A stretch of DNA of 64,000 nucleotides from Hydrogenimonas sp. Lineage in GTDB: Bacteria; Campylobacterota; Campylobacteria; Campylobacterales; Hydrogenimonadaceae. A program made the position numbers and the translations under genes. How positions within the stretch are numbered: the stretch's first letter is position 1; the number at the start of each line of letters is the position of its first letter. Where the stretch lies: assembly GCA_003978765.1 (NCBI GenBank), contig QNYO01000025.1:7303-71302 (forward strand), written 5' to 3'. This document shows, one piece after another, positions 1 to 64,000 of the stretch. The notes beneath the pieces are model-generated. The model had not been told where the DNA came from. It saw nothing but the letters and a program-made list of their open reading frames with translations, and made no database searches.

Positions 1-18
1 ATGAGGAGTAACCATAGA

Positions 19-1224
19 TTAATTCGGGATAACAAGATGCTCCCCTATTTTAAGACGACTCTTTTCTAAACCGTTACGCGCTTTAAGTGTTGCCACCTGA
101 ATTCCAAACCGTTTGGCAATCTTCTCAAGTGAGTCACCTCTTCGTACTTTATAGTGCTGAATCGACCCACGTGGTACAGGAATAATCAACTTTTGGTTGG
201 GATAGATGATCGACTTTTTAATACGGTTAAAACCTAAAATGATCTTATATGATATACCATAACGCTTCGCAATATAGCGAAGATTCTCACCTGGTTTGAC
301 AGTATGGACCAAAAACATCTTCTTCTGCTCTCCTGGGTGGTAGGCCTCTTTAAACCTTGTTAACTTATTGTAAGGGATATTAATAGAGACACTCTTTTCT
401 GGTGGTGTAAACCAATACTTAAATTGGGGATTCAAACGTTTTAACTCTTTGGCTGTCATCCCAATTTGTCGGGCAATATGCTCAAGTGTCTCTCCACCAC
501 TCACTTTGACCCGTACCAAAGAGCGCCCTTCGGTACGGTTAAACATGTGGGGCTCTCCACCAAAAAAATAGACATCGGTATTATTTGCCACAAGTGCCAA
601 TGAGACAATCTTTCGGATATAGTTGCGATTCTCACGTGGAAGATACTTTTTATCTTCATCAAGAAGTACATGGAGTTCATCGCTTCCTGCCTTTTTAATC
701 GCCTCAAGCACTCGCCCCTCTCCTGTATTGTAGGCCAAAGCTGCCAAATACCATTTGCCAAAGAGAGCATAGAGCCGTTTGAGATAGGTAATGGCCGCCT
801 CTGTTGAACGAATTGGATCGCGCCGTTCATCGATATAGCGATCGATCTTCAAGCCATAACGTCGTGCTGTATCAGGCATAAATTGCCACAAACCACACGC
901 CTTGGCATTGGAGATCGCACTCGTATTAAAATGGGACTCTGCCATCGCCATATAGAGAAAGACTTGCGGAATATTGTTATCATGAATCATTTTACGCAGT
1001 GTCGGAATATAGAGTGCACCACGATTCAACATGGAAAGAAAAAAGTTACGTCGCTTTGTTGAGAGACTATTTTTTAACTTCACAAAGATAGGATCACGCA
1101 AAAAAGAGGATTCAATATCAAGTGTCTGAAGCACTTTAATATCATCACTATATTGCGGCTCCATAAAGAGTGATGCGTGTAAAAGTCCAGTCAAACCAAC
1201 AAAAAGGAACAGAATTTTTCTCAC
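19..1224 (-). CDS. mltD: Lytic murein transglycosylase with three LysM repeats (MltD family)
   Basis: SLT motifs AMAES, GLWQFMP, ALAYNTGEG; C-terminal LysM repeats (GETLEHIA, VKPGENLRYIA, VRRGDSLEKIA); GTG start. Confidence 0.9.
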   Translation of the reverse strand: MRKILFLFVGLTGLLHASLFMEPQYSDDIKVLQTLDIESSFLRDPIFVKLKNSLSTKRRNFFLSMLNRGALYIPTLRKMIHDNNIPQVFLYMAMAESHFNTSAISNAKACGLWQFMPDTARRYGLKIDRYIDERRDPIRSTEAAITYLKRLYALFGKWYLAALAYNTGEGRVLEAIKKAGSDELHVLLDEDKKYLPRENRNYIRKIVSLALVANNTDVYFFGGEPHMFNRTEGRSLVRVKVSGGETLEHIARQIGMTAKELKRLNPQFKYWFTPPEKSVSINIPYNKLTRFKEAYHPGEQKKMFLVHTVKPGENLRYIAKRYGISYKIILGFNRIKKSIIYPNQKLIIPVPRGSIQHYKVRRGDSLEKIAKRFGIQVATLKARNGLEKSRLKIGEHLVIPN

Positions 1225-1256
1225 AATACCCCCTGAAAAGGCACTATTATATCATC

Positions 1257-2042
1257 TTAGAGGTTGGAAAATGCTTGAAATAGCCGTTGACTATTCTCTG
1301 TTGTGATGGCTTCAACCTCTTCGACCGATTTTTCAAGAATTTCGGCCACCTTTTCAACTACAAAAACGGTGTACCAAGGCTCATTCCGTTTTCCCCGATG
1401 TGGATGAGGCGTTAGATAGGGTGTATCGGTCTCTATAATGATCCGATCGAGTGGGATTTTTGGTAAAACTTGGGGAAGTTTTCTTGCATTCTTGAATGTC
1501 AAAACCCCACCAATACCATAATAGAACCCATGATCGACCAGTTTTAGAAGTTGCTCATCTGCATTATAGCAGTGAAGGACACCACCTACCTCTTTGGCAC
1601 CATAATCGACCAACATCTGCAATGAATCACTGCTTGCATCACGAATATGGACAATCAAAGGCTTTTTAACCCGTTTTGCCAACTCAATTTGAGAGGCAAA
1701 AACACGCTTCTGTTCAGCAATCTCTTGAGCCTTCTCTTCTGTATCTTCAGGCAGACGAAAGTAATCAAGCCCACACTCACCCACAGCGATACACTTCTCA
1801 TCTTCAAGATAGTGCGACAGCTGATCTTCATCATACTTCTCTTTATCGTAGGGATGAACCCCTGCTGCAAAAAAGACCTCATCATAGTTGTGGGCAATCC
1901 TCTTAGCACGCTCCAATGTATCAGGGTCTGCACCTGGAATCAAAAACCCTTGAACACCATGCTCTTTAGCACGGGCAATCACCTCTTCAAGATCGTCATC
2001 AAAACGGCTATCATCCAGATGGCAGTGGGTATCGATAATCAT
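1257..2042 (-). CDS. tatD: TatD family deoxyribonuclease
   Basis: IIDTHCHL, GVHP, GECGLDY, ETDTPYLTP motifs. Confidence 0.95.
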   Translation of the reverse strand: MIIDTHCHLDDSRFDDDLEEVIARAKEHGVQGFLIPGADPDTLERAKRIAHNYDEVFFAAGVHPYDKEKYDEDQLSHYLEDEKCIAVGECGLDYFRLPEDTEEKAQEIAEQKRVFASQIELAKRVKKPLIVHIRDASSDSLQMLVDYGAKEVGGVLHCYNADEQLLKLVDHGFYYGIGGVLTFKNARKLPQVLPKIPLDRIIIETDTPYLTPHPHRGKRNEPWYTVFVVEKVAEILEKSVEEVEAITTENSQRLFQAFSNL

Positions 2043-3577
2043 ACAGCAAACTCCTTGAGTATATTTTGTGCCAATCCTGTGGCCTCTTTCATCCCCTTCT
2101 CTCCTGCAATCATGCGAGCAATCTCCATAACCCGCTCTTTGTCACTCAACACTTTGGCAACACTTTGACCACCCTCTTTAGTGACAAAGATATGCTGATT
2201 GGCTGCAGCACTCAAATGGGGCTGATGGGAAATGGCAATAATTTGATAGTTTTTCGATAACCGCTTCAGCAGTTTTGCAATGGCGATCGACTCATCACCG
2301 CTGACATTGGCATCGATCTCATCGATAAGCAAAATCCCTTCACCACCAGCCAACTCACTCTTACAAAGTAAAAGTGCCAATCGAATACGGTTAAACTCCC
2401 CACCACTCAGTGTCTCAATCGAGGAGCCTTGAAGGTCAATATTGACACGATCGATACCGAGCCGATCAAGCGGTTTGTCGGCAAAAAGAAACTGCAACTC
2501 TGCCATCCGAAGCTCTGCAAGGTAGCCATTGATAAAGTCGGCCACACGATCTGCAACCGCTCTTCTTTTGGCACGAATCGCTTCAGCTGACTGACGCAAA
2601 GAGAGGTAGAGGGTCTCAACCTCTCGCTCAAGATCACCCAACTCATGATCAATATTCCGGTAGTACTCCAACTCTTTGAGCTTCTCATCACGATAGGCCA
2701 ACGCCTCTTCAATTGAGCCGTAACGACGTTTCAAAGATGCAAGAGCTTCTATGCGATTCAACACCTGCTCCACATCCACCTCTTCAAGCTCTCCAACCAT
2801 CTCTTCTGCACGCTCAAACTCACTGCGGAGCATATTCATCGCTTCATTAAAAAGAATCGTATCACTCTCAATCAGTGCTAAGGCTTCAAGGACATCATCT
2901 TCTGCATCAAAGATGCGTGAAGCTTTTGCAATCGCTTCAGTGATCTTCTCCTTTTTGGAGAGCTTACGCTTAATCACCATCAACTCTTCATCTTCACCAG
3001 GCTTTGGAGCGATCTCATCGATTTTAGCAATCTCAAACTCTGCAAACTCTATCAACTCCTTCACCCGCTTCTCATCGGCTCGCATCGCTTCAAGCTTTTG
3101 GCGTTTCTCCTGATAGCTATCATACATTGTTTGGTAGGCTTCAAGCTCTTTGACAAAGTTGGCATCGTGACGCATTGCCATCGCATCGAGAAGCTGTAAC
3201 AGAAGTTCCGATGAGAGTTCATTATTACTGCGTTGTGCGATATGGCGCACCAAAACAGAGACCATCTCTTTTAAACGCCTCTTTGAGATCGTTAAATCAT
3301 TCAAAAAGTAGCGTACCTTTTCTCTTTTAACCGCACGGATAATGGTATCAGGCTCATCAGTCTCAAAACTTCCAAGATCAAGCAGATCACTATGGTGCAA
3401 AACCACTTCAGAGACTTCAGCCTGCACATCAGAGAGCCCAAAGAGTGCCAACAGTGACCCCATAAAGACCGATTTACCCGAACCACTTGGACCTGTAATC
3501 GCGATCAATCCAGGTTTTAAGGTTAAATCGAGTGTCTCAAAACCGATCAGATTTTTGGCATAGAAGCGTTCAATCAT
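2039..3577 (-). CDS. recN: DNA repair protein RecN
   Basis: Walker A GPSGSGKS, coiled coil, LSGGE signature, LLIDEID Walker B; start at ATGA overlap with NAD kinase stop; classic nadK-recN pair. Confidence 0.92.
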   Translation of the reverse strand: MIERFYAKNLIGFETLDLTLKPGLIAITGPSGSGKSVFMGSLLALFGLSDVQAEVSEVVLHHSDLLDLGSFETDEPDTIIRAVKREKVRYFLNDLTISKRRLKEMVSVLVRHIAQRSNNELSSELLLQLLDAMAMRHDANFVKELEAYQTMYDSYQEKRQKLEAMRADEKRVKELIEFAEFEIAKIDEIAPKPGEDEELMVIKRKLSKKEKITEAIAKASRIFDAEDDVLEALALIESDTILFNEAMNMLRSEFERAEEMVGELEEVDVEQVLNRIEALASLKRRYGSIEEALAYRDEKLKELEYYRNIDHELGDLEREVETLYLSLRQSAEAIRAKRRAVADRVADFINGYLAELRMAELQFLFADKPLDRLGIDRVNIDLQGSSIETLSGGEFNRIRLALLLCKSELAGGEGILLIDEIDANVSGDESIAIAKLLKRLSKNYQIIAISHQPHLSAAANQHIFVTKEGGQSVAKVLSDKERVMEIARMIAGEKGMKEATGLAQNILKEFAV

Positions 3578-4434
3578 CCCTGCCCCCATGAAAGTTTCTC
3601 ACGCAAAACATCAAAGTAGTTACGCTCCACACGGTGAATCAGACGCGCCCCAATGGATGCTTTTTTTATCAAAAGTGTATCACTCGGACCAAAGTCATAC
3701 TGCTCCTGCCCATCAATAATCACCAACGACTCCTTATCGGGTGTCTTAATCTCAATCTCAAAGTTTGCAGGAATTACAAGGGGTCGCTGGGTTAAGGAGT
3801 GTGGACAGATCGGTGTTAAAATAAAGGCATCGGTTAAAGGAAAGGTAACAGGTCCACCTGCGGCAAGATTATAGGCTGTCGATCCTGTCGGGGTTGAGAT
3901 AATGAGTCCATCTCCATAGTAAGCATTAAACCACTTTTTATCGATATAAGCATCCACTTGCACCATTTTAGAGATCGATGGACGGCTAATGACAAGATCA
4001 TTAAATGAGTAGAAGATCTTCTCCTCTTGACCATTTGAGAGTGTCCCTTCAATCATCATCCGCTCATCGATCCGATACTCACCTGTATAGAGTTTATCGA
4101 TAAAGGCTTCCACTTCGGTGGGATTAATATCGACCAAAAAGCCGAGTGTTCCGGCATTAATCCCTAAAATCGGTTTATGGTATTGGTAACTTCGACGTGC
4201 CAATGAGATGAGTGTACCATCCCCTCCAATACAGACCAAAATATCACTCGTTTTACACATCGAGGTAAACTCCTGTCCCAAAACACCAATCATTCCAGCA
4301 CTGATCGAATCAATTACTACCTCTGCACCATGACGTTCAAAGGCACTTTTAACCTCATAAAAGAGTGTTTTTAACTCAGGAGTTGAGGGTCTAAGAACAA
4401 TACCAACACGTCGAATCGTGAGTTTATCTTGCAC
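3574..4434 (-). CDS. nadK: NAD(+) kinase
   Basis: GGDGT, NDLV, DGLIISTPTGSTAYNLAAGGP motifs. Confidence 0.96.
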   Translation of the reverse strand: MQDKLTIRRVGIVLRPSTPELKTLFYEVKSAFERHGAEVVIDSISAGMIGVLGQEFTSMCKTSDILVCIGGDGTLISLARRSYQYHKPILGINAGTLGFLVDINPTEVEAFIDKLYTGEYRIDERMMIEGTLSNGQEEKIFYSFNDLVISRPSISKMVQVDAYIDKKWFNAYYGDGLIISTPTGSTAYNLAAGGPVTFPLTDAFILTPICPHSLTQRPLVIPANFEIEIKTPDKESLVIIDGQEQYDFGPSDTLLIKKASIGARLIHRVERNYFDVLREKLSWGQG

Positions 4435-4549
4435 GATAAAGCCTTATTTTTAATGTTTCATACCAGTTTCAAGGGGTTTAAAAATCTCTATAATTTCAAT
4501 CTTTTAGATTTTAATGCCAAAAGATTCTAACAAAAAATAAGTTTGGTTT

Positions 4550-4558
4550 TGATATAAT
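4550..4558 (+). promoter_or_regulatory. Extended -10 promoter (TGnTATAAT) of aspS
   Basis: TGATATAAT about 30 nt upstream of the TTG start, preceded by AT-rich tracts. Confidence 0.65.
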
Positions 4559-4587
4559 CGCCCCACTAACTAAGCGGAGAGAAGATT

Positions 4588-6357
4588 TTGCGAACACACT
4601 ACTGTACCGATCTAAATGAAAACCATGTCGGTGAAGATGTCACCCTCGCCGGCTGGGTCAATAGCTACCGTGACCACGGCGGCGTTATCTTTATCGACCT
4701 ACGTGACAAAACTGGGCTTATTCAGTTGGTCTGTGACCCTGCGGACAATGCAGAAGCGCATAAGGTTGCTTCTCAAATTCGGGATGAGTTTGTCCTGATT
4801 GCCAAAGGGAAAGTCAGACGACGTGGTGAAGGTCTCGAAAACCCACGCCTTGAAACGGGTAAAATCGAAGTGGTGATCGATGAACTGATTATCGAAAACC
4901 GCAGTGAACCGATGCCATTTACCCTTGGCGATCCTAATGTTAGCGAAGATATTCGCCTCAAGTATCGCTACCTCGATTTGCGTCAAAAAGAGATGTTCGA
5001 GACCTTTCAATTACGTTCTAAAGCGGCCATTGCCGCGCGTAACCTGCTTGATTCTCTTGGATTCCTTGAGGTTGAGACACCTATCTTGACCAAATCAACC
5101 CCAGAGGGTGCGCGCGACTATCTGGTCCCAAGCCGTGTTCATAATGGTGAGTTCTATGCACTTCCTCAATCACCTCAGCTCTTTAAGCAGTTGTTGATGG
5201 TGAGTGGCTTTGATCGCTACTTCCAGATCGCCAAATGTTTCCGTGACGAAGATCTTCGTGCAGATCGTCAGCCAGAGTTTACGCAGATCGATGTCGAGAT
5301 GAGCTTCTGTGATCAAGAAGATGTGATGAAGGTGGCAGAAGAGCTTCTCAAGGCGATCTTTGGTGCTTGCGGTTATGAGATTGAGATACCATTTAACCGT
5401 ATCACCTACCGTGAATCGATGGAGAAGTACGGTAATGACCGTCCTGACCTTCGCTTTGGGCTTGAATTGGTCGATGTGATCGATCTGTTTGAAAATTGCA
5501 GTAGCCCAATTTTTGCAGAGATTGCCCAATACAAAAAGCTCAACCGCATTAAAGCCCTCAAAGTTCCAGGTGGCGATAAAGCCTTCTCACGCAAAATCAT
5601 CAAAGAGCTTGAGAGCTTTGTAAGCAAGTTTGGTGCCAAAGGGCTTGCCTATATTCAAGTCAAAGAGGAGGGACTCAAAGGACCTATCCTTAAGTTCCTT
5701 AGCGACGAGGCAATCGAGACAATGAAGTCACGCCTTGATATGCAAGTGGGCGATATCGTCTTCTTTGGTGCGGGCGATCGAAAAACTGTTTGGGACTATA
5801 TGGGACGACTACGTACAGAGGTTGCAAAACGTCTGAACCTCATCGATGAGAATCGCTTTGAGTTTGTCTGGGTCGTTGACTTCCCAATGTTTGAACTTGA
5901 AGAGGGTGAAGTCCATATCAAAGCACTCCACCACCCATTCACCATGCCTAAGAATATCGATGAAGAGGATATTGAAGCGATCGATTCGATTGCTTACGAT
6001 GTTGTACTGAACGGTATTGAGCTAGGTGGAGGAAGTATCCGTATCCATAAGCTCGATATTCAGCGTAAAGTCTTTGAAATGCTTGGTATTGGTGAAGAGG
6101 AAGCGAATGAGAAGTTTGGCTTCTTGCTCGATGCACTCAAGTTTGGTGCACCACCACATGGTGGATTTGCCCTCGGCTTTGACCGTCTGATGATGCTTTT
6201 GACCAAAAAAGAGAGCATCCGTGATGTTATCGCCTTCCCTAAAACTCAGAGTGCAACCTGTCTACTCACCCAAGCACCAAGTGAAGTCGATGACGCACAG
6301 CTCAAAGAGCTCGGTATCAGAATTAGGAAACAACCAAAGATCGATGCGGCTGAGTGA
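4588..6357 (+). CDS. aspS: Aspartate-tRNA ligase (probably non-discriminating Asp/Asn type)
   Basis: [52 protein letters not shown] start. Confidence 0.97.
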
Positions 6358-6580
6358 GGCAAAGCCAGGCGATCTTGTTAAGATCAAGGGATTTGAAGGC
6401 GGCTGTGACGATTTCAAATGCCGCCTTGAATCGCTTGGCATACGGATTGGTGACATTGTTGAAGTAAAGTCCAAAGCATTTTTGGGCCCGATTGAGATCA
6501 AAAATGATGATGTTGATCTCGCTTTATGTCGGGGGCAAGCGGAAAAGATTATTGTTAAACCCATTAAACTTCGCGCATGA
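6344..6580 (+). CDS. feoA: FeoA family SH3-like protein
   Basis: [10 protein letters not shown]...[10 protein letters not shown]...GPIEI...[12 protein letters not shown] pattern; start overlaps the aspS end. Confidence 0.85.
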
Positions 6581-6595
6581 TCCTCAGTGGAGATT

Positions 6596-6710
6596 GCGCT
6601 GTATAGCTGTTTAAAAGCCTCTCATTCTCTCTTTAAATAGCTATGCAGCGCCTAAAGAGAGACGGGAGAAGATGGTAATATCACACCAGCTACCCTCTTC
6701 TCTCGTTTCT
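6596..6710 (+). other. Two tandem 20-bp RNA hairpins (structured intergenic element)
   Basis: 6596-6615 pairs with 6632-6651 (2 G-U); 6658-6677 pairs with 6691-6710 (2 G-U, 1 mismatch). Confidence 0.7.
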
Positions 6711-6756
6711 ATGATACACTTTGGGTCATGCACGAAGTTTAATTTAGGAGATTCTC

Positions 6757-7329
6757 ATGAAAAAACTATTTCTTATTATTGGTGCGCCAGGTAGTGGAAA
6801 GACAACTGACGCAGAGATTATTGCGGCAAACAATACAGATACGATTGTTCACTTTTCAACAGGTGAACTGCTTCGCGCTGAAGTAGCAAGTGGTTCAATG
6901 CTCGGACAAACGATTGATCGATACATTAGTCAAGGGAACCTTGTTCCACTTGAAATTGTTATCGATACCATTGTAAGTGCCATCAAGAAGAGTGATAAAC
7001 CTGTCATTTTGATCGATGGATTCCCACGCAGTGTTGAGCAGATGGAGTCACTTGATAAAATTCTTGCAGATGAGCCAGATGTTAAGCTTGAAGCGGTTAT
7101 TGAAGTCGATGTTAGTGAAGCGGTTGCGAAAGAGCGTGTTCTTGGACGGGCACGTGGTGCTGATGACAATGAAGAGGTCTTTAAAAACCGTATGAAAGTC
7201 TATACTGAGCCAATCGATGCGATCCGCAACTTCTATAAAGCGAAGAACCTCTTACACGTCATCAATGGTGAGCGTACGATTGAAGAGATCGTTGACGAGA
7301 TGGAAGCATTCATTAAAAGTAAGATCTAA
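6757..7329 (+). CDS. adk: Adenylate kinase (short form)
   Basis: [28 protein letters not shown] motifs. Confidence 0.96.
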
Positions 7330-8099
7330 TGCACTTCTACCAGGTCATTATCGGATCTGAAATCCTCAATCGTCGCAGAGACGATAAACACTTTGACTTT
7401 CTCTCCAATGCGCTTCTTGCGCGTGGAGAGAAACTCCACGCCTCATTCATTATCGAAGATGACACACAACTAATCGAGAATGTCTTTACCCTCATCAAAA
7501 ATGATCCGCAAAGCATTATGTTTAGCTTTGGTGGTATTGGCTCCACACCCGATGATCTGACACGCGAGATTGCGGCAAAAGTCTTTACCAACAGCCCATT
7601 GGTCGTTCATGAAGAGGCAAAAGCACGTATTCTCAAACAGTTTGGTGATGATGCCTATCCCCACCGTATCCATATGGCAGAGCTACCTCAAGGTGCTGAC
7701 CTGCTCGACAATCCTGTTAATAATGTTCCTGGGTTTAGCATCAACAACCGCTTCTTCTTTGTTCCAGGCTTTCCACAGATGGCACATCCAATGATTCAAC
7801 AGGCACTCACAACTCTTTTAAGAGATTCTAAACCACGCTATCGAAGAACCTTTACAGCACTTGTGAGTGAAAATGATCTGATCGAGATGATGCAAAAGGT
7901 TCCCAAAGAGGTGGAGCTCTCATCACTTCCTGCCTTCTGTGGTGATCGACGTATCGCTGTCATTAGCCTCAGTAGCAAAGATAAGGATATGGTTGATCAA
8001 TGGTATGATGCCTTTATCTCATTTATGCATGATCACAACATGGCATGGGTAGAAGGAGATAAGCATAATGACCCTGACCTATGCAACCCTGAGGCTTGA
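7329..8099 (+). CDS. Molybdopterin-binding / CinA-like (competence-damage inducible) protein
   Basis: IIGSEIL, GGIGSTPDDLT, VPGFP motifs. Confidence 0.85.
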   Translation: MHFYQVIIGSEILNRRRDDKHFDFLSNALLARGEKLHASFIIEDDTQLIENVFTLIKNDPQSIMFSFGGIGSTPDDLTREIAAKVFTNSPLVVHEEAKARILKQFGDDAYPHRIHMAELPQGADLLDNPVNNVPGFSINNRFFFVPGFPQMAHPMIQQALTTLLRDSKPRYRRTFTALVSENDLIEMMQKVPKEVELSSLPAFCGDRRIAVISLSSKDKDMVDQWYDAFISFMHDHNMAWVEGDKHNDPDLCNPEA

Positions 8100-8343
8100 T
8101 CTCCCTTTCGTTGCTTCTAAAAAGGGTCGGCGTGCCATTATCAATGCGATCAAAGATCGTATCGGTACACTCAACTGTTCGATTCTTGATATTTCAGGTG
8201 AATATCCTAAAGAGGCAGAGATTGCGATCGCCTTTCTCGCCTCTGACGAGCAGTCTGTCCAACAGAAGATCGAAAAGATTGAAACCATCCTTGCAACAAA
8301 ATTCCCTGAAGTTGAGATTGAACTCACCTATGAATCGATTTAA
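8068..8343 (+). CDS. DUF503 (YlxP-like) small protein
   Basis: L.LP...SKKGRR.II..IKDR pattern, 91 aa. Confidence 0.75.
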   Translation: MTLTYATLRLDLPFVASKKGRRAIINAIKDRIGTLNCSILDISGEYPKEAEIAIAFLASDEQSVQQKIEKIETILATKFPEVEIELTYESI

Positions 8344-8518
8344 AAGAAGATCTTACATCGTATGATACTTCTCTATAGAAACAGGTAGTAACATTTTTAA
8401 CTCTTTCCCCTATATTACGCCATTTTACCCCTCTCGTTCCAGGATATCAAACAGCCATAGCGCGTAAAAAGTATGCTACAATACCTCAATATCATACTTA
8501 AGTTAGCAGGAAGATTTT

Positions 8519-9658
8519 ATGTATCTTGACACCATGACATTTTGTCACGGAACGTGGAATTATGAAAAAAATCATATTATAAATAAAGAAGAGGCAGATA
8601 TTGTCTTTCTCTTTGGTCATCGAGATGTTTTTAAAGACCCTACATCCTATCACTCCTTACGTGCCCTCTATCCTAATGCTCATATTGTTGGCTGTACTTC
8701 CGGTGGAAATATCCTTGACGATACCCTTCGGGATGTATCACTGGTTGCGACGGCTGTCAAGTTTCATGCCGGTTTTACCCACCTCTCTGTTGCCGACTTT
8801 ACCGAAGAGGATAATTTGGTAGATATCAGTCAAAAACTTATTGAAGAGCTACCCAAAGAGGGGCTAAAACATATCTTTATTCTTGCAGATGGTCTGCGTA
8901 CCAATGGCTCATCCCTTGCCATTGGTGCCAATCGCGCCTACGATGGTATGCTTCCTATTACAGGGGGACTTGCAGGTGATGATAACCGCTTTGAAGAGAC
9001 CTGGATTATTGCTGATGATATTCCACGACAAGGGCGTATTGCGGCTGTCGGTTTTTATGGTGACACGATCAGTGTCAGTAGTGCCTGTTATGCTGGATGG
9101 GATGAGTTTGGTATTACACGGCGTATCACCCGTTCAAAAGGGAATATCGTCTATGAAATTGATCATCAACCTGCCCTAACCCTTTATAAAAAGTATCTTG
9201 GTGAGTTTGCCAACCAACTTCCAAGCAGTGCCCTACGTTTTCCTCTAAGTATCAAAGCCTCTGAAGAGGATAGACCGATTATCCGTTCCATTATGGCCAT
9301 CGATGAGTCAAATCAGTCACTCACCTTTGCAGGAGATGTTCCAGAGGGGAGTTTTGCACGTTTAATGAAGACCGATATTGATGGACTTATTGATGGATTA
9401 AAGAGTGTTGCTCAAAAGATGCGTCAAGATAACTCTCTTGATGCTCTTGGATTAGTTGTCAGTTGTGTTGGACGGCGTGTTGTTCTTGATCAACTCACCG
9501 ATGAAGAGCTTGAAACAATTCATGAAGCTGTTGGTGAGCATGTCCAGTTAGCTGGATTCTACTCTTATGGAGAGCTTGCCCCCTACTCTGATACACTTCA
9601 AACATGTCAACTCCATAATCAAACTATGACAATTACTGTTATTTATGAGGATGTCTAA
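8519..9658 (+). CDS. FIST N/C domain sensor protein (NosP-like)
   Basis: GCTSGG, GGLAGD, VYEID..PAL..Y, SCVGRR, GFYSYGE, LHNQT motifs. Confidence 0.92.
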   Translation: MYLDTMTFCHGTWNYEKNHIINKEEADIVFLFGHRDVFKDPTSYHSLRALYPNAHIVGCTSGGNILDDTLRDVSLVATAVKFHAGFTHLSVADFTEEDNLVDISQKLIEELPKEGLKHIFILADGLRTNGSSLAIGANRAYDGMLPITGGLAGDDNRFEETWIIADDIPRQGRIAAVGFYGDTISVSSACYAGWDEFGITRRITRSKGNIVYEIDHQPALTLYKKYLGEFANQLPSSALRFPLSIKASEEDRPIIRSIMAIDESNQSLTFAGDVPEGSFARLMKTDIDGLIDGLKSVAQKMRQDNSLDALGLVVSCVGRRVVLDQLTDEELETIHEAVGEHVQLAGFYSYGELAPYSDTLQTCQLHNQTMTITVIYEDV

Positions 9659-12599
9659 TATGAATCGTCTATTACAACGTCAACTCAAAAGAGCATTTGG
9701 TAAGGATGTCGATCTTGCAAGCTTACCTGAAGAGATACAAAAGCTTTTAAAAGATATTGAAGCAAGTTATGAGAACTTTGAGAAAGAGAAACGGCTCCTT
9801 GAACATACGATTCAAGTCAACTCCGATGAGTTAAATGAAGCCTATAAGATTATTGAAAAACATAATCAGACACTCAAAGAGGAGGTAAAGACCAAAAGTC
9901 ATATCCTCGAACAGTATAAAGAGGCGATGGATCAATCACTTCTAATCTCTAAGACCGATCCATCAGGACGTATCACCTATGCCAATGATCTCTTCTGTGA
10001 AATTAGTGGATACAGTCGTGAAGAGTTGATTGGTAAACCACACAGTATTGTACGCCACCCCGACTCCGACCCTGTACTCTTCAAAAAGATGTGGGATACG
10101 ATTCTTGCCAAAAAGATTTGGCGAGGTGAGCTCAAAAATCGGCGTAAAGATGGTACATCTTACTATGTTAATACCACCATCTTACCTCTCATCAATCCTC
10201 AAGGAGAGATTGAAGAGTTTATTGCACTGCGTCAAGATATTACCGACCGTGTCATCGCTGAGATCAATCTTGATCGCCAACGCCGTTACAACCAGATGCT
10301 CTTTGAACATCAAGAGAATATTGTCATTACTGCCAATGAAGCTGAAGGGGTGATCTCTGCCAATCACAACTTCTTTGAGACCTTCGGCTTTAAAGATATG
10401 GAAGATTTTAAATCCAAATATCAATGTATCTGTGATCTCTTTATTGAAAAAGAGGGGTACCTTCCACCAAGCAAAGATGGCGTCTATTGGGCAGAAATTA
10501 TTCTTAAAAACCCCAAAAAACAGCATAAAGCACTTATGCGTAATGCATCAGGTGAAGAGCGTATCTTTAATGTTGCTCTTAGGGAAATTAGCTTTGATAA
10601 TGAACCCTTTGTCATTGCCAGCTTTACCGACATTACAGAGCTTGAAGAGGCACGCCGAAGGGCTGAAGCGTCAGAGAAGGCCAAAGCTGTCTTTATGGCC
10701 AATATGAGTCATGAGATCCGAACACCAATGAATGGTATTATCGGCTTTACCCAACTGCTTCAACAGAGCAATCTCACGGTACGTCAAAAGCGTTTTGTCA
10801 CACTCATTGAGCAATCCACCAAAACACTTCTTGGTATTGTCAACGATATTCTTGACTTCTCTAAAATTGAGAGTGGTAAGCTTGAACTTGATTATGTTCC
10901 AACAAACCCCTTTATCGATCTACGTGATGCCATTGCAATCTTCTATGGAAAAGCACGTGAAAAGAGTATCTCGTTACAAATTACAATCGATCCAAATATT
11001 GGTGAGTGTTTACTGATGGATCATCTGCGTGTAACACAAATTCTTACCAACCTGATCAATAATGCGATTAAATTTACACCTGAAAATGGTGTGGTTGCTG
11101 TCGATATTATCTCTCTTGGTCGTACAGAGAATAAAGAGTCTGTCCAATTCTCTGTTCGTGATACAGGTATCGGAATTCCAGAGGATCGTTTGGACAAAAT
11201 TTTTGAGCCATTTACTCAAGCAGATGCCAGTACCACACGCAACTTTGGAGGTACAGGATTAGGTTTAAGTATTAGTGCATCACTCTGTACACTTATGGGA
11301 GGTAAGCTACAAGTTGAAAGTACCGTAGGTAAAGGGAGCCACTTCTACTTCTCCCTCGAATTTGAACGATGCGAATCGAACAAAATTCTTTCGGAACAGA
11401 TTCAGAATAAACCAGTCTATGTCATCCAATCAAGTAATGAGATGTTTATCAGTGTCCTTCAACAACTCAACCATTTTGGCGTCTTTTACCAAATCATCCC
11501 TCCACAAATTCTTGATCAGATGGAGAAGAATCATATCACCTTCATCTTTGAAGCAGAGCTTTATGATCAGGTAAAAGATTTAACATCCAATATTATCTTA
11601 ATTGACAACTCTGAAGCTGCAGCCAATATTGCCAAACATGATACCAATGTCTTCCATATCTCTGCCTATCAAGAGTGTCCATCAATCATCTATAACGCCA
11701 TGCTGACACTCAATGCAATTCCTGAAACACAGAAGAAGGGAACCAAAAAATCTTCTCAGATGAACCTCAAAGTCCTTGTGGCTGAAGATTACGATATTAA
11801 CCGCATTCTAATTGAAGAGATGTTGGCAAAATATAGTATCGTGCCTGACTTTGCACTTGATGGTGCTGAAGCGGTTGAAATGGCTCTTCGCGAACACTAC
11901 GATCTCATTCTCATGGATATCAATATGCCCAATATGAACGGAATCGATGCTACCAAAAAGCTGCGTGAACTTGGTATTACTACCCCTATCGTTGCCCTCA
12001 CTGCCAATGCACTTGAGGGGGATGCCGAGCGCTTTATGGCAGTCGGTATGGATGACTATATCAGTAAACCGATCGACTGGGACAAACTCAATAGCGTCTT
12101 AACCCACTATCATAAGCAGTTAAATGAACAGGCTAAAGCAGATAAAGATGACAATGGTTCAGATGAGAGTGAAGGCAAAGAGGAGATAAAAACTCAAAAT
12201 AGTAAGACAAACAACAAAGACTCTATCGATCCAACCATTGAAATAACAGTCACCTCTCTATTAGAGGCACAATCAAAACTCCACTTTCCACTACAGGTGA
12301 TTGAAAAGCTCTTTAGAAAGTTTGTGGATACCAGTTTAGAGAGCCTTGCACAGATGAAAGCAGCCCTTGAGAGCAATGATCTGCAAACAATTCAAGAGCG
12401 TGCCCATGCCATTCGTGGTATCGCCCTCTCACTACAACTCAATGAGGTCAGTGAGCTTTGTGATATCCTTGAATATGGTGCCAAAGATAGAGAAGCGATC
12501 GACTATCGCATGTTAGTCAATCAACTCTCTGATACACTGATGGCACTTCAAAACCATTGTGAAGCGATTATTCGTCAACTCCATACCCACGCTTCATAA
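9645..12599 (+). CDS. Hybrid sensor histidine kinase (PAS-PAS-HisKA-HATPase-REC-Hpt)
   Basis: PAS (YANDLF, WRGELKNRRKDG), FMANMSHEIRTPMNG, DTGIG, GGTGLGL, REC (LMDINMP), Hpt HAIRG; true start may be 9651 or 9660. Confidence 0.93.
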   Translation: MRMSNMNRLLQRQLKRAFGKDVDLASLPEEIQKLLKDIEASYENFEKEKRLLEHTIQVNSDELNEAYKIIEKHNQTLKEEVKTKSHILEQYKEAMDQSLLISKTDPSGRITYANDLFCEISGYSREELIGKPHSIVRHPDSDPVLFKKMWDTILAKKIWRGELKNRRKDGTSYYVNTTILPLINPQGEIEEFIALRQDITDRVIAEINLDRQRRYNQMLFEHQENIVITANEAEGVISANHNFFETFGFKDMEDFKSKYQCICDLFIEKEGYLPPSKDGVYWAEIILKNPKKQHKALMRNASGEERIFNVALREISFDNEPFVIASFTDITELEEARRRAEASEKAKAVFMANMSHEIRTPMNGIIGFTQLLQQSNLTVRQKRFVTLIEQSTKTLLGIVNDILDFSKIESGKLELDYVPTNPFIDLRDAIAIFYGKAREKSISLQITIDPNIGECLLMDHLRVTQILTNLINNAIKFTPENGVVAVDIISLGRTENKESVQFSVRDTGIGIPEDRLDKIFEPFTQADASTTRNFGGTGLGLSISASLCTLMGGKLQVESTVGKGSHFYFSLEFERCESNKILSEQIQNKPVYVIQSSNEMFISVLQQLNHFGVFYQIIPPQILDQMEKNHITFIFEAELYDQVKDLTSNIILIDNSEAAANIAKHDTNVFHISAYQECPSIIYNAMLTLNAIPETQKKGTKKSSQMNLKVLVAEDYDINRILIEEMLAKYSIVPDFALDGAEAVEMALREHYDLILMDINMPNMNGIDATKKLRELGITTPIVALTANALEGDAERFMAVGMDDYISKPIDWDKLNSVLTHYHKQLNEQAKADKDDNGSDESEGKEEIKTQNSKTNNKDSIDPTIEITVTSLLEAQSKLHFPLQVIEKLFRKFVDTSLESLAQMKAALESNDLQTIQERAHAIRGIALSLQLNEVSELCDILEYGAKDREAIDYRMLVNQLSDTLMALQNHCEAIIRQLHTHAS

Positions 12600-12603
12600 G
12601 AGA

Positions 12604-13782
12604 TTACGCCTCTGATCCTTTCCCTTTAAGGATCAGTAGCGTCACATCATCGATCTGTTCTTCATCGATAAACTCATTAAAGGCTTGAGTAATCGCAGTC
12701 ACTTGAGATTTTGCATCAAGATGGTTAGATGCCTCAAAAATCTTATAGATACGATCTCCAAACATCTCACCATCAGCATTCTCCCCCTCAATAATACCAT
12801 CGGTATAAAGAAGAATTGAGCTCTCTGGACCAAAAGAGGTCTCAAGTGCATGATAGGGCATACCTGCTTGAATACCAAGAGGAATACCGCTAATATGCTT
12901 CATGGTAGGATGTCCAATAGGATCATAGTGCCCTGCATTAACCGACTCCATCACTCTACGACGATGATCAAAACGTAAAAAGAGTGCTGTAATAAACATC
13001 GAAGAGTCGCGATTATCATTACTAAAAATGTTATTAATCCGCTCCACACTCTCTGATAGACTATGCGAACTATTCATCAATTCCGTATGCACAAGCGTTC
13101 TAAACTGCATGGCAATCAAAGCTGAAGCAAAGCCATGCCCTGAAACATCAGCCATCACAATCACCGTATAATTTCCACACTCTGTTTCAAAAATATCAAA
13201 ATAGTCTCCCCCTACTTCAGAGGCCTGTTCGCACTTTCCAAAGACTTCAAGATCGGGATAGTGAGGAAACTCTTTAGGCAATAGACTCTGCTGAATCTCC
13301 CGTGCAAGTGATAACTCCTGTTGCATCTTTGCAAAGCGGGTCAACTGTCGCTCTTTTTTTGCAATCTCCTCCTCTAACCGTTCATTAAAGAAGCGTTGCA
13401 GATCATTATACTTTTTGAGTTTCAGTAGGTTATTCACCTTTAAGCGAAGCTCAATGACATCAATCGGTTTCGAGAGAAAATCTTCTGCTCCTATCTCTAA
13501 AGCTTTATAGCGCTCTTCATTTTGTGCGGTGACAACAATGACAGGAATATACTTCAACTCCTCATCAGCTTTAAGATGGGTTAAAACTTGCAACCCATCC
13601 ATCTGTGGCATCGAAATATCAAGAATGATCAAATCAATAGAACGCTCACCCACAATTTGAAGTGCTTCATAGCCATTTTCTGCACGAATCGTCTCAATAT
13701 CAGTGAGCTCGACCAGTGAAAATTCGAGAAGATCGAGATTAAATGACTCATCATCAACTATCAAAATCTTATTATCTTGCAT
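12604..13782 (-). CDS. Response regulator with SpoIIE/PP2C phosphatase output (RsbU/RsbY-like)
   Basis: N-terminal REC (ILIVDDE, LDISMP, KP); VGGDYFD, ADVSGHG, YTDGIIE, DDVTLL. Confidence 0.92.
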   Translation of the reverse strand: MQDNKILIVDDESFNLDLLEFSLVELTDIETIRAENGYEALQIVGERSIDLIILDISMPQMDGLQVLTHLKADEELKYIPVIVVTAQNEERYKALEIGAEDFLSKPIDVIELRLKVNNLLKLKKYNDLQRFFNERLEEEIAKKERQLTRFAKMQQELSLAREIQQSLLPKEFPHYPDLEVFGKCEQASEVGGDYFDIFETECGNYTVIVMADVSGHGFASALIAMQFRTLVHTELMNSSHSLSESVERINNIFSNDNRDSSMFITALFLRFDHRRRVMESVNAGHYDPIGHPTMKHISGIPLGIQAGMPYHALETSFGPESSILLYTDGIIEGENADGEMFGDRIYKIFEASNHLDAKSQVTAITQAFNEFIDEEQIDDVTLLILKGKGSEA

Positions 13783-13936
13783 TCTTTAATATCCTACCTT
13801 AAAACATTGCAAACTTATTGTAGCATGCGATACACGAACAATCAATCTTTTTTCTATCAATCTTTACAATATTTGTATGAAATAGAGAGATATAGATTCT
13901 CTATGAGAAATAGATTCGGAAATATAGAAAAAAAGT

Positions 13937-13963
13937 TTAAGTTTTTTACAAATTATCCGATCT
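13937..13963 (+). promoter_or_regulatory. Putative sigma-28 (FliA) promoter
   Basis: TTAAGTTT-N11-TCCGATCT resembles TAAAGTTT-N11-GCCGATAA, about 30 nt upstream of ATG 13993. Confidence 0.55.
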
Positions 13964-13992
13964 ATTTTCAGATCAATAGTAAAGGATTTATC

Positions 13993-14679
13993 ATGTTTAA
14001 CCTGATGATTGTAGGCGCTATTGCACTGATACTCATCCTCTTAGTCGGTTTATTAGTGATCATTTTAAAAGAGTACCGACGAGGAGATGAGGAGTTTGAT
14101 GACTTTATCAAACAGACATCTTCCGACCTCTCTTCAGAAACTGAATCATCACACACTCCATCCAACCAAGAGCCATCTCCAACTGAACAACCAACCCCTC
14201 AAAAACAGACATCTGATGATGCCAAACCATCAGAACCGATCTCTGTCATCCCTGCTATGGAGACAGAGCCTAAGGAGCAGATACCAGAACCCACCCCTAC
14301 TCCCAACCCCAACCAAGAGCTTATCCATTCGATTGAGACCAAAGAGTATGCGGCATTTAAGCATGACCGACTGATTGAGATGGGACTCTCCCATGAAGAG
14401 GCTGATGAGTTTGTAATTGAACTGGTCCATCAACTTGAAGAGGCAGTTGATCAGATTGAAACAGCACTTCTACACAATGAACTCTCTAAAGTTGAACACA
14501 TTACTCACGGAATTAAGGGGGCAGCATCCAATGTTGGAACGGGTGGAGTAACCGATCTGTTAGTTGACTACAACACCTATATGAAAAGTGGTCGAGACAT
14601 TACAATTATTCAAGCCTACCAGAAGCGTCTAAAAGAGTGTATAAGCGATTTAAAGGTAGAATTCTCCCAAGTTGCCTAA
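13993..14679 (+). CDS. Membrane-anchored Hpt phosphotransfer protein with Pro/Ser-rich linker
   Basis: N-terminal TM helix after AAAGGA RBS, low-complexity linker, C-terminal HGIKGAASNVG Hpt motif. Confidence 0.82.
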   Translation: MFNLMIVGAIALILILLVGLLVIILKEYRRGDEEFDDFIKQTSSDLSSETESSHTPSNQEPSPTEQPTPQKQTSDDAKPSEPISVIPAMETEPKEQIPEPTPTPNPNQELIHSIETKEYAAFKHDRLIEMGLSHEEADEFVIELVHQLEEAVDQIETALLHNELSKVEHITHGIKGAASNVGTGGVTDLLVDYNTYMKSGRDITIIQAYQKRLKECISDLKVEFSQVA

Positions 14680-14688
14680 AGGTTGGGA

Positions 14689-15204
14689 ATGCAAAAACGC
14701 AACATTCTCCTCATTGGTTTTATGGGGGTTGGTAAAGGTACTTTAGCAAGAGAGTTGGTACGACATGACGCCTCTTTATATGCCATCGATACCGATGATA
14801 TGATTGAGAGTCTTACCAATACAAAGATCAAAAAGATCTTTGCGACAGCAGGTGAAGAGGCGTTTCGAGCCTATGAACAGAAGACAGCCGACTGGTTAGC
14901 CAAGAATATCTCCAATGCTGTGATCTCAACAGGTGGTGGCTTCTACAAAGTTCATAATCTTAAAGCCATTGGTACAGTTGTCTATCTGAAAGCCGATTTT
15001 GAATGGATTCTTCAACGTATTTTCAATGCACACAATGCAAAAAAGAAGTTAAAAAAGCGACCACTCTTTAAAGATGTTGATAAAGCCAAAGCACTCTTTC
15101 ATGAGAGAGAAAAGGCGTATGAAGCGGTTGCCGACATCATCGTCGATGTCAGCAACCGTGAAGTGGCAGAGATTGCCAAAGAGATTTTAGAGAGAGTCTC
15201 TTAG
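14689..15204 (+). CDS. aroK: Shikimate kinase
   Basis: LIGFMGVGKGT, DTD, GEEAFR, STGGG, RPL. Confidence 0.93.
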   Translation: MQKRNILLIGFMGVGKGTLARELVRHDASLYAIDTDDMIESLTNTKIKKIFATAGEEAFRAYEQKTADWLAKNISNAVISTGGGFYKVHNLKAIGTVVYLKADFEWILQRIFNAHNAKKKLKKRPLFKDVDKAKALFHEREKAYEAVADIIVDVSNREVAEIAKEILERVS

Positions 15205-15752
15205 CAGTAGTCTGCCAAGAGTCCTTCACGAAGCTGTTGATAGGTCTCTTCACCCACCAGTTTACGAACAATCGCCAATCCAAAACAGATCGATGTACCA
15301 GGTCCACGAGATGTCATCACATTACCATCAATGACAACCTTCTCCTGATCGGTGTACCCTTCTGTTCCAATCTGCTCTTCAACACTTGGATAGCATGTAT
15401 AGCGATCATTCAATACGCCAGCCTGTTTGAGAGCAAATGGCGCCGCACAGATCGCTCCTACCATCTTCTCTTTTGCCTTCATATCACGAAGAAGTTGTTG
15501 AACCGTCTCATTGTCAGCAAGAACATGTGTTCCGCCCCAGCCTCCGGGTAAAACAACCATATCAAGATCATCGGCTGAGACCTCTTTGATATCGGTATCA
15601 GCTTGGATGGTAATGCCATTGGCTCCTGTGACCAACGATGCACCAACACCTGCAACAACAACTTCAATGCCGGCACGTCGCATCACATCAATGAGACTAA
15701 CTGCTTCAATCTCTTCAAACCCTTCTGCCAACGGTACACAAACTTTTGCCAT
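15201..15752 (-). CDS. DJ-1/YajL/ThiJ family deglycase
   Basis: GFEEIEA, LPGG, AICAAP, TSRGPGT. Confidence 0.93.
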   Translation of the reverse strand: MAKVCVPLAEGFEEIEAVSLIDVMRRAGIEVVVAGVGASLVTGANGITIQADTDIKEVSADDLDMVVLPGGWGGTHVLADNETVQQLLRDMKAKEKMVGAICAAPFALKQAGVLNDRYTCYPSVEEQIGTEGYTDQEKVVIDGNVMTSRGPGTSICFGLAIVRKLVGEETYQQLREGLLADYC

Positions 15753-15802
15753 CTTCTCTCCTTTTGTCGATGATCGCCTGATAAAACGTTTCAGACTACC
15801 GC

Positions 15803-16372
15803 TTATTTTACCTTATCGAGATATTTACCCTCTACGGTATCGACACGAATCATATCACCTTCAAGAATGTGGTATGGAACCTGTACGACAGCACCTGTTT
15901 TAAGAGTTGCCGGTTTTCGGCTTCCACTTGATGTATCCCCTTTAAAGTTTGGTGGTGTCTCAACCACTTCAAGCTCAACCACTTGTGGAAGCTCTACACT
16001 AATCGGTTTACCATTGTGAAAGAGAATATCGACAGTAAATCCCTCATCCATGAATTTAATAACATCTTCACCAACTTGTTCATGGGTCAACCCAATCTGC
16101 TCATAGGTTGTTGTATCCATGAACTGAAGCATTTCACCATCATCATAGAGATACTGCATTGTCTTCTGTTCAAGGTTTGGTGTTTCAAACTTGTCACCAG
16201 CATGAACAGTCTTCTCAATCACCCGTCCTGTTGAGAGCGATCGAATCTTAATACGAACAAATGCCGCACCTTTACCTGGTTTAACATGTTGATACTCAAT
16301 GACACGATAAGGTTGTCCGTCAATTTCGAGTCGGACCCCTTTTTTCAGATCACCCATGCCGATAGTTGCCAT
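15803..16372 (-). CDS. efp: Translation elongation factor P
   Basis: [23 protein letters not shown]. Confidence 0.97.
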
Positions 16373-16404
16373 GATTACTCCTCAAAATTTTGAGGGTATT
16401 TTAT

Positions 16405-16605
16405 CTAAAAAAACTTGGAGAAAAGGTAAAAGAGGATCGAAAGGATAATAGAAAAGAGGAGTGAGGTCGCAACTGGAAAGTAGAAGGTAAAGTTCTCTCT
16501 TTTAATCACAATATCTCCGGGCAGTTTGCCTACAATAGAGACAAAAAGCCCGAAGAGAATAAGAATAACACCAAGAATAATAAGCAGACGCCCTATATCA
16601 GGCAT
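16405..16605 (-). CDS. DUF2905 small membrane protein
   Basis: G.LPGDI.I...NF.FYFP..TS motif between two TM helices. Confidence 0.85.
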   Translation of the reverse strand: MPDIGRLLIILGVILILFGLFVSIVGKLPGDIVIKRENFTFYFPVATSLLFSIILSILFYLFSKFF

Positions 16606-18289
16606 TCTGCTCTCTATTTTTATCAAAATCCATCGCTTTGGAACGGTACATCAAAACAGGAATAAAGATCAGCGATACAATCACCGCTGCAACCGTTCCT
16701 GAGATGAGTGCCACACCCAGTCCACCAAAGATTGGGTCACTTGCAAGAAGTGCTGAACCAAGAATAATAGCAATAGCCGTCAACATAATCGGTTTTGCCC
16801 GTGTTGCACTTGCAATAGCAATCGCATGCTGTTTATCAAACCCCTTCTCTTCCATCAATGATTTGGCAAAATCAACAAGCAAGAGAGAGTTCCGTGAGCT
16901 AATACCCATCAATGCGATAAATCCAATCAATGATGTTGCTGTCAAGAAGAAGGTATGCTCTGTCACCAAATCAGCCACCCAGTGACCAATGATAACACCG
17001 ATAATCGAAAGGAAGCTACCTGCCAAGACAATCCCACTGATGGTAAAGTTTTTATAGTAAACAACCAACAAGAGGAAGATCAAAATAAGTGCGGCAATAA
17101 AGGCAGCACCAAGATCTCTAAAGGTATCGAGTGTCACCTTCATCTCACCATCCCACTTCAGATCAAAGACTTCACCACTCTTTTTATCTTTCAGACGCAA
17201 GTTAAAGAGATAGTCGGTGGTTGTAATCTCATACTGATCAGCAAGCTCCGTCATAATCTTCTCACGTGCGTCAAGCAGTGGATAGACTTGGGAAACGAGG
17301 TCAGTCTCTGCTGTCACATTGATCATACGGCGCAGATCTTTTTGCATAAGTGTTGGTGAAGCATCCACCTCTTTAATGGTCACCACCTCATTCATTGGAA
17401 CCAACATCCCCTTTTGGTTCATCAACTTCAATGAAGCAAGTTTACTCTGAAGCGATGCGATACTTTGATCATGCAGACGGCGTGTCGTATCGCTAAGGCG
17501 TACAAAGAGACCAATCTGATCAGGATAGTTACGACTATTTTTATGCGCTACAACCATACCTTCAAAAGCGAGATAGAGGATCTTATTGACCTGCTCTACA
17601 CTCAAACCAGAGCGTGCAATCTTATCGGCATTTGGGATGAGTTCATACTTTTTGTAAGGATCATCTGCCATCACATCCACATCGGCAAGCCCCTCTGTCT
17701 TTTTAAAGATTTCAGCCACCTTTTGGCTCAAGGCATAGGTACTTGCATAGTTATCCCCATAGATTTCAGCCACAACAGCAGCAAGGGTTGGTGGTCCAGC
17801 TGGCTGTTCGACCATCTGAATCACTGTCCCCTCTTTGATCGCTTCACAGTTGGCTTTAATCGTAGGGCGCAAGCGGTGAACCATCATAAAAGATGGCTCT
17901 TCACGCTCATGCTTATCGGTCAAGTTAACAACAATCTCAGCAACATTTTCACTATTTTTAAATGCCGAACCCTTGACCAACCCTGCATAATCAAGAGGTG
18001 CCCCTTGACCAAGATAGACTTCAATATCGGTCACCTCTGGCTCTTTTTGTAAGAGTGAAACCACACACTCACTAATCTTGCGAGTCTCTTCAATCGAAGC
18101 TTGGGTTGGTGCATTGACATAGATTGAGAATGTATTGGCACTCTTACCTGGGAGCATCTTTGCCAAAACAATCTTTGTTGGAAGCATCATAACTGACCCA
18201 GCAAGTGCCAAGAGGGTCAGCAGAATCACTGTCCACTGCTTTCTTTTCGATCCAAGAATGTTAAAGATAAATTGTTCAAACCGTTTCAT
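16598..18289 (-). CDS. RND efflux permease, C-terminal half (split AcrB/AcrD/AcrF family)
   Basis: PAGPP, GFIALMGISSRNSLLLVDF, TRAKPIMLT; own RBS GGAGG and ATGA overlap with the upstream half. Confidence 0.88.
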   Translation of the reverse strand: MKRFEQFIFNILGSKRKQWTVILLTLLALAGSVMMLPTKIVLAKMLPGKSANTFSIYVNAPTQASIEETRKISECVVSLLQKEPEVTDIEVYLGQGAPLDYAGLVKGSAFKNSENVAEIVVNLTDKHEREEPSFMMVHRLRPTIKANCEAIKEGTVIQMVEQPAGPPTLAAVVAEIYGDNYASTYALSQKVAEIFKKTEGLADVDVMADDPYKKYELIPNADKIARSGLSVEQVNKILYLAFEGMVVAHKNSRNYPDQIGLFVRLSDTTRRLHDQSIASLQSKLASLKLMNQKGMLVPMNEVVTIKEVDASPTLMQKDLRRMINVTAETDLVSQVYPLLDAREKIMTELADQYEITTTDYLFNLRLKDKKSGEVFDLKWDGEMKVTLDTFRDLGAAFIAALILIFLLLVVYYKNFTISGIVLAGSFLSIIGVIIGHWVADLVTEHTFFLTATSLIGFIALMGISSRNSLLLVDFAKSLMEEKGFDKQHAIAIASATRAKPIMLTAIAIILGSALLASDPIFGGLGVALISGTVAAVIVSLIFIPVLMYRSKAMDFDKNREQNA

Positions 18290-19917
18290 TCAGCACCTCC
18301 TTGTGCCTTTGTTCCATCTTTTTGCCAATGGTGCTGATGGTGATGCATATGTGGCTTTTTAAGGAGTCGTCGTCCCAGATATGGGGTGAAGATATAGGCA
18401 ACAACCAATGACGCAACAAGTGCAACAGGTACATTGGCTGGAATCGGTTTCATAAACTGTCCCATCATACCGCCAACAAATGCCATCGGAACCATTGTAA
18501 GAATAATTGCCAATGTTGCAATATTGGTTGGTGCACCAATCTCATCTGTCGCCTCTACCATAATGGTATCCATATCTTTATCCACGGCATCATGTGAATG
18601 AAGATGGCGGTGAATATTTTCGATAACAATAATGGCAGCATCGACCAAAAGCCCCAAAGAGAGCAAGAAGGCAAAGAGTGTAATACGGTTAATTGTCTGT
18701 CCACTCAAATAGGCGATAAAGAGTGTAATCGCAAGAATTGCTGGTACGGTAAAGGTGACAATCAATGACTCTTTCCATCCAAGGAAGAAGATTAGCATCA
18801 CTGAAATAATGACAATTGTAATCAAAATATGATCGACCAACTCATTCACCGCATCATTAGCACGTTTTCCATAGTCACGTGTAATAGTAAATCCAACACC
18901 AGCCTTTTCAAGCTGTGGTTTATACGCCTCCATACGCTCTTTAACCTCATTGGCAATCGTAACAGCATTGGCACCTGCTAACTTACCAAGTGTGAGTGTC
19001 ACCGCAGGCTTCAAAGCTTCAAAGCCATTTTGATGGCGTTCAGAGATTGCAACACTCTTGAAGTTCTGAATATCGCTTCCTGCTGTGACACTTGCAATAT
19101 TTTTCAGATAGATTGGAGAGCCTTGATATTGAGCAACAATGAGGCTTTCGACATCACGAACACTCTCAATCGCATTTTTAACACCAAAGATCACCAATTT
19201 TCCATCCTGTGTACGCCCTTTGACATCAGGAACATCAACCGCAAGGGCTTGAATCGCTTGAACAATCTGTCCCAATGAAAGGTGGTATCCAGAGAGCTTT
19301 CCAAGATCGATCTGAATATTGTACTGCTCCTTACGCCCCCCTTTGATCTCTGTCTTTGAGACATTCTCAATACGGTTCAAGTCTTGCTGAATCTCTCGGA
19401 CAATCTTAAAGAGTTCAGGGTCGCTAATCTTAGCACCCTCTTTTTTATAGAAGGTAATTGCCATAATTGGAATATCAATATCGACATCAAATGGCTTCAC
19501 AATCGGTTTCATCGTCCCTTTTGGGAGCATATCCATATTCTGCATTACTTTATCGTAGAGGTTAAGGTTTGCCTTCTCGCGATCCTCACCGATAAAGTAC
19601 ATGACATTGACGACACCCACATTGTTCATCGCAATCCCATAGACATGCTCAACACCCTTAATCTCACGAATCTTTCGCTCTAAAGGATTGACAATAATAT
19701 TCTCAACCTCTCTGGGGGTTGCACCAGGCATAGGGACAATAATTGTTCCGCCAGCTACGGCAATTTGTGGATCCTCTTCTCTGGGCATAATCTCAAGTGA
19801 GATATAACCAATGACCAATAGAAAGATACCTAAAAGCATCGTTAATGGATTGTGCAAGAAACCGAGAGCCAGTTTTCCTGCAACATCCTTAGGTTGATAG
19901 CGTGTACTCTCTTGCAT
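18286..19917 (-). CDS. RND efflux permease, N-terminal half
   Basis: PREEDPQI, PGATP.EVE, INRITLFA, GLLVDAAIIVIENI; His-rich C-terminus. Confidence 0.88.
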   Translation of the reverse strand: MQESTRYQPKDVAGKLALGFLHNPLTMLLGIFLLVIGYISLEIMPREEDPQIAVAGGTIIVPMPGATPREVENIIVNPLERKIREIKGVEHVYGIAMNNVGVVNVMYFIGEDREKANLNLYDKVMQNMDMLPKGTMKPIVKPFDVDIDIPIMAITFYKKEGAKISDPELFKIVREIQQDLNRIENVSKTEIKGGRKEQYNIQIDLGKLSGYHLSLGQIVQAIQALAVDVPDVKGRTQDGKLVIFGVKNAIESVRDVESLIVAQYQGSPIYLKNIASVTAGSDIQNFKSVAISERHQNGFEALKPAVTLTLGKLAGANAVTIANEVKERMEAYKPQLEKAGVGFTITRDYGKRANDAVNELVDHILITIVIISVMLIFFLGWKESLIVTFTVPAILAITLFIAYLSGQTINRITLFAFLLSLGLLVDAAIIVIENIHRHLHSHDAVDKDMDTIMVEATDEIGAPTNIATLAIILTMVPMAFVGGMMGQFMKPIPANVPVALVASLVVAYIFTPYLGRRLLKKPHMHHHQHHWQKDGTKAQGGAE

Positions 19918-19927
19918 AGGCTACCCT

Positions 19928-20719
19928 TTACTTAATAGTAACTTGGGCATACATCCCAGGAAAGACTCGATACCCTTTATAATCGAATGAGACTTTCATT
20001 CTAAACTGGTGTGTCATCGGGTTAGAGCTTGGGATAATGGCATAGACTTCACCCTCTGTTTGATACCCAATCGAAGGAATAGAGACCGTCACCTTTTGCC
20101 CCACTTGAACATCTTTGAGGTTACTTTCAGAAATTTCAGTCATAATCTTCAAGCTACTCAAATCGGTCAAGATAATTGCTGGCATACCAGGAATTGCCAT
20201 CTCACCTGCTTTGATACGCTTTTCAACGACAACACCATCATTTGGCGCACGAACATCAAGATATTTGTACTGGTTAAGAACCTCTTTAAGTTTTGCTTTG
20301 GCTTGTTCAACCTGCTTTTGAGCAATCTCAATCATCGCTTTGGTATTTTCAGCCGCAAGTTGAAGGTTTTCCAACTCATACTTAGAGACCATCCCCTTTT
20401 TGAAAAGGCGCTCATGGCGTGCAAGGTTGGTCAAAATGTTGTTATACTGGTTACGGTTCATCTGGAGTGCCAACTCTGCTTGAGAGATAGCCAACTCAAC
20501 TTGAGATTTTGCACTATCGATCTCTTTAGAGTCGATTGTATAGAGTAGCTGTCCTTTTTTAACACGCTCTCCTTCAACCACATAGACCTTCTTAACAAAT
20601 CCCATATAACGGCTTGTCATCATCTTCTGATTATCAGAGACAACACTTCCTGTCAATGTCAAATCAGCAGCACCTACAATCGCGACAAAAAGCGTCATTA
20701 AAAGAGCAATCTTTTTCAT
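19928..20719 (-). CDS. RND periplasmic adaptor (membrane fusion protein)
   Basis: VVEGERVKKGQLL lipoyl half, coiled coil, RAPNDGVV, PGMYA. Confidence 0.92.
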   Translation of the reverse strand: MKKIALLMTLFVAIVGAADLTLTGSVVSDNQKMMTSRYMGFVKKVYVVEGERVKKGQLLYTIDSKEIDSAKSQVELAISQAELALQMNRNQYNNILTNLARHERLFKKGMVSKYELENLQLAAENTKAMIEIAQKQVEQAKAKLKEVLNQYKYLDVRAPNDGVVVEKRIKAGEMAIPGMPAIILTDLSSLKIMTEISESNLKDVQVGQKVTVSIPSIGYQTEGEVYAIIPSSNPMTHQFRMKVSFDYKGYRVFPGMYAQVTIK

Positions 20720-22137
20720 AGCATTCCTTTATTGATAATATTTTCAAGTTCAAAGACTTTGTTATTGCGTGCATTGCGTGTTTCAGCCAGTTTCAAAACG
20801 GCTTGAATCTCTTCGCTATTTTTTATAAGAACATCATTAATCGAAATCAACCCCTCTTTATAGCGGTTGTAGTAGTTCTCATAGACACGGCGTGCAAGTT
20901 TAACCTTCTCTTGCAGAGATTTAATATCATATTCACGACTCTTAATCTCTGTGATAATCTTATCGATTTTTAGCGCAATCCCCTTCTTGGCTAACTCAAC
21001 CTGATGGTGGGCTTTGAGATTTTGAATGCGTGCCTTTTCATAGTTGGCTTGATCGATGTAACCATTAAAGAGGTTCCACTTTAGCTGAACACCAACGGTA
21101 TAGGCATCTTTATCGGTAAAATCATTCATAAAGTTGTTATCCGCACTTCCATACTCAGCAAATGCACCCACTTGTGGATAGAAGTTGGCACGTTCCACAC
21201 CAACAGCCAAATCAGTGACCTCAAGTCCAAGGTGTGCTTTTTGAATATCGATATTGCGCTGAATCATCTCCTCTTTGCCCATCACTGGCATTGGAACATC
21301 TTTATCGGCGATAGAGACCGAACGGACTTCATCGTCAATAAGGAAGGATAGAAACTGATAGGCAAGATCACGATTGAGCTTGGCTTGGTTGAGCATACGA
21401 AGGACATCTGCCTTTTTTGACTGCACTTGAAGCAGATCGATATCGAGTGCATACCCCTCATGCACCATACTTGCAACCGTCTCTTCAAGCTCTTCGACAT
21501 TCTTTAAGATGATCTGCAAGTTTTTAATGTAACTATTAACCAGTGCAATATCGTAGAAGGTTTTGCGTGTTTGAAAGATCTTCTCATTCAAAACCTTCTG
21601 CTTATCAAGTCGGCTCATACGTGCCATATTCTCAGCGATCTTGCGATATTTGTTGAGTTTACCACCCACATAGAGAGGTACTTGGTACTGAAGCTTCTCT
21701 TGAAAATGGTTGCGGGCACCAGGATAGTTCAGATCACTGGGTGCTGTATTAAGAAGTTGATTTTGCATCGCTGGATCTGACATAACCGTGGTAAACTGAC
21801 TAAAATCTCCTCCTGCTACTTGAAGAGCCTGTCCAACACCACCAAGAAAATCTGAAAATCCAAAATCTCTAAATGTTGCTTCCCGACTCTGCAACTTAAA
21901 CCCAAAGACATTGCCTGCATCATTCGAACGCAAGGCATTGACAACAAGATTGAGTTGACCAAAGTTATACCCTTTTGCAACTTTGGCATCGAGTGTTTTC
22001 ATCTCAATCTCATCTTCTGCAACCTTAATTTCAAGGTTGTTTTGCTTCACTAACTTGAGTGCACGATCGAGCGTTAAATGCTCTTGCACTGCAAAAAGAG
22101 GCAAAGCCAAAGCCATTGCCAACAGCGTCTTCTTCAT
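20716..22137 (-). CDS. TolC family outer membrane efflux protein
   Basis: Signal peptide, YQVPLYVGGK, FYPQV, WNLFNG motifs; first gene of the RND operon. Confidence 0.9.
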   Translation of the reverse strand: MKKTLLAMALALPLFAVQEHLTLDRALKLVKQNNLEIKVAEDEIEMKTLDAKVAKGYNFGQLNLVVNALRSNDAGNVFGFKLQSREATFRDFGFSDFLGGVGQALQVAGGDFSQFTTVMSDPAMQNQLLNTAPSDLNYPGARNHFQEKLQYQVPLYVGGKLNKYRKIAENMARMSRLDKQKVLNEKIFQTRKTFYDIALVNSYIKNLQIILKNVEELEETVASMVHEGYALDIDLLQVQSKKADVLRMLNQAKLNRDLAYQFLSFLIDDEVRSVSIADKDVPMPVMGKEEMIQRNIDIQKAHLGLEVTDLAVGVERANFYPQVGAFAEYGSADNNFMNDFTDKDAYTVGVQLKWNLFNGYIDQANYEKARIQNLKAHHQVELAKKGIALKIDKIITEIKSREYDIKSLQEKVKLARRVYENYYNRYKEGLISINDVLIKNSEEIQAVLKLAETRNARNNKVFELENIINKGML

Positions 22138-22233
22138 ACCCACTCCTTTGACGATAAAAGTCATCTATTGTACAACAATGTAGGGGAATTATACTTGAGT
22201 AAATTTAAAGTTATATTATTTATAAGTTGAAGT

Positions 22234-22256
22234 TATCAAGGCACGAGGCCTTGATA
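22234..22256 (-). terminator. Hairpin after serA (probable terminator)
   Basis: TATCAAGGC-acgag-GCCTTGATA perfect 9-bp stem just after the serA stop. Confidence 0.6.
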
Positions 22257-22266
22257 GGAAGAGAAG

Positions 22267-23853
22267 TTAGAGAATAACGTACTTCACGTAGAGTGAAGCT
22301 TCAAGTGATTCAAGTTCTTTTAAGAGCTCTTCATTCACATCATTATCAACAAGAATAACTGCCAAAGCACGACCAGATTTATCACGTCCAAGTCTAAAGT
22401 CGGCAATATTGACATGGTGTTTTGCCAAAATCTGTCCCACATCACCAATAACACCTGGAACATCTGTATTTTTAAAGAGGATCATGCGACCTTTTGGTTC
22501 TACATCGAGTGCAAAGCCATTGATCTCTACAATGCGTTGTACATCATCGTTAAAGATGGTCCCTGCAATTTCGATAATCTCTTTCTCAGTTGTGAGGCGC
22601 AGACGAATAATATTTTTATAAGCTCCTGCTGTCGGTGAAGACTCTTTTTGAACATCAATACCACGCTCTTTAGCAACAAAGTCGGCATTAACATAGTTAA
22701 TCGTCTCACCCAAAGACTCTTTGAGTGCACCAACTGTTGCAAAAGTTGCCAATGAGTCGATATACTTACCAATCTCTCCATTGCCAACCACTTTAAGCGA
22801 TTTAATCGCCCCTTTATTGGCTTGTGCGGCAAGGAAACCGATCTTTTGCATCAGATCAAGATAAGGCTTCACAAATTCAGGAATCTCATTCTCACGGATT
22901 GGAAGGTTCAAGGCATTTGGATAGCTGATCCCACGTGCTGCATCGAGTGCCTGCTGTGCCGCTTGGGTTGCAATTTTGTATTGAGACTCATAGGTGTTGG
23001 CACCAAGGTGTGGTGTAACAGTCACATTGTCAAGCTCTAAGAGTGGATGGTCTGTTGCTGGCTCTTTAACAAAAACATCGATACCAGCAAAGCGAATCTT
23101 ACCGCTTTTGAGTCCTTCAAGAAGTGCCTCTTCATCATAGAGACCACCACGAGCACAGTTGATAAGTACCACACCATCTTTCATCTTCTCAATCTCTTTT
23201 TTACCGATCATACCGATCGTCTCTTGCGTCTTTGGTGTGTGTATCGTAATAATGTCACACGCAAGAATATCATCAAAGTTGGTGGTATATTCAACACCCA
23301 AATCGGTCGCTTTGCTTGGATCGATATATGGGTCGTAGGCAATAACATCCATCTCAAAAGCTTTGGCACGCTTACCAACACGGCTTCCAATATTTCCGAA
23401 ACCGATAATACCAAGCTTCTTATCTTTAAGCTCATAGCCATACCACTTCTCACGCTTCCAGATACGGTCATGCTTCAAGTGGTTATGGGCATATGGGAAG
23501 GCACGCATACATGAGAGCATATGTGCCATTGTCAACTCAACTGCTGCAATGGTATTGGCAGTTGGAACATTCATAACGATGATACCACGTTTGCTACACC
23601 CATCAATATCGACATTATCGACACCAACACCTGCACGAACGAGTGCTTTGAGGTTGGTTGCCGCATTCAAAAATGCTTCATTAACCTCTGTAGAACTTCG
23701 TGTAATAACAACATCAGCTTGACCAACAACCTTTAAGAGCTCATCTTTGGGTAGGTCAGCCGCATTGATATAGTTAATATCCGGTTGGGATTCAAGCATT
23801 TTGAGACCACTTTCATGAATATGGTCACATACCATAATTGTATGCTTCTGCAT
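22267..23853 (-). CDS. serA: D-3-phosphoglycerate dehydrogenase
   Basis: RAGVGVDNVD, GFGNIG, NCARGG, TPHLGA; C-terminal ACT domain. Confidence 0.96.
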   Translation of the reverse strand: MQKHTIMVCDHIHESGLKMLESQPDINYINAADLPKDELLKVVGQADVVITRSSTEVNEAFLNAATNLKALVRAGVGVDNVDIDGCSKRGIIVMNVPTANTIAAVELTMAHMLSCMRAFPYAHNHLKHDRIWKREKWYGYELKDKKLGIIGFGNIGSRVGKRAKAFEMDVIAYDPYIDPSKATDLGVEYTTNFDDILACDIITIHTPKTQETIGMIGKKEIEKMKDGVVLINCARGGLYDEEALLEGLKSGKIRFAGIDVFVKEPATDHPLLELDNVTVTPHLGANTYESQYKIATQAAQQALDAARGISYPNALNLPIRENEIPEFVKPYLDLMQKIGFLAAQANKGAIKSLKVVGNGEIGKYIDSLATFATVGALKESLGETINYVNADFVAKERGIDVQKESSPTAGAYKNIIRLRLTTEKEIIEIAGTIFNDDVQRIVEINGFALDVEPKGRMILFKNTDVPGVIGDVGQILAKHHVNIADFRLGRDKSGRALAVILVDNDVNEELLKELESLEASLYVKYVIL

Positions 23854-23854
23854 C

Positions 23855-24352
23855 CTAATCCTTTGTATAATTTTCTATCTTTGTTTTGATATTATAGCCA
23901 TGTATGATCTTAAGGAGACGCTCTAATGCCGGGCGTTCAAGATCATGCACCATCAAAACACCATTCTTCTCTTTGCGAAACATAGAAAACTTGATCTTTT
24001 CTTGGGTAAGAAGTTGTCTAATACAGAACATTTTGTAGTTATCTAAGTCACTCAAGGTAATCCGAAAAGATTGTTTGATTTTCGGGTCTGTTTTGAGAGG
24101 GAGTTCAAACTCCATTTCACTCACAGCATAGCTAAAAGAGGGGCGCTTAGTATGCGCCATCTCTTTTAACCAACTTTGTGTTGATGAGTGATTGACATCT
24201 TCTGAAGAACGGCTAAACTCATACGATAGAGGCTCAGAGCTCTGAACCTCAAGAGGCTGGCTCTGTGCCGCATATCGATAGAGTAGTATAAGTAAGATGG
24301 TGACTGATACTGTTGAAACAGTCCCAAACAGGGTTATCAACAGCCGATTCAT
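23855..24352 (-). CDS. Conserved membrane-anchored hypothetical protein
   Basis: N-terminal TM helix; lies between rpsA and serA as in Campylobacter. Confidence 0.7.
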   Translation of the reverse strand: MNRLLITLFGTVSTVSVTILLILLYRYAAQSQPLEVQSSEPLSYEFSRSSEDVNHSSTQSWLKEMAHTKRPSFSYAVSEMEFELPLKTDPKIKQSFRITLSDLDNYKMFCIRQLLTQEKIKFSMFRKEKNGVLMVHDLERPALERLLKIIHGYNIKTKIENYTKD

Positions 24353-24361
24353 CGCAAAGAC

Positions 24362-26029
24362 TTACAGCTGATCTTTAATGATGTCCCCGATTGTCAGACG
24401 ATCTTCACTGTTATTGAATTCATTCAGTGCATCACGCTCTTTCTGACGCTCAAGTCTTCGAACAGAGAGTCGGATTTTATTTGATGCAGGATCGAGCATA
24501 ACGATCACACCCTCAATCTCATCTCCCTTGTTCAATTCATCCATATTTAATGGAGAGACATCCTCTTTTCGAATCAAGGCATCAACGCCATCTTCAAGCT
24601 CAACAAAGACACCAAAATCTTTAACATCGCGGATATTACCCTTTACGATGTCACCCACTTTGTGTGCTTTGGCGAAACGGTCGATTGGACTCTCTTCAAG
24701 TGCTTTTTTGCTCAAGCTGATACGCTCTTGCTCTGGGTCAATTTTGATAATCTTAACTTCGACTTCATCGCCTTTGTTAAGAATATCTTTTGCTTTTGCA
24801 CCCTTTTGCCAAGAGATATCTTGATTATGCAACAATCCTTCAACTTTACCGATACGTACAAATGCACCAAAATCTGTCAATGTTGTGACAGTACCTGTAA
24901 CAACATCACCCTCTTTGTATGACTGCAAGAACTCTTCAAATGGTTTTGGTTGAAGGTTTTTATAAGAGACACGGAGTCGGCGTGTTTCTGGATTGATCTC
25001 GATCACTTCAACATCGATCTCATCACCGACACTGAGGTAATCTTTTGGATTTTTGATATCTTTATCCCAAGATACCTCTGAAACGTGAAGGAACCCTTCA
25101 ATATCGTTTCCAAGATCAACAAATGCACCGTATGGCTCAATATTGCTAACGGTAACTTTAATAGCATCACCCTCTTCGAGCTGTTCAATAATCTCTTCCC
25201 AAGGATCAGGCATGGTTTGCTTGATCGACAATGAGAGGTGACGTTTTTTAGGATCATAACCGATCGCTTTGACTTCAACACGATCACCCTCTTCGTAGAG
25301 AGTTGCAGGGTTGACAGGACCTTTGTAGCTAATTTCACTATAGTGAACAAGCCCTTCGATACCGCCAACATCAACAAACATACCGTAGCTTGTAATCTTT
25401 TTGATCGTACCTTCGACGATCTTATCCTCTTCCATCAACTTGTCAACAATCTCTTTACGCTCTTTACGAAGCTTATCGAGATACTTTCTTCTTGAAACGA
25501 CAATTGAGTCACGCTCTTTATCAAGCTTAAGAACAATCGCCTTAATCTCTTTGCCAATTGGGTTTTTACCTACAGCAAAAGCTGCTTGACTCATTGGCAT
25601 AAAGAACTCAACATTATCTTGACCGATGACAAAGTAGCCACCTCGATTTTTGCGGACCACTTTTCCTTCGATCACCATATTTTCAGCATCATTCTCATGC
25701 TCTTCGATAAACTTGCGAACGCTTACTTTGCGAATTGCTTTGAGATACGATGCTTGTGGTCGCTCATTGCGATACCCTGTGATCACGACAGGAATTGTAT
25801 CACCGACATTAAACTTGATATTTCCCTCTTCATCTCTTAGTTCATCCAAGTTTACTGCCGCTTCTTGCTTACGACCAACATCAACAAGTGCCTGATTGTC
25901 ATTTTCACGAATCTCAACAATTACACCGTCTGTTATACTTCCGCCTTGCTCCTTTTTCTCATACGCGTCTAGCATTGACGCGAAATCTTCCTCCATGTTC
26001 TCAAACTCTTCCATTGAGGCCTTATCCAT
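24362..26029 (-). CDS. rpsA: 30S ribosomal protein S1
   Basis: Repeated S1 domains (YGMFVD, YGAFVD, FGAFV, FGVFVE). Confidence 0.97.
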   Translation of the reverse strand: MDKASMEEFENMEEDFASMLDAYEKKEQGGSITDGVIVEIRENDNQALVDVGRKQEAAVNLDELRDEEGNIKFNVGDTIPVVITGYRNERPQASYLKAIRKVSVRKFIEEHENDAENMVIEGKVVRKNRGGYFVIGQDNVEFFMPMSQAAFAVGKNPIGKEIKAIVLKLDKERDSIVVSRRKYLDKLRKERKEIVDKLMEEDKIVEGTIKKITSYGMFVDVGGIEGLVHYSEISYKGPVNPATLYEEGDRVEVKAIGYDPKKRHLSLSIKQTMPDPWEEIIEQLEEGDAIKVTVSNIEPYGAFVDLGNDIEGFLHVSEVSWDKDIKNPKDYLSVGDEIDVEVIEINPETRRLRVSYKNLQPKPFEEFLQSYKEGDVVTGTVTTLTDFGAFVRIGKVEGLLHNQDISWQKGAKAKDILNKGDEVEVKIIKIDPEQERISLSKKALEESPIDRFAKAHKVGDIVKGNIRDVKDFGVFVELEDGVDALIRKEDVSPLNMDELNKGDEIEGVIVMLDPASNKIRLSVRRLERQKERDALNEFNNSEDRLTIGDIIKDQL

Positions 26030-26062
26030 ACCTGATTCCTTTTCCGATTTTAAAGTCCCATA

Positions 26063-26893
26063 TTATACTTTAAATTCTCTTATTTTTGCAATAATTTCTT
26101 CAATAATCCACTCCGGTGTTGAAGCACCGGCAGTAATACCACACAGTTTTTTCTGTTCAAACCAGCTCTTTTGCAGTTCATCTTTCGATTCAATATGGTA
26201 AGAGTCTGGACAGAACTTTTTACAAATCGAGTGGAGCTGTTTGGTATTTGAAGACTGTTTACCACCCACGACAATCATCACATCAGCTCTTTGGGCAAGC
26301 TCTCTTGCCGCATCTTGATTCTCAAAGGTGGCATTACAGATTGTATTAAAGACACGCACCTCTTTGTAACGAGGAATGAGGTAGTTGACAATCTGGTTAT
26401 ACTCTTCAATTTTGCGTGTTGTCTGTGCTACCACAGCCACTCGCTCTTTGAGTGTCAACCCTTCAAGCTCTTCAACACTTAAGACCGCATAGACAGGTCC
26501 TACCGCATAGCTCATCACCCCTTTAATCTCAGGGTGATTCACATCACCAAAAATGACAATGTCATACCCCTCTTGACTCATCTCTTCGACAATCTGTTGG
26601 GGCTTGGTCACAAATGGACAGGTGGCATCGATCACTTCACCACCTTTGGCTTTCAAACGCTCCAAATCATTTTTTGGGATCCCATGCGTTCGAATGACGG
26701 TCGCTTGCCCTGGCTGAATATCATCCAAAGAGTTCGCCAAAGAGACATTAAAGTTCTTTTGCAGACGCTCAATCTCCAAATTGTTATGGATCAGAGGACC
26801 TAGTGTTGAACTCCCCGGATTCTCTTCAGCGATTTTAATGGCACGCTTTACACCAAAACAGAAGCCATAGTTTTTTGCTAACTCTATCTCCAT
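26063..26893 (-). CDS. ispH: 4-hydroxy-3-methylbut-2-enyl diphosphate reductase
   Basis: [35 protein letters not shown]. Confidence 0.97.
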
Positions 26894-28170
26894 GTCGCTA
26901 CCTCTGTCAATCTACCCAAAAGCTCAATAAAATTTGGGAATGATGTCTCAATACAGTCGATATCTTTAATCGTCATGTCAGCCAACAGACCAGCAATAGC
27001 AAAACTCATCGCAATACGATGATCACCATAACTATCAATCTCAGCCGATTGTATCACACCACCTTGAATTCTGTAACCATCATCGGTTTCACTACATGTA
27101 ATACCACACGCTTTTAAGCCATGAATGACACTGCTGATACGATCCGACTCTTTAACACGAAGCTCTTCAGCATTTTTGACAACACTCTCACCCTCAGCGA
27201 CAGCCATCGCGATAGAGAGTGCTGGAAGTTCATCGATGAGCCATGAGATACGTTCACTCACCTCAACTGCTTGGAGTGGACCGTTATAGGTGATAGTGAT
27301 ATCACCAATCGGTTCATAGCGATCCTCTTTTTGCTCAAGTTCCACCTTAGCACCCATCTTCTTCAAGACTTGATAGGCTTCGATACGTGTTGGATTGAGT
27401 GTCACATCTTTAATGACAACACGGCTTCCTGGAACAATTGCCGCAGCAACTGCAAAGAAGAAACCACTTGATGGGTCCGCTGGTACGGTAATATCGAGTG
27501 GTTCCAACGGTGTACGCATCGGCTCAATTGTAATCGTATCCCAACTCTCAATATTGGCACCCATACCTCGCAACATCCGTTCCGTATGGTCTCGACTCAA
27601 CTCTGGTTCACGATAGGTTGATATCCCATCTGCTCTAAGGGCTGCAAGAATCATTGCACTCTTCACTTGTGCCGAGGCGATCGAACTCTCATATTGAAAG
27701 GATCGCAACTTCTCACCACGAATTGAAAGGGGTGCAAGGTTGCCATCTTCTCGACCATCGATTTTTGCACCAATCTGTGTCAATGGCTTGGTAACACGCT
27801 TCATCGGTCGTCGTCTTAGATACTTATCACCTGTTAAGACATAGTGTCCAGGCAGTGCGCTTAAAAATCCACAAAAAAGACGCATCGCCGTCCCTGAGTT
27901 TCCGCAGTCAAGCACATTATCCGGTTCTTTGAGCTTTTGAGGTGGTGTGATGGTGAGCTTATCACCATCATCTTCAACCTCTGCACCAAGCTGTTTGACA
28001 ATTTCAAGGGTATTAAGCGTATCTTCTGCTCGCAGATAGTTACGGATATGGCTAGGGCGATCACTCAATAAAGAGAACATCGCACAACGATGTGAGATCG
28101 ACTTATCGCTTGCAATCTGATCACAGACAAACTCAAAAGGCTTTGCCCTTGCTACTTTTAGCCACTTCAT
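26884..28170 (-). CDS. aroA: EPSP synthase
   Basis: [44 protein letters not shown]. Confidence 0.97.
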
Positions 28171-30500
28171 CGTAGTTTCGCTCCACATGCAGTTTCAAGC
28201 CGTTTTAAGACCTCATCCATAATGGCATTGATCTCACCCTCTTCTAAGGTCTTCTCCATCGATGAGATAACAAATCGAAGTGTCAAACTCATCAAATCAC
28301 CGAGTGATTCATCAACATAGCGGTCAATTGGGTAGAACTGCTTCACAGTTTCAGGCAGATACCCATCAAGTGCGCTACGAATCTCTGTATAGCTCATTGT
28401 TTGTGGTACCACAATACTCATATCTCGCTGAACTGGAGTATAGGCACTGATTGCTTCAGCAAGTGTATGTTTGCGTACCAGTTTAGAAACATCGATCTCT
28501 GCAAAGAAGGTCTCTGGTAGATCATAATCTTCTGCAACCGTTGGATGGAGTTTGCTTACAATACCCACCTTTTGACCATCCATCCAGATTTCAGCTGACT
28601 GGTATGGGTGCATCAAACGATTCTCTGCTGTCGCCTTTTTCAACTCAAAGTGACCAATAACTGCCGCGACTTTATCCACAAAGGTCGTAAAGTCGATCAT
28701 CGCAGGTTTACCAGCATTTGAAACTGCTTCCATCTCCTTCTCTCCAGCATAGGCAAAGAGAAGATGTTCAGACTCATTGCGATCGGTATCAAAGACCTTT
28801 CCAATCTCAAAGAGTGGAATACGCTTTTTGGACATATTGACATTGCGTTGCAATGCATCGAGCATCGTCACCATCAATGATGGACGCAAGCCATCCATCT
28901 CATTGGTAATCGGATTGAGCAGAGCTTTTTCATCTTTAATCGGCTCAAAGCCTAAAGATGTAACCGTTTTATTGTCGCAGAAGACATAGTGAACCGTTTC
29001 AAAAAAGCCGTTTGCCACAGCCTTAAGACGAATATCACGCAGATACTTATAGCGTTGCATCGCTTCAGTTGTTCGATTCGCCTCTTCAAAGTGAAGCGGT
29101 TTAGATACGATATTGTCGATGCCAATGATGCGTACAATCTCTTCGATCACATCTTGCCGATTCTCAATATCGTGTCTAAAAGAAGGGGTATCGAGGATAA
29201 TCTCGCCATCTTCTGTTTTATGGATTGTAAATCCAAGACGGCTTAAGATATTGACGGCTTGCGAAAGCTCAATACTCTGCCCAATCAGACGATTGATCTC
29301 ATCAATCGAAATTTTGAGTGCACATGTCGCTTTAGGCGTAATAAACTCACTACACTCTGCATAGACTTCAGCTTGCGCATGCTGACTCAAAAGGCTAAGC
29401 AGATAGTTCAAACCAAATGTTAAATCGGGCTCACTACCACGTGATGTACGATAGTAGAGTGCATCGGTCTTTAAGCCCTCTTTTTTAACGGCTGGTGCGA
29501 TAATCTCTGGTGCGGTATAGCTTGCTTCAAACAGTACAACACCCTTATCACCATCAGCTTTAAGTGTCTCATCTTGATGAATACCGATAATTGACCCAAT
29601 CTTTCCATCATACTCAATAGCACCAAGACGATGATCAAGCTCTTTGAGCACAAGCTTCGCCTTCTCTTGACCCTTTGAGAGTTTCGAGAAGTTATAGTGG
29701 CGCAAAATGACACCTGTGGTATGAATCGTATAGTTAAAGAGAGCATCAATCGCACTTTCTGCTGCCTCTTCAATCATGGCTAAGCGCAATTTGATCAACA
29801 AAGGCACCTGCAAACTCTTCAAATTGACAGCACGATAGATGAGTGAAACAGGTGGATTACCATCATGCATAAATTGTAAAATACGCCCAATACCAAGATG
29901 GTTATTCTCATCTTGCTTGCACTCAAATGATTTCATAGATCGATCAAAACCGACAGCCAGTTCGCGTGCCACACCATGAATACTCAAACAGTCACCACGG
30001 TTTGCTGTCAGCTCAATTTCGATCATATCATCATTGAGAAGTGGATAGTCACGCAACTCTTTACCAAGCTCAAGCTCTCCAATACTCTCATCAAGCTCTA
30101 AAATACCATCTTCGATTTTAGGGAGTCCAAGCTCTGTACTTGAACAGACCATTCCATCGCTCTCAACCCCTCTAAGTTTGGCATGCTTAATCTTCATACC
30201 ATTGGGCATCACAGCACCGATGGTGGCAACAGCGACATAGAGCCCCTCACGAATATTTTTTGCACCACAAACAATCTGACGTGTCGCAGTACCAAGATCG
30301 ATCTGACAGACACTCAACTTATCAGCATCGGGATGCTTTTCGCACGACTTGACATAACCAACAACAATCTTTTCTGGTACACGAAACTGTGTGACACTAT
30401 CAACTTCTAATCCAATACTATTGAGTTTTTTACAAATCTCATCGGTCGTAATACCCTCTAAATCGACCCACTCTTGTAACCAATTACGTGTAACTATCAT
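28167..30500 (-). CDS. pheT: Phenylalanine-tRNA ligase beta subunit
   Basis: HPDADKL, IVCGAKN, NRGDCLS..GVARE, C-terminal FDX-ACB domain. Confidence 0.96.
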
Positions 30501-31489
30501 TGAAACTGCTCCAACAAACGAAGATCCCCTTCAAACAAAGATCGCAAATCAGGAATCTGGTGCATAAGCATCGCAAATCGCTCAACACCGAGTCCAAACG
30601 CATAACCACTCACATTTTCATAACCGACCGCTTTAAAGACATTAGGATCAACCATGCCACATCCTAATACCTCAAGCCATCCTGTATGTGAACAGACACG
30701 GCACCCTTTACCCTTACAGAAGATACAGCTAATATCTACCTCTGCCGAAGGCTCTGTGAATGGAAAGAAGCTTGGTCTAAACCGAACATCGACATCACCA
30801 AACATCGTATGGAGAAAATCTTCCAAAATCCACTTCAAGTTAGCAAATGAGACTTTGCCCTCCTCATCCACCATCAAACCTTCAACCTGATGGAATTGTG
30901 GGGTATGGGTCAAGTCAAAATCTCTACGGAAAACCGCACCTGGACTAATCATGCGGATAGGTGGCTTTTGCTGCATCATGGTGCGAATCTGAACCGGTGA
31001 GGTATGGGTTCTTAGCAGTGTGCCATCTTTAAAGTAGAAGGTATCTTGCATATCACGGGCTGGATGGTAGTCTGGAAGGTTGAGTGCTTCAAAGTTATGG
31101 AACTCATCCTCCACCAATGGTCCCGTTTCAACAGAGAAGTTGAAAGAGACAAAGTAGTCGATAATGCGATCCATCGTATGCATCACAGGATGCAATGCAC
31201 CACTTTGTGGTCTTGGGGTATAGAGTGACACATCAATCGCTTCTGCTTGAAGCCGTTTTTGAAGCTCTAAGGCATCAAGCTCCGCTTTTTTCTCATCATA
31301 GGCTTTGGTTAACGCCTGTTTAAGAAGGTTCAACTCTTTGGCAACTTTTGGTTTCTCTTCAGGCGGGACACTCTTCATATTGGCAAAAGCTTTTGCAAGC
31401 TCCCCCTTCTTGCCAAAAATCGCAATACGCAACGACTCGAGTTCATCAAGTGTTCCGGCCGATCTAATTTTATCGATCCAATTCTCCAC
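30497..31489 (-). CDS. pheS: Phenylalanine-tRNA ligase alpha subunit
   Basis: [38 protein letters not shown] start after AAGGA. Confidence 0.96.
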
Positions 31490-31639
31490 AATGTTTCCTT
31501 GAGACGGGATTGAAAGAGTCCATGACAAATGTATGGACCCCTCTTTTTATATTGTAGGGATTGTATAACAAACTTCATTAAGTCCCAGTAAAAAGGCAAC
31601 TTTGGTATAATGAGGGAAAAAATAGAGGAGTTATTCAAA

Positions 31640-31996
31640 ATGTGTATATTCTGCCAAATCGTGAAAGGTGAAATTCCATCGAACAAAGTCTTAGAGGATG
31701 AAGAGTTTATCGCATTTCATGACATCAATCCTGTTGCCCCTGTCCATATCTTGATTATCCCTAAAGTGCATGTGGAGAATTTCCAATCGGTCTCACCGGA
31801 GTTGATGGCAAAGATGACACCATTTATTCAAAGGGTTGCTAAAGAGCTATGCTTAGATAAAGCGGGGTATCGCCTTGTCACCAATAATGGTCATGATGGT
31901 GGACAAGAGGTTGGGCATCTTCACTTTCATCTGCTCGGTGGTGCCAGACTTAAATGGACACACCTTACAGACAACGATACCCACAAAAGTCTCTAA
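31640..31996 (+). CDS. HIT family nucleotide-binding protein
   Basis: CIFC, HILIIP, HLHFH triad; TGGTATAAT promoter at 31603-31611. Confidence 0.94.
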   Translation: MCIFCQIVKGEIPSNKVLEDEEFIAFHDINPVAPVHILIIPKVHVENFQSVSPELMAKMTPFIQRVAKELCLDKAGYRLVTNNGHDGGQEVGHLHFHLLGGARLKWTHLTDNDTHKSL

Positions 31997-32000
31997 TCAC

Positions 32001-32024
32001 TTCGGCAGTCATTAGACTGCCGAA
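32001..32024. terminator. Bidirectional terminator hairpin
   Basis: TTCGGCAGTC-atta-GACTGCCGAA perfect 10-bp stem between convergent HIT and argH. Confidence 0.75.
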
Positions 32025-32033
32025 TAGGTAACA

Positions 32034-33434
32034 TTACGCCTCTAACGTTGCCTCTTTCTCTTTAAGCCACTCACTCACCTTTTCGATCTGCTCAACTGTG
32101 CGTTGGGTCGATGTTCCCCCTTCAGAGCTTCGGGCATTCATCGAGTGGCGAATCGAAAGGTACTCTGTGACATCATCGCCGATACGGTTATCAATCCCTT
32201 GCAACGCTTCGGCTGAGAGTTCACTAAGATCGCACCCTTTCTGCTCTGCAAGTGCCACAGCACGCCCTGTAATAAAGTGTGCCTCTCTAAAAGGAATCCC
32301 ACACTTTTCAACCAGATAGTCAGCCAAATCGGTCGCACTCAAGTGACCAATCATACACGCCTCTTCCATCCGCTCTTTGTTGACATGCATCGTTTTGATC
32401 ACTTCTGTTAAAATGGTTAAAGAGATCTCTGCTGTCTCAACACTATCAAATGTTCCCTCTTTATCCTCTTGCATATCTTTGTTGTATGCTAGTGGTAACC
32501 CCTTCATCACCGTAAGCAGTGAGATGAGATTGCCATAGGTGCGTCCTGTTTTACCACGTAGAAGCTCTGGAACGTCTGGATTCTTCTTCTGTGGCATGAT
32601 CGAACTACCTGTTGAGTAGGCGTCGCTAAGTGTCACAAAGCCAAACTCTGAACTTGACCAGATAATTAACTCTTCCGAAAGGCGAGAGATATGCATCATC
32701 ATTGTTGCAATATTAAAGAGCATCTCAAGTGCAAAGTCACGATCACTAACGGTATCAAGACAGTTCAGTGTCGGTTCATCAAATCCCAATGTTTTGGCTG
32801 TCAGTTGACGATCGATTGGATGAGGGGTTCCTGCAAGTGCCGCACAGCCGATGGGTGAAAGGTTGTTGCGTTTAAAGCTACTCTCAAAGCGTTCAAAGTC
32901 ACGCTTAAGCATTGATGCATAGGCCATCATATGGTACCCAAAGTTAATCGGTTGCGCATGTTGCAAGTGGGTCATACCTGGCAGCATCGTCTCACTATGC
33001 TCTTTGGCGACACTCACCAGTGCATCAATCAAACGCAAAATGAGTTGACGAATCATCTCATTATGTGCCTGTACATAGAGTCTAAAGTCGAGTGCTACCT
33101 GATCGTTTCGACTTCGGGCAGTATGAAGCTTTTTACCAGCATCTCCAATAATCTGTGTCAAACGCTTCTCAACTGCCATATGGATATCTTCATCCGAGAT
33201 ATCAAAAACAAACTCACCCGCTTCAATCTCTTGGCGTACCTGTTCAAGACCTTTGACAATATCTTCATACTCTTGTGTTGTCAAAATCCCTTGCTGATGA
33301 AGCATCTTGGCATGCGCCATAGAGCCTAAAATATCGTACTGATAAAGCTTTTTATCAAAATTCAAAGAGGCATTGAACTCATCAAGCAGACTTGATGCAT
33401 TTTCGCTAAAGCGCCCCGACCATAATTTTCCCAT
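32034..33434 (-). CDS. argH: Argininosuccinate lyase
   Basis: [27 protein letters not shown]. Confidence 0.97.
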
Positions 33435-33489
33435 GTAAAACTCCTAAAATAAGTTTGGTATTGTAACGAATTTCTTGATTCTTTTTAGC

Positions 33490-34683
33490 CTACTTACATT
33501 GTAGTCGCTCTACACATCCATACACACTCTGTCCATGATATGGAGAGGTTGGATCCTCAATGACTGCTTCTTTATTGGGATCAAAAAGGATCAAATCGGC
33601 ATCATAGCCAACCACCACTTTTCCTTTACGATCACCCAACCCAACTGCTTCAGCTGAATAGAGGGCTGTCAATTTTGAGAGTTGTAGTAGATCGATAACC
33701 CCCTCTTTGACCAAAGAGGTATAACAGAGTGGTAAAAAGTTGTGCAATCCATCAATCCCATACTCCGCTTCAGCAAAAACGGCATCTTTCGCACTGCTTG
33801 ATACCGGTGTATGCAGTGCTGTTAACATCGCAATATCCCCTGATTGCAGAGCTTGAAGAAGAAGTTGGCGGGATGACTCATCGCGAAGTGGTGGCCAGAT
33901 TTTACCCGTTGTGTTGTAGTTATCGCATGCCTGATCGGTCAAAAGAAGATGGTGTAAAGAGACCTGTGCATACAGATAAGGGTTCTCTTTACAAATTTTC
34001 AATGTCTGCGGTGTTGAAGCAGACAAAATCACCACATCAACTTCATAACAGGCAGCCAACTCACCAATCCGAGCCACTTGAGAGGATTCAGCCACAGATG
34101 GTACCCCACCCAGACCAAGCCGACTTGAAACCTCCCCTTCATGCATCACACCCTCACCCTGCAGTGCTGGATCATTGGCGTGACAGAAGAGTTTAACACC
34201 ATGCATACGGGCATACTCCATCAAACGGCGAATCAAGTTTCCATCGATACTGCTGTGAAACTCGATGCCAACAGCCCCCTCTTTAATCAAAATCGAAACA
34301 TCACTGAGTGTTCCCTTCTCAGTCAGACCCGATAGAAGCATAAAGATCTCTATATCATCACAAAGTTCTGCTTGCGATTTGGCAAACTCCAAGGTGATCT
34401 CATCATCGATACATGGATGAGAGAGTGATGAGATGACCACCGTACCAAACCCGTTGGTATGGGCACTCTTTGAAAGCTTCTCAAGTGTACCACCACGTAA
34501 CTTCTGATCCATCACCCCTACACCAATATCTACCATGGCAGGAAGCAGATATGCCCCTTTTGCATCGATCATATCGGTGCTATTCAAGCCTGTTCCAAGT
34601 TCGGCAATTTTGCCATCTTCTATTCGAACATCAATCGGTTCGATACCTTCAGGGGTCACAACCTTTGCATTTGTAATGACCAT
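33490..34683 (-). CDS. Dihydroorotase-like amidohydrolase (probably inactive PyrC' type)
   Basis: K..PPLR, DADLILFD; lacks the N-terminal HxH metal ligands (PAMVDIGV). Confidence 0.8.
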   Translation of the reverse strand: MVITNAKVVTPEGIEPIDVRIEDGKIAELGTGLNSTDMIDAKGAYLLPAMVDIGVGVMDQKLRGGTLEKLSKSAHTNGFGTVVISSLSHPCIDDEITLEFAKSQAELCDDIEIFMLLSGLTEKGTLSDVSILIKEGAVGIEFHSSIDGNLIRRLMEYARMHGVKLFCHANDPALQGEGVMHEGEVSSRLGLGGVPSVAESSQVARIGELAACYEVDVVILSASTPQTLKICKENPYLYAQVSLHHLLLTDQACDNYNTTGKIWPPLRDESSRQLLLQALQSGDIAMLTALHTPVSSSAKDAVFAEAEYGIDGLHNFLPLCYTSLVKEGVIDLLQLSKLTALYSAEAVGLGDRKGKVVVGYDADLILFDPNKEAVIEDPTSPYHGQSVYGCVERLQCK

Positions 34684-34737
34684 GCCGTTCCTTTTTTTGA
34701 TAAAATTATAGGATACTGGAGTTGAAAGAGAGGGAAA

Positions 34738-35088
34738 ATGGGACGACTTTTATCGATTTTTCTCCCTTTAATCATCTATGCAGGGAGTCCAAAGGGTGAA
34801 ACCATCTATATCACCAAAGGGTGTTACGGCTGTCATGGAACAAAAGGAGAAGGGATTGGTGACTATCCAAAGCTTGCAGGAAAACCTGCAAAGGCTTTGA
34901 TTGAGAAGCTCCATCGCCTGCAACGTGGCATTGGAGAGACAAGCAAACGCAATTTAATGATCCCTTTTGCCAAAGATTTAAGTGAAGCAGAGATTCAAGC
35001 AGTAAGCCACTATCTGAGTCAGATCAATCAAAATAGGAGCAAAGAGCCAGAGGTTGCTGATGAGTATCTTGGAGGGTTTGGTTCTTAG
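34738..35088 (+). CDS. Monoheme c-type cytochrome (c553-like)
   Basis: Signal peptide, CYGCHG, YPKLAG, distal Met. Confidence 0.9.
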   Translation: MGRLLSIFLPLIIYAGSPKGETIYITKGCYGCHGTKGEGIGDYPKLAGKPAKALIEKLHRLQRGIGETSKRNLMIPFAKDLSEAEIQAVSHYLSQINQNRSKEPEVADEYLGGFGS

Positions 35089-36731
35089 AGTAGGATCCCA
35101 TCCAGAGGCTCTGGTTTATGGATAAAGTAGCCCTGTGCAAAATCGATACCGATCTCATGAAGTTTATTCAAAATCGCTTCATCCTCAACATACTCTGCTA
35201 TCGTCTTAAGACCCATGGTATGACCGATCTGATTGATTGAGTTCACCATCGCATAGGAGATAGGGTCATGCACAATATCCTTCACAAAGATACCATCAAT
35301 TTTTAGATAATCGACCGACATATTTTTCAAATAGGCAAATGAGGAGAGCCCCGATCCAAAATCATCTAATGAGAATCGAAACCCCTTCTCTTTTAACCGA
35401 TGGATCAAAGCGTTGGTTGTATCAAGATGCTCAATGGCTGCTGTCTCTGTAATCTCAAAACAGATTTGATAAGGGTCGATGGGATAGGTTTGAAGGAGCC
35501 TTTCAACATACTCTACAAACGTTGGATCCGAAACCGTCTGTCCAGAGAGGTTAATCGCATAACGGTGTCCACTCAAAATCTTTTTAAAGATCTCTTGTAG
35601 TACCCAACGATCAATCAGTGGCATTAAACCATAACGCTCAGCTGGAGGAATAAAGGCACTTGGTGGGATGATAGTACCATCTTCTGCTGTAAGTCGAATC
35701 AAGATCTCATAGTGAGATTGTTCACTCTGTTCATCGAGTGGTTCAATCTTTTGACCATAGAGTATAAAATCGTTGGAGGCTAAAGCATCTTTAATTTTTG
35801 CAATCCACTCAATCTCTTGAATATGGCTCTTTAACTCCCCCTTTTTCTCATCAATCACATGAATACGGTTGCGTCCACTCTTCTTGGCAATTTGACAGGC
35901 ACGATCGGCCGCACTCATAATCACTCGTACACTCTCTTCTCGCCCTGTAATAGGTGCAATACCTGCTGATAAGGTGATATTAAATGTGTGGTGTTGGTAA
36001 GAGAAACTTAACGCCTCAACCCCCTGACGTATCTTCTCAGCAACTGAAACAGCCTCTTTGATCGTACACTTTTCCAACAAAACGGTAAACTCATCGCCCC
36101 CAAACCGTGCCACAATATCTTGCTCTCGTGCATGCCCTTTTAAGATCGTGGCAACACGTTTTAAAAGGGCATCACCCGCCATATGACCTCCAATATCATT
36201 GACAGGTTTGACATGATCAAGATCGATAAAGATGACAGCAGCAGAGATATCCTGAGATTTTCCTTTCTCAACCAGAAGCTCTACCCGTTTTTCAAACTGT
36301 TTGCGATTCATCAGTTGGGTTAGGTCATCATAGGTTGCATGTCGTAGCAGTTCACGCTCTAAGTGCGCCTGCTTGGTTATATTTTCAATAATCACCAATG
36401 TACCATGAAGCATCGATCGAAATCGTATATTGAGCACACAATCATTAAACTTGATATTGGTCAGATCAAGATGTCGCTCCATCTTGTGATGTATGAACTT
36501 TTCAAACCGTTCCGCTAAATCTTCAACCTTAGAGAAGATGGTACGGTAGGGTTGATCAACCATTTGACTTGGCTTCATATCGTCAAAACCAAGTAGCTCC
36601 AATGCTATGGCATTGATAATCGTAACCTCCAAATCATTGGAGAGTGTCAAAATACCAAAGGGAGCATTACCAACAATACCCATCAGTGATTCCCTTAAGT
36701 TAGAGGTTTGACCTCGCTTCTCTTTCATCAT
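35085..36731 (-). CDS. PAS-GGDEF-EAL diguanylate cyclase/phosphodiesterase
   Basis: RxxD I-site plus GGDEF; EILIR, EITET, DDFGSG, KIDG, AEYVE, QGY. Confidence 0.94.
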   Translation of the reverse strand: MMKEKRGQTSNLRESLMGIVGNAPFGILTLSNDLEVTIINAIALELLGFDDMKPSQMVDQPYRTIFSKVEDLAERFEKFIHHKMERHLDLTNIKFNDCVLNIRFRSMLHGTLVIIENITKQAHLERELLRHATYDDLTQLMNRKQFEKRVELLVEKGKSQDISAAVIFIDLDHVKPVNDIGGHMAGDALLKRVATILKGHAREQDIVARFGGDEFTVLLEKCTIKEAVSVAEKIRQGVEALSFSYQHHTFNITLSAGIAPITGREESVRVIMSAADRACQIAKKSGRNRIHVIDEKKGELKSHIQEIEWIAKIKDALASNDFILYGQKIEPLDEQSEQSHYEILIRLTAEDGTIIPPSAFIPPAERYGLMPLIDRWVLQEIFKKILSGHRYAINLSGQTVSDPTFVEYVERLLQTYPIDPYQICFEITETAAIEHLDTTNALIHRLKEKGFRFSLDDFGSGLSSFAYLKNMSVDYLKIDGIFVKDIVHDPISYAMVNSINQIGHTMGLKTIAEYVEDEAILNKLHEIGIDFAQGYFIHKPEPLDGILL

Positions 36732-37733
36732 CTATCCCTTCACTATAATCACTGTTGCATCATCATCACTCTGAGCATATTGATTAAAGAGATCAACAGC
36801 AATCGATTGTGCGGTGGCTTGAAAATCATAAAAAGTGTGGAAATTATTATTAACAATGCCATCGGTATGTAAAATAATCATAAAATGGTCAGGTTTACTG
36901 TATCGTGTCATCAAAATCTTCTTCGGAAGAGCCCATGCAAGACGACCATTTTGCATCGGAAAGCTTAAATGAGACTCTCTGTTGCTATGCACACCGATAT
37001 GTCCAATCCCACTAAATTCTGCATAGGTTGATGTAATCCGTAACAAACCCAACTCAACACCTCGACCACTATGGATTTTCCGTAAAAAGGTATCACACTT
37101 ATGGAGAATTTGATCAAGTGGGAGTTTATAGTTTTCAGCGATAATATTCTTTGTCTGCTGTGTTGCCTCTTGTGCCTTAGCTCCATGACCTGCACCATCT
37201 AAAATGGCAATTAAAACCTTATCTCCTTCATACTTCTTAATCAAATATCCATCACCATTTAAGAGTTCTCGTGTATCGGGAAATGATACAACCCCTATAT
37301 CAAGATAGTTATCTGGAACAGGGAGATACTTAATCAAACGTATGGTGGTTCCATCATCACTATTGTGATCAAAGATCATCTCATCAACCAGCCGTGCTGC
37401 AGCCCCAAATCCGATACCAAGGCTATCAATCGTTGTACTATAACCATCTTGCATCACTAAAGAGAGATCTTTAATTCCCTTGCCATGATCTTTAATCGTA
37501 ACCTCCAACCCTTTACTATTAAGAGTGGGTTGTATAGAGACTCTACCACCATGGGCATAGCGCAATGCATTGGTAGAGATTTCAGAGACAGCCAGTGAGA
37601 TGAGTGTACTATCGTAAGGGGTAAAACCAAACTTTTCAGCACACGCCTTTACATTCTCAACAATAATATAGAGATCCACCTCATCTTGAATCTCCCATGC
37701 TAAGGTGTGACACGATTGGGTTGAGATATACAT
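36732..37733 (-). CDS. RsbT-like anti-sigma/switch kinase fused to RsbX-like PP2C phosphatase
   Basis: VSEISTNALRYA, DHGKGI, DGYST, LGIG; C-terminal NGD, DGAGHG, HTDG, DDATV. Confidence 0.88.
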   Translation of the reverse strand: MYISTQSCHTLAWEIQDEVDLYIIVENVKACAEKFGFTPYDSTLISLAVSEISTNALRYAHGGRVSIQPTLNSKGLEVTIKDHGKGIKDLSLVMQDGYSTTIDSLGIGFGAAARLVDEMIFDHNSDDGTTIRLIKYLPVPDNYLDIGVVSFPDTRELLNGDGYLIKKYEGDKVLIAILDGAGHGAKAQEATQQTKNIIAENYKLPLDQILHKCDTFLRKIHSGRGVELGLLRITSTYAEFSGIGHIGVHSNRESHLSFPMQNGRLAWALPKKILMTRYSKPDHFMIILHTDGIVNNNFHTFYDFQATAQSIAVDLFNQYAQSDDDATVIIVKG

Positions 37734-37736
37734 AGG

Positions 37737-38159
37737 TTACTTTTTAACAAGCTCTAAACCTGATAACTCATAACACAACTTTAATGCACTCTTCAGATTC
37801 GCGACAGTTTTCATATGACCCATTGAGACACCACTTGCTACCATTGTACGTGCCAACATGCCGTGAATACCACAAAAGATCGGCTGAACACCAATCAAAC
37901 TAAGAACATCACCCAAACGGAGTAAGTGTGTGGCAACAGCTGAATCAATCGCTTCCACATTACCTAAATCGATGATAATATACTCAAACTGTTGGGCCTC
38001 ACATGCTAGTGTAATCTTATCTGCAATCTCTGCCACACGCGTTGAGTCGAGTGATCCAAAAAAACCGCTATAGAGACAGTTATCTGTAATCTCTGTCGTG
38101 ATCAATGGTGTCTCAACACTAATCTGTTTTCTACTAATTGCTACTTTATCTATTCCCAT
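37737..38159 (-). CDS. STAS domain protein, RsbR/RsbS (stressosome) type
   Basis: GSLDS.R, IIDL..V..IDS.VA.HL, CGI motifs; start after AAAGGAG. Confidence 0.85.
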   Translation of the reverse strand: MGIDKVAISRKQISVETPLITTEITDNCLYSGFFGSLDSTRVAEIADKITLACEAQQFEYIIIDLGNVEAIDSAVATHLLRLGDVLSLIGVQPIFCGIHGMLARTMVASGVSMGHMKTVANLKSALKLCYELSGLELVKK

Positions 38160-38277
38160 AATTTTCTCCTTTAAGTAATAACATACCTTAACTCTACCAT
38201 AGGTCACTCTACTTTATGCTGAACTTCTTGAACCAATTCCTTATCAAGACTTTAGAAGAAATCGCACCTATAGAGGA

Positions 38278-39207
38278 TTATAATGGAGTTGTTGAAGTCG
38301 TAGTCAAAGAGACAATTTTGTCTAAAATATCGGATCGTAGATGCAGTTCAAGCTTCAAATATGCCATAGGCAATCCAAACTTCTCCAACTTCACACCATC
38401 TTTTTCGGTCGTCAAAATCTTTTGCACCCCCACCTTTTGCATCGCTTTTTCAATCTCTTTTTGATCAAACCAAGCATGATCGGGAAGGATATAGCGTGCT
38501 TTAACCAACCCTTTGGGCAGATAGGGTTCAAGTCGCTCTGGATTGGCAATCGCTGTGACAAGAAGTAGAGGCTCATCACACCCCTCACACGTTACAATAC
38601 GCTCAAAATCTTCTCCCTCTCTTAAAATAAGATCTGCATAACGCTTTGTCCAGGGAAACTCTCTAAAGGGTCCAGAGGGAAGTGGCAGAGGGTTTAGTAT
38701 CTGTTGCGGATAAAGAAGTATCTCAAACTTTTTGATCCCTACCTTGCTAAATCCATCATCCAAAAAGATACTATGGGCTCCTATTGCTTTTGCCTTGTAA
38801 ATCGCTTCGATACGATCTTCAGAGACAATCACCGTAGCATGAGGAAGTGCACGTGCCAAAAGCATCGCCTCATCACCGCTCTGTTCAACATCGCTCAAAA
38901 TCTCTCCCCAAAGACTTACAACAATCAAACCACGACTCTTTCGACCATACCCACGCAAAATAATGGCTGGTTTCTCAACCTGCTTGGCAAGAGTGATTGT
39001 CATCGGTGTTTTGCCACTCCCACCAACAAGGAGATTCCCAATACTGATGATGGGAATACCAAAATCTTTTGGTTGGGCAACACATCGGCGTATCCACATA
39101 ATTACGGCATAAAGTGTGGCTAAGGGTAACAGTAGTAGAGCAACCGGCCAATGGTACCATCTTGGCCGGTAGAAGAGATCTTCAAAAAAAGAGACAAGCA
39201 GACGCAT
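38278..39207 (-). CDS. lpxK: Tetraacyldisaccharide 4'-kinase
   Basis: IGNL..GGSGKTP, RGYG, GDEA, LDDGF, TTEKD. Confidence 0.95.
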   Translation of the reverse strand: MRLLVSFFEDLFYRPRWYHWPVALLLLPLATLYAVIMWIRRCVAQPKDFGIPIISIGNLLVGGSGKTPMTITLAKQVEKPAIILRGYGRKSRGLIVVSLWGEILSDVEQSGDEAMLLARALPHATVIVSEDRIEAIYKAKAIGAHSIFLDDGFSKVGIKKFEILLYPQQILNPLPLPSGPFREFPWTKRYADLILREGEDFERIVTCEGCDEPLLLVTAIANPERLEPYLPKGLVKARYILPDHAWFDQKEIEKAMQKVGVQKILTTEKDGVKLEKFGLPMAYLKLELHLRSDILDKIVSLTTTSTTPL

Positions 39208-40343
39208 TAAATATGTTCAGCAGCAACCTCTTTGACCATATTACAGATATACTCAACATCACTATCGCTCATATTGTGGTAAATTGGAAGCGAAAGGACT
39301 TGCTGATAGGTCTGCAACGCTTGCTGGAAGTCATTGACCCGTAGGCTATATTTCTGTTTGTAGTAACTCATCAAATGGAGAGGAATATAGTGCAACCCTG
39401 TATGAATACCACGCTCTTTCAATGCACGTGCAAAACCGTCACGGTTACGATCGATACGAATAATATAGAGTTGATAGATATGGTCGCGCTTCTTCACAGG
39501 CAGTGTCACATGGTTGACACCCGCAAGCTCTTCATCATAGATCTTTGCAATCTCTTGACGACGTGCAATCATCTTATCAACACGCTGATATTGTGCCAAT
39601 GCATAGGCAGCATCAAGAACACTAATATCATATTTACATCCAATATCCACTACATCATACATATACTCAAGGTTGCCATAACGATCCCAACCACTCGATT
39701 GAATCGCATGGTTACGAAGAAGGACTGCACGCTCATAAAGGGTCTCATCTTCACACAGAAGCATCCCTGCATTGGCGATAGAGTGTTTCATATGCGGTGA
39801 GAAGCTAAAACAGGTAATATCGGCACCTGTGGCACCAATCGGTTGCCCCTTATAGGTTCCACCGAGTGCATCACTCGCATCTTCAACAATCTTAATATCA
39901 TAATGGTTAGCAATCTCATAGAGTCGATCAAGGTCGGTTGGTTGACCAGCCACATGGTTAATAATGGCACCTTTAAGCTTTTTAGACTTATTGGCTTCCA
40001 AAACCTTCTCTAAAGCATCCAAATCGATATTGAAATCTTCACTATCAATATCAACAAAGATCGGTTCAGCATCAAAGTGACGGACAACCTCTGGAACTGA
40101 TGGGAATGAGTTCACTGAGCAGATAATCTTATCGCCGCGTTTAAGATCCATCGCACACATAGCAAGATGGAGTGCTGATGTTCCACTGTTGGTTGAAACG
40201 GCATAGGTTGCACCTGTCTTTTTAAGAAAGGCATTTTCAAGATCTTCAATTTTTGAGGCACCTTCAAGATCAAGGACTTCTGCGATCTGTTGTCGCTCTG
40301 CTTCCGTAATATCTGGTTTAAAGAAAGGGGTCTCACGTGCCAT
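39207..40343 (-). CDS. DegT/DnrJ/EryC1/StrS family aminotransferase
   Basis: NSGTSALHLA, VEDAS, LSLPIY. Confidence 0.9.
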   Translation of the reverse strand: MARETPFFKPDITEAERQQIAEVLDLEGASKIEDLENAFLKKTGATYAVSTNSGTSALHLAMCAMDLKRGDKIICSVNSFPSVPEVVRHFDAEPIFVDIDSEDFNIDLDALEKVLEANKSKKLKGAIINHVAGQPTDLDRLYEIANHYDIKIVEDASDALGGTYKGQPIGATGADITCFSFSPHMKHSIANAGMLLCEDETLYERAVLLRNHAIQSSGWDRYGNLEYMYDVVDIGCKYDISVLDAAYALAQYQRVDKMIARRQEIAKIYDEELAGVNHVTLPVKKRDHIYQLYIIRIDRNRDGFARALKERGIHTGLHYIPLHLMSYYKQKYSLRVNDFQQALQTYQQVLSLPIYHNMSDSDVEYICNMVKEVAAEHI

Positions 40344-40438
40344 ATCTATGCTCCTGTGAAAAAATATTGGTTACATAATACTGAAACTACTATTAATTCA
40401 AGCTTTTATATATAGTTAAGATTCATAAGGTCAGTAAA

Positions 40439-41257
40439 CTATTCGCATTTTTTTGCCCCCATACGCTTCAACTCATCACAGGCAAAACCAGCAGCACGCC
40501 GTGCTTCAACATTGAGTTGTAACCTCTTCTTCTCCAAACCGGGGTAATATTTCTCAATAATTTCAAAGTAGATGGAGGGATCGAGCCCTTTTTGTTCACA
40601 ACCATACTTAAACCACTTATCCCCTTTAAAGACGTGACTGACCTCTTCTTTTAAGATAATCTCCAAGGCTTCAATGATCGATGTGATCATTGGTGTAATT
40701 GGATAGCTTTGTAGTTTTTGAATAATTTTGGGGTTGGCATCAAGACCATTGGCTTCAAGATAGCGTGGTACTACTGCCATGCGTTCAACCAAATCGTGAC
40801 CACTCTTTTGACCTGCTTCAAAGAGTGCGGTATGGACAGGATAATCACCATAGGCAATACCAACCTGACGCATCAATCGATCCAGCATCTGAAAATGGCG
40901 TACCTCATCATGGGCAACTTCAATCCAATCGAAGTAATATTCAAAGGGCAGATGCCTAAAACGGTAAGCAGAATCGAGTGCTAAATCGATGGCACTATAT
41001 TCGATATGAGCGACAGCATGGAGTAAAACCCCTTGTCCCTCTTTGGTATCAAAATGTTTGCGTTTTGGGACATCTTTAGGACGCACGATCGTAACAATAG
41101 GTGCATACGAAGGGGTTTCTATCCTCTCTATAGGAGCATCATGCTCAAATGTAAGCTCTTTTCGGCTCAACTTTGTGTACAATTGCTCAACCAAATCCCC
41201 TTTTTTAAAAGGGTCGCTTTCGCGTATTGTGCGTAGTGTTTCACTAAAAAATTCCAT
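40439..41257 (-). CDS. Ferritin-like domain protein (DUF455)
   Basis: LHAVAHIEYSAIDLALD, DE.RHF, EANGLD, EE..HV..G..W. Confidence 0.88.
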   Translation of the reverse strand: MEFFSETLRTIRESDPFKKGDLVEQLYTKLSRKELTFEHDAPIERIETPSYAPIVTIVRPKDVPKRKHFDTKEGQGVLLHAVAHIEYSAIDLALDSAYRFRHLPFEYYFDWIEVAHDEVRHFQMLDRLMRQVGIAYGDYPVHTALFEAGQKSGHDLVERMAVVPRYLEANGLDANPKIIQKLQSYPITPMITSIIEALEIILKEEVSHVFKGDKWFKYGCEQKGLDPSIYFEIIEKYYPGLEKKRLQLNVEARRAAGFACDELKRMGAKKCE

Positions 41258-41271
41258 GGGGAGATTATACC

Positions 41272-41865
41272 ATGCAAATAGAAGTTCAACCGATGGGTCC
41301 ATACCAAACAAACTGCTATATTGTTACCATCGATCACAAAGATTTTATTATTGACCCAGGTGTTGATGCCCTCTCATGGGTGTTAGACCATGTCAAGAAT
41401 CCCGTTGCGATTCTCAATACCCATGGTCATTTCGATCATGTCTGGAGTAATCAAGCGGTAAAAGAGGCACTCAATATTCCCATCTACTGTCCTGAAGGTG
41501 ATGTTTTTATGCTTCAAAATGACCCGTTTCAACAAGGCACGCCTCCAAGTCATGTCGATGTAAGTGTACAACCTGACGAAGTGGTAACCATCGAAGATAT
41601 CAAGATAAAATTCCTACACTTTCCTGGTCACACACCTGGATGTAGTGCCATTGAGATTGGAGAAAATTGGTTCTGTGGCGACTTTCTCTTTAGAGGCTCC
41701 ATCGGTCGTGTGGACTTCCCCTACTCCAATCCTCAAGCAATGAAAAAGAGTCTTGAAAAGGCGATGGCCTATACCAAAGCGGTTACTCTCTACCCTGGTC
41801 ATGGTCCAAGTACCACCTTAGAGGCTGAGAAGCGTAATATCCCTTACTGGCTAAGAGCCCTTTAA
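41272..41865 (+). CDS. MBL-fold metallo-hydrolase (glyoxalase II-like)
   Basis: THGHFDH, PGHTPG, GD.LF, PGHG. Confidence 0.92.
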   Translation: MQIEVQPMGPYQTNCYIVTIDHKDFIIDPGVDALSWVLDHVKNPVAILNTHGHFDHVWSNQAVKEALNIPIYCPEGDVFMLQNDPFQQGTPPSHVDVSVQPDEVVTIEDIKIKFLHFPGHTPGCSAIEIGENWFCGDFLFRGSIGRVDFPYSNPQAMKKSLEKAMAYTKAVTLYPGHGPSTTLEAEKRNIPYWLRAL

Positions 41866-41874
41866 AAAGAGGAG

Positions 41875-42378
41875 TTACTCCTCTTTCTCTTGTTGCTCTT
41901 TTTCTTTAAGAAGTTTCAATTCGAGAACATGGGCATCTAAAATTACCGTTAAAAAATGACCCTCAAAGACTTTAATCTCTTCAAACTTACCCACCACATG
42001 CACTTGACGCTTTCGCCCCTCTTGAGTCAATGCTCTGGCTTCAAAGATAATACGCTCTCCTACTTTAACCGGTGAGAGGAAGCGACACTCACTATTGACC
42101 AAGACAACATTGGGATCATTAATAGCAGCCATCGCAGCAAAATCGGCTGCACCAAAGGTAAACCCTCCATGCACCAGTCCCATATCATCCACACTCATCT
42201 CTTGAACCGTATCAAGTGCCACTTTGGCATATCCAACATCAAGCTCAAGGAGCACTCCACACAGCGTGTGATTGATACTCTGATGGGTAGCAAGTTTAAC
42301 CTGTTCAAACTCCGTATCAGAGGTCTCATCTTCCATATCTACTCTCTCTTCCATCTCAAGCTCTTCTTGACGCATCAT
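41875..42378 (-). CDS. PaaI family hotdog-fold thioesterase
   Basis: GLVHGGF..AAD, FLSPVKVG. Confidence 0.85.
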   Translation of the reverse strand: MMRQEELEMEERVDMEDETSDTEFEQVKLATHQSINHTLCGVLLELDVGYAKVALDTVQEMSVDDMGLVHGGFTFGAADFAAMAAINDPNVVLVNSECRFLSPVKVGERIIFEARALTQEGRKRQVHVVGKFEEIKVFEGHFLTVILDAHVLELKLLKEKEQQEKEE

Positions 42379-42383
42379 ATCCC

Positions 42384-43289
42384 CTACTTTCTATAACATT
42401 TAATATAAACACGTTTCGGTGCTGGATACCCTTCAACTGTTAGATCAGGATTGAGAGGGTCTAAAAAGTCTTTCAAACTCTCTCCTTGCATCCACTCCGT
42501 TTTTCTCTGCTCATCAGGCTCTGTTTTGACCACTTCAAGCACCTCAAACCGCTCAAAACCAGCCCTTTTACACCAATATTCGAGTGCTGTAATGGTTGGT
42601 ATAAAGTGGATATTTGAAATTTTCGAATAGGTCGATTCAGGCACCAAACAGATAGGCTCATCACCATCAATCATAAAGGTATCAAGAATTAACTCGCCAC
42701 CCTTTTTAAGGCTCTGTTTTAACGACTTTAAGGCAACAATCGGATCACTTCGATGATAGAGTACACCAAGACAAAAAACTGTGTCGAACCTATCGGCAAA
42801 ACCTACCATATGTTCAATACCAAGCATCTCATAGCGTAACGTATCACTCTTTAGATACCGATTGATCAGATCAAACTGTGAACGAAAGAGTGGTGAAGGA
42901 TCAACACCCAAAACCTGTTTGGGAGAGAACTCCAACATCCTAAACATATAGTAGCCATTATTGCATCCAACATCGGCTACCACTTTTCCCTCAAGATCCA
43001 TATAAGGACGCAGAAGGTTATACTTTTTAAAACTCTGCCACTCACTGTCAATCTGAATACCAAAAAGGTCAAATGGACCCTTTCGCCACGGCATCATCAT
43101 CTTTGCAACAGTCTGCAACCTCTCCTTTTGCGACTCCGTTATCTTATCGGATCGCAACGTTACCCAATCACCTAACTCATACTCCACGTCATCAATGGCT
43201 GGTAGTGACTCCATCGCCTCCCGAATCGGTGCGATATTTTTCCAAGACAACCATCGCTCGCGCTCTTTAATAATCTCATTGATATTCAT
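42384..43289 (-). CDS. cmoB: tRNA carboxymethyltransferase CmoB
   Basis: PWRKGPF, IDSEW, DVGCNNGYY, GVLYHR, EGYPAP.R. Confidence 0.94.
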   Translation of the reverse strand: MNINEIIKERERWLSWKNIAPIREAMESLPAIDDVEYELGDWVTLRSDKITESQKERLQTVAKMMMPWRKGPFDLFGIQIDSEWQSFKKYNLLRPYMDLEGKVVADVGCNNGYYMFRMLEFSPKQVLGVDPSPLFRSQFDLINRYLKSDTLRYEMLGIEHMVGFADRFDTVFCLGVLYHRSDPIVALKSLKQSLKKGGELILDTFMIDGDEPICLVPESTYSKISNIHFIPTITALEYWCKRAGFERFEVLEVVKTEPDEQRKTEWMQGESLKDFLDPLNPDLTVEGYPAPKRVYIKCYRK

Positions 43290-43357
43290 AAAGAGGATTA
43301 TAGTTTAAATTAGATAAAATTAGGAAATTTTAGAGCCCAATTTTTTGGAGAATATTC

Positions 43358-44266
43358 ATGACCTTGCAAAAGAGAGCGACAATCGTCAGCTCATCGGTAG
43401 CCGTCACACTTGTTGTGATTAAATTGATTGTTGGACTTATTAGCGGTTCCGTTGCTGTTTTAGCCTCTGCCATTGATTCAGGTCTTGATTTGGTAGTCTC
43501 TCTTTTTAACCTCTTTGCTGTCTCTAAAGCTGAAGAGCCAGCCGATGAAAAATTCAATTATGGTCGTGGTAAAATTGAAGCGATTGCAGCAGTGATTGAG
43601 GGCGTCATTATTACACTCTCAGGCTTCTTTATCTTCTATGAAGCGATTCAAAAGATTATGCACACCGAATCGATCACCCACCTTGATGCTTCGATTGGTG
43701 TGATGGTTGTCTCACTGATTATGACAGGTGCATTGGTTCTCTTTTTGAACCATGTCGCCGATGTTACACAGAATATGGTAATCAAGTCAGATGCACTCCA
43801 CTATAAAACTGACCTTCTTAGCAATGGTGCGATTTTAGTCTCACTCATTGTGATCTACTTTACTGACTTCTACCTCATCGATAGTATTTTGGGGATTTTA
43901 ATTGCGATCTATATTGTTTACTCAGCCTTTGAGCTGATTCAAGAGGGGGTTCTTGTTCTTTTGGATGCCTCACTCGATGATGAGATTGTGAAAAAGATTC
44001 GAGAGGTGATTGAGTCAACAGAAGGGGTCAACGATTACCACTGGCTTAGAACCCGTAAAGCAGGTAACGACTACTTTGTTGATGTCCATCTGGTCTTTAC
44101 CCCTGAAATGTCACTACTTGAAGCCCACCGTATTGGGGATAGTGTCGAAGCCAAAATTCGAGAGATTAACCCCAAAGCCAACTGGCTCATTAATATCCAC
44201 CTTGACCCTTATGATGACTCTGAAATTAACCTTGAAGAGAGTAAAAAGTTTGCACAAGCACTTTAA
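43358..44266 (+). CDS. Cation diffusion facilitator transporter (FieF-like)
   Basis: ASAIDS, YGRGKIE, DALHYKTD, IHLDP. Confidence 0.93.
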   Translation: MTLQKRATIVSSSVAVTLVVIKLIVGLISGSVAVLASAIDSGLDLVVSLFNLFAVSKAEEPADEKFNYGRGKIEAIAAVIEGVIITLSGFFIFYEAIQKIMHTESITHLDASIGVMVVSLIMTGALVLFLNHVADVTQNMVIKSDALHYKTDLLSNGAILVSLIVIYFTDFYLIDSILGILIAIYIVYSAFELIQEGVLVLLDASLDDEIVKKIREVIESTEGVNDYHWLRTRKAGNDYFVDVHLVFTPEMSLLEAHRIGDSVEAKIREINPKANWLINIHLDPYDDSEINLEESKKFAQAL

Positions 44267-44320
44267 GTGGAGTAAAAAGAGTCGATCAAAACTGCACCGC
44301 TTTAGAAGCGGGCAGACTCT

Positions 44321-45889
44321 TTAGCGTGCATAGTTAATGGCACGTGTCTCACGGATAACATTCACTTTAATTTCACCCGGATACTGAACATTCTTCTCAA
44401 TCTCTTCTGAGATCTCTTTACTCAACAACACCGCTTCATCATCATTGATCAGTGATGCATTAACAATCACCCGTACTTCACGCCCGGCATTAATCGCATA
44501 GGCGTGATGGACACCTGGTTTGGATGTGGCGATCTCTTCAATCGCCTTCACACGCTTTAAGAAGCTCTCAAGCACTTCACGCCGTGCCCCTGGTCGTGCT
44601 GCAGAGAGGGTATCAGCCGCACAGACAGCTGCCGATTCAATCGTTTCAGCCTCTTCATGACCATGGTGGGCATAGATGGCATTAATGACCACTGGATGCT
44701 CTTTATAGCGACGACACACCTCTGCACCTAAATCGACATGGCTTCCTGCATACTCATGGGTCAACGCCTTTCCAATATCGTGCAAAATCCCTGCACGCTT
44801 GGCAAGTAGCTCATCACCACCCATCTCTGCAGCCATGATACCAGCAAGGTGAGCCACTTCAAGTGAGTGACCCAGTGCATTTTGACCATAACTTGCACGA
44901 TAGCACAAGCGTCCAATCAACTTCATCAACTCTGGATGCATCGGTGCAAGTCCAAGATCGACAACAATCTGCTCACCCTCTTCTAACACCTTCTGCTCAA
45001 ACTCTTCGGTGACCTTCTCATAGATCTCTTCAATGCGTGCTGGCTGGATACGACCATCTTCGATCAAGAGTTCGATCGTACGTGTTGCAATAGCTCGTCG
45101 ATAGAGGTTAAAACTGCTTAAGATAATGGCTCCCGGTGTATCATCGATAATAATATCGACCCCAAGGAGCATCTCAAGCGTCTTAATATTGCGCCCCTCT
45201 TTTCCGATGATACGCCCTTTAAGCTCATCATCGGGTAGATGGACAACATTAATGAGACGTTCGGCAGCAAACTCGCCTGCATAGCGTGTCGTTGCCTGTG
45301 CCAAAATGTAGTTGGCCTTCCGTTTGGCCTCATTTTTGGCCTCCATCTCATATTTGCGGACAATATGTGCAATTTCGCCTCGTGCCTCCTCTTCAGCATG
45401 TTGAAGCACAAGCCTTTTAGCCTCCTCTTCTGTTAATCCCGAAGCGCGCTCTAAAATTTTAAGTGCCTCTTGACGCTTATGCTCATACTCTTTTTGCAAT
45501 CTATCCAACTGCTGTCGAAGACGTTGGAGTTCAGCCTTTTCAGTTTTGACAGCTTCACGCTCTTGGGCAACCTCCTCCAACTCCTCTTCAAGCTTTTTGG
45601 CCAACTGCTCTTCACGCTTCTCAAGTTGTGCCAAACGACCATTAAATTCGTTATTGAGCCGAGCAAGTTCCTCTTCATATTTCTGTTTTGCTTCAAGCTC
45701 TGCTTCTGTAACACGCAACTTTGCATTTTGCAAAACCACTTCTGCTTCATGCTCAATCGCTTTGGCCTTAGCTTTGGCCTGTTCGACATAGATATCATAT
45801 TTTGAAGCGTCAATTTTTTTGGTGATTAAAAATGCTGCAACGCCGCTAATTGTGGCCGCCGCACCTCCTATGATAAACTCTGTTAACAT
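44321..45889 (-). CDS. rny: Ribonuclease Y
   Basis: TM helix, coiled coil, KH (KGRIIGKEGRNI), HD (LHDIGK), SAARPGAR. Confidence 0.96.
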   Translation of the reverse strand: MLTEFIIGGAAATISGVAAFLITKKIDASKYDIYVEQAKAKAKAIEHEAEVVLQNAKLRVTEAELEAKQKYEEELARLNNEFNGRLAQLEKREEQLAKKLEEELEEVAQEREAVKTEKAELQRLRQQLDRLQKEYEHKRQEALKILERASGLTEEEAKRLVLQHAEEEARGEIAHIVRKYEMEAKNEAKRKANYILAQATTRYAGEFAAERLINVVHLPDDELKGRIIGKEGRNIKTLEMLLGVDIIIDDTPGAIILSSFNLYRRAIATRTIELLIEDGRIQPARIEEIYEKVTEEFEQKVLEEGEQIVVDLGLAPMHPELMKLIGRLCYRASYGQNALGHSLEVAHLAGIMAAEMGGDELLAKRAGILHDIGKALTHEYAGSHVDLGAEVCRRYKEHPVVINAIYAHHGHEEAETIESAAVCAADTLSAARPGARREVLESFLKRVKAIEEIATSKPGVHHAYAINAGREVRVIVNASLINDDEAVLLSKEISEEIEKNVQYPGEIKVNVIRETRAINYAR

Positions 45890-46439
45890 TATATTTCCCT
45901 CGGACAATAGTATCTTCGGGGGTTATATAGATATCAGCTTGGATATCAAAATCATCGGTAATCTTTTGTTGTGTATAGCACTTCGCAAGCTGGACAAAAA
46001 CCGTCAATGGTTTTTCTTTCAGTGATGCAAAAAATCTGTCGTACATACCTTTTCCAAATCCTATACGGCGGAGTCTCCCGTCAACCCCCACAACCGGAAC
46101 AACCGCCATCTCTATTTTTGACAGATAAAAATGTGAATTCATTGGTTCATAGATGCCAAACCGTTTTTTTCGTAGTGGCAAACGGTATTGTACCACTTTA
46201 AAACTTTCTCCTTGCATAAATGGAACATAAATTCTCAAACCCCTTCGGAAGTACCTAAACAAGGGTCTTACATCAACTTCATGCCCCATTGGAATATAGA
46301 GAAGAATCGACTTTATATTATTCTTTTTAATAATATATTCAAGCTCTTTTAAAATCTTGCGATTGCGGTAGAGTCGTCCCCTTTTTGCAGTCTTTTTTAA
46401 CCGTTTGATACAGATGTCACGAAACTGTTGCTTGTCCAT
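45846..46439 (-). CDS. 5-formyltetrahydrofolate cyclo-ligase
   Basis: FGIYEP, VVP, RIGFGKGMYDR. Confidence 0.92.
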   Translation of the reverse strand: MDKQQFRDICIKRLKKTAKRGRLYRNRKILKELEYIIKKNNIKSILLYIPMGHEVDVRPLFRYFRRGLRIYVPFMQGESFKVVQYRLPLRKKRFGIYEPMNSHFYLSKIEMAVVPVVGVDGRLRRIGFGKGMYDRFFASLKEKPLTVFVQLAKCYTQQKITDDFDIQADIYITPEDTIVRGKYNVNRVYHRRCGGHN

Positions 46440-46491
46440 TTTTAAGCCCCATTATTCTATAATAATTGCTATTTTAACCAAAAGGGATTGA

Positions 46492-47061
46492 ATGCACTTG
46501 AAACTTCTATCAGTAACCGCCTTGGTCCTTGTCGGTCTGTTGACAAGTGGCTGTGGTGATAAAGAGAAGAAAGAAGAACACTATGTACATGTTGACCATC
46601 AAGAGAAATCAACAACCTTTCAACTTCAAGATAGCAATCAAACCGTTATCGCAACCTTAACCCCAAATGGCTTAACATTTAATACAAAAGAGCCACTTGT
46701 TTTGATCAATTTCTTTGCCACATGGTGTCCGCCATGTCGTGCTGAAATTCCCCATCTTGCCAACCTACAAGAGAGGTATCGGGGTAAATTAAAAATTATC
46801 GGTATCCTTGTTGAAGAGAAGTCATCTGAAGCGATTCAGGAATTTATCCAAACCCATCAGATCAACTACTTTGTTTCCAATAGTAAAGATAATATGGCTC
46901 TTGCCAAAACAACAGCCGATATGCTCCATCAACCCCCTAACTTCTCAATTCCTATGATGGTGCTTTTTGTTCATGGCAAATATTTTCGCCACTATATCGG
47001 TATGATTCCCGAAGAGATGCTTGAAAGTGATATTAAAGAGGCTATAAAGGAGGTTCAATAA
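46492..47061 (+). CDS. TlpA-like thioredoxin lipoprotein
   Basis: Lipobox LTSGC; NFFATWCPPCRAEIP. Confidence 0.9.
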   Translation: MHLKLLSVTALVLVGLLTSGCGDKEKKEEHYVHVDHQEKSTTFQLQDSNQTVIATLTPNGLTFNTKEPLVLINFFATWCPPCRAEIPHLANLQERYRGKLKIIGILVEEKSSEAIQEFIQTHQINYFVSNSKDNMALAKTTADMLHQPPNFSIPMMVLFVHGKYFRHYIGMIPEEMLESDIKEAIKEVQ

Positions 47062-47062
47062 G

Positions 47063-48187
47063 ATGTTTGGTTTTTTAAAAAAGGGATTAAAAAAGACACT
47101 TGAAGTCATTCGTTCAACAGCACCCGTGAAACAGGAGAAGATCAGCAAAGATGAGCTTGAAGATCTCTTGCTTGAAGCTGATGTGAGTTATGAGCTTGTT
47201 GAAAAATTGATGGAGTCACTCCCAAGTAAAGTGAAACGTGTACAGCTCTATAATACACTCATTTCACTCTTTATGTACGATACACAATCCCCTCAAGCGG
47301 AGGGTCAAAAGCCCTTTGTCGATCTGATTGTCGGTGTCAATGGTGCCGGAAAAACAACCACGATTGCCAAACTGGCTCAACACTCTAAAAGTGAAGGAAA
47401 GAGTGTCATTTTAGGAGCGTCCGATACATTCCGTGCTGCAGCAATTGAGCAGTTAAAAACATGGGCTGAAAAGATTGATGTACCAATCGTCTATACCAAA
47501 CAGGGGCATGACCCATCGGCTGTTGCGTTTGATACCATTAGCTCTGCCAAAGCCAAAGGGATTGACCATGTCATTATCGATACAGCTGGACGACTCCATA
47601 CCCAAACCAACCTTGGTGAAGAGCTTAAAAAGATTGTCCGTGTCTGTGGCAAAGCACTCGAAGGGGCTCCGCATAGAAAAATCTTGATTCTTGATGGAAC
47701 GCAGGGCAATAGTGCCATTAACCAAGCCAAAGCCTTTAAAGAGATGATCGATATTAGTGGAGTGATCATTACCAAACTCGATGGTACTGCCAAAGGGGGA
47801 GCCCTCTTTAGTATTGCCGAAGAGTTAAAACTGCCTATCTACTATGTGGGTGTTGGTGAGAAGGCTGAAGATCTGATCCCATTTGATCCTAAAGAGTTTG
47901 TCAACACCATTCTTGATGCTATCTATACCGAAGAGAGTTCTGAAGATGTGGCAAAGGGTGATAATGTCGATCTTCATAACCTCACTGAGGCACAACAAAA
48001 GCGACTTGAAGAGCTTCTTAATAACGATGGATTTGATCTACTCTCGAAACACTTTGTCAGTGAAAGAGAGACCCAAGAGAGCTATCGTCTTAAGATTAAT
48101 GATGAGAGCGATGCTATCGAAGTTATCGATTCTGATGGCAATGTTCTAAAATCTTACAGTGCAGAAGTACTCGATAGCGATGGCTAA
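47063..48187 (+). CDS. ftsY: SRP receptor FtsY with a C-terminal extension
   Basis: GVNGAGKTTT, DTFRAAA, DTAGR, TKLDGTAKGG; about 85 extra acidic residues after the G domain. Confidence 0.94.
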   Translation: MFGFLKKGLKKTLEVIRSTAPVKQEKISKDELEDLLLEADVSYELVEKLMESLPSKVKRVQLYNTLISLFMYDTQSPQAEGQKPFVDLIVGVNGAGKTTTIAKLAQHSKSEGKSVILGASDTFRAAAIEQLKTWAEKIDVPIVYTKQGHDPSAVAFDTISSAKAKGIDHVIIDTAGRLHTQTNLGEELKKIVRVCGKALEGAPHRKILILDGTQGNSAINQAKAFKEMIDISGVIITKLDGTAKGGALFSIAEELKLPIYYVGVGEKAEDLIPFDPKEFVNTILDAIYTEESSEDVAKGDNVDLHNLTEAQQKRLEELLNNDGFDLLSKHFVSERETQESYRLKINDESDAIEVIDSDGNVLKSYSAEVLDSDG

Positions 48188-49529
48188 GAAAAAACAGTCT
48201 CTCTATGAGTGCCAAGCGTGTGGCATGCAAAGCGCCAAGTGGATGGGGAAATGCCCCAACTGTGGTGCTTGGGAGAGTTTTATCGAACTCTCTGCTGAAC
48301 AGCAAAAAGTTTTAAATGAGATCTCCAAAGCGACAACCTCCCCTTCCAAAGCCAAACCGATTACACAGATCGAAGAAGAAGAGGTTAGCCGATTTTCAAG
48401 TGGTGATAGTGAGCTTGATCTAGTCCTTGGGGGTGGTATCGTCCCTGGCTCACTCGTACTGATTGGTGGAAGTCCAGGGATTGGAAAATCGACCCTACTC
48501 CTTAAGATTGGAGGGAACCTTGCCCAAGAACAAAAAAGGGTGCTCTATGTCAGCGGTGAGGAGTCTGGTGGACAGATTAAGATGCGTGCCAACCGATTAG
48601 GCTCTAACCATGATAACCTCTATCTTCTTAGCGAAATACGCCTTGAAGCGGTAATGAATGAGGTAGCACGCGACCACTATGACCTTATCATTATCGACTC
48701 GATTCAAACCCTCTACTCTGAAGCAGTCCCGTCAGCACCCGGTAGCGTCACACAGGTTCGTACCATCACATTTGACCTGATGCGTCTTGCCAAAGAGAAG
48801 CAGATTCCTATCTTCATTATTGGTCATATTACCAAAGAGGGTTCGATTGCTGGTCCACGTGTCCTTGAACATATGGTCGATACTGTTCTCTACTTTGAGG
48901 GAGATGCAAGTAAAGAGATCCGTATGTTGCGTGCATTTAAAAACCGATTTGGGAGTACCAGTGAAGTGGGAATCTTTGAGATGACCCACGATGGACTTGT
49001 GAGTGCCAAAAATATCGCCAGTAAATTCTTTAGTCGAGGCAAACCACAAGCAGGTAGTGCTGTCACGGTTGTGATGGAGGGAACACGCCCCCTTGTCATA
49101 GAAGTGCAAGCACTTGTTGCTGATAGTGGCTATGGAAACCCCAAACGCTCCACCACAGGCTATGATGCCAGCCGTCTGACAATGCTCTTAGCCCTTTTAG
49201 AGAAAAAACTCGAACTGCCATTTAATCAGTATGATGTCTTTGTCAATATCGCAGGGGGAATTAAAATCAATGAACCTGCTGCTGACTTAGCCATTATCGC
49301 CGCAATTATCAGCAGTTTTAGAAACCGCCCTTTGAGTGATGAGAGTATCTTTATCGGTGAAGTGAGTCTTATTGGAGATATTCGAGAGGTTTTCCATCTT
49401 GAACAGCGTCTTCGTGAAGCACACACCCTTGGCTTTACCAAAGCAATCGTCCCCAATAAGCCCACCTTCCAAACCCCAATGAAGTGTTTTATTGCTGAAG
49501 AGGTTGCCAAAGTCGTCGAGTGGATGTAG
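48180..49529 (+). CDS. radA: DNA repair protein RadA/Sms
   Basis: CQAC..CPNC zinc finger, GSPGIGKST, KNRFG. Confidence 0.97.
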   Translation: MAKKKQSLYECQACGMQSAKWMGKCPNCGAWESFIELSAEQQKVLNEISKATTSPSKAKPITQIEEEEVSRFSSGDSELDLVLGGGIVPGSLVLIGGSPGIGKSTLLLKIGGNLAQEQKRVLYVSGEESGGQIKMRANRLGSNHDNLYLLSEIRLEAVMNEVARDHYDLIIIDSIQTLYSEAVPSAPGSVTQVRTITFDLMRLAKEKQIPIFIIGHITKEGSIAGPRVLEHMVDTVLYFEGDASKEIRMLRAFKNRFGSTSEVGIFEMTHDGLVSAKNIASKFFSRGKPQAGSAVTVVMEGTRPLVIEVQALVADSGYGNPKRSTTGYDASRLTMLLALLEKKLELPFNQYDVFVNIAGGIKINEPAADLAIIAAIISSFRNRPLSDESIFIGEVSLIGDIREVFHLEQRLREAHTLGFTKAIVPNKPTFQTPMKCFIAEEVAKVVEWM

Positions 49530-49548
49530 GCTTGGCGACTCACAAACT

Positions 49549-50616
49549 TCACCCTCTTCCCAATATCATATCAAAATTATCAACCTTTGTTGAACTCTTA
49601 TGAAGTCGTTCACATACATCACAATCCCAACACTCAAATTTACAATTTTTAATATAAGTATTCCATTTCTCAAACATCTTCTCTTCATAACCAAACTTTT
49701 TGACAATATCATATAATGGTTTAAAAACTACATCCTCACCATCTGCATAGCGTTTTACAATCTCCATTGACTGTTTCATAAGTCCAAAATCACTTCTTCC
49801 ATGAAGTTTAAAAATCTGAATATAGTTTAAGAGTTCCTCCATATCTTTTCGATATATTGGCATATTGGCATTTTGCAAGTGATACCATGGAATCTGTTGA
49901 TGCCATGCTGGACATGTTTTCATACCAAGTTCCGTTTTGAAATAGTTTATCGCCGTATCTTTAGAGTTTGAGTTATTATAATGGTAGTGTTCACTCATGG
50001 CAGGACATAACCCCTTACACCACTCATTAGCAAGAAGAATCATTGGGATATTGTATCTTTCATAAGCCTTCTTTAATCGTTTTAAGTTATCCAAATCTCT
50101 TAAATTATACCGATCAATATTGATTGCATCAAAACCAACTTTTGCATAATCAACATACTCTTGTGGTCTTGAAACTCTTTTTAAGACAGTATTTTTAATT
50201 GTCATCTCTGGAAACTCTTTTTTAAGAAGACCATTGAGCATCCAGCTATAATGAGGAATGGTAATCGATCGAAGTCCTCGTTTATAGAGTGGTTTCAACT
50301 TTTCTATAAATACATAGAGATTTTGAATTGTTGGTTCTACTAGTGTATTATTAAATGTAGCAGAAACTTTAATCCCATATTTTTCTTGAATCTGAAGCAT
50401 TACTGAAATAACTCGTCGATTCTGTGCTTCAACACCCTCTTTTGCAAGAACAGCAATATTAGCACAACCCATTGCATCATTCACAAAAGGAGGCATAATA
50501 TAGGCAAAATAGATATCATAAATATAGGAGTGATACTGCTTAATAAAAGGAAGAAACTCTTTATAAAAAAAAGTTTTATCCATCTGTGTAAAGAAAGGAA
50601 GTGAGAAAATTTTCAT
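49549..50616 (-). CDS. Cys-rich peptidase U32-like (putative Fe-S) protein, last gene of the cas operon
   Basis: LLANEWCKGLCP, TCP, FKLHGR and C-terminal CKFECWDCDVC; RBS AAGGA; 21 nt after the csm5 stop; low GC. Confidence 0.6.
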   Translation of the reverse strand: MKIFSLPFFTQMDKTFFYKEFLPFIKQYHSYIYDIYFAYIMPPFVNDAMGCANIAVLAKEGVEAQNRRVISVMLQIQEKYGIKVSATFNNTLVEPTIQNLYVFIEKLKPLYKRGLRSITIPHYSWMLNGLLKKEFPEMTIKNTVLKRVSRPQEYVDYAKVGFDAINIDRYNLRDLDNLKRLKKAYERYNIPMILLANEWCKGLCPAMSEHYHYNNSNSKDTAINYFKTELGMKTCPAWHQQIPWYHLQNANMPIYRKDMEELLNYIQIFKLHGRSDFGLMKQSMEIVKRYADGEDVVFKPLYDIVKKFGYEEKMFEKWNTYIKNCKFECWDCDVCERLHKSSTKVDNFDMILGRG

Positions 50617-50637
50617 AATAGTTCCTTAATATAAGCT

Positions 50638-51951
50638 TTATATATGCTTACTTTTAGCAAAAACTTCGTGATATTCATCCCTACCAATCCGCTCACAAAG
50701 GAGCCATCCAAAAGGGAGCATTTGGTTTTCACTCTCCTCTTTGTCAGAGAAGAACCAGCTGGTGGTCTCTTCGGTAAGGTAACACTTAATAGCAAGGCGT
50801 TTGATCGTTTTTGCTGTCTCTTCAAGCTCTGATGGTTTTTTCATGAAGTGATAGCTTTGAAGTTGTGTACGCAACTCTTTGGGATTTAGGAGCTTCTCAT
50901 CTGTCATCAAACGCTCAACAGTCTCATGATTCTCAAAGTAACTCTTCTTATAAAGCCGTTCAATTTTGGCTTCAATCTGCTCAAATGCACTATCACTTTT
51001 ATGTTTGAGATCGCAAAGTGTCACCATAATGGCACGCAGTCCCTCAATCGTCACAGAGCGTGCCCCACTATAGCGTCCGACACGAACAATAAAACGGTTC
51101 TTATCAAGCTTTAATGAAGCGATCTTCTGTTTAAATGTTTCACTCACATAGCGTGGTGTCATCTCCTGATGCGAAAAGAGTGAGGCTAAGATAGGAAGGT
51201 AGTGTTCATTGCAAGCATCGGCAATTGTCTCAAACTCTCGTAAAAGGCGTGGTTCAAAAGATTTTAACTCCAAACGTCCAACAAAGAGTGTCTCTGGCAT
51301 CATCGCTTCAACCCGTATCGAGGGTCCATGTCCCCCCTCTTCAAAACGCTCTTTGTTGAGTGCATAGCCAATCTTTGTATCCGATTGGATGGGGTGAAGA
51401 TCTGAAAGGAGAAGATTTTTCATAGGGCTAAGTGTAGGGTTACGCAACTCTTTAAAGTGTTGTCTCCATGCAGAAAAATCTTTTTGATACAACATACTCT
51501 GATAAGCGGTTGAGATCGCTCCTTTGAGACTACTACCTGAGATATAGGGCATCTTAAGATTCGTAAGCCGTTGGGTACGCATCATTTGAAACTGTTTAAA
51601 CCCCCTCTCTTTATGCTCTCGGTCATACGCTTTATAATCTCCAATTTTGGTTTCATACTCCTTGACAATCCCTTCGGAGACAGGAACAACATGGTGAGCA
51701 AGTGAGATAGCAATATCGTGGTGTGCCTGAATAAAAGCGTGAAGACGGATAAAGATGCCTGGGTCGGCTTGAGCAACTAAGTCGTTGAAGATATGGCGTT
51801 TTTGCTCATCAAGTTCACGGTAAAAGGCAAAAGGGTCAAACTCATAGAGGTGGTGGTTATGAATAATAAAGTTGGTTGGCTCATAATACTCACCTGTTCC
51901 AATATGGACAGGTGAAAGAAGCCTTACTTTTAGATAGTAGCTCTCTTTCAT
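50638..51951 (-). CDS. csm5: Type III-A CRISPR RAMP Csm5
   Basis: LSPVHIGTG, PYISGSSLKGAI, RVGRYSG, LPFGW. Confidence 0.92.
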   Translation of the reverse strand: MKESYYLKVRLLSPVHIGTGEYYEPTNFIIHNHHLYEFDPFAFYRELDEQKRHIFNDLVAQADPGIFIRLHAFIQAHHDIAISLAHHVVPVSEGIVKEYETKIGDYKAYDREHKERGFKQFQMMRTQRLTNLKMPYISGSSLKGAISTAYQSMLYQKDFSAWRQHFKELRNPTLSPMKNLLLSDLHPIQSDTKIGYALNKERFEEGGHGPSIRVEAMMPETLFVGRLELKSFEPRLLREFETIADACNEHYLPILASLFSHQEMTPRYVSETFKQKIASLKLDKNRFIVRVGRYSGARSVTIEGLRAIMVTLCDLKHKSDSAFEQIEAKIERLYKKSYFENHETVERLMTDEKLLNPKELRTQLQSYHFMKKPSELEETAKTIKRLAIKCYLTEETTSWFFSDKEESENQMLPFGWLLCERIGRDEYHEVFAKSKHI

Positions 51952-52835
51952 GCCTCAATACCCCCTATGGCTGTTACAATCGCATACCCTTGATGAACCG
52001 TATCGGGATAAGCAGGAGAGATGCCACGAACACCTCGTCCAATATAGGAGAGATTCATCACCTCATCCATTCTCACAACTGCTCCACACCCTGCCATCAA
52101 CAGTGGGTGTTTAAATGGGTTTTGATAGGCTCTTAATGCCCCATGCTTTCCAAAATGAACCGATAGCTCATACCAATATTGCTGACACTTTACCCCCTCT
52201 AAGACAGAGGCTGAAAGGGTCATAAAGTACTCCCCTGTTTGATGTAACTCTGCCCTTTGCAGAGGCTCCACACAAAATCGCCCTTTCCCAGTCGTGCTAT
52301 CTTTACCATAGCCATAGACTCCAACAAATGCCAAGACCTCTTCAAGTTCGTGCCGACTCAATCGTGACTCATCAACCAAAAAGTAGATCTCTTTGTCACT
52401 CAGTTGGTAGTTTGTTACGTTGTAAGAAGCAAACCGATCACCATCCATACGGAAGTTTCGATAGTCAAGATGATGATGAGCTTGAACAAAATTGCGGTCA
52501 CGATACCCCACCTCATCATCACTCTTTGCTTCATGATACGCACCTTTAACAAGGGCTTCTGGTTGCATCCAAACCTTTTTGGCATCTTCTCGTCTCTTTA
52601 AAGGGGAGAGTCCAAGCATGCGTGGTGGAAGGGTTGGTTTAGGTAAAAAACCTGGAGCAAAAGGGTCACTGACCACCATAAATGGCTCAGATTCATACCC
52701 CTCTAAAAGCTCTTTCAGACGCGCTTCACCATACTGAAAGAGAATCCCCCAACAGAGCTGTCCAAAGAGTGTGTCACCACGCAATGGTGTTGCAAAGGGG
52801 GATTCTGGAATGAGTCTGGTTTTATAGAGTTGCAT
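51948..52835 (-). CDS. csm4: Type III-A CRISPR RAMP Csm4
   Basis: GDTLFGQLCW, SDPF, GYGKDSTTGKGRF. Confidence 0.92.
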   Translation of the reverse strand: MQLYKTRLIPESPFATPLRGDTLFGQLCWGILFQYGEARLKELLEGYESEPFMVVSDPFAPGFLPKPTLPPRMLGLSPLKRREDAKKVWMQPEALVKGAYHEAKSDDEVGYRDRNFVQAHHHLDYRNFRMDGDRFASYNVTNYQLSDKEIYFLVDESRLSRHELEEVLAFVGVYGYGKDSTTGKGRFCVEPLQRAELHQTGEYFMTLSASVLEGVKCQQYWYELSVHFGKHGALRAYQNPFKHPLLMAGCGAVVRMDEVMNLSYIGRGVRGISPAYPDTVHQGYAIVTAIGGIEA

Positions 52836-52838
52836 ACC

Positions 52839-53519
52839 CTACTCACTCAAATGGAACTTAACACGTCCATAACCGCGTGAGCCATTCCCTCCAAGGTAAT
52901 CCTCTTCAACCAAATGCAATCCAAGCTTCACCATATTCAAAAGCTTATCTTCATCATCCAACCCATCAAAGACTTTAATACGAATATCAAGATTGAAAGA
53001 GACACCAGCAGGTACACGCTCAACTTGTCGGGGGTTTTGTGCTGTTCCCTTTTTACGATCAACCATATTCTCATACTTCGCTTCACTTAAGACCATATGC
53101 TTTGAGCTTTCACTGAGCAGACAATCCCCCACACTAATACGGGTCATACCATAGGGGCTATCTGGTGTTGGATCACCAAAAAGCTTCAAAAGTGTCTCTG
53201 CCTCTTCACGCTTTTTTGGATCGATCATAAAGATCTCTTCACGATTCAAGAATTTTCGAGAAAAGGGTTGCCCCTCTTCATAGGGATACTTTCGCCCCAT
53301 ACGCACCAACCCCAAATGCCACTCTAAGAGTGTACGCATCTTTCCTTTGAGTGAACTGCCTGGAATATAGGGCTCATAGATCCCCTTTTTATTCGGGTTA
53401 ACATGACGAATAACACTATTATCGATTCCACCTATCCGCATCGTGTCATCCCCCCGACCGATATGCAATCCTGTCAGCAGTTCGATCTCTCCTTTTACTT
53501 TTCTAATCTTTAGCATCAA
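52839..53519 (-). CDS. csm3: Type III-A CRISPR backbone RNase Csm3
   Basis: TGLHIG, IGGIDNSVIR (catalytic Asp), PYIPGSSLKGK.R, PRQVERVPAG, YLGGNGSRGYG. Confidence 0.95.
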   Translation of the reverse strand: MMLKIRKVKGEIELLTGLHIGRGDDTMRIGGIDNSVIRHVNPNKKGIYEPYIPGSSLKGKMRTLLEWHLGLVRMGRKYPYEEGQPFSRKFLNREEIFMIDPKKREEAETLLKLFGDPTPDSPYGMTRISVGDCLLSESSKHMVLSEAKYENMVDRKKGTAQNPRQVERVPAGVSFNLDIRIKVFDGLDDEDKLLNMVKLGLHLVEEDYLGGNGSRGYGRVKFHLSE

Positions 53520-53905
53520 TCTCTCCCTTTATAAAATCCAAGAACCGCTTCAAAAAAGAGTTTAAAAATTTTGAGTTTCTCAGGAGAATCAACCTGTGCA
53601 ATACACTGTGCCATCATCTCAGCGAAACGGCAATTGAGCACTTCACGTGTTACCCCATAGGCCACTTTAGAGTTCAACATCTTTACAAATGGTTCAATCT
53701 CATCCCACGGTTGTGTCTCACGTGCATCATAATATTTTAAGATTTGGTCATAAAAACTGCGTACCTGTGCCTTCTTTGTTCTCTTATAACGCTCTCTTCC
53801 ATACTCATCTTGGCACTTATCCCCTTCAATCAAAGAAGCCCAATATTTGGCTGTTTCATTAAAGAGTTCAGGATCGACTCTATAGTCAAGAATAATCTTC
53901 TCCAT
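53516..53905 (-). CDS. csm2: Type III-A small subunit Csm2
   Basis: QVR.FY, KVAY, FFEAVLGFY; located between cas10 and csm3. Confidence 0.9.
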   Translation of the reverse strand: MEKIILDYRVDPELFNETAKYWASLIEGDKCQDEYGRERYKRTKKAQVRSFYDQILKYYDARETQPWDEIEPFVKMLNSKVAYGVTREVLNCRFAEMMAQCIAQVDSPEKLKIFKLFFEAVLGFYKGRD

Positions 53906-53909
53906 CCAC

Positions 53910-55511
53910 CTATCTCCTTTGGTAAATAAACTCACTCAAAATCATTTTACACGCTTCAGGTGACGCTTCAATCCACTGATTCAACATATTTAAAAGCTCT
54001 TGTGCCCAAATATTCTGTTCCTCATCACTCTCTTGAAGATATTCAAAGATATTACGCTGAAAGAGATAGTTAAGGCGTGAACGCCACATTGCCCCTTCAA
54101 GAAGATGATCAGGATCTTTCATACTTTGACGCAATACAACAATATTAAAGAGTTGTTCAATGAAATGCATCGATAACCCTGTTAAACGCTTCTGTGCAGT
54201 ATCAAGGGCTTGATAGAGTGCTTTGGCTTCACGATAGGTTTTCCATGCCACTGTTTCACCAAAAAGGGTGATGGCAGATTTGCCTTGAAAGGCTTTCGAG
54301 GCTTCAAGTGCAGCGTTACACGACTGAACAAGATACTCCATAGGTGTGGAAGGGTTGGCAATCACAATCCCCATAGAGAGTGAGAGTCTATCGTATGTAA
54401 AGCGTCTAAACGCCTCTTCAATCTGCTGTGCCAAATCTATAATCTGATCCCACGCTCCTATGAGAAAAAAGTGACCAGCCTCTGCGAAGAGTATCGAGGT
54501 ATTAGGATAGCTTTGGTACATGAGGTGTGATAGATCCTGCTTGAAAAACTGGTCAAGTGATGCCATAAAGCTATGGAGATGTTCAAAAGAGGCTTTTAAA
54601 TGGTTCTGCTCTAAAAAGATCTCCAGATTATCAATATCTCCCTTTAAGAGTCCCAACGCTTTAAGCCCATGATCATTGGTTGGAGAACTCCGCTCTGCCA
54701 GATCGTTCAATGATGCGATCTCTTCTCTCTCATTAGTCGTACAATAAGTGATCTGCGAGAGATCCATCAACGCAATGGCATCTGAACGATCATCAAAGGC
54801 GATACCATAGCCATCAAAAAAGTCTATCTCTCCATCATTACGTACCAGTGCTACACTCTTGTTTTCTACCAGTGACTCACCAAGCTTCATCCACTGTTGA
54901 CATAGATCACAGATAGCCTCTCTCTTCCCTTGACGAAGGTTACAGATTGGACAAAGATTCTGATGATCGATATCTTCATCATACGCTAAGAGTGCCTGTT
55001 GGTTGGGAAGATCAAACTTTTGATACCATGCCTGCTCTATACGTCCTCTCATCTCTTCTTGAAATTCTCGATAAGCTACTCGATCCTGCCAGATAGCTGA
55101 CGTACAACTCATCCAGACAAGACTCAATCCACCCAAACCATAGAAGTGATTCAAACAGAAGCTATTGAAACTTTGACGAAGCTCCTCTAAAGTTTGGTAA
55201 TCGATTGTAGGAGAGAGAATCTCAAATCCTCTACTCGAACATGAGAGAATAGCATCTGGTGAGAGACCAAGCTGATCACAGATGCGATAGGCTGATAGGT
55301 GCATAAAGAGCTCGATATAGACTGACTTTGCCTGTAATATCTGATGGGCATGTTGGGTTGAGACTCCTCTAAAAAGAAAGCTCTCCAGACCAAAAAAGTG
55401 ACCAGAGATGAGTAGATAATCGTCTGAATCATCACATGGGGGTACCTTCTTTTGAAAGATCGGTATGAAGTCACCAAATGTTGTAGAAAATGTCTCTTCA
55501 AACCGACTCAT
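53910..55511 (-). CDS. cas10: Cas10/Csm1, HD-less with degenerate Palm active site
   Basis: Palm1 LISGHFFG, zinc finger CPIC..CDLC, KGDIDNL, FAEAGHFFLIGAW in place of FAGGDDLFLIGAW; only 533 aa. Confidence 0.88.
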   Translation of the reverse strand: MSRFEETFSTTFGDFIPIFQKKVPPCDDSDDYLLISGHFFGLESFLFRGVSTQHAHQILQAKSVYIELFMHLSAYRICDQLGLSPDAILSCSSRGFEILSPTIDYQTLEELRQSFNSFCLNHFYGLGGLSLVWMSCTSAIWQDRVAYREFQEEMRGRIEQAWYQKFDLPNQQALLAYDEDIDHQNLCPICNLRQGKREAICDLCQQWMKLGESLVENKSVALVRNDGEIDFFDGYGIAFDDRSDAIALMDLSQITYCTTNEREEIASLNDLAERSSPTNDHGLKALGLLKGDIDNLEIFLEQNHLKASFEHLHSFMASLDQFFKQDLSHLMYQSYPNTSILFAEAGHFFLIGAWDQIIDLAQQIEEAFRRFTYDRLSLSMGIVIANPSTPMEYLVQSCNAALEASKAFQGKSAITLFGETVAWKTYREAKALYQALDTAQKRLTGLSMHFIEQLFNIVVLRQSMKDPDHLLEGAMWRSRLNYLFQRNIFEYLQESDEEQNIWAQELLNMLNQWIEASPEACKMILSEFIYQRR

Positions 55512-56350
55512 TGATACTCCTTAAGCGGTGTCAGCCTATAATCTCCCAGTCCAAAAACTGTCTGCTTGCCTGCCCCAATCACTTCACCTATCTTCAAATA
55601 ACCGTATGATCGCTCATCCAAACCCCGAATCACCACACTTCCTATCACCCCTCCTAATTTCATACGACACTTCTGCCGATTGGAGTAGCGATAGAGATCA
55701 AGATAGTGAAGATCACTCTTCTCTATCTCACCTTCAATGCGGTATCCAAGCTTTTGTGAAGGCAACCCTTTAAGGGCACGATAGCGATGGTGAATCGTCG
55801 TAATAAGTGTTGGTAGTGAAGGGGTATGATAGATGAGATGATTATTCATCTTCATACGGAGTGGCATACGAAACTCCAACCGTACATCACGATAACACTC
55901 CTCGACAGAAGTCGAGCATGGTTGCACCCGATCTATTGGAAGAAATCTCTCTCCATCATAGACAAGATGTACTCCAACATGAATATTGGCTACCTTCACC
56001 TTTTGTTGATCTTTTCCCAATCCCGTCTCTTCAAGTGACTTTTTCATCGCTGAGAGAATATAGGGCATCTGTGCAACCCGATCTTCAAAGAGATAGATAG
56101 AAAAAGCCAGATGCTTCATACCCAGTGCCGAGACAATACGATAAGGGTGGTAGAGGTTCACTTTTTCAAAAAAGTCGTAATAGAGACATGTTGCAGTGGC
56201 AAAACATCCACTGCATTGATATGAGGGGTTGATACAGACCATCCGTTTCAATGTCACGCCCAATGCCCCACGCAACATCGAACCTGAAAAGAAGGGTGGT
56301 TGATACGCTGTAACTGCCTCAATATCTATTTTTATCCATGTAATTTTCAT
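55508..56350 (-). CDS. cas6: CRISPR pre-crRNA endoribonuclease Cas6
   Basis: GSMLRGALG, Cys cluster CINP...C..C.....C.Y, RYSNRQ, G-rich loop GAGKQTVFGLG. Confidence 0.92.
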   Translation of the reverse strand: MKITWIKIDIEAVTAYQPPFFSGSMLRGALGVTLKRMVCINPSYQCSGCFATATCLYYDFFEKVNLYHPYRIVSALGMKHLAFSIYLFEDRVAQMPYILSAMKKSLEETGLGKDQQKVKVANIHVGVHLVYDGERFLPIDRVQPCSTSVEECYRDVRLEFRMPLRMKMNNHLIYHTPSLPTLITTIHHRYRALKGLPSQKLGYRIEGEIEKSDLHYLDLYRYSNRQKCRMKLGGVIGSVVIRGLDERSYGYLKIGEVIGAGKQTVFGLGDYRLTPLKEYQ

Positions 56351-56488
56351 TAAAACCTAAAAACAATAATTTAAAACTATTATACAACTAAAATCCTTTT
56401 ATAAAGTTTTGATCTATTTCAAATAACACAAATATATGATGGTAGTGATAATATTTTGTGATAGGAGATAGAGAGAGTGAAGGGGCTT

Positions 56489-56512
56489 AAAGCGACAGAC
56501 ACGATGTCGCCT
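56489..56512 (-). terminator. Putative terminator downstream of the mini-array
   Basis: Minus strand GCGACA-tcgtgtc-TGTCGC followed by TTT. Confidence 0.5.
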
Positions 56513-56539
56513 ATTGCCTCTTCCAATTGATACTGATAG

Positions 56540-56642
56540 AGAGAAATCCCCTTAAAACCGGGTCTAATTATTCAATATCAAACATAAATGAGACGACTTA
56601 TAGATGTCTCAATCCCCTTGAAAACGGGTCGAATCTATATCA
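56540..56642 (-). CRISPR. CRISPR mini-array: two degenerate repeats and one ~29-nt spacer
   Basis: AATCCCCTTAAAACCGGGTC (56545-56564) and AATCCCCTTGAAAACGGGTC (56611-56630) are 18/20 identical and 66 nt apart; CCC/GGG hairpin core; the minus-strand repeat ends ATTGAGAC (8-nt handle-like); adjacent to cas6. Confidence 0.75.
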
Positions 56643-56719
56643 TCAGCTTTCATGAATGATCTACTTTAACAAGTTAAAACTAATTCTACTCTTAAAGTTG
56701 GTATTTCAATCTTTTATCA

Positions 56720-59059
56720 TTAAATAATTGCATCTTGTGTTAACATTTCACACAACTGCTTAACCTCCTTTTTATTGAGAATACTCTCAATATTGGATGT
56801 TGCTCTCAATGTTTTCATCACAGTTAGATCCTCTTCAACCGAGATGACAATGACGGGCGTTTTAATCCCCTCATCCTCCATATATTGTAAAACCTCTGCA
56901 CAGATCCCATCGCTCAAATAGAAATCCAAAATCACCAAATCAAAGCTTTCAACTGTTAACAACTTCTTAGCACCATTATTGGAGTCGGTAAAAGTGAGTC
57001 GAAACTTATCTTGCAGATACTCTTCAAAAATTTCACGAGAGTTTTGGCTATCTTCCACAATCAAAATATGTTTTGCCGTTTCGGGTGCTTTAAAGAGTGA
57101 GTAGGAGTTGGATGGTGGATCAATGGTAGGGATTGTCAGATGGAAGCAACTCCCCTTTCCTGCTTCACTCTCCACCCAGATACGACCTCGATGAAGCTCT
57201 TCAACAATCTTTTTACAGATCATCAACCCAAGTCCACTGCCTGCTTCACTCTTTTGGTAAACATTTTCGATCTGAACAAATGGCTGAAAGAGTTTAAGCT
57301 GATCCTCTTTAGAGATTCCGATTCCTGTATCACAGATAGAGAAGTGGTAAGAGTTGCTATCCTCTTCATAATAGACATGTAAAGAGACCTCACCACCTTT
57401 GGGGGTAAATTTAATGGCATTACTCATTAAGTTAAGCAAAACTTGCTTTAAAAGCATGGGATCAACCACCATGGTCATCGATTGATCAACCTTTAAGTTG
57501 AGTTGGATATCCTTTTGATTTGCTAATGGACGTGTAAGCGTTTCAACCTCTTTAATAATTGTCTTGACATCACTCAAAGTTGGATTAAAACGCATTTTAC
57601 CCGCTTCAAGTTTCGCAAAATCCAAAATAGTATTGACAAGATTGAGAAGATTGTTGCCCGCAATATTGATCTTCTCAATATAGGCCTTAATATGCTCAGG
57701 CGTATCTGGACGCATCATAAGGATTTGGGAAAATCCATTGATAGCATTGAGAGGTGTTCGCAACTCATGGGACATATTGGCCAAAAAGACATCTTTGGCG
57801 CGATTGGCACTCTCTGCTTTATCGGCAAACTCCATCAATGACTGTTCACGCTCTTTAATAGAGAAATTCAGTTCAAGTGCTTCAAGGAGTAGAATCAAAA
57901 TCTCTTCAAGATAGAGTTTATTGACCAAAGGTTTGAGTTGAATGCCCAAATAGAAGCTATACTGTTTGTATTGAATATGTTTGGTAATATCAAAAGTGTT
58001 ACCATCCAATGGCTCTGTTTGCACAACAATCTCTTCAATCGCCCATGGCATCACCGACTTAAGACTCTCTTTAACACGTGCCATCACATTTTTCTGAATA
58101 TCATACTCTGAAATTAAGATCAAATCGCGTTGAGAAAAGATTGTATGGATTGCACGGATCGCTTTCAATCCTGCATGTAACGAAAGAAAACCGCTGGTCG
58201 AAAACTCTTTAAGGGGACGATCCATCAACTCATAGAGTTGATTGGTTACTCGCGTCAATGCATCAAAATGGTCACGTATTTTCTGTTTATTCCCCTCTTC
58301 AACCATACGTTTAAAGGCTGTAAGTTCGTGATGCCATGCCATATGGAGTGATTTAAGCTCTTCAATATCGATACCTAATGTTTTAAGACGCTCTAATTGA
58401 TCACTCAAACGCTCTAATAGTTGGTGAAACTTACACTCGAATGGATCTTCAATTATTGTACTGAGTTGTTGGGTTGTATGATCGGGATGCTTCATATAGG
58501 CTTCAATCAAAGAGTAGTTCTCTTTATGAATGGCAAAAGCACTATAGACCTCATCAATAATCTCGATAGATGAGAGTTGACGCATACGATCCGATGATTG
58601 GTAGTAGGCATGGTAGGTACTATCAATAATGATATACTCCACCATTGCAAAAAATTTGCTAATCATCTCATAGTGGTGTTTAATCACTGGATCAACCAGT
58701 GACATTTTATAAAGAAGACGATTCAGTGCCCAAAAGCCATAGGTCACTTTACCACTCTCCAGTCGTATGCCAGCATGAATTGCACCAACCTTTTGTATCC
58801 GGCTCAAATAGGCTTGATCAATAGGCGCTGAAAAGATAAAGATGATAAACTCTTGCATCGTTTTTAGCAGACGATCGATATCGGTATGTCGAAAATAGCG
58901 TACCATCTGCTCATCATCTTTGAGATACTCATGATAGAACTTCTCAATCAAAATTGAGCTCATAACTGAAAGCTTATCATGAAGTGCCTCTCGTGCCTCA
59001 ATATCCTCTGCGGTAATATGGAACTGTCGAAGTAGATTCTCAATCGTCAACTGGTGCAT
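56720..59059 (-). CDS. Globin-coupled hybrid histidine kinase (protoglobin-CZB-HisKA-HATPase-REC)
   Basis: Globin FY..., VG.IH proximal His; CZB-like H, ECKF, H..WH; ANMSHELRTPLN, DTGIG, GSGLGL; C-terminal REC. Confidence 0.88.
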   Translation of the reverse strand: MHQLTIENLLRQFHITAEDIEAREALHDKLSVMSSILIEKFYHEYLKDDEQMVRYFRHTDIDRLLKTMQEFIIFIFSAPIDQAYLSRIQKVGAIHAGIRLESGKVTYGFWALNRLLYKMSLVDPVIKHHYEMISKFFAMVEYIIIDSTYHAYYQSSDRMRQLSSIEIIDEVYSAFAIHKENYSLIEAYMKHPDHTTQQLSTIIEDPFECKFHQLLERLSDQLERLKTLGIDIEELKSLHMAWHHELTAFKRMVEEGNKQKIRDHFDALTRVTNQLYELMDRPLKEFSTSGFLSLHAGLKAIRAIHTIFSQRDLILISEYDIQKNVMARVKESLKSVMPWAIEEIVVQTEPLDGNTFDITKHIQYKQYSFYLGIQLKPLVNKLYLEEILILLLEALELNFSIKEREQSLMEFADKAESANRAKDVFLANMSHELRTPLNAINGFSQILMMRPDTPEHIKAYIEKINIAGNNLLNLVNTILDFAKLEAGKMRFNPTLSDVKTIIKEVETLTRPLANQKDIQLNLKVDQSMTMVVDPMLLKQVLLNLMSNAIKFTPKGGEVSLHVYYEEDSNSYHFSICDTGIGISKEDQLKLFQPFVQIENVYQKSEAGSGLGLMICKKIVEELHRGRIWVESEAGKGSCFHLTIPTIDPPSNSYSLFKAPETAKHILIVEDSQNSREIFEEYLQDKFRLTFTDSNNGAKKLLTVESFDLVILDFYLSDGICAEVLQYMEDEGIKTPVIVISVEEDLTVMKTLRATSNIESILNKKEVKQLCEMLTQDAII

Positions 59060-60101
59060 TGTCGATGCTTCCTAATAGATTGGTTTTGTTAAAGACTTTA
59101 ATGGAATTAAAGCCTTCATTGGTAATCTCACCAATACTGGTAATACCAAAAATGGGCTGCATGCCCGATGTTTCAGCGGCAATCGCCTCAATCTCTTGAA
59201 TAAAGTCATCTCCCATATAAAGCACCCTTGAGATACAGTCAAAGAGGAGATGAATATGGTTGGGATGAGGGGTAAGTGTGAGCCGTGCATTATCCACAGC
59301 CGCCTCAATCAAACCAGCATGATCACCCTTCATAATATAGACGGTCTCATTGGTTGCAATCGATGAGACCATTAAGAGTGCCTGTTCATCGGTTGGTTGA
59401 AGTGGATCACGGACAATAAACTCATTTTGAGTATAAGAGAGAATTCCAAAGGGGTAAGCTTTTGCCACATCAAAAAAGTTCTCAGATGTAATCTCCTGAC
59501 CATCAAGATCACGCAACACCTTCGCATAGACTTCAAAAGCGGGTTCATTGTTGAGTTCATAGATAATATTATCTTTCGATTTCGTTACAACCAAAGGGCC
59601 ATAGAGTGGCTTCCATCCATGCTTAACCCCCACATGAATGGGTGCTTCAATCTCGACAATGAGTGAGTGACACTGATAACTCTGCTCTTGATCAAAAATT
59701 GATGGCATCGGTGTTAAACTTTTTCCCCCTACCCCAGAACCAAAGAGAGTTTGTGTCGTTAAGAGAGTACCAAACTGCTCCAAAAAGGGTTCAAAAGAGC
59801 TATTGAAAAGATCACTAAACATCATTAAGGTCGTATTGGCTCTCAATGACACCTCAGGTGGCCTCTTCATATCCAACAGATAGAAGTTAACATGATCACG
59901 TTCATCAAAACGGATCTCTAAAATCCCCTCATGATAGAGTTGGTTATTGGCAATAATATGGGGAACAATAGCACCATAAAAAGGTTGTTCTACCTCTTGA
60001 CATAACTGTGCAATATCGACCGTTTCAGTAACCAGATAGAGACGTGGATCGCTCTTTGATCGCGTAATCTCATTAGGAGAATGGTAGTAGGTAATCTTCA
60101 T
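59040..60101 (-). CDS. FIST domain sensor protein
   Basis: HGWKP, IYELNNEPAF.VY, YPFG, DCISR, SIGEI, FNKT. Confidence 0.88.
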   Translation of the reverse strand: MKITYYHSPNEITRSKSDPRLYLVTETVDIAQLCQEVEQPFYGAIVPHIIANNQLYHEGILEIRFDERDHVNFYLLDMKRPPEVSLRANTTLMMFSDLFNSSFEPFLEQFGTLLTTQTLFGSGVGGKSLTPMPSIFDQEQSYQCHSLIVEIEAPIHVGVKHGWKPLYGPLVVTKSKDNIIYELNNEPAFEVYAKVLRDLDGQEITSENFFDVAKAYPFGILSYTQNEFIVRDPLQPTDEQALLMVSSIATNETVYIMKGDHAGLIEAAVDNARLTLTPHPNHIHLLFDCISRVLYMGDDFIQEIEAIAAETSGMQPIFGITSIGEITNEGFNSIKVFNKTNLLGSIDNAPVDD

Positions 60102-60466
60102 TAATGGCTCTCAATCCATGGTATAAGTTTTTGTTGTAATATCGTTGCGGAAAGGGGTTTGGAGATATAGTCATCAAATCCGTGCATCAAAATCTTCTCT
60201 CGATCACCCTCCACTGCCAATGCCGTCACGGCAATAATTGGCCCCTTATAGTGCCGTTCATTACGCAATTTATCATACAACATAAACCCATCAATGGTCT
60301 GCATATCAATATCCGTCAAAACCAAGTCAAACTCAAAAGGCTCCAACTGAAGGGCTTCTACAGCAGAGGCTAAGACAGTGAGTGTGACATGAGGAAACTG
60401 CAGTTTAATCATATCGTGCAAAACGATCTGATTAAACTCATCATCTTCAATAATAAGAATATGCAT
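60101..60466 (-). CDS. Single-domain response regulator (DivK-like)
   Basis: ILIIEDD, LTDIDM, IAVTALA..GDRE, YISKP; start after AAGGAG. Confidence 0.9.
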   Translation of the reverse strand: MHILIIEDDEFNQIVLHDMIKLQFPHVTLTVLASAVEALQLEPFEFDLVLTDIDMQTIDGFMLYDKLRNERHYKGPIIAVTALAVEGDREKILMHGFDDYISKPLSATILQQKLIPWIESH

Positions 60467-60714
60467 TAAAATACTCTCCTTTCCCCTCCATCGAAAAAAA
60501 AATAGAATTTTATTGATTATAGCAGATGATTCTATAACAATCATAGTGTGTATGCAATCTTTTTGCAATCATCTACGATAGAGTTGCATGGATAAGAAGC
60601 TCTAACGATACCAACCCTATAAAAATTCAATAAATCAGCTTCTATCAAGCAGACCAAAGTATGCTATGATAAAACTCTTTTTCCACCACACGACCCACAC
60701 ATCTAAGGATAGAA

Positions 60715-61743
60715 ATGGCTCAAAAACCCTATATCATAGCCATCGATGATATGCCCTACAATCTTGAAGTCCTTGCGATGAGCCTTCAATCTATTGATGT
60801 CGAGGTAGCATGTGTCGAATCAAGCCATCACGCCCTTCAATTGATTAATGAGAGAGTGCCAGATCTGATTCTTTTAGATATTATGATGCCCGATATGGAT
60901 GGCTACACACTCTGCCAACATCTTAAAAAGAGAGCCGAAACCAAAGATATTCCAGTGATTTTTATTTCAGCCCTTGATGATGTCCACAATAAGGTCAAAG
61001 CCTTTGAACTTGGTGGGGTTGACTATATCACCAAGCCCTTTAATCCATTAGAGGTGGTTGCTCGTGTTAAGACCCATCTCAAACTCTACCATATGCTTGA
61101 AGAGATGAATACGCTACTCAAAGAGTCCTTTCATGAGATCTATACCCCACTTGGAATTATCAAAAGCTCCTTGGCACTGCAAGAGATTGAGTATGGCAAA
61201 AGCGAACATCTACAACATATTAAAGCGGCGGTACAGTCGCTTCACTCTATCTATGAAGATATCTACTACGCCATTAAAAAAGAGGTACGCGACCATCCAC
61301 CCGAATGGATTGAGTTAGAGAGGTTTCTTCCCCAACGTATTGGACTCTTTACTCCCCAGATGGAGGCCAAAGGGTTGCATTGTAACCTCAACTTTGAGAT
61401 CGATTCTCCAATGATAAAGATCAATGCAACAGAGTTAGAACGACTGATCGATAATCTTCTCTCTAATGCCATCAAATATGCCAAAGAGGGGGGTGAAATC
61501 TCCATTGATATTCTCCCCTTCTCTGATCAAGAGATTCAACTCACCATTACCAACACTTCTAAAAAGATCCAAAATGTCAAACAGCTCTTTCATGAGCTCT
61601 ATCGTGAAGATCATACCGTTATGGGGCTTGGTATCGGTCTTAGTATTGTTAAAAAGATTTGTGACAAATATGGTATTACAATCGATGTTGAAGCTCAAGA
61701 GGATAGAATCTGCTTTATACTACGCTATAAGGAGACAGCATGA
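60715..61743 (+). CDS. Hybrid REC-histidine kinase
   Basis: REC (LLDIMMP), HEIYTPL H-box, NLLSNAIKY, GLGIGL. Confidence 0.9.
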   Translation: MAQKPYIIAIDDMPYNLEVLAMSLQSIDVEVACVESSHHALQLINERVPDLILLDIMMPDMDGYTLCQHLKKRAETKDIPVIFISALDDVHNKVKAFELGGVDYITKPFNPLEVVARVKTHLKLYHMLEEMNTLLKESFHEIYTPLGIIKSSLALQEIEYGKSEHLQHIKAAVQSLHSIYEDIYYAIKKEVRDHPPEWIELERFLPQRIGLFTPQMEAKGLHCNLNFEIDSPMIKINATELERLIDNLLSNAIKYAKEGGEISIDILPFSDQEIQLTITNTSKKIQNVKQLFHELYREDHTVMGLGIGLSIVKKICDKYGITIDVEAQEDRICFILRYKETA

Positions 61744-62390
61744 AGATTCTACTTTTAGAAGATGAAGATACTCTACGCAAAAATATCGAAAAGTTTTTAA
61801 CACTCAAAGGTCATAGTGTGGATAGTTTTGATGATGGGGGACAACTCTTAAAAGATGCCAACCTCTTTGAGTATGACTTCTTTATCTTTGATATTAATGT
61901 CCCAGATGTGAATGGATTTGAGCTTTTAATATATATTAAAGACAAAAAGATTGAGACACCTGTCATCTTTATCAGTGCAATGATCGGGATTGAAGAGATT
62001 ACCAAAGGGTTTGAGCTTGGTTGCAGTGACTATCTCAAAAAACCTTTTGAGCTCGAAGAGCTGGAGTTACGGATGAAAAATATCAAAAACAGCTTCTCAA
62101 CCCATGAACGCATCACCCTTCCCAATGGATTGGTCTATGATTTTAGTGCCAAAGCAGTCTTTCAAGGGGACAAACAGCTTGAACTCTCTAAAAAGCAGAG
62201 TGAAATTCTCTATATTCTGATGAAACATCATGGTCAAGTGGTCAGTTTTGACACCATTGCCGACTACGCCTATGAAGATGATTTTCGTGATATGCACACC
62301 ATCTCAAGCCATATTCGCGATATTCGTAAAGTGATCGGTGCAGAGGTGATTAAAAATGTTCGTGGGGTTGGGTATAAAGTGGTCTTTTAG
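61740..62390 (+). CDS. OmpR family response regulator
   Basis: REC plus winged helix (HIRDIRK, NVRGVGY); ATGA overlap with the kinase. Confidence 0.93.
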   Translation: MKILLLEDEDTLRKNIEKFLTLKGHSVDSFDDGGQLLKDANLFEYDFFIFDINVPDVNGFELLIYIKDKKIETPVIFISAMIGIEEITKGFELGCSDYLKKPFELEELELRMKNIKNSFSTHERITLPNGLVYDFSAKAVFQGDKQLELSKKQSEILYILMKHHGQVVSFDTIADYAYEDDFRDMHTISSHIRDIRKVIGAEVIKNVRGVGYKVVF

Positions 62391-63745
62391 AGGTGTCGCT
62401 GATTATGGTAGCGACCCAGTTCATAATTTAACGCCATCTCAAGTAGCTTTAGATCATAGTAGTATCGCAGTAACTTCTGCTTTGTCTGGAGCGTTTTAAT
62501 CTCTCGTTGATTAATCAGCATCAGATGGCTCATCCCCTCTTGATACTTCCGATTCTCAACCTTCTCCAACTTCTCAACCAACACAAGCTCTTCATGAGAG
62601 AGTTTGATCGCCTCTTTTTTCATATCGATCTTTTGTAGAAGATTTTGAATCTTAGTGGTGATCTCTTTGAGAAGTTTGCTTTTTGAGCTATGCAAAAGGA
62701 GTATCTGCTTTCTTAACGCCTCATCTTGCCCTTTGTAGCGTCTTCTTTCGAGTGGAAACTTAAAGTCAACCGAAACTTTATACCCCTCTTTATACTTTAA
62801 ATCATAGACGCCATAGAGTTTAAGATCGAGTTTTGGATATTTTGAGAGATGGTTATACTTTTGCTGAAGTGTAACTTTTTCTATCTCATACCCAATCCTT
62901 TGAAACTCGGGTCGATTGGCCACTGCAATCTTTTGTGCCTCTTTGAGTGAGATGGTATCGATCATCTTGCGTGGCAGATTGGGCAGATCATAGAGACGAT
63001 CAAACTCTTGCGATGAAACTCCTAAATATTGCAAAAAGATATTTTTGGCTTGAAGAAAAGCATTGTAAGCATTAAGTCGGCGCTGTTTTCGATCAATGAT
63101 CTGACTCTGTATCTCAAGAAGAGCTATTTTAGGTAACTTACCAACGGCAACCTCTTTAGAGATAAAGTCAAAATTGATCTTTGCCTTGTGAAGAAGCTCC
63201 TCTTCGGTCTTTAAGACCTCTTTTTGAAAGAGGAGTTGATAATAGGCTTTGGAGATCTGCAAGTAGAGGGTTAATAGATTGGATCGACTCTGTTGATGGG
63301 TCTCTTGGGTCGTGAGCTTTGCACGCTCAAGGTCAACCTGATTTTTACTAATATTATGGATGACAGAAACAAGAGGAATTTTAATACTCGATAAGATCTC
63401 CCCCTCTGTACTTGTCTTAATATTGTTATACTCTTGAACCCCTTGTGCATTACGATAGGCCAAAGAGAACTCAATGCCATTTTCAATCGGTTTGCTCAAA
63501 GCAATCTGCTTAAAGGTTCCTTCCGATACAGGATACTTCTTTTCATCATACTTAATCGAAAACTGCGTATCAAACGCCCCTTCATAAAAACGCTCCTGGG
63601 CGTGACGTACCGCCTCTTTTCCTATCGCATTATAGTAGAAAGGATTCTTCTCATTCAGATAGAGAAGAATATGCTCTTGTAAAAAGGGCTCTTTGGCATA
63701 CAGCGATGCAAAAAAGAGTGCAACAACGGTGATAGCTCTTACCAT
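62387..63745 (-). other. TolC family outer membrane protein
   Basis: Signal peptide, helical OEP repeats, YPKLDL, FPLERR; downstream of an HlyD-like gene. Confidence 0.85.
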
Positions 63746-64000
63746 TGTCGATACTCTTTGGGTGGATTCACCATTTTAGGTGGTTGAGAAACCATCAATC
63801 GCCACAACTCATACCAGATAGGTACCGTTGAGAGTCGCACCCATACACTTGCTTGGGTACCAATCTTCAAATTCTCACTTGAAGGCCAAGGGGTATCGTC
63901 AGGGTCTTCAACAATCAGAGCATAATAGGAACCCTTTTCATGGGAGGTGCGCTCAATACTCTTAATCACTCCACCATAGGTACCGTGGGTAATCTTTGGC
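63739..64000 (-). CDS. HlyD family secretion adaptor, 3' end (truncated by window edge)
   Basis: WP...L.IG..A..W..L..VP.WYELWR C-terminal pattern; open to the window end. Confidence 0.7.
   Translation of the reverse strand, partial: PKITHGTYGGVIKSIERTSHEKGSYYALIVEDPDDTPWPSSENLKIGTQASVWVRLSTVPIWYELWRLMVSQPPKMVNPPKEYRQW

What the first reader, a model, noticed from the sequence alone, without database searches (positions are those of the whole stretch)
49549..56690. Derived type III-A CRISPR-Cas system: signalling-dead, DNase-less Cas10, single-spacer guide and a non-canonical accessory gene
Seen in sequence: an intact, tightly coupled cas6-cas10-csm2-csm3-csm4-csm5 operon. Cas10 starts about 30 aa before Palm1, so it has no HD nuclease. 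Palm1 Asp is replaced by His (SGHFFG) and GGDD by EAGH (54471-54482). Csm3 retains the IGGID catalytic Asp (53421-53423). There is no cas1, cas2, csm6/csx1 or ring nuclease in the window. Established: HD gives ssDNase activity, GGDD gives cOA/SAM-AMP synthesis, and the Csm3 Asp gives target RNA cleavage. Inference: the complex can only bind and cut RNA. Both Cas10 activities are gone, yet no frame is broken, the zinc finger is kept and the shortened cas10 is ATGA-coupled to cas6. This fits exaptation as an RNA-guided regulator or scaffold better than random decay.
Basis: partly seen in the sequence, partly recalled or inferred. Interest (0 to 1): 0.92.

Follow-up and report, generated by a model that had tools for sequence, protein, structure and literature searches.

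The report
Type III-A CRISPR with dead Cas10
A vent bacterium carries a complete type III-A CRISPR complex whose large subunit has lost both of its enzyme activities and now evolves far faster than its partners, so the system can probably only cut one matching RNA.

Summary
The sequence observations hold. On the minus strand lie a two-repeat, one-spacer mini-array, then cas6-cas10-csm2-csm3-csm4-csm5. All five Csm proteins pass NCBIfam III-A cut-offs. Cas10 (533 aa) has no HD domain. It reads SGH for the Palm1 GD motif and EAGH for GGDD. Csm3 keeps its catalytic Asp.

New findings:
- Cas10 sits in an HD-less, cyclase-active clade, so HD loss came first.
- Its only close relative (67% identity) also lacks GGDD but reads GDRA. 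Of 150 library representatives, 145 keep GGDD or GGDE.
- Against that relative, Cas6 and Csm2-5 are 90-94% identical, so Cas10 alone is hyperdivergent. It still has no stops, and its replacements are more conservative than random mutation gives.
- The first repeat's 3' half matches working arrays of related loci.
- The 355-aa "accessory" is a low-GC U32-peptidase-like gene. Its family is common in phage contigs, was never found beside csm genes, and one strain variant appears to lack it.
- The MAG (80% complete) also holds cas4-cas2-cas1 and larger arrays on small contigs.

Best reading: a reduced, RNA-cleaving-only Csm complex with Cas10 kept as a scaffold. No target was found, so the regulator idea is untested. 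This is a new variant of a known kind.

The parts
56606..56640 (-). Repeat 1 of the mini-array. The 3' 25 nt (56630-56606) are GACCCGTTTTCAAGGGGATTGAGAC and end in the predicted 8-nt crRNA tag ATTGAGAC. The 5' 10 nt are degenerate.
   Evidence: Repeat pair found. The 3' half matches 19 array repeats in L066 with one mismatch. Its last 14 nt differ by one base, and its last 12 nt are identical, to the 29 repeats of the same-genus locus L074. Boundaries were set by my alignment to those repeats.
56577..56605 (-). Single spacer of 29 nt, if repeat 2 starts at ATTGAATA. It would be 37 nt if only the conserved repeat core is counted.
   Evidence: The repeat 2 boundary comes from likeness to L072 repeats. 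No listed difference in a 97%-identical strain. No match elsewhere.
56540..56576 (-). Repeat 2. Its 5' half and stem resemble L072-type repeats, but the 3' tag is mutated to ATTTCTCT.
55508..56350 (-). cas6 (280 aa)
   Evidence: PF10040 46.9 bits vs cut-off 25. PADLOC Cas6 5.7e-50. TIGR01877 is below its cut-off. 56-58% identical to Cas6 of same-genus III-A loci. It is the only Cas6 found in the MAG.
53910..55511 (-). cas10/csm1 (533 aa). No HD domain. Palm1 reads SGHFFGL, the zinc finger is kept, and Palm2 reads EAGH instead of GGDD.
53516..53905 (-). csm2 (129 aa from the ATG; a GTG at 53935 would give 139 aa)
   Evidence: TIGR01870 and PF03750 over cut-off. The 129-aa form is the one on record.
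52839..53516 (-). csm3 (225 aa from the ATG), with the catalytic Asp kept in IGGID
   Evidence: TIGR02582 177 bits. The alignment shows the Asp in the window, in 2 close relatives and in 5 of 6 control loci.
51948..52835 (-). csm4 (295 aa)
   Evidence: TIGR01903 83.1 bits vs cut-off 55. PADLOC Csm4 7e-77.
50638..51951 (-). csm5 (437 aa)
   Evidence: TIGR01899 46.3 bits vs cut-off 38.3. PADLOC Csm5 1.2e-20.
49549..50616 (-). Neighbouring gene, judged not part of the system: a U32-peptidase-like TIM-barrel protein with invariant Cys residues (355 aa, GC 32%).

Best explanation
This is a reduced type III-A (Csm) system that is still under selection but can only bind and cut RNA.

Shown: the genes for Cas6, Cas10, Csm2, Csm3, Csm4 and Csm5 are intact and translationally coupled. 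Cas10 has no HD nuclease domain, and both palm motifs carry non-acidic replacements. Csm3 keeps its catalytic Asp.

Inferred mechanism:
- The mini-array is transcribed with, or just ahead of, the operon.
- Cas6 cuts repeat 1 and leaves the 8-nt tag AUUGAGAC on one crRNA.
- Cas10 and Csm4 hold the tag, Csm3 and Csm2 form the backbone, and Csm5 caps it.
- A complementary RNA is bound and cut by Csm3 at 6-nt steps.
- No ssDNA cleavage and no cyclic-oligoadenylate or SAM-AMP signal follows, and the MAG shows no CARF effector.

Cas10 is kept as a structural subunit under much weaker constraint than its partners. The lineage came from an HD-less, signalling-only III-A whose relatives carry a CARF gene right after csm5. 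It then lost the cyclase site and the effector. Whether the single crRNA serves defence against one element or control of a transcript is open. crRNAs from the other array of the MAG may also be used.
For: Family membership and motif states.

Rarity of the dead state:
- 18 of 18 Cas10 relatives from the same order keep GDF(F/W/Y)GIQ and GGDD.
- Of 150 best cluster representatives, 144 have GGDD, 1 GGDE, 1 GGEG, 1 GDRA (P0122), and 3 lack the region.

Shared ancestry of the dead state: the window and P0122 pair with 100% SH-aLRT on a stem of 0.99 changes per site. They lie inside a 26-row HD-less clade, next to P0123-P0125, which keep GGDD.

Selection:
- Against the proteins attributed to one 23,651-nt contig, identities are Cas6 90.4%, Cas10 67.0%, Csm2 93.8%, Csm3 94.2%, Csm4 92.2%, Csm5 94.3%.
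- A control pair of active loci gives Cas6 85, Cas10 92, Csm2 92, Csm3 96, Csm4 94, Csm5 89.
- 200 random-mutation simulations down to 67% identity give a mean of 10.5 stops (minimum 3), against 0 observed.
- The same simulations give a mean BLOSUM62 of replacements of -0.54 +/- 0.13, against -0.01 observed.
- All 3 differences in cas10 between the window and a contig of the probable source run are synonymous.

Guide:
- The 3' half of repeat 1 equals working repeats.
- In a 97%-identical strain, 0 of 11 listed differences in 56487-56720 fall in 56566-56636, which covers the spacer and the repeat 1 core.
- In a more distant strain, the piece 56545-56619 aligns at 80% or better while both flanks do not.

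Lost effector: HD-less GGDD+ loci L072 and L073 have a TM1812/DxTHG CARF gene directly after csm5. None was found in this MAG.
Against: - No target of the spacer was found. The best non-self match in the genome is 21 of 29, equal to shuffled spacers. The exact 28-mer has no hit in viral or JGI metagenome contigs. Phage and plasmid blastn hits have E of 5 or more.
- Shmakov et al. 2023 (PMC10120712, passages read) judged mini-arrays near type III loci to be degraded, non-functional repeats. They report them in 10% of III-A loci.
- No dN/dS could be computed, because no relative's DNA could be fetched.
- The sharp jump in divergence at the cas10 borders could instead reflect import of a diverged cas10 allele by recombination.
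- That the six relatives' proteins share one contig is inferred only from equal 'longest contig' values.
- The MAG is 80% complete, so a second type III locus, a CARF effector or a target could lie in the missing part.
- Nothing here shows that the complex assembles or is expressed.
Confidence: 0.55

Rival explanations
1. This is a decaying remnant. After the HD domain, the cyclase site, the CARF effector, the adaptation genes and most of the array were lost, the operon has no function. It is intact only because too little time has passed.
For: Many parts are lost at once: no cas1 or cas2 in the locus, an array of one spacer with a damaged second repeat, and no effector. Cas10 diverges fast. 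Mini-arrays near type III loci are usually read as degraded (PMC10120712, passages read). No target was found.
Against: Two lineages that differ by 33% in Cas10 both keep full-length frames (531 and 533 aa), where random mutation predicts about 10 stops. Cas6 and Csm2-5 are 4 to 6 times less diverged than Cas10. The Csm3 catalytic Asp is kept in 3 of 3 members of the group. Translational coupling is intact.
Confidence: 0.17
2. This is an ordinary antiviral effector that takes its guides in trans from the large array elsewhere in the genome (repeat ending GGGATTTGAAAC, next to cas4-cas2-cas1). The local mini-array is an irrelevant relic. Immunity rests on RNA cleavage alone or on an effector in the unassembled 20%.
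For: The MAG holds cas4-cas2-cas1 plus 17 repeats on C90 and 11 repeats of the same array on C36. No Cas3 over cut-off and no second Cas6, Cas10 or RAMP locus was found that could own that array. The last 8 nt of that repeat share 6 of 8 bases with the local tag (my comparison).
Against: The two repeats differ in stem and length. C90 is a 3.1-kb contig that starts 36 nt before cas4, so its own effector genes may simply be cut off, and binning of so short a contig is uncertain. Its Cas1 scores best with the I-B model (284.5 bits, under that model's cut-off of 304.1). Cas10 cannot signal, so a trans effector would not be activated.
Confidence: 0.18
3. Cas10 has gained a new activity or partner. 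The fast change would be positive selection, for example an arms race with a viral inhibitor or a new catalytic centre using the two new His residues.
For: Both lost Asp positions are His in the window. Divergence is spread over the whole protein, at 11-21 differences per 50 residues.
Against: The replacements are not shared. The relative has D at the Palm1 position and GDRA for GGDD, so no new site is conserved. No candidate partner gene is conserved beside the operon.
Confidence: 0.05

Closest known systems
Canonical type III-A Csm systems (Staphylococcus epidermidis, Streptococcus thermophilus; solved complexes such as 7uzw and 6ifk)
   Same: Same gene set and order, cas6-cas10-csm2-csm3-csm4-csm5. 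Cas10 aligns to the solved Csm1 chains from Palm1 to the C-terminal domain. The Csm3 Asp is kept.
   Different: No HD domain, GGDD replaced by EAGH, Palm1 Asp replaced by His, no csm6 or CARF gene, no cas1 or cas2 in the locus, and a one-spacer array.
HD-less, cyclase-only III-A loci of other Campylobacterales (L072, L073; proteins P0123-P0144)
   Same: Cas10 of about 510-550 aa starts about 30 aa before Palm1 with a similar N-terminus. This is the clade in which the window's Cas10 nests.
   Different: Those keep GDFxGIQ and GGDD. L072 and L073 carry a TM1812/DxTHG CARF gene after csm5, and L073 also carries Csx20.
Subtypes with inactivated or lost Cas10 palm domains: III-C, III-F, III-G, III-H, III-I (Makarova et al. 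2025, PMC12669027, passages read; Hoikkala et al. 2024, PMC11229360, passages read)
   Same: Reductive evolution: loss of cOA synthesis goes together with loss of CARF effectors and of adaptation genes.
   Different: III-G and III-H keep an apparently active HD and lack the Cas7 catalytic Asp, and are predicted to cut DNA. The present locus is the reverse (no HD, Asp kept). By gene content and Cas10 tree position it is III-A, where cyclase domains are called near-ubiquitous.
Type III-E (Cas7-11) and III-I
   Same: The predicted output is RNA cleavage by Cas7 domains without Cas10 enzymatic activity.
   Different: Those are fused single-protein effectors derived from III-D. The present system is a multi-subunit Csm complex that still keeps a full-length Cas10.
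Regulatory mini-arrays in CRISPR-cas loci (Shmakov et al. 2023, PMC10120712, passages read)
   Same: Two repeat-like sequences around one spacer, beside cas genes.
   Different: Those with support are in type I and V loci, with partial matches to cas promoters. For type III the authors found no conserved positions and no targets. In the present locus the mini-array is the only local array and is kept in related strains, but no target was found either.

Membership tests
Type III-A (Csm) CRISPR-Cas effector module | Cas10/Csm1 large subunit | tested here: met
   TIGR02578 268.4 bits vs cut-off 170. PF22335 and PF18211 over cut-off.
Type III-A (Csm) CRISPR-Cas effector module | Csm2 small subunit plus Csm3, Csm4 and Csm5 RAMP proteins in one operon | tested here: met
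   All four NCBIfam equivalogs are over their cut-offs. PADLOC agrees for Csm4 and Csm5, the two of these four that were submitted.
Type III-A (Csm) CRISPR-Cas effector module | Catalytic Asp of Csm3 for target RNA cleavage | tested here: met
   D33 in IGGID aligns with the Asp of 5 of 6 control Csm3 proteins and 2 close relatives. The role of the residue is from established knowledge, not a call.
Type III-A (Csm) CRISPR-Cas effector module | HD nuclease domain at the Cas10 N-terminus (present in 65% of III-A loci per PMC11229360) | tested here: not met
   The match starts at profile position 218 of 753. Palm1 is at residue 36. HD-bearing relatives show LHDIGK about 240 aa upstream of Palm1.
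Type III-A (Csm) CRISPR-Cas effector module | Cyclase site: Palm1 Asp and GGDD, or an accepted variant with acidic residues at positions 3 and 4 | tested here: not met
   The window has SGH and EAGH. EAGH is not among the variants listed as active in PMC11229360.
Type III-A (Csm) CRISPR-Cas effector module | Cognate CRISPR array processed by Cas6 | tested here: inconclusive
   There are two repeats and one spacer. Repeat 1 has a canonical 3' half, and repeat 2 has a mutated tag. Processing was not tested.
Peptidase U32 family (for the 355-aa neighbour) | Match to Pfam PF01136 | tested here: not met
   No PF01136 hit even at E up to 10.
Peptidase U32 family (for the 355-aa neighbour) | U32-type TIM-barrel fold | tested here: met
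   AF2 model with pLDDT 92.3. The top Foldseek PDB hit is 5d88, U32 peptidase Mk0906, E 5.2e-7, TM 0.49/0.68. Atlas neighbours are named Peptidase U32, but PF01136 is on only 20% of members in two clusters.
CRISPR-associated accessory gene (for the 355-aa neighbour) | Repeated genomic association with cas genes | tested here: not met
   0 of 21 genome loci with a relative have a Csm or Cas6 match in the DNA held, up to 8 kb each side and often less. It was found in 0 of 21 other genomes of the genus. There is no PADLOC match. A contig joint in run X4 skips it.

The most novel reading that the evidence does not exclude
The Csm complex has been exapted as a collateral-free, single-guide RNA knock-down device. 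One fixed crRNA, kept unchanged across strains, directs Csm3 cleavage of one specific transcript of the host or of a resident element. The operon may be read through from the protoglobin histidine-kinase two-component operon that ends 79 nt (85 nt to the conserved core) upstream of repeat 1. This would be a natural post-transcriptional regulator built from a type III system, with Cas10 reduced to a scaffold.
Probability: 0.15. Interest if true: 0.8.

Novelty: new variant of a known kind. Interest (0 to 1): 0.55.

Why it matters
Type III systems are thought to owe most of their protection to Cas10, through its DNase or through cOA signalling. The papers read here place palm-dead Cas10 in subtypes III-C, III-F, III-G and III-H (lost in III-I). 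[quoted passage not shown]

The present locus is a III-A lineage that lost both activities. It keeps the RNA-cutting backbone conserved while Cas10 drifts about five times faster. That is a natural experiment on two questions:
- What is the minimal useful type III machine?
- What does Cas10 contribute structurally once its chemistry is gone?

If the complex works, it would be a compact multi-subunit RNA-targeting module without collateral activity. It would also offer a test of whether RNA cleavage alone is worth keeping.

Tried and rejected
- **Fetching relatives' DNA for dN/dS and spacer comparison.** The search for related loci with Cas10 in genome contigs found none. The Cas10 pair alignment in metagenome contigs found none. 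The Csm5 pair alignment in genome contigs found none.
- **Spacer target.** No hit for the exact 28-mer in viral contigs or metagenome contigs. Only chance-level blastn hits in phages and plasmids. The own-genome best is 21 of 29, equal to shuffles. Exact-match scans cannot see targets with mismatches.
- **Expression.** No RNA holder was listed. Two libraries labelled metatranscriptomic (X2, X3) are flagged 'probably DNA'. Their contigs cover parts of csm2-csm5, and I draw no conclusion on expression from this.
- **Promoters, terminators and RNA families.** The scan gave 18 promoter-like sites against 17.3 expected, and 2 terminator-like sites against 5.0 expected. Rfam gave nothing relevant.
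- **Loci sharing the repeat motif (L060-L069).** No homologues of the window's Cas proteins lie within the DNA held.
- **The two-component operon as a conserved neighbour.** The FIST protein has a match in only 1 of 21 other genus genomes, so nothing follows.
- **The search of earlier findings** was not open.
- **Not run.** Complex prediction and a Cas10 structure model were not run. Cas10-Csm4 is a textbook pair whose pass would add little.
- **Rejected idea.** The two new His residues do not form a new conserved site, because the relative does not share them.


Full report
**What is there**

On the minus strand of 49549-56640 lie, in order:
- a mini-array,
- cas6 (56350-55508),
- cas10 (55511-53910),
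- csm2 (53905-53516),
- csm3 (53516-52839),
- csm4 (52835-51948),
- csm5 (51951-50638),
- a 355-aa gene (50616-49549).

NCBIfam III-A equivalogs pass their cut-offs for Csm1, Csm2, Csm3, Csm4 and Csm5. Cas6 passes Pfam and PADLOC models. The overlaps ATGA (cas6/cas10, csm4/csm5) and TGATG (csm2/csm3) are in the sequence. RadA lies convergent downstream. Upstream on the same strand is a response regulator-FIST-protoglobin histidine kinase operon.

**Cas10**

- The Csm1 model matches only from profile position 218 of 753.
- Solved Csm1 chains align from their residue 213-250 onward.
- Palm1 starts at residue 36.
- In 18 of 18 Cas10 relatives from genomes of the same order, the aligned motifs are GDF(F/W/Y)GIQ and GGDD. 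3 of the 18 are HD-less proteins of about 510 aa.
- Among 13 closest metagenome proteins, 12 keep GGDD. The exception is P0122 (67% identity, 531 aa), which reads GDFFDMQ and GDRA.
- An exhaustive search of 1.84 billion cluster representatives gave 150 best hits: 144 with GGDD, 1 GGDE, 1 GGEG, 1 GDRA (P0122), and 3 fragments without the region. Palm1 lies within the first 80 residues in 23 of the 138 where it aligned.
- The zinc-finger cysteines are kept.

**Origin**

A 45-row Cas10 tree pairs the window with P0122 (100% SH-aLRT) on a stem of 0.99 changes per site. The pair lies within a five-member group with P0123-P0125 (HD-less, GGDD intact), inside a 26-row HD-less clade. So HD loss preceded cyclase loss.

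Two HD-less GGDD+ loci of the order (L072, L073) carry a TM1812/DxTHG CARF gene directly after csm5, and L073 also carries Csx20. The same-genus HD+ locus L074 carries Csx20, cas1 and a 29-repeat array. In this MAG I found no TM1812-type CARF and no Csx20.

**Selection**

Cluster look-ups attribute close homologues of every operon protein to contigs whose longest is 23,651 nt. That they share one contig is my inference. Identities to the window are:

| Protein | Identity |
|---|---|
| Cas6 | 90.4% |
| Cas10 | 67.0% |
| Csm2 | 93.8% |
| Csm3 | 94.2% |
| Csm4 | 92.2% |
| Csm5 | 94.3% |
| 355-aa protein | 97.5% |
| Kinase (from another contig) | 97.3% |
| FIST protein (from another contig) | 97.5% |

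- Cas10 differences are spread evenly, at 11-21 per 50 residues.
- In a control pair of active loci (L070/L071), Cas10 is as conserved as its partners: 92 against 85-96.
- Against the same-genus loci L074 and L075, the window's Cas6, Csm2, Csm3 and Csm4 are about as distant as those two loci are from each other. Its Cas10 is 33-34% identical where theirs is 60%.
- Random mutation of the window's cas10 down to 67% identity needs about 296 changes. It creates a mean of 10.5 stops (minimum 3 in 200 runs), and none is observed.
- Observed replacements are more conservative than simulated ones. Mean BLOSUM62 is -0.01 against -0.54 +/- 0.13, and the share scoring 0 or more is 0.63 against 0.48.
- All 3 cas10 differences between the window and a contig of the probable source run are synonymous.

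I read this as follows. The backbone is under ordinary purifying selection. Cas10 is kept as a protein but under much weaker constraint. Import of a diverged cas10 allele by recombination would give the same protein pattern, and only DNA can exclude it.

**The guide**

- Repeat 1 ends GACCCGTTTTCAAGGGGATTGAGAC. This differs by one base from 19 array repeats in L066.
- Its last 14 nt differ by one base, and its last 12 nt (GGGGATTGAGAC) are identical, to the 29 repeats of L074.
- Repeat 2 has an L072-like 5' half, but its last 8 nt are changed.
- The spacer is then 29 nt.
- In a 97%-identical strain (run X3), 21 of the contig's 22 differences are listed. 11 of them lie in 56487-56720, and none lies in 56566-56636. 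My estimate of the chance of that under even spread is about 0.02.
- In a more distant strain (run X4, another study), cas6 is about 86% identical at the nucleotide level. There the piece 56545-56619 aligns at 80% or better while both flanks do not.
- No target was found.
- Shmakov et al. (PMC10120712, passages read) consider type III mini-arrays degraded relics. That is the default reading, and it is not excluded.

**The rest of the genome**

The MAG has 1.61 Mb in 94 contigs and is 80% complete.

- Contig C90 (3.1 kb) holds cas4-cas2-cas1 and 17 repeats of a different 29-nt repeat, running to the contig end.
- C36 starts with 11 more of those repeats.
- C92 has 5 repeats of a 36-nt repeat.
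- No second Cas10, RAMP or Cas6 locus was found. No Cas3 scored over cut-off, and no Cas9 was found.
- Absence from an incomplete MAG is not shown.

**The 'accessory' gene**

- It has no Pfam, NCBIfam or PADLOC match.
- 273 homologues were scored, many fused to Methyltransf_24.
- A confident model (pLDDT 92.3) has the U32 peptidase Mk0906 as its best PDB match.
- The family has invariant Cys residues at 200, 204, 235, 325, 329, 332 and 335.
- 0 of 21 genome loci with a relative show Csm or Cas6 matches. There the neighbours are TolC-like/ABC/HlyD exporters or radical-SAM genes.
- 275 of 485 pattern matches in IMG/VR encode a relative. Atlas neighbours are mostly viral.
- It is absent from the 21 other genomes of the genus.
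- Its GC is 32%, against 39-46% for its neighbours.
- One X4 contig joins 49533 to 50654 and skips it (depth 3).
- I judge it a horizontally acquired neighbour.

**Comparison with what is known**

- Hoikkala et al. (PMC11229360, passages read) find HD in 39%, a cyclase in 92% and both in 34% of 1113 loci. By my arithmetic, about 3% have neither. They call cyclases near-ubiquitous in III-A and III-B.
- Makarova et al. [quoted passage not shown] They note that it goes with loss of CARF effectors and adaptation modules.
- III-G and III-H keep HD and lack the Cas7 Asp.
- The present locus shows the same reductive trend inside III-A with the opposite outcome: RNA cleavage kept and HD gone.
- The supplements of both papers were closed, so I cannot say that no such III-A locus is listed there.

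**Verdict**

The finding is real and uncommon, but it is a variant of a known trend. The accessory claim falls, and the regulator claim is untested.

Noticed in passing
G000 contigs C90 (1-3101) and C36 (1-760); loci L003, L013: There is a cas4-cas2-cas1 module, and its Cas1 scores best with the I-B model. It is followed by an array of a 29-nt repeat ending GGGATTTGAAAC, with 17 copies to the end of C90 and 11 more at the start of C36. No matching effector genes were found in the MAG.
   Followed up: partly
G000 contig C92 (1-330); locus L014: A third array has 5 copies of a 36-nt repeat with 30-nt spacers, in the style of type II-C arrays. The Cas9 family search of the MAG found nothing.
   Followed up: partly
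L072:7530-8261 (-): In one HD-less, GGDD-positive locus with a CARF gene, Csm3 reads IGGIN where the others have IGGID. That system may signal without cutting its target RNA.
   Followed up: no
window 56720-60568 (-): A response regulator, a FIST protein and a protoglobin-HisKA-HATPase-receiver hybrid kinase form a tight operon on the same strand. It ends 79 nt (85 nt to the conserved core) before repeat 1, so read-through into the mini-array and cas operon is possible.
   Followed up: partly
window 49538 and 56487 (run X3): In run X3 the high-depth contigs (62x and 79x) stop or turn unlike the window at 49538 and 56487. Only 2-4x contigs cover the csm genes there. The abundant strain may carry something else, or nothing, between radA and the mini-array while keeping the mini-array itself.
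   Followed up: no
window 49549-50616 (-); loci L039-L059, L082-L161: The U32-like TIM-barrel family with a conserved Cys cluster is often fused to a Methyltransf_24 domain and is frequent in viral contigs. In Campylobacterales it sits next to TolC/ABC-C39/HlyD exporters or radical-SAM genes. Its own function is unknown and may be worth a separate look.
   Followed up: partly
protein P0293: A 709-aa Cas10 representative reads GGEG in place of GGDD. It is the only other non-acidic variant among the 150 best hits.
   Followed up: no
window 56491-56509 (-): A short hairpin (GCGACA, 7-nt loop, TGTCGC) followed by TTT lies between repeat 2 and cas6. It might end a separate mini-array transcript. 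The terminator scan did not list it.
   Followed up: no

What the first reader, a model, noticed from the sequence alone, without database searches (positions are those of the whole stretch)
49549..50616. Low-GC U32-like Fe-S protein in the effector slot of the cas operon
The gene starts 21 nt after csm5 on the same strand with a good RBS, where csm6/csx1 usually sits. It has no recognisable CARF, SAVED or HEPN motif. It does have U32-like features (NEWC...CP, CP, KLHGR) and a CxxxCxxCxxC tail typical of Fe-S binding. Hand counts of two 60-nt lines give 30% GC versus 45% for a csm4 line, so it may have been acquired separately. Characterised U32 proteins (RlhA, TrhP, UbiU/UbiV) are Fe-S hydroxylases, two of which act on RNA. 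Speculatively, it could be an RNA-modifying or redox-sensing partner recruited by the Csm complex without a second messenger.
Basis: partly seen in the sequence, partly recalled or inferred. Interest (0 to 1): 0.72.

Follow-up and report, generated by a model that had tools for sequence, protein, structure and literature searches.

The report
Stray Fe-S enzyme gene behind csm5
The gene after csm5 is a real, well-conserved iron-sulfur enzyme of the U32 fold that was acquired from elsewhere and sits at the end of a stripped-down type III CRISPR operon, but its relatives are never found next to CRISPR genes, so the link to CRISPR is probably an accident of position.

Summary
A 355-aa ORF (49549-50616, minus strand) starts 21 nt after csm5 behind an AAGGA ribosome-binding site. 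Its AlphaFold model (pLDDT 92) matches the U32 protein Mk0906 best (Z 16.4, next 12.4). Distant relatives pass Pfam PF01136. Seven Cys are invariant.

The CRISPR link is weak. None of 101 homologue loci holds a Csm/Cas6/Cas10 gene (tblastn and profile HMMs, with positive controls). The sister clade sits between an RTX adhesin gene and a type I secretion exporter. Other relatives sit with radical-SAM/SPASM partners or among cyanophage fibre genes, and many are fused to a methyltransferase.

Same-genus relatives carry Csx1 or CARF-RelE in this slot. Here Cas10 has no HD domain and no GGDD (EAGH instead), and the locus has no CARF gene, cas1/cas2 or array. A second strain appears to carry the same locus. 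There Cas10 is 67% identical, the other Cas proteins 90-94% and this gene 97.5%.

Best reading (about 0.68): a horizontally acquired enzyme riding on a reduced type III-A operon. A recruited effector is not excluded (about 0.1).

The parts
49549..50616 (-). Gene X: a 355-aa divergent U32-fold TIM-barrel protein with 7 invariant Cys
   Evidence: ORF. AF2 pLDDT 92.3. 5d88 is the top match by Foldseek (E 2.1e-6) and by VIA (Z 16.4, rmsd 3.2, 225 aligned; next Z 12.4). It matches phrog_1458 at E 1.9e-79. It keeps all 47 columns that are invariant in 39 family members.
50002..50028 (-). Codons for N197-E-W-C200-K-G-L-C204-P205, the first Cys pair
   Evidence: Invariant columns in alignment A1. The pair aligns with the NEGCxxDCP of relatives that pass PF01136.
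49612..49644 (-). Codons for C325-x3-C329-x2-C332-x2-C335, the C-terminal four-Cys cluster
   Evidence: All four Cys are invariant in 40 sequences. This part lies outside the stretch matched by 5d88 (model range 1-284).
50617..50637 (-). The 21-nt spacer between csm5 and X, with RBS AAGGA at 50623-50627
   Evidence: Sequence read directly. No terminator-like site on the minus strand and no promoter-like site in or beside this spacer; such sites in the region are no commoner than in shuffles.
49530..49548 (.). The 19-nt gap between the convergent stops of radA and X. A related strain's contig diverges from the window after 49538
   Evidence: table 7 (loose end in run X4 at 49538). Synteny with same-genus genomes ends at radA.
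50638..51951 (-). csm5 (437 aa)
   Evidence: TIGR01899, 46.3 bits against a cut-off of 38.3. PADLOC Csm5, E 1.2e-20.
51948..52835 (-). csm4
   Evidence: TIGR01903, 83.1 bits.
52839..53519 (-). csm3, with the Asp of the IGGIDN stretch kept
   Evidence: TIGR02582, 177 bits. Alignment. That this Asp is the catalytic residue is recalled, not from a call.
53516..53935 (-). csm2
   Evidence: TIGR01870, 47.7 bits.
53910..55511 (-). cas10 (533 aa), lacking the HD domain and the GGDD motif
   Evidence: TIGR02578, 268 bits, matching only model positions 218-753. Alignments. It is the lone outlier at 23 columns that are otherwise invariant, against 0-15 for the other sequences.
54471..54482 (-). Codons for E344-A-G-H347 at the place of the Palm2 GGDD motif
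   Evidence: At this position 29 of the 31 closest Cas10 sequences have GGDD. The two exceptions are the window and its 67%-identical sister P0270 (GDRA).
55508..56350 (-). cas6
   Evidence: PF10040, 46.9 bits. PADLOC Cas6, E 5.7e-50.

Best explanation
Gene X encodes a working enzyme of the U32 superfamily: a TIM barrel that probably holds one or two iron-sulfur (or zinc) centres on its seven invariant cysteines. By analogy with the studied U32 proteins (UbiU/UbiV, TrhP, RlhA), which are linked to oxygen-independent, prephenate-dependent hydroxylation, it most likely hydroxylates its substrate. In many relatives a fused SAM methyltransferase could then methylate that hydroxyl. In its native settings the family sits beside large secreted or structural proteins (RTX adhesins with their type I exporter, cyanophage fibre genes) or beside radical-SAM/SPASM maturases. 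The substrate is therefore more likely a protein or peptide than the Csm complex or its RNA. The window's copy is a single-gene horizontal acquisition from a lower-GC Campylobacterota donor. It landed exactly at the 3' end of a reduced type III-A operon, at the edge of a variable island next to radA, and is probably transcribed by read-through from the csm genes. The position is the effector slot, but the link to CRISPR is positional, not functional. Shown: the fold, the family tie, the Cys conservation, the foreign composition, the contexts of homologues, and the loss of HD and GGDD in Cas10. Inferred: Fe-S binding, hydroxylase chemistry, a protein substrate, co-transcription, and the lack of coupling to Csm.
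For: Fold and family: AF2 pLDDT 92.3. 5d88 (U32 Mk0906) is first by Foldseek and by VIA (Z 16.4 against 12.4 for the next entry). Of 44 distant or long relatives scanned, 3 pass PF01136 at 37.7-39.3 bits against a cut-off of 22.4. hhalign of the X family against those relatives gives 99.8%, E 2.6e-28, over the full length. The nearest atlas clusters are 'Peptidase U32' or carry PF01136 in 20% of members.

Functional gene: X keeps all 47 invariant columns with no lone deviation, and it is 97.5% identical in a second strain.

Foreign origin: GC 32.2% against 41.4% for the genome, in the 2% tail. X was not found in 60 relatives, including 0 of 21 genomes of the same genus. In the tree it is sister (99/96) to L001/L002/L042 inside a Campylobacterota clade, whose loci have 29-42% GC. 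Similarity to the sister loci starts at the start codon and fades out within the last codons of the ORF, before the stop.

No CRISPR link elsewhere: tblastn with the six window Cas proteins found nothing in 21 genome loci or in 80 metagenome loci. Profile HMMs of the six proteins gave 0 hits in 4281 ORF segments of these 101 loci, while each model found 6 or 7 of 7 held-out type III loci. Pfam found no Cas family in 110 and 19 neighbouring ORFs.

Native contexts among the 101 loci (L001 and L043 are one contig): 8 with RTX or type I secretion genes, 12 with the 300-aa partner or radical SAM, and 66 with phage-type neighbours. The sister clade has the order RTX adhesin, X, OEP, C39-ABC, HlyD. 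There are 126 phage records, mostly cyanomyoviruses, where the gene lies next to fibre genes. Methyltransf_24 fusions appear. The own genome has an RTX-type gene at the end of contig C50.

U32 chemistry comes from passages read in PMC6747719, PMC10990095 and PMC6599085.
Against: X occupies the very place where same-genus relatives carry Csx1 or CARF-RelE. It has only 21 nt and an RBS between it and csm5, with no terminator-like site. The Cas10 beside it has lost both known outputs, so the complex has no known effector at all. A second strain appears to keep X together with the same cas genes, and there X is the best conserved of the five locus proteins compared. The usual partners of X (the 300-aa protein, radical SAM, an exporter next door) were not found in this 80%-complete genome, so what X acts on here is open. 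Two of the characterised U32 enzymes act on RNA. X itself does not reach PF01136, and a single canonical U32 of the own genome does not align with the family profile. No substrate, cofactor or transcript was observed.
Confidence: 0.68

Rival explanations
1. X is a recruited, messenger-independent effector or partner of a Csm complex whose Cas10 has lost both nuclease and cyclase. It is made from the same transcript, docks on the complex (on Cas10 or Csm5), and acts on bound target RNA or triggers a response when the target is bound.
For: X sits in the effector slot, with a tight 21-nt junction and an RBS. Cas10 lacks HD and GGDD, and no CARF gene was found in the genome with the relatives' Csx1 or CARF-RelE as queries. 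Cas6, Csm2-5 and the Csm3 Asp stay conserved while Cas10 alone drifts, so a crRNA-guided complex may still be under selection. The genome has arrays with a Cas6-type repeat. X seems to be kept with the locus in a second strain. U32 enzymes RlhA and TrhP act on RNA.
Against: None of 101 homologue loci has a cas neighbour, with working controls. The two strains are close, so they count as one event. The sister clade is in RTX/T1SS operons. X has no added domain compared with relatives that have no CRISPR link. Loss of cOA synthesis together with loss of CARF genes is described as ordinary reductive evolution (PMC12669027, passages). Nine other HD-less Cas10 loci in the order have no X.
Confidence: 0.1
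2. X is a nucleic-acid base hydroxylase, like RlhA or TrhP, acting on tRNA, rRNA or phage DNA independently of CRISPR. The fused methyltransferase of the phage forms would make a methoxy base.
For: Two of the three studied U32 pathways hydroxylate RNA. In B. subtilis the U32 genes trhP1/trhP2 share an operon with the O-methyltransferase TrmR/YrrM (PMC6599085, passages). One source names a fused relative 'predicted O-methyltransferase YrrM'. A dCTP-deaminase-like gene lies next to X in L008 and about 4 kb away in phage RP31. The family is common in phages.
Against: The recurrent neighbours are RTX adhesins with exporters, fibre genes and SPASM-type maturases, not nucleotide-metabolism genes. 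The 'YrrM' label is one source's automatic name. The methyltransferase part has no match to solved structures by sequence.
Confidence: 0.17
3. X is a decaying remnant of a transferred gene cluster and has no function here.
For: Its usual partner genes were not found in this genome. Its end branch is longer than those of its sisters (0.26 against 0.06-0.13).
Against: The ORF is intact, keeps all 47 invariant residues and has no lone deviation. It is 97.5% identical between two strains whose Cas proteins differ by 6-33%.
Confidence: 0.04

Closest known systems
Peptidase U32 family (PF01136): UbiU/UbiV, TrhP, RlhA; solved structure Mk0906 (5d88)
   Same: Same TIM-barrel fold (Z 16.4). A conserved Cys pair follows an NE motif. 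Distant family members pass PF01136. Fe-S binding and hydroxylase chemistry are expected by analogy.
   Different: X itself is below PF01136 detection. The Cys spacing is CX3CX30C plus a C-terminal CX3CX2CX2C, not the published CX6CX15CX3/4C. The family is phage-rich and often fused to a methyltransferase. No member has been studied.
Type III CRISPR ancillary effectors (Csm6/Csx1 CARF-HEPN, CARF-RelE)
   Same: Same place in the operon, directly after csm5 on the same strand.
   Different: X has no CARF, SAVED or HEPN domain. The Cas10 here cannot be expected to make a messenger. There is no recurrent linkage to type III loci.
Reduced type III systems with inactivated Cas10 cyclase (subtypes III-C, III-G, III-H)
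   Same: The Palm2 catalytic motif is replaced, and the cOA-sensing accessory genes are lost with it, as those subtypes are described (PMC12669027, passages).
   Different: By sequence this locus is a plain III-A (Csm1-5 equivalogs) nested among HD-less but GGDD-positive relatives. It also lacks HD, so no known output is left. Only two close strains are seen.
PHROG 1458 / 36869 (cyanomyovirus 'T4-GC 354', for example PSSM4_035)
   Same: Direct homologues: E 1.9e-79 and 1.3e-54, and 36-40% identity over 95-98% of X in 126 phage records.
   Different: The phage forms mostly carry a C-terminal methyltransferase and lie among fibre genes. All are annotated as hypothetical.
Substrate-modifying genes inside RTX/type I secretion operons (such as the acyltransferase HlyC of hlyCABD; recalled, not from a call)
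   Same: In the sister clade X lies between the RTX gene and the exporter genes, the kind of place where an enzyme that modifies the secreted protein is encoded.
   Different: The fold and the expected chemistry are unrelated. In the window no exporter or RTX gene is adjacent.

Membership tests
Peptidase U32 superfamily | Match to Pfam PF01136 above its gathering score | tested here: not met
   X has no Pfam hit at E <= 0.01. Of 44 relatives scanned, 3 (P0253, P0265, P0268) score 37.7-39.3 bits against a cut-off of 22.4, and these align with the X family at 99.8% by hhalign. Membership therefore rests on a transitive link.
Peptidase U32 superfamily | TIM-barrel fold like the solved U32 protein Mk0906 | tested here: met
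   5d88 is first by Foldseek (E 2.1e-6, TM 0.70 by target) and by VIA-align (Z 16.4, rmsd 3.2, 225 residues; next Z 12.4).
Peptidase U32 superfamily | Four conserved Cys in a CX6CX15CX3/4C-type motif that binds a [4Fe-4S] cluster (PMC6747719) | tested here: inconclusive
   Seven Cys are invariant, but with other spacing: C200-x3-C204-x30-C235 and C325-x3-C329-x2-C332-x2-C335.
Peptidase U32 superfamily | Prephenate-dependent, O2-independent hydroxylase activity | not testable with these tools
   Needs biochemistry. Passages read.
Type III CRISPR ancillary effector | Messenger-sensing domain (CARF, SAVED or similar) | tested here: not met
   No PADLOC, Pfam or NCBIfam hit. The whole protein up to about residue 345 is accounted for by the U32-like barrel and the Cys tail.
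Type III CRISPR ancillary effector | Recurrent genomic linkage of the family to type III loci | tested here: not met
   None of 21 genome loci and none of 80 metagenome loci has a cas gene. The 80 are the best of 543 relatives found. The Cas HMMs were built from Campylobacterales III-A proteins, so very distant type III genes could be missed.
Type III CRISPR ancillary effector | A partner Cas10 able to signal (GGDD-type Palm2) | tested here: not met
   EAGH stands at the motif position. 29 of the 31 closest Cas10 sequences have GGDD there.
Type III-A (Csm) effector module | cas10/csm1, csm2, csm3, csm4, csm5 and cas6 in one operon | tested here: met
   All six pass NCBIfam or PADLOC models.
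Type III-A (Csm) effector module | HD nuclease domain in Cas10 | tested here: not met
   The match to TIGR02578 starts at model position 218, and Pfam finds no HD. HD is present in the 755-798 aa Cas10 of same-genus genomes. Nine other loci in the order also lack HD.

The most novel reading that the evidence does not exclude
In one vent-dwelling Campylobacterales lineage, a type III-A complex whose Cas10 has lost both its nuclease and its cyclase has captured a phage/T1SS-type U32-like Fe-S enzyme as its only accessory gene. The enzyme would be made with the complex and work on or through the RNA-guided complex, for example by hydroxylating bound target RNA or by acting as an effector that needs no messenger. 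That would be a new output for type III CRISPR.
Probability: 0.1. Interest if true: 0.85.

Novelty: new variant of a known kind. Interest (0 to 1): 0.42.

Why it matters
If the ordinary reading is right, the finding still matters in two ways. First, it marks an unstudied, strongly conserved branch of the U32 Fe-S enzymes. This branch is near-universal in some cyanomyovirus groups. In bacteria it is wedged between RTX adhesin genes and their exporters, which points to an unknown, possibly oxygen-independent modification of secreted or virion proteins. Second, it shows a type III-A locus caught in reductive evolution. Cas10 has no HD and no GGDD and diverges four to five times faster than its neighbours, yet it stays open. 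That is useful for asking what a Cas10 scaffold alone is good for. If the bold reading is right, it would be the first redox or RNA-modifying enzyme used as a type III output.

Tried and rejected
- Sequence searches of X and of its family profile against PDB chains gave nothing meaningful (best E 0.42 and 0.011).
- hhalign of the family against a single canonical U32 of the own genome gave nothing (probability 1.1%).
- Complex prediction (Cas10 alignment A4 with X alignment A1) could never be queued. The queue was reported full, and the hand-ins in between were not sent on. No result exists.
- No listed run holding this stretch is on record as RNA. Two runs labelled metatranscriptomic are flagged 'probably DNA', and all four laid runs are contigs, so nothing can be said on expression.
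- No contig of the other-study run X3 bridges the junctions.
- Around the gene there is no tRNA, no flanking direct repeat and no CRISPR repeat. There is no tandem repeat in the window.
- A viral-contig scan with X alone gave only two 38-39% relatives.
- Literature: 'peptidase U32' with 'type III CRISPR' gave 1 irrelevant paper. 'cyanophage' with 'U32' gave 3 irrelevant papers. The preprint on CRISPR-linked genes has no mention of U32, TIM barrel, iron-sulfur, radical SAM or peptidase in its main text. The supplements of these papers were not seen and may list more families.
- A chimeric assembly was considered and judged unlikely.
- I rejected the idea that the HD loss is a recent deletion unique to this locus: HD-less Cas10 of about 500-550 aa is common among the closest relatives.
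Full report
**1. What is there**

The ORF at 49549-50616 lies on the minus strand and encodes 355 aa. The stop codon of the gene upstream is at 50638-50640 and the ATG of the ORF is at 50614-50616. That leaves 21 nt, with AAGGA 6 nt before the ATG. On the same strand upstream lie six cas genes:
- csm5 (50638-51951)
- csm4 (51948-52835)
- csm3 (52839-53519)
- csm2 (53516-53935)
- cas10 (53910-55511)
- cas6 (55508-56350)

All six pass NCBIfam or PADLOC models for type III-A. Downstream the ORF meets radA (48159-49529, plus strand) head-on, with 19 nt between the two stops. The consensus scan found no terminator-like site on the minus strand and no promoter-like site in or beside the csm5-X junction. 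The number of promoter-like sites in the region matches what shuffles give.

The ORF, here called X, has 32.2% GC (GC3 25.8%). The six cas genes have 39-46% and the 1.61-Mb genome 41.4%. Only 2.05% of 2883 genome windows of the same size are as low (profile).

**2. What X is**

X has no hit in Pfam, NCBIfam or PADLOC at E <= 0.01, and no meaningful sequence match to PDB chains. It does have many homologues:
- 273 proteins at E <= 1e-3 in the word-indexed search, many about 540 aa long and carrying PF13578, a methyltransferase domain;
- 224 cluster representatives at E <= 0.001 in the exhaustive search, 54 of them at E <= 1e-30.

A 40-sequence alignment has 49% mean column identity. The invariant residues include N197, E198, C200, G202, C204, P205, E209, H210, C235, W238, K270, G273, R274 and C325, C329, C332, C335.

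The AlphaFold2 model made on this alignment has mean pLDDT 92.3 and pTM 0.90. Against solved structures, the U32 protein Mk0906 (5d88) is first by Foldseek (E 2.1e-6). It is also first in the Foldseek-independent search (Z 16.4, rmsd 3.2 over 225 residues), and the next entry, an unrelated TIM barrel, has Z 12.4.

I scanned 44 distant or long relatives against Pfam. Three pass PF01136 (Peptidase_U32) at 37.7-39.3 bits against a cut-off of 22.4. An alignment of these with two other sequences matches the X family profile at 99.8% probability (E 2.6e-28) over the full length, including the Cys pair and the C-terminal Cys cluster. The protein atlas agrees as a lead: its nearest clusters are named 'Peptidase U32' or carry PF01136 in 20% of members, and they are mostly viral.

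So X belongs to a divergent branch of the U32 superfamily. Its Cys pattern is CX3CX30C plus CX3CX2CX2C. This is not the CX6CX15CX3/4C published for most U32 families (PMC6747719, passages). I had no model coordinates, so I could not tell which Cys lie together. Fe-S binding is an inference.

X is not decaying. It keeps all 47 columns that are invariant in 39 family members and is never the lone deviant.

**3. Where the family lives**

X matches phrog_1458 (E 1.9e-79) and phrog_36869 (E 1.3e-54), both of unknown function. tblastn found it in 126 phage records. Of these, 123 are Synechococcus or Prochlorococcus myoviruses or are named 'Cyanophage', and 3 are Ralstonia jumbo phages. Every match covers at least 80% of X. 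In P-SSM4 it is PSSM4_035 ('T4-GC 354'), a hypothetical protein in a run of genes after a fibre gene.

I collected 21 loci from species genomes and the best 80 of 543 relatives in metagenome contigs. L001 and L043 are the same contig. I then looked for cas genes in them three ways:
- tblastn with the window's six Cas proteins found none in the 21 loci and none in the 80.
- Profile HMMs built from ten Campylobacterales sequences of each Cas protein gave 0 hits in 4281 ORF segments (1.18 Mb) of the 101 loci. The same models found 6 or 7 of 7 held-out type III loci.
- Pfam scans showed no Cas family. I scanned 110 of the 140 neighbouring ORFs listed, leaving out L010, L011 and L013 (which repeat L009), one short ORF, and five ORFs over 1000 aa. 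I scanned 19 further ORFs as well.

Instead, three other contexts recur among the 101 loci:
- RTX adhesin or type I secretion genes in 8;
- a conserved partner of about 300 aa and/or radical-SAM/SPASM enzymes in 12;
- phage-type neighbours (phrog_1409, 1604, 1417) in 66.

In L003 the partner is fused to X. The atlas likens the partner to SPASM or 'CXXX repeat peptide maturase' clusters, which is a lead only.

A maximum-likelihood tree of 29 rows puts the window's X as sister (99/96) to L001, L002 and L042, inside a Campylobacterota clade. In those three loci the order is RTX adhesin, X, outer-membrane factor, C39-type ABC exporter, HlyD. L046 has three tandem paralogues next to a 2490-aa RTX protein, SapC and an exporter.

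**4. How X came to be here**

X was not found in 60 relatives, including 0 of 21 genomes of the same genus; 49 of the 60 are at least 90% complete. The closest homologues lie in loci of 29-42% GC. DNA similarity to the sister loci begins at the start codon and fades out within the last codons of the ORF, before the stop. The flanks are unrelated.

Gene order upstream of radA is shared with same-genus genomes, in which radA is 90-95% identical by protein. Downstream of radA the order is not shared. In one public run a related strain's contig (16 differences in 636 nt over radA) departs from the window 9 nt after the radA stop.

The adjacency in the window is supported by contigs of the probable source run that bridge both junctions, and by a short contig of a second run of the same study that bridges the radA junction. 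These are not independent of the window. A run from another study holds pieces of X (about 99% identical) and of csm5 (97.6%), but no bridging contig.

The usual partners of X were not found in this 80%-complete genome. An RTX-type ORF runs off the end of contig C50.

**5. The CRISPR locus beside it**

In same-genus genomes the homologous operon continues after csm5 in one of three ways:
- Csx1 (CARF-HEPN), RmuC, cas2, cas1 and an array (G003);
- CARF-RelE, cas2, cas1 (G006);
- cas2, cas1 and an array (G002).

Other genomes of the order have Csx1 directly after csm5 (G069, G122, G070) or no gene in that slot (G240, G357, G259). So the place X occupies really is the effector slot.

The window's locus lacks a CARF gene, cas1, cas2 and an array. 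The genome has arrays on other contigs: at least 28 copies of a 29-nt repeat ending ATTTGAAAC on C36/C90, beside a cas1, and a 36-nt repeat on C92.

The window's Cas10 has 533 aa and no HD domain. That alone is common here. In 400 other genomes of the order, 41 have a Cas10 match at E <= 1e-20, and several of those ORFs have about 500-530 aa. Nine such loci that I read keep GGDD.

What is special is the Palm2 motif. EAGH replaces GGDD, GHFFGLE replaces GDFxGIQ, and an Arg of the AAKVLRAKS stretch is lost. Among the 31 closest Cas10 sequences in the large protein collection, 29 have GGDD at this position. The two exceptions are the window's protein and P0270 (GDRA). The window's Cas10 is the lone deviant at 23 columns that are otherwise invariant, against 0-15 for the other sequences. 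For Cas6, Csm2, Csm3, Csm4 and Csm5 the figures are 2, 3, 5, 6 and 1, which are ordinary. The Asp of the IGGIDN stretch of Csm3 is kept; that this is the catalytic residue is recalled.

**6. A second strain**

Cluster look-ups show a second set of proteins, all seen on a contig whose length is given as 23,651 nt:

| Protein | Id | Identity to the window's protein |
|---|---|---|
| Cas6 | P0424 | 90.4% |
| Cas10 | P0270 | 67.0%, spread evenly along its length |
| Csm4 | P0422 | 92.2% |
| Csm5 | P0420 | 94.3% |
| X | P0001 | 97.5% |

 I could not read that contig. That the five genes lie together, and in the same order, is inferred from the shared contig length.

If so, the locus with X exists in at least two close strains. 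Cas10 there diverges four to five times faster than its neighbours yet stays open, and X is the best conserved of the five proteins compared. This fits a Cas10 freed of catalytic constraint but kept as a scaffold. It also shows that X is under purifying selection. It does not show that X works with the complex, because the two strains are one evolutionary event.

**7. Reading**

The best-supported account is that X is a functional U32-type enzyme acquired as a single gene from a lower-GC Campylobacterota donor. There its kin serve RTX/type I secretion or SPASM-type maturation systems. X now sits at the 3' end of a reduced type III-A operon, from which it is probably transcribed.

The studied U32 proteins are linked to oxygen-independent, prephenate-dependent hydroxylation. 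Direct activity has not been shown in vitro (PMC10990095, passages; PMC6599085, passages). The frequent fusion of X relatives to a SAM methyltransferase fits hydroxylation followed by O-methylation. That is my inference.

[quoted passage not shown] A survey of type III loci sought new effectors only where Cas10 keeps a cyclase domain (PMC11229360, passages). A locus like this one would fall outside that search.

The bold alternative, that X has become the output of a Cas10-dead complex, is not excluded. The points for it are the position, the tight junction, the absence of any other effector, and the retention in two strains. The 101 homologue loci without a cas gene, and the sister clade's secretion context, speak against it. 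I put it at about 0.1.

**8. Limits**

- No RNA data exist for this stretch.
- The complex prediction could not be queued.
- The Cas HMMs come from one order.
- The 80 metagenome loci are the best-scoring of 543 and are dominated by the phage-type branch.
- Supplements of the papers were not seen.
- The substrate, the cofactor and the chemistry of X are inferred.

Noticed in passing
window 53910-55511 (-): Cas10 lacks the HD domain and has EAGH in place of GGDD. In a second strain the same protein is only 67% identical (GDRA at the motif), while Cas6, Csm4 and Csm5 are 90-94% identical. Cas10 seems to drift fast while staying an open frame.
   Followed up: yes
own genome contigs C36:36-720, C90:1988-3101, C92:46-350 (outside the window): CRISPR arrays lie away from the type III operon. 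There are at least 28 copies of a 29-nt repeat ending ATTTGAAAC, split over two contig ends with a cas1 homologue on C90, and 5 copies of a 36-nt repeat on C92. The Csm complex may draw its crRNAs from the first array.
   Followed up: partly
L122 (Prochlorococcus phage P-SSM4, 34591-36156 of the record) and 125 other phage records: The X family is widespread in cyanomyoviruses as a hypothetical protein ('T4-GC 354'), usually fused to a methyltransferase and lying after fibre genes. It also occurs in Ralstonia jumbo phages.
   Followed up: partly
L046:8355-12703: Three tandem paralogues of X lie together; two have an extra N-terminal part of about 185 aa. They sit between a 2490-aa RTX protein and SapC, a TPR-glycosyltransferase-like protein and a type I exporter.
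   Followed up: no
L138-L144, L130 (genomes G240, G357, G230, G069, G390, G122, G259, G145): HD-less Cas10 of about 500-520 aa, directly after cas6, is a common form of type III-A in this order. All of these keep GGDD. Some have Csx1 after csm5 and others have no effector gene in the slot.
   Followed up: partly
window 56720-59059 (-): Directly upstream of cas6 lies a 779-aa hybrid sensor kinase with an N-terminal protoglobin domain (Protoglobin, HisKA, HATPase_c, receiver). More two-component genes follow. None of these is shared with the same-genus genomes next to radA.
   Followed up: no
window 49538 (run X4): A more abundant related strain in a public run has radA (about 97.5% identical) followed by different sequence from 9 nt after its stop. 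The whole block from X onwards is strain-variable.
   Followed up: partly
own genome contig C50:10171-12744 (+): An RTX-repeat ORF of at least 858 aa runs off the contig end. It is 34-49% identical, in repeats, to the adhesin that precedes X in the sister locus L042. It is a possible client of X in this genome.
   Followed up: partly

What the first reader, a model, noticed from the sequence alone, without database searches (positions are those of the whole stretch)
56489..56709. Stand-alone single-spacer CRISPR mini-array with its own promoter and terminator
On the minus strand the order is: TTGAAA-15 nt-TAGAAT promoter-like boxes (56709-56683), a TTTAAC-aa-GTTAAA palindrome (56665-56678), repeat 1 ending ATTGAGAC, spacer ATCTATAAGTCGTCTCATTTATGTTTGAT, repeat 2 with a decayed 3' end, then a GCGACA/TGTCGC stem plus TTT. 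Both repeats keep the CCC/GGG hairpin Cas6 would need, and only the first keeps the 8-nt handle. That is what is needed to make exactly one guide. It resembles CreA/CreR-type regulatory crRNA-like elements known mainly from type I systems. Array finders needing three or more repeats would miss it.
Basis: partly seen in the sequence, partly recalled or inferred. Interest (0 to 1): 0.78.

Follow-up and report, generated by a model that had tools for sequence, protein, structure and literature searches.

The report
One-spacer CRISPR array beside disabled Csm operon
This is a real CRISPR array cut down to a single guide, sitting directly in front of a type III defence operon whose main enzyme has lost both of its catalytic sites, and its best match in the genome is that operon's own cas10 message, so it may be self-directed rather than antiviral.

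Summary
On the minus strand there is an intact repeat (56606-56640, ending in ATTGAGAC), a 31-nt spacer (56575-56605) and a degenerate terminal repeat (56540-56574). The intact repeat is homologous to the 35-nt repeats of full arrays in two congeneric (Hydrogenimonas) genomes.

It is not stand-alone. It lies 190 nt upstream of cas6-cas10-csm2-csm3-csm4-csm5.

Cas10 here has no HD domain. Its GGDD cyclase motif reads EAGH; 33 of 35 homologues keep GGDD. The only other exception is its closest relative (67% identity, GDRA). Csm3 keeps the Asp at the position recalled as catalytic. The complex can probably only bind and cut RNA.

The spacer has no match in phage, plasmid, viral, genome or metagenome collections, or in 21 congeners. 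Its best non-self match in the genome is 23/31, complementary to the cas10 mRNA of the same operon. Within the operon, 1 of 3000 and 8 of 20000 shuffles reach this. Genome-wide, 8 of 40 shuffles do.

In three strain variants from one study, the spacer and the repeat-1 core are invariant while the flanks vary.

I read it as a working single-guide array, possibly self-directed (CreR-like). That last step is unproven.

The parts
56683..56709 (-). Promoter-like boxes TTGAAA, 15 nt, TAGAAT in the 80-nt leader
   Evidence: Read. Not called by the promoter scan, because the spacing lies outside 16-18. One strain variant has two changes here, at 56697 and 56705.
56665..56678 (.). Palindrome TTTAAC-nn-GTTAAA between the -10-like box and repeat 1
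   Evidence: Read. Function not tested.
56606..56640 (-). Repeat 1: 35 nt, intact, with the 8-nt tag ATTGAGAC at 56606-56613
   Evidence: Homologous to the 35-nt repeats of full arrays in two same-genus genomes. The core 56606-56634 is invariant in three strain variants. One variant site lies at 56637.
56575..56605 (-). Single 31-nt spacer (guide)
   Evidence: Identical in all three assemblies that cover it. No match elsewhere.
56540..56574 (-). Repeat 2: degenerate terminal repeat, hairpin kept and tag lost
   Evidence: It has the same kind of decay as the terminal repeat of the array in relative G006. There are two variant sites, at 56558 and 56565.
56492..56510 (-). Stem-loop GCGACA-7 nt-TGTCGC followed by TTTAAG (weak terminator candidate)
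   Evidence: Folds at -11.2 kcal/mol; 6 of 200 shuffles fold as well. Not called as a terminator. The variant at 56505 keeps the pair as G-U.
55508..56350 (-). cas6
   Evidence: Pfam CRISPR_Cas6, E 4.8e-12. 56-58% identical to Cas6 in 4 same-genus genomes.
53910..55511 (-). cas10/csm1: 533 aa, no HD domain, with GGDD replaced by EAGH
   Evidence: TIGR02578 at 268 bits, covering profile positions 218-753 only. Motif checked.
55035..55065 (-). Candidate target site in the cas10 mRNA (codons 149-159), 23/31 complementary to the guide
53516..53935 (-). csm2
52839..53519 (-). csm3 (Cas7). Keeps the Asp in GGIDNSV, aligned to GAIDSPV of solved Csm3 chains
51948..52835 (-). csm4
   Evidence: TIGR01903, E 2.2e-23.
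50638..51951 (-). csm5-like, 437 aa
   Evidence: TIGR01899, E 4.2e-12. Only 26-28% identical to congeners.

Best explanation
This is the one-guide CRISPR array of the adjacent type III-A-like (Csm) operon.

**Proposed mechanism.**
1. The unit is transcribed on the minus strand, either from the weak leader promoter or by read-through from the kinase operon upstream.
2. Cas6, encoded 190 nt downstream, cuts at the base of the two CCC/GGG hairpins.
3. This leaves a crRNA that starts with the tag AUUGAGAC followed by the 31-nt spacer. Its 3' end is then trimmed.
4. The crRNA loads into a Csm complex whose Cas10 has no HD nuclease domain and no GGDD cyclase motif. The complex can therefore only bind complementary RNA and cut it through Csm3. 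It cannot cleave DNA or signal through cyclic oligoadenylate.
5. The best candidate target is the operon's own cas10 mRNA (window 55035-55065, 23 of 31 positions paired). That would give either negative feedback on the operon (a type III analogue of CreR) or a self-targeting guide that is tolerated because Cas10 is dead.

**Shown:** the anatomy, the homology of the repeat, the operon, the lost Cas10 motifs, the partial complementarity and its statistics.

**Inferred:** transcription, Cas6 processing, loading, RNA cleavage and any regulatory effect.
For: **The array and its operon.**
- Repeat 1 is homologous to the array repeats of two congeners, and the terminal repeat is degenerate in the same way as theirs.
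- A full, uninterrupted cas6-csm5 operon lies next to it.

**Cas10 looks catalytically dead but retained.**
- It matches only positions 218-753 of the Csm1 profile.
- It has EAGH where 33 of 35 database homologues and 16 of 16 genome homologues have GGDD.
- The nearest relative (P0003, 67% identity, 531 aa) also lacks GGDD (GDRA).
- P0003 shares two further derived changes in conserved palm motifs: LRAKS to LQAKS, and DNMG to DxLE.
- This suggests the loss predates the split of the two lineages, and that both stayed open reading frames afterwards.

**Csm3** keeps the Asp aligned with that of solved Csm3 chains.

**The self-match.**
- The best non-self match of the spacer in the 1.61-Mb assembly, on either strand, is 23/31 in cas10, in the orientation that pairs with the mRNA.
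- Within the 6.9-kb operon mRNA, a match this good is reached by 1 of 3000 and 8 of 20000 shuffles, and by 18 of 20000 random genomic 31-mers.
- It is reached by 0 of 26 spacers from this genome's other arrays (maxima 17-20).
- It is reached by 0 of 37 spacers from the two congeners' type III arrays, whether scored against their own operons (16-20) or against this one (17-21).
- RNAduplex picks the same site as the best in the operon, at -25.7 kcal/mol; 3 of 400 shuffles are as good.

**Conservation.** Three assemblies from one study carry the same repeat 1-spacer-repeat 2. There are 11 variable sites in the 233-nt intergenic region and none in 56569-56636. My own arithmetic gives about 0.02 for this if the sites fell uniformly.
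Against: **Against the self-match being meaningful.**
- Genome-wide, 8 of 40 shuffled spacers find a 23/31 match somewhere.
- A 24/31 chance match turned up in 210 kb of unrelated AT-rich loci.
- With G-U pairs allowed, the operon-restricted figure falls to 205 of 3000.
- There are eight mismatches, and no sister locus could be fetched to test co-variation.
- The aligned Cas10 residues differ in the 67% relative.

**Against function in general.**
- No RNA evidence is available.
- The promoter and terminator are weak.
- A published survey found mini-arrays near 10-16% of type III loci, saw no targets or conserved positions, and judged them degraded (PMC10120712, passages read).
- The three strain variants come from one study and are not independent.
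Confidence: 0.4

Rival explanations
1. This is the last surviving immune spacer. The array is genuine and makes a crRNA for the adjacent Csm complex, but the guide is an ordinary memory of an unsampled phage or plasmid transcript. The 23/31 match to cas10 is coincidence.
For: - The anatomy is that of a normal array reduced to its minimum: a good leader-side repeat plus a degenerate terminal repeat.
- Spacers from poorly sampled habitats such as a hydrothermal vent metagenome often have no database match (my own knowledge).
- 8 of 40 shuffles reach 23/31 somewhere in the genome.
- Allowing wobble pairs weakens the signal, to 205 of 3000.
- The locus has no cas1/cas2 of its own. The only ones found sit on contig C90 beside a different repeat family. 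So no new spacers would be added, and invariance between strains is expected.
Against: - Within the operon, the match is reached by only 1 of 3000 and 8 of 20000 shuffles, and by none of 63 real control spacers.
- The spacer has no exact match in viral, genome or metagenome contigs.
- It has no significant blastn hit in phages (best E 6) or plasmids (best E 5).
- A complex with neither HD nor GGDD and a single guide would be a feeble defence, yet the Cas10 frame has stayed open across 33% protein divergence.
Confidence: 0.33
2. This is an inert relic. The two repeats are the decayed remains of an array in a decaying type III locus, and they are no longer transcribed, processed or used.
For: - A published survey concluded that mini-arrays near type III loci are probably degraded and non-functional (PMC10120712).
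- Cas10 has lost both catalytic features.
- Cas10 and Csm5 are disproportionately diverged. They are 31% and 28% identical to G001, against 46-59% for Cas6 and Csm2-4. G001 versus G003 gives 58% and 49% for the same two proteins.
- Repeat 2 is drifting.
- The promoter and terminator are weak.
Against: - All six cas frames are open and full length.
- The cyclase-dead Cas10 form is shared with a 67% relative that is also full length. This argues for retention after the loss.
- Csm3 keeps the Asp recalled as catalytic.
- The repeat 1 core, with its exact tag, and the spacer are invariant while the flanks carry 11 variable sites.
Confidence: 0.22
3. This is an assembly artefact: a longer array collapsed to one spacer when the metagenome bin was assembled.
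For: - The genome is an 80% complete bin of 94 contigs.
- Other arrays in the bin sit at contig ends.
Against: - An independent contig from run X1 (8880 nt) spans all of 55400-57400, with no insertion, deletion or joint at the array.
- A contig from a second sample (X3) carries the same arrangement from 56487 upwards.
- Repeat 2 differs from repeat 1, so the two cannot be merged copies of one repeat.
- No other copy of the repeat exists in the assembly.
Confidence: 0.03

Closest known systems
Type III-A (Csm) CRISPR arrays and their Cas6-made crRNAs
   Same: - The operon order is cas6-cas10/csm1-csm2-csm3-csm4-csm5.
- The repeat has a short C/G stem followed by an 8-nt tag that becomes the 5' handle.
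- The repeat is homologous to those of full arrays in two Hydrogenimonas genomes.
   Different: - There is only one spacer.
- The array lies upstream of cas6, whereas in the two congeners it follows cas1-cas2 at the far end of the operon.
- There is no cas1/cas2 in the locus.
- Cas10 lacks the HD domain, and GGDD reads EAGH.
Mini-arrays near type III loci (survey in PMC10120712; passages read, supplements not seen)
   Same: Two repeat-like units with one spacer at the edge of a type III cas operon. That survey reports this for 10% of III-A loci.
   Different: - The survey describes them close to a full array, with no targets and no conserved positions.
- Here no full array of this repeat family exists in the assembly.
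- The guide part is invariant in three variants.
- A candidate target lies in the operon's own cas10.
CreR / CreA crRNA-like regulators of type I-B, I-E and V-A (10.1101/2023.03.10.532045; abstract seen in the listing, text searched for terms)
   Same: A degenerated mini-CRISPR beside cas genes, whose spacer is only partly complementary to the system's own locus. That would let the effector act on itself.
   Different: - Those elements direct DNA-binding effectors to promoters.
- Here the effector is an RNA-targeting type III complex and the site is inside a coding region.
- Repeat 1 is not degenerate.
- That paper's text holds no mention of type III or Cas10.
- Regulation is untested here.
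Type III variants with reduced Cas10 (HD-less forms; forms with an inactivated cyclase, which I recall as subtypes III-C and III-F)
   Same: - HD-less Cas10 of about 500-530 aa is common in the same class: many open frames of 502-524 aa.
- Loss of the cyclase motif is known in other subtypes (recalled).
   Different: - Here both features are missing in a Csm-type operon.
- In the 35-protein set, only this protein and its 67% relative lack GGDD.

Membership tests
CRISPR array (minimal) | At least two direct repeats separated by a unique spacer of typical length | tested here: met
   21/24 identity over the core at 66-nt spacing. This gives 35-nt repeats and a 31-nt spacer. Congeners have 35-nt repeats at spacings of 67-74.
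CRISPR array (minimal) | Repeat belongs to a repeat family found in bona fide arrays | tested here: met
   GACCCG-loop-GGGGATTGAGAC is shared with a 29-or-more-repeat array and a 10-repeat array in two same-genus genomes. The Rfam match is sub-threshold only: CRISPR-DR8 at 17.8 bits against a gathering score of 39, E 0.56.
CRISPR array (minimal) | Transcribed and processed into crRNA | not testable with these tools
   No listed run is on record as RNA. The only runs are contigs from one study.
Type III-A (Csm) system | Cas10/Csm1 together with Csm2, Csm3, Csm4, Csm5 and Cas6 | tested here: met
   TIGR02578 at 268 bits (cut-off 170). TIGR01870, TIGR02582, TIGR01903 and TIGR01899 are all above their cut-offs. 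Pfam CRISPR_Cas6 also matches.
Type III-A (Csm) system | N-terminal HD nuclease domain in Cas10 | tested here: not met
   The profile match starts at position 218 of 753. In the alignment, the HD-bearing congener has about 215 extra N-terminal residues.
Type III-A (Csm) system | GGDD cyclase motif in Cas10 | tested here: not met
   The motif reads EAGH. 33 of 35 homologues and 16 of 16 have GGDD.
Type III-A (Csm) system | Catalytic Asp of Csm3 for target RNA cleavage | tested here: met
   GGIDNSV aligns with GAIDSPV and GAIASPV-type segments of solved Csm3 chains. That this Asp is the catalytic residue is recalled, not taken from a call.
CreR-like Cas-regulating RNA | Mini-CRISPR with a degenerated repeat beside the cas genes | tested here: met
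   Repeat 2 is degenerate. The unit lies 190 nt upstream of cas6.
CreR-like Cas-regulating RNA | Spacer partly complementary to the promoter of the cas operon | tested here: not met
   No match above background in the intergenic region. The best hits in the window outside cas10 are 18-20 of 31. The only notable match is inside the cas10 coding region.
CreR-like Cas-regulating RNA | Spacer partly complementary to the system's own locus at all | tested here: inconclusive
   23/31 to cas10 mRNA. Operon-restricted nulls give 1 of 3000, 8 of 20000 and 18 of 20000. The genome-wide null gives 8 of 40. Duplex energy gives 3 of 400.
CreR-like Cas-regulating RNA | Represses Cas expression | not testable with these tools
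   Needs an experiment.
CreTA (crRNA-like antitoxin with RNA toxin) | Adjacent small toxin gene whose promoter the pseudo-spacer matches | not tested
   No dedicated search for a toxin RNA was made. The spacer has no match above background in 56351-56720.

The most novel reading that the evidence does not exclude
This would be the first crRNA-like autoregulator of a type III system. A single conserved guide directs a Csm complex, dead for both signalling and DNA cleavage, to the coding region of its own cas10 mRNA. That would give post-transcriptional negative feedback, and Cas10's catalytic sites would have been lost because self-recognition would otherwise trigger autoimmunity.
Probability: 0.25. 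Interest if true: 0.8.

Novelty: new variant of a known kind. Interest (0 to 1): 0.55.

Why it matters
Self-regulating crRNA-like RNAs have been shown for DNA-binding effectors of types I-B, I-E and V-A. The published survey I read found no such case in type III and wrote type III mini-arrays off as debris.

This locus combines three things:
- a single invariant guide;
- a Cas10 stripped of both enzymatic outputs but kept as an open frame in two diverged lineages;
- a better-than-chance match of the guide to the operon's own cas10 message.

That makes it a concrete and cheap test case. It asks whether type III complexes are also used on the cell's own RNA. It also asks whether loss of Cas10 catalysis goes with self-targeting.

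If the match is coincidence, the locus is still a clean natural example of a Csm system that can only bind and cut RNA.

Tried and rejected
**Protospacer searches.**
- Exact 31-nt spacer in viral contigs, genome contigs and metagenome contigs: 0 matches each.
- Up to 3 mismatches in 21 same-genus genomes: 0 matches.
- blastn against phages: best E 6. Against plasmids: best E 5.
- These leave the target open.

**Exact 25-nt repeat core in genome contigs:** 0 matches.

**Sister loci.**
- The search for related loci with Cas6 in genome contigs: nothing.
- The search for related loci with the alignment of Cas10 and P0003 in metagenome contigs and genome contigs: nothing.

**Mini-array upstream of cas6 in congeners.** None in the 700 nt upstream in the 3 loci that had sequence there. 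A fourth locus had only 10 nt.

**Expression.**
- No RNA holder is listed.
- Two runs are labelled metatranscriptomic but flagged 'probably DNA'.
- One gave a 3594-nt contig that begins at 56487, just past the stem-loop, and runs up through the kinase gene. It gave no cover over cas6.
- Contigs cannot show transcript ends and there is only one study, so I draw nothing from this.

**Leader comparison with the two congeners.** By eye, no convincing conserved leader motif.

**Spacer derived from a cas10 orthologue.** Rejected, because a perfect protospacer aligned to this site would carry an in-frame TAA (read). No congener cas10 locus reached 20/31.

**Fold of the 201-nt unit.** z = -1.94, with 7 of 200 shuffles as good. 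It pairs the 5' part of repeat 1 with the start of the spacer. I treated this as not significant.

**Earlier-findings tool:** not open.

Full report
**The observation**

Read on the minus strand, window 56720-56480 holds the following:
- TTGAAA, 15 nt, TAGAAT.
- A 14-nt palindrome.
- A repeat ending in ATTGAGAC.
- A unique stretch.
- A second repeat that keeps the CCC/GGG hairpin but ends GGGGATTTCTCTC.
- A GCGACA/TGTCGC stem followed by TTTAAG.

The repeat finder gives 21/24 identity at a spacing of 66. The 25-nt core of repeat 1 occurs once in the window at up to 3 mismatches and in 0 of 100 shuffles. It occurs once in the whole 1.61-Mb, 94-contig, 80%-complete assembly.

It found no more promoter-like sites than in shuffles: 2, against 3.3 +/- 1.5. 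It called no terminator.

The stem-loop folds at -11.2 kcal/mol, and 6 of 200 shuffles fold as well. The repeat hairpins alone are no more stable than shuffles: 29 of 200 and 146 of 200.

**Surroundings**

The unit sits in a 369-nt gap. Upstream is a hybrid histidine kinase (protoglobin-HisKA-HATPase-receiver, 56720-59059). Downstream is an uninterrupted minus-strand operon:

| Gene | Coordinates | Size |
|---|---|---|
| cas6 | 55508-56350 | 280 aa |
| cas10/csm1 | 53910-55511 | 533 aa |
| csm2 | 53516-53935 | |
| csm3 | 52839-53519 | |
| csm4 | 51948-52835 | |
| csm5-like | 50638-51951 | 437 aa |
| unassigned frame | 49549-50616 | 355 aa |

radA and ftsY follow on the other strand. So the array is not stand-alone. 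It is the array of a type III-A-like locus that has no cas1/cas2 of its own.

**Relatives**

NCBI names the Cas10 of one relative (contig length equal to G003) as Hydrogenimonas sp.. The runs that hold the stretch are hydrothermal vent metagenomes.

Cas6 homologues at 56-58% identity occur in 4 of the 21 other genomes of the genus.

Two of these relatives (G003, G006) carry full arrays, of at least 29 and of 10 repeats. The order there is cas6-cas10-csm2-5-cas1-cas2-leader-array. Their 35-nt repeat shares GACCCG-loop-GGGGATTGAGAC with repeat 1 here. The terminal repeat in G006 has lost its tag in the same way as repeat 2 here.

By this homology the repeats here are 35 nt (56606-56640 and 56540-56574) and the spacer is 31 nt (56575-56605). 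The 700 nt upstream of cas6 in the three relatives with sequence there hold no such unit.

**Not an assembly artefact**

An independent 8880-nt contig from run X1 spans 55400-57400 with 7 substitutions and no indel or joint. A contig from a second sample (X3, 28 differences in 914 nt) carries the same arrangement from 56487 upward.

Variable sites in the intergenic region:

| Region | Variable sites |
|---|---|
| Stem-loop region | 56505, 56511, 56515 |
| Repeat 2 | 56558, 56565 |
| Position 4 of repeat 1 | 56637 |
| Leader | 56657, 56660, 56661, 56697, 56705 |
| 56569-56636 (spacer plus repeat-1 core) | none |

If 11 sites fell uniformly on 233 nt, the chance of none in those 68 nt is about 0.02 (my arithmetic). 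All three assemblies come from one study, so this is weak support for constraint.

**The effector is catalytically reduced**

Cas10 matches only positions 218-753 of the Csm1 profile, so it has no HD domain. HD-less forms of 502-524 aa are common in the class: 29 of 401 genomes have a Cas10 homologue at E <= 1e-20, and many are short.

What sets this one apart is the cyclase motif. It reads FAEAGHFF where 16 of 16 genome homologues and 33 of 35 database homologues have GGDD.

The only other exception is its nearest relative, P0003 (67% identity, 531 aa, metagenome sources only), which reads GDRA. The two share further derived changes in conserved palm motifs: LRAKS to LQAKS, and the Gly of DxDNMG to Glu. 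The loss therefore probably predates their split, and both frames stayed open afterwards.

Percent identity between this locus and relatives:

| Protein | This locus vs G001 | G001 vs G003 |
|---|---|---|
| Cas6 | 57 | 63 |
| Csm2 | 54 | 69 |
| Csm3 | 59 | 67 |
| Csm4 | 46 | 50 |
| Cas10 | 31 | 58 |
| Csm5 | 28 | 49 |

Cas10 and Csm5 have diverged out of proportion to the other four proteins.

Csm3 keeps GGIDNSV, aligned to the GAIDSPV segment of solved Csm3 chains. That this Asp is catalytic is my recollection. No known cyclic-oligoadenylate effector is in the locus.

The likely output is therefore RNA binding and cleavage only.

**The spacer's target**

| Search | Result |
|---|---|
| 21 congeners, up to 3 mismatches | no match |
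| Viral, genome and metagenome contigs, exact | no match |
| Phage records, blastn | best E 6 |
| Plasmid records, blastn | best E 5 |

An ungapped scan of both strands of the whole assembly gave, as the best non-self hit, 23/31 at window 55035-55065. It is in the orientation that pairs the guide with the cas10 mRNA, at codons 149-159.

Nulls for a match of at least 23/31:

| Null | Reaching 23/31 |
|---|---|
| Genome-wide, shuffled spacers | 8 of 40 |
| Operon mRNA (6.9 kb), shuffles | 1 of 3000 |
| Operon mRNA, shuffles | 8 of 20000 |
| Operon mRNA, random genomic 31-mers | 18 of 20000 |
| 26 spacers of this genome's other arrays | 0 (maxima 17-20) |
| 37 spacers of the two congeners' arrays vs their own operons | 0 (16-20) |
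| The same 37 spacers vs this operon | 0 (17-21) |

RNAduplex picks the same site as the best in the operon, at -25.7 kcal/mol against -20.2 +/- 1.9, with 3 of 400 shuffles as good.

Evidence against the match being meaningful:
- With G-U pairs allowed, the count is 25/31 and 205 of 3000 shuffles reach it.
- A 24/31 chance hit appeared in 210 kb of unrelated AT-rich loci.
- The eight mismatches are at guide positions 1, 8, 12, 19, 21, 23, 24 and 29.
- The Cas10 residues at the site are not conserved in P0003.

Positions 12 and 24 would be flipped-out positions in a type III duplex; this is recalled.

Two further points about the site:
- The 3' flank of the site does not pair with the tag.
- A perfect protospacer aligned here would contain an in-frame TAA. 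The spacer is therefore not a copy of a functional cas10 orthologue.

**Other CRISPR content of the genome**

- cas4-like, cas2 and cas1 lie on the 3.1-kb contig C90. They are followed by an array of a different 29-nt repeat, which is also found at the start of C36.
- A type I Cas5 lies on C21.
- C92 begins with a third repeat family, of 36 nt.
- The only RAMP and Cas6 hits are those of this operon. No DevR-type Cas7 was found. The bin is 80% complete.
- Whether the Csm complex also uses crRNAs from the other arrays is open.

**Literature**

- A survey (PMC10120712; passages read via find; supplements closed) reports mini-arrays near 10-16% of type III loci. It found no conserved positions and no targets, and concludes they are probably degraded repeats.
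- The CreR preprint (10.1101/2023.03.10.532045) shows autorepression by degenerated mini-CRISPRs in types I-B, I-E and V-A. I saw its abstract in the listing. Its text has no occurrence of 'type III' or 'Cas10'.
- The same is true of the phage crlRNA preprint (10.1101/2024.10.29.618823).
- My searches for a type III autoregulatory crRNA found none.

**Verdict**

The array is real, and it belongs to the adjacent operon (about 0.95).

| Reading | Confidence |
|---|---|
| Working single-guide array for a Csm complex that only binds and cuts RNA, with the operon's own cas10 mRNA as best candidate target | 0.40 |
| Ordinary last surviving immune spacer; the match is coincidence | 0.33 |
| Inert relic | 0.22 |
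| Assembly collapse | 0.03 |

It is a new variant of a known kind. Its interest is moderate, and would rise sharply if the self-match is confirmed.

Noticed in passing
window 49549-50616 (-): The 355-aa frame after csm5 has no Pfam or NCBIfam hit at E <= 0.01. The protein atlas places it with peptidase U32-like clusters that are mostly viral (feature score 0.96; structure TM 0.86-0.88), some of them fused to methyltransferases. It has a Cys-rich C-terminus. tblastn found no homologue in the four congener loci.
   Followed up: partly
window 50638-51951 (-): The Csm5-like protein carries a sub-threshold YokU-like (zinc-ribbon) match at residues 294-356 (E 8.6e-4, below the cut-off). It is only 26-28% identical to the congeners' Csm5.
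   Followed up: no
G000 contigs C90, C36, C21: There is a second CRISPR system. A cas4-like gene, cas2 and cas1 are followed by a leader and a multi-spacer array of a 29-nt repeat ending in ATTTGAAAC, on C90 and at the start of C36. A type I Cas5 lies on C21. The terminal repeat on C36 is degenerate.
   Followed up: partly
G000 contig C92, bases 1-330: A third repeat family: 36 nt, starting GTTTTAATACCCC, with about 30-nt spacers, at a contig end. No effector for it was looked for.
   Followed up: no
loci L017, L018, L020, L022, L023, L024, L026, L029 (one genus of the same order): These HD-less Cas10 loci (502-505 aa) keep GGDD. They have short arrays at the upstream edge of the locus, before cas6. 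The repeats are related to the one here but lie in the opposite orientation to the cas genes.
   Followed up: partly
window 56635-56646 and 56592-56605 (-): The 5' part of repeat 1 (GAUGAUAUAGAU) can pair with the first 14 nt of the spacer, enclosing the repeat hairpin in a longer stem in the predicted fold. Over the 201 nt the z-score is only -1.94.
   Followed up: no
window 56720-60568 (-): The operon upstream of the array encodes a receiver protein, a FIST-domain protein and a protoglobin-sensor hybrid histidine kinase. Its stop codon lies only 80 nt before repeat 1, so read-through into the array is possible.
   Followed up: no
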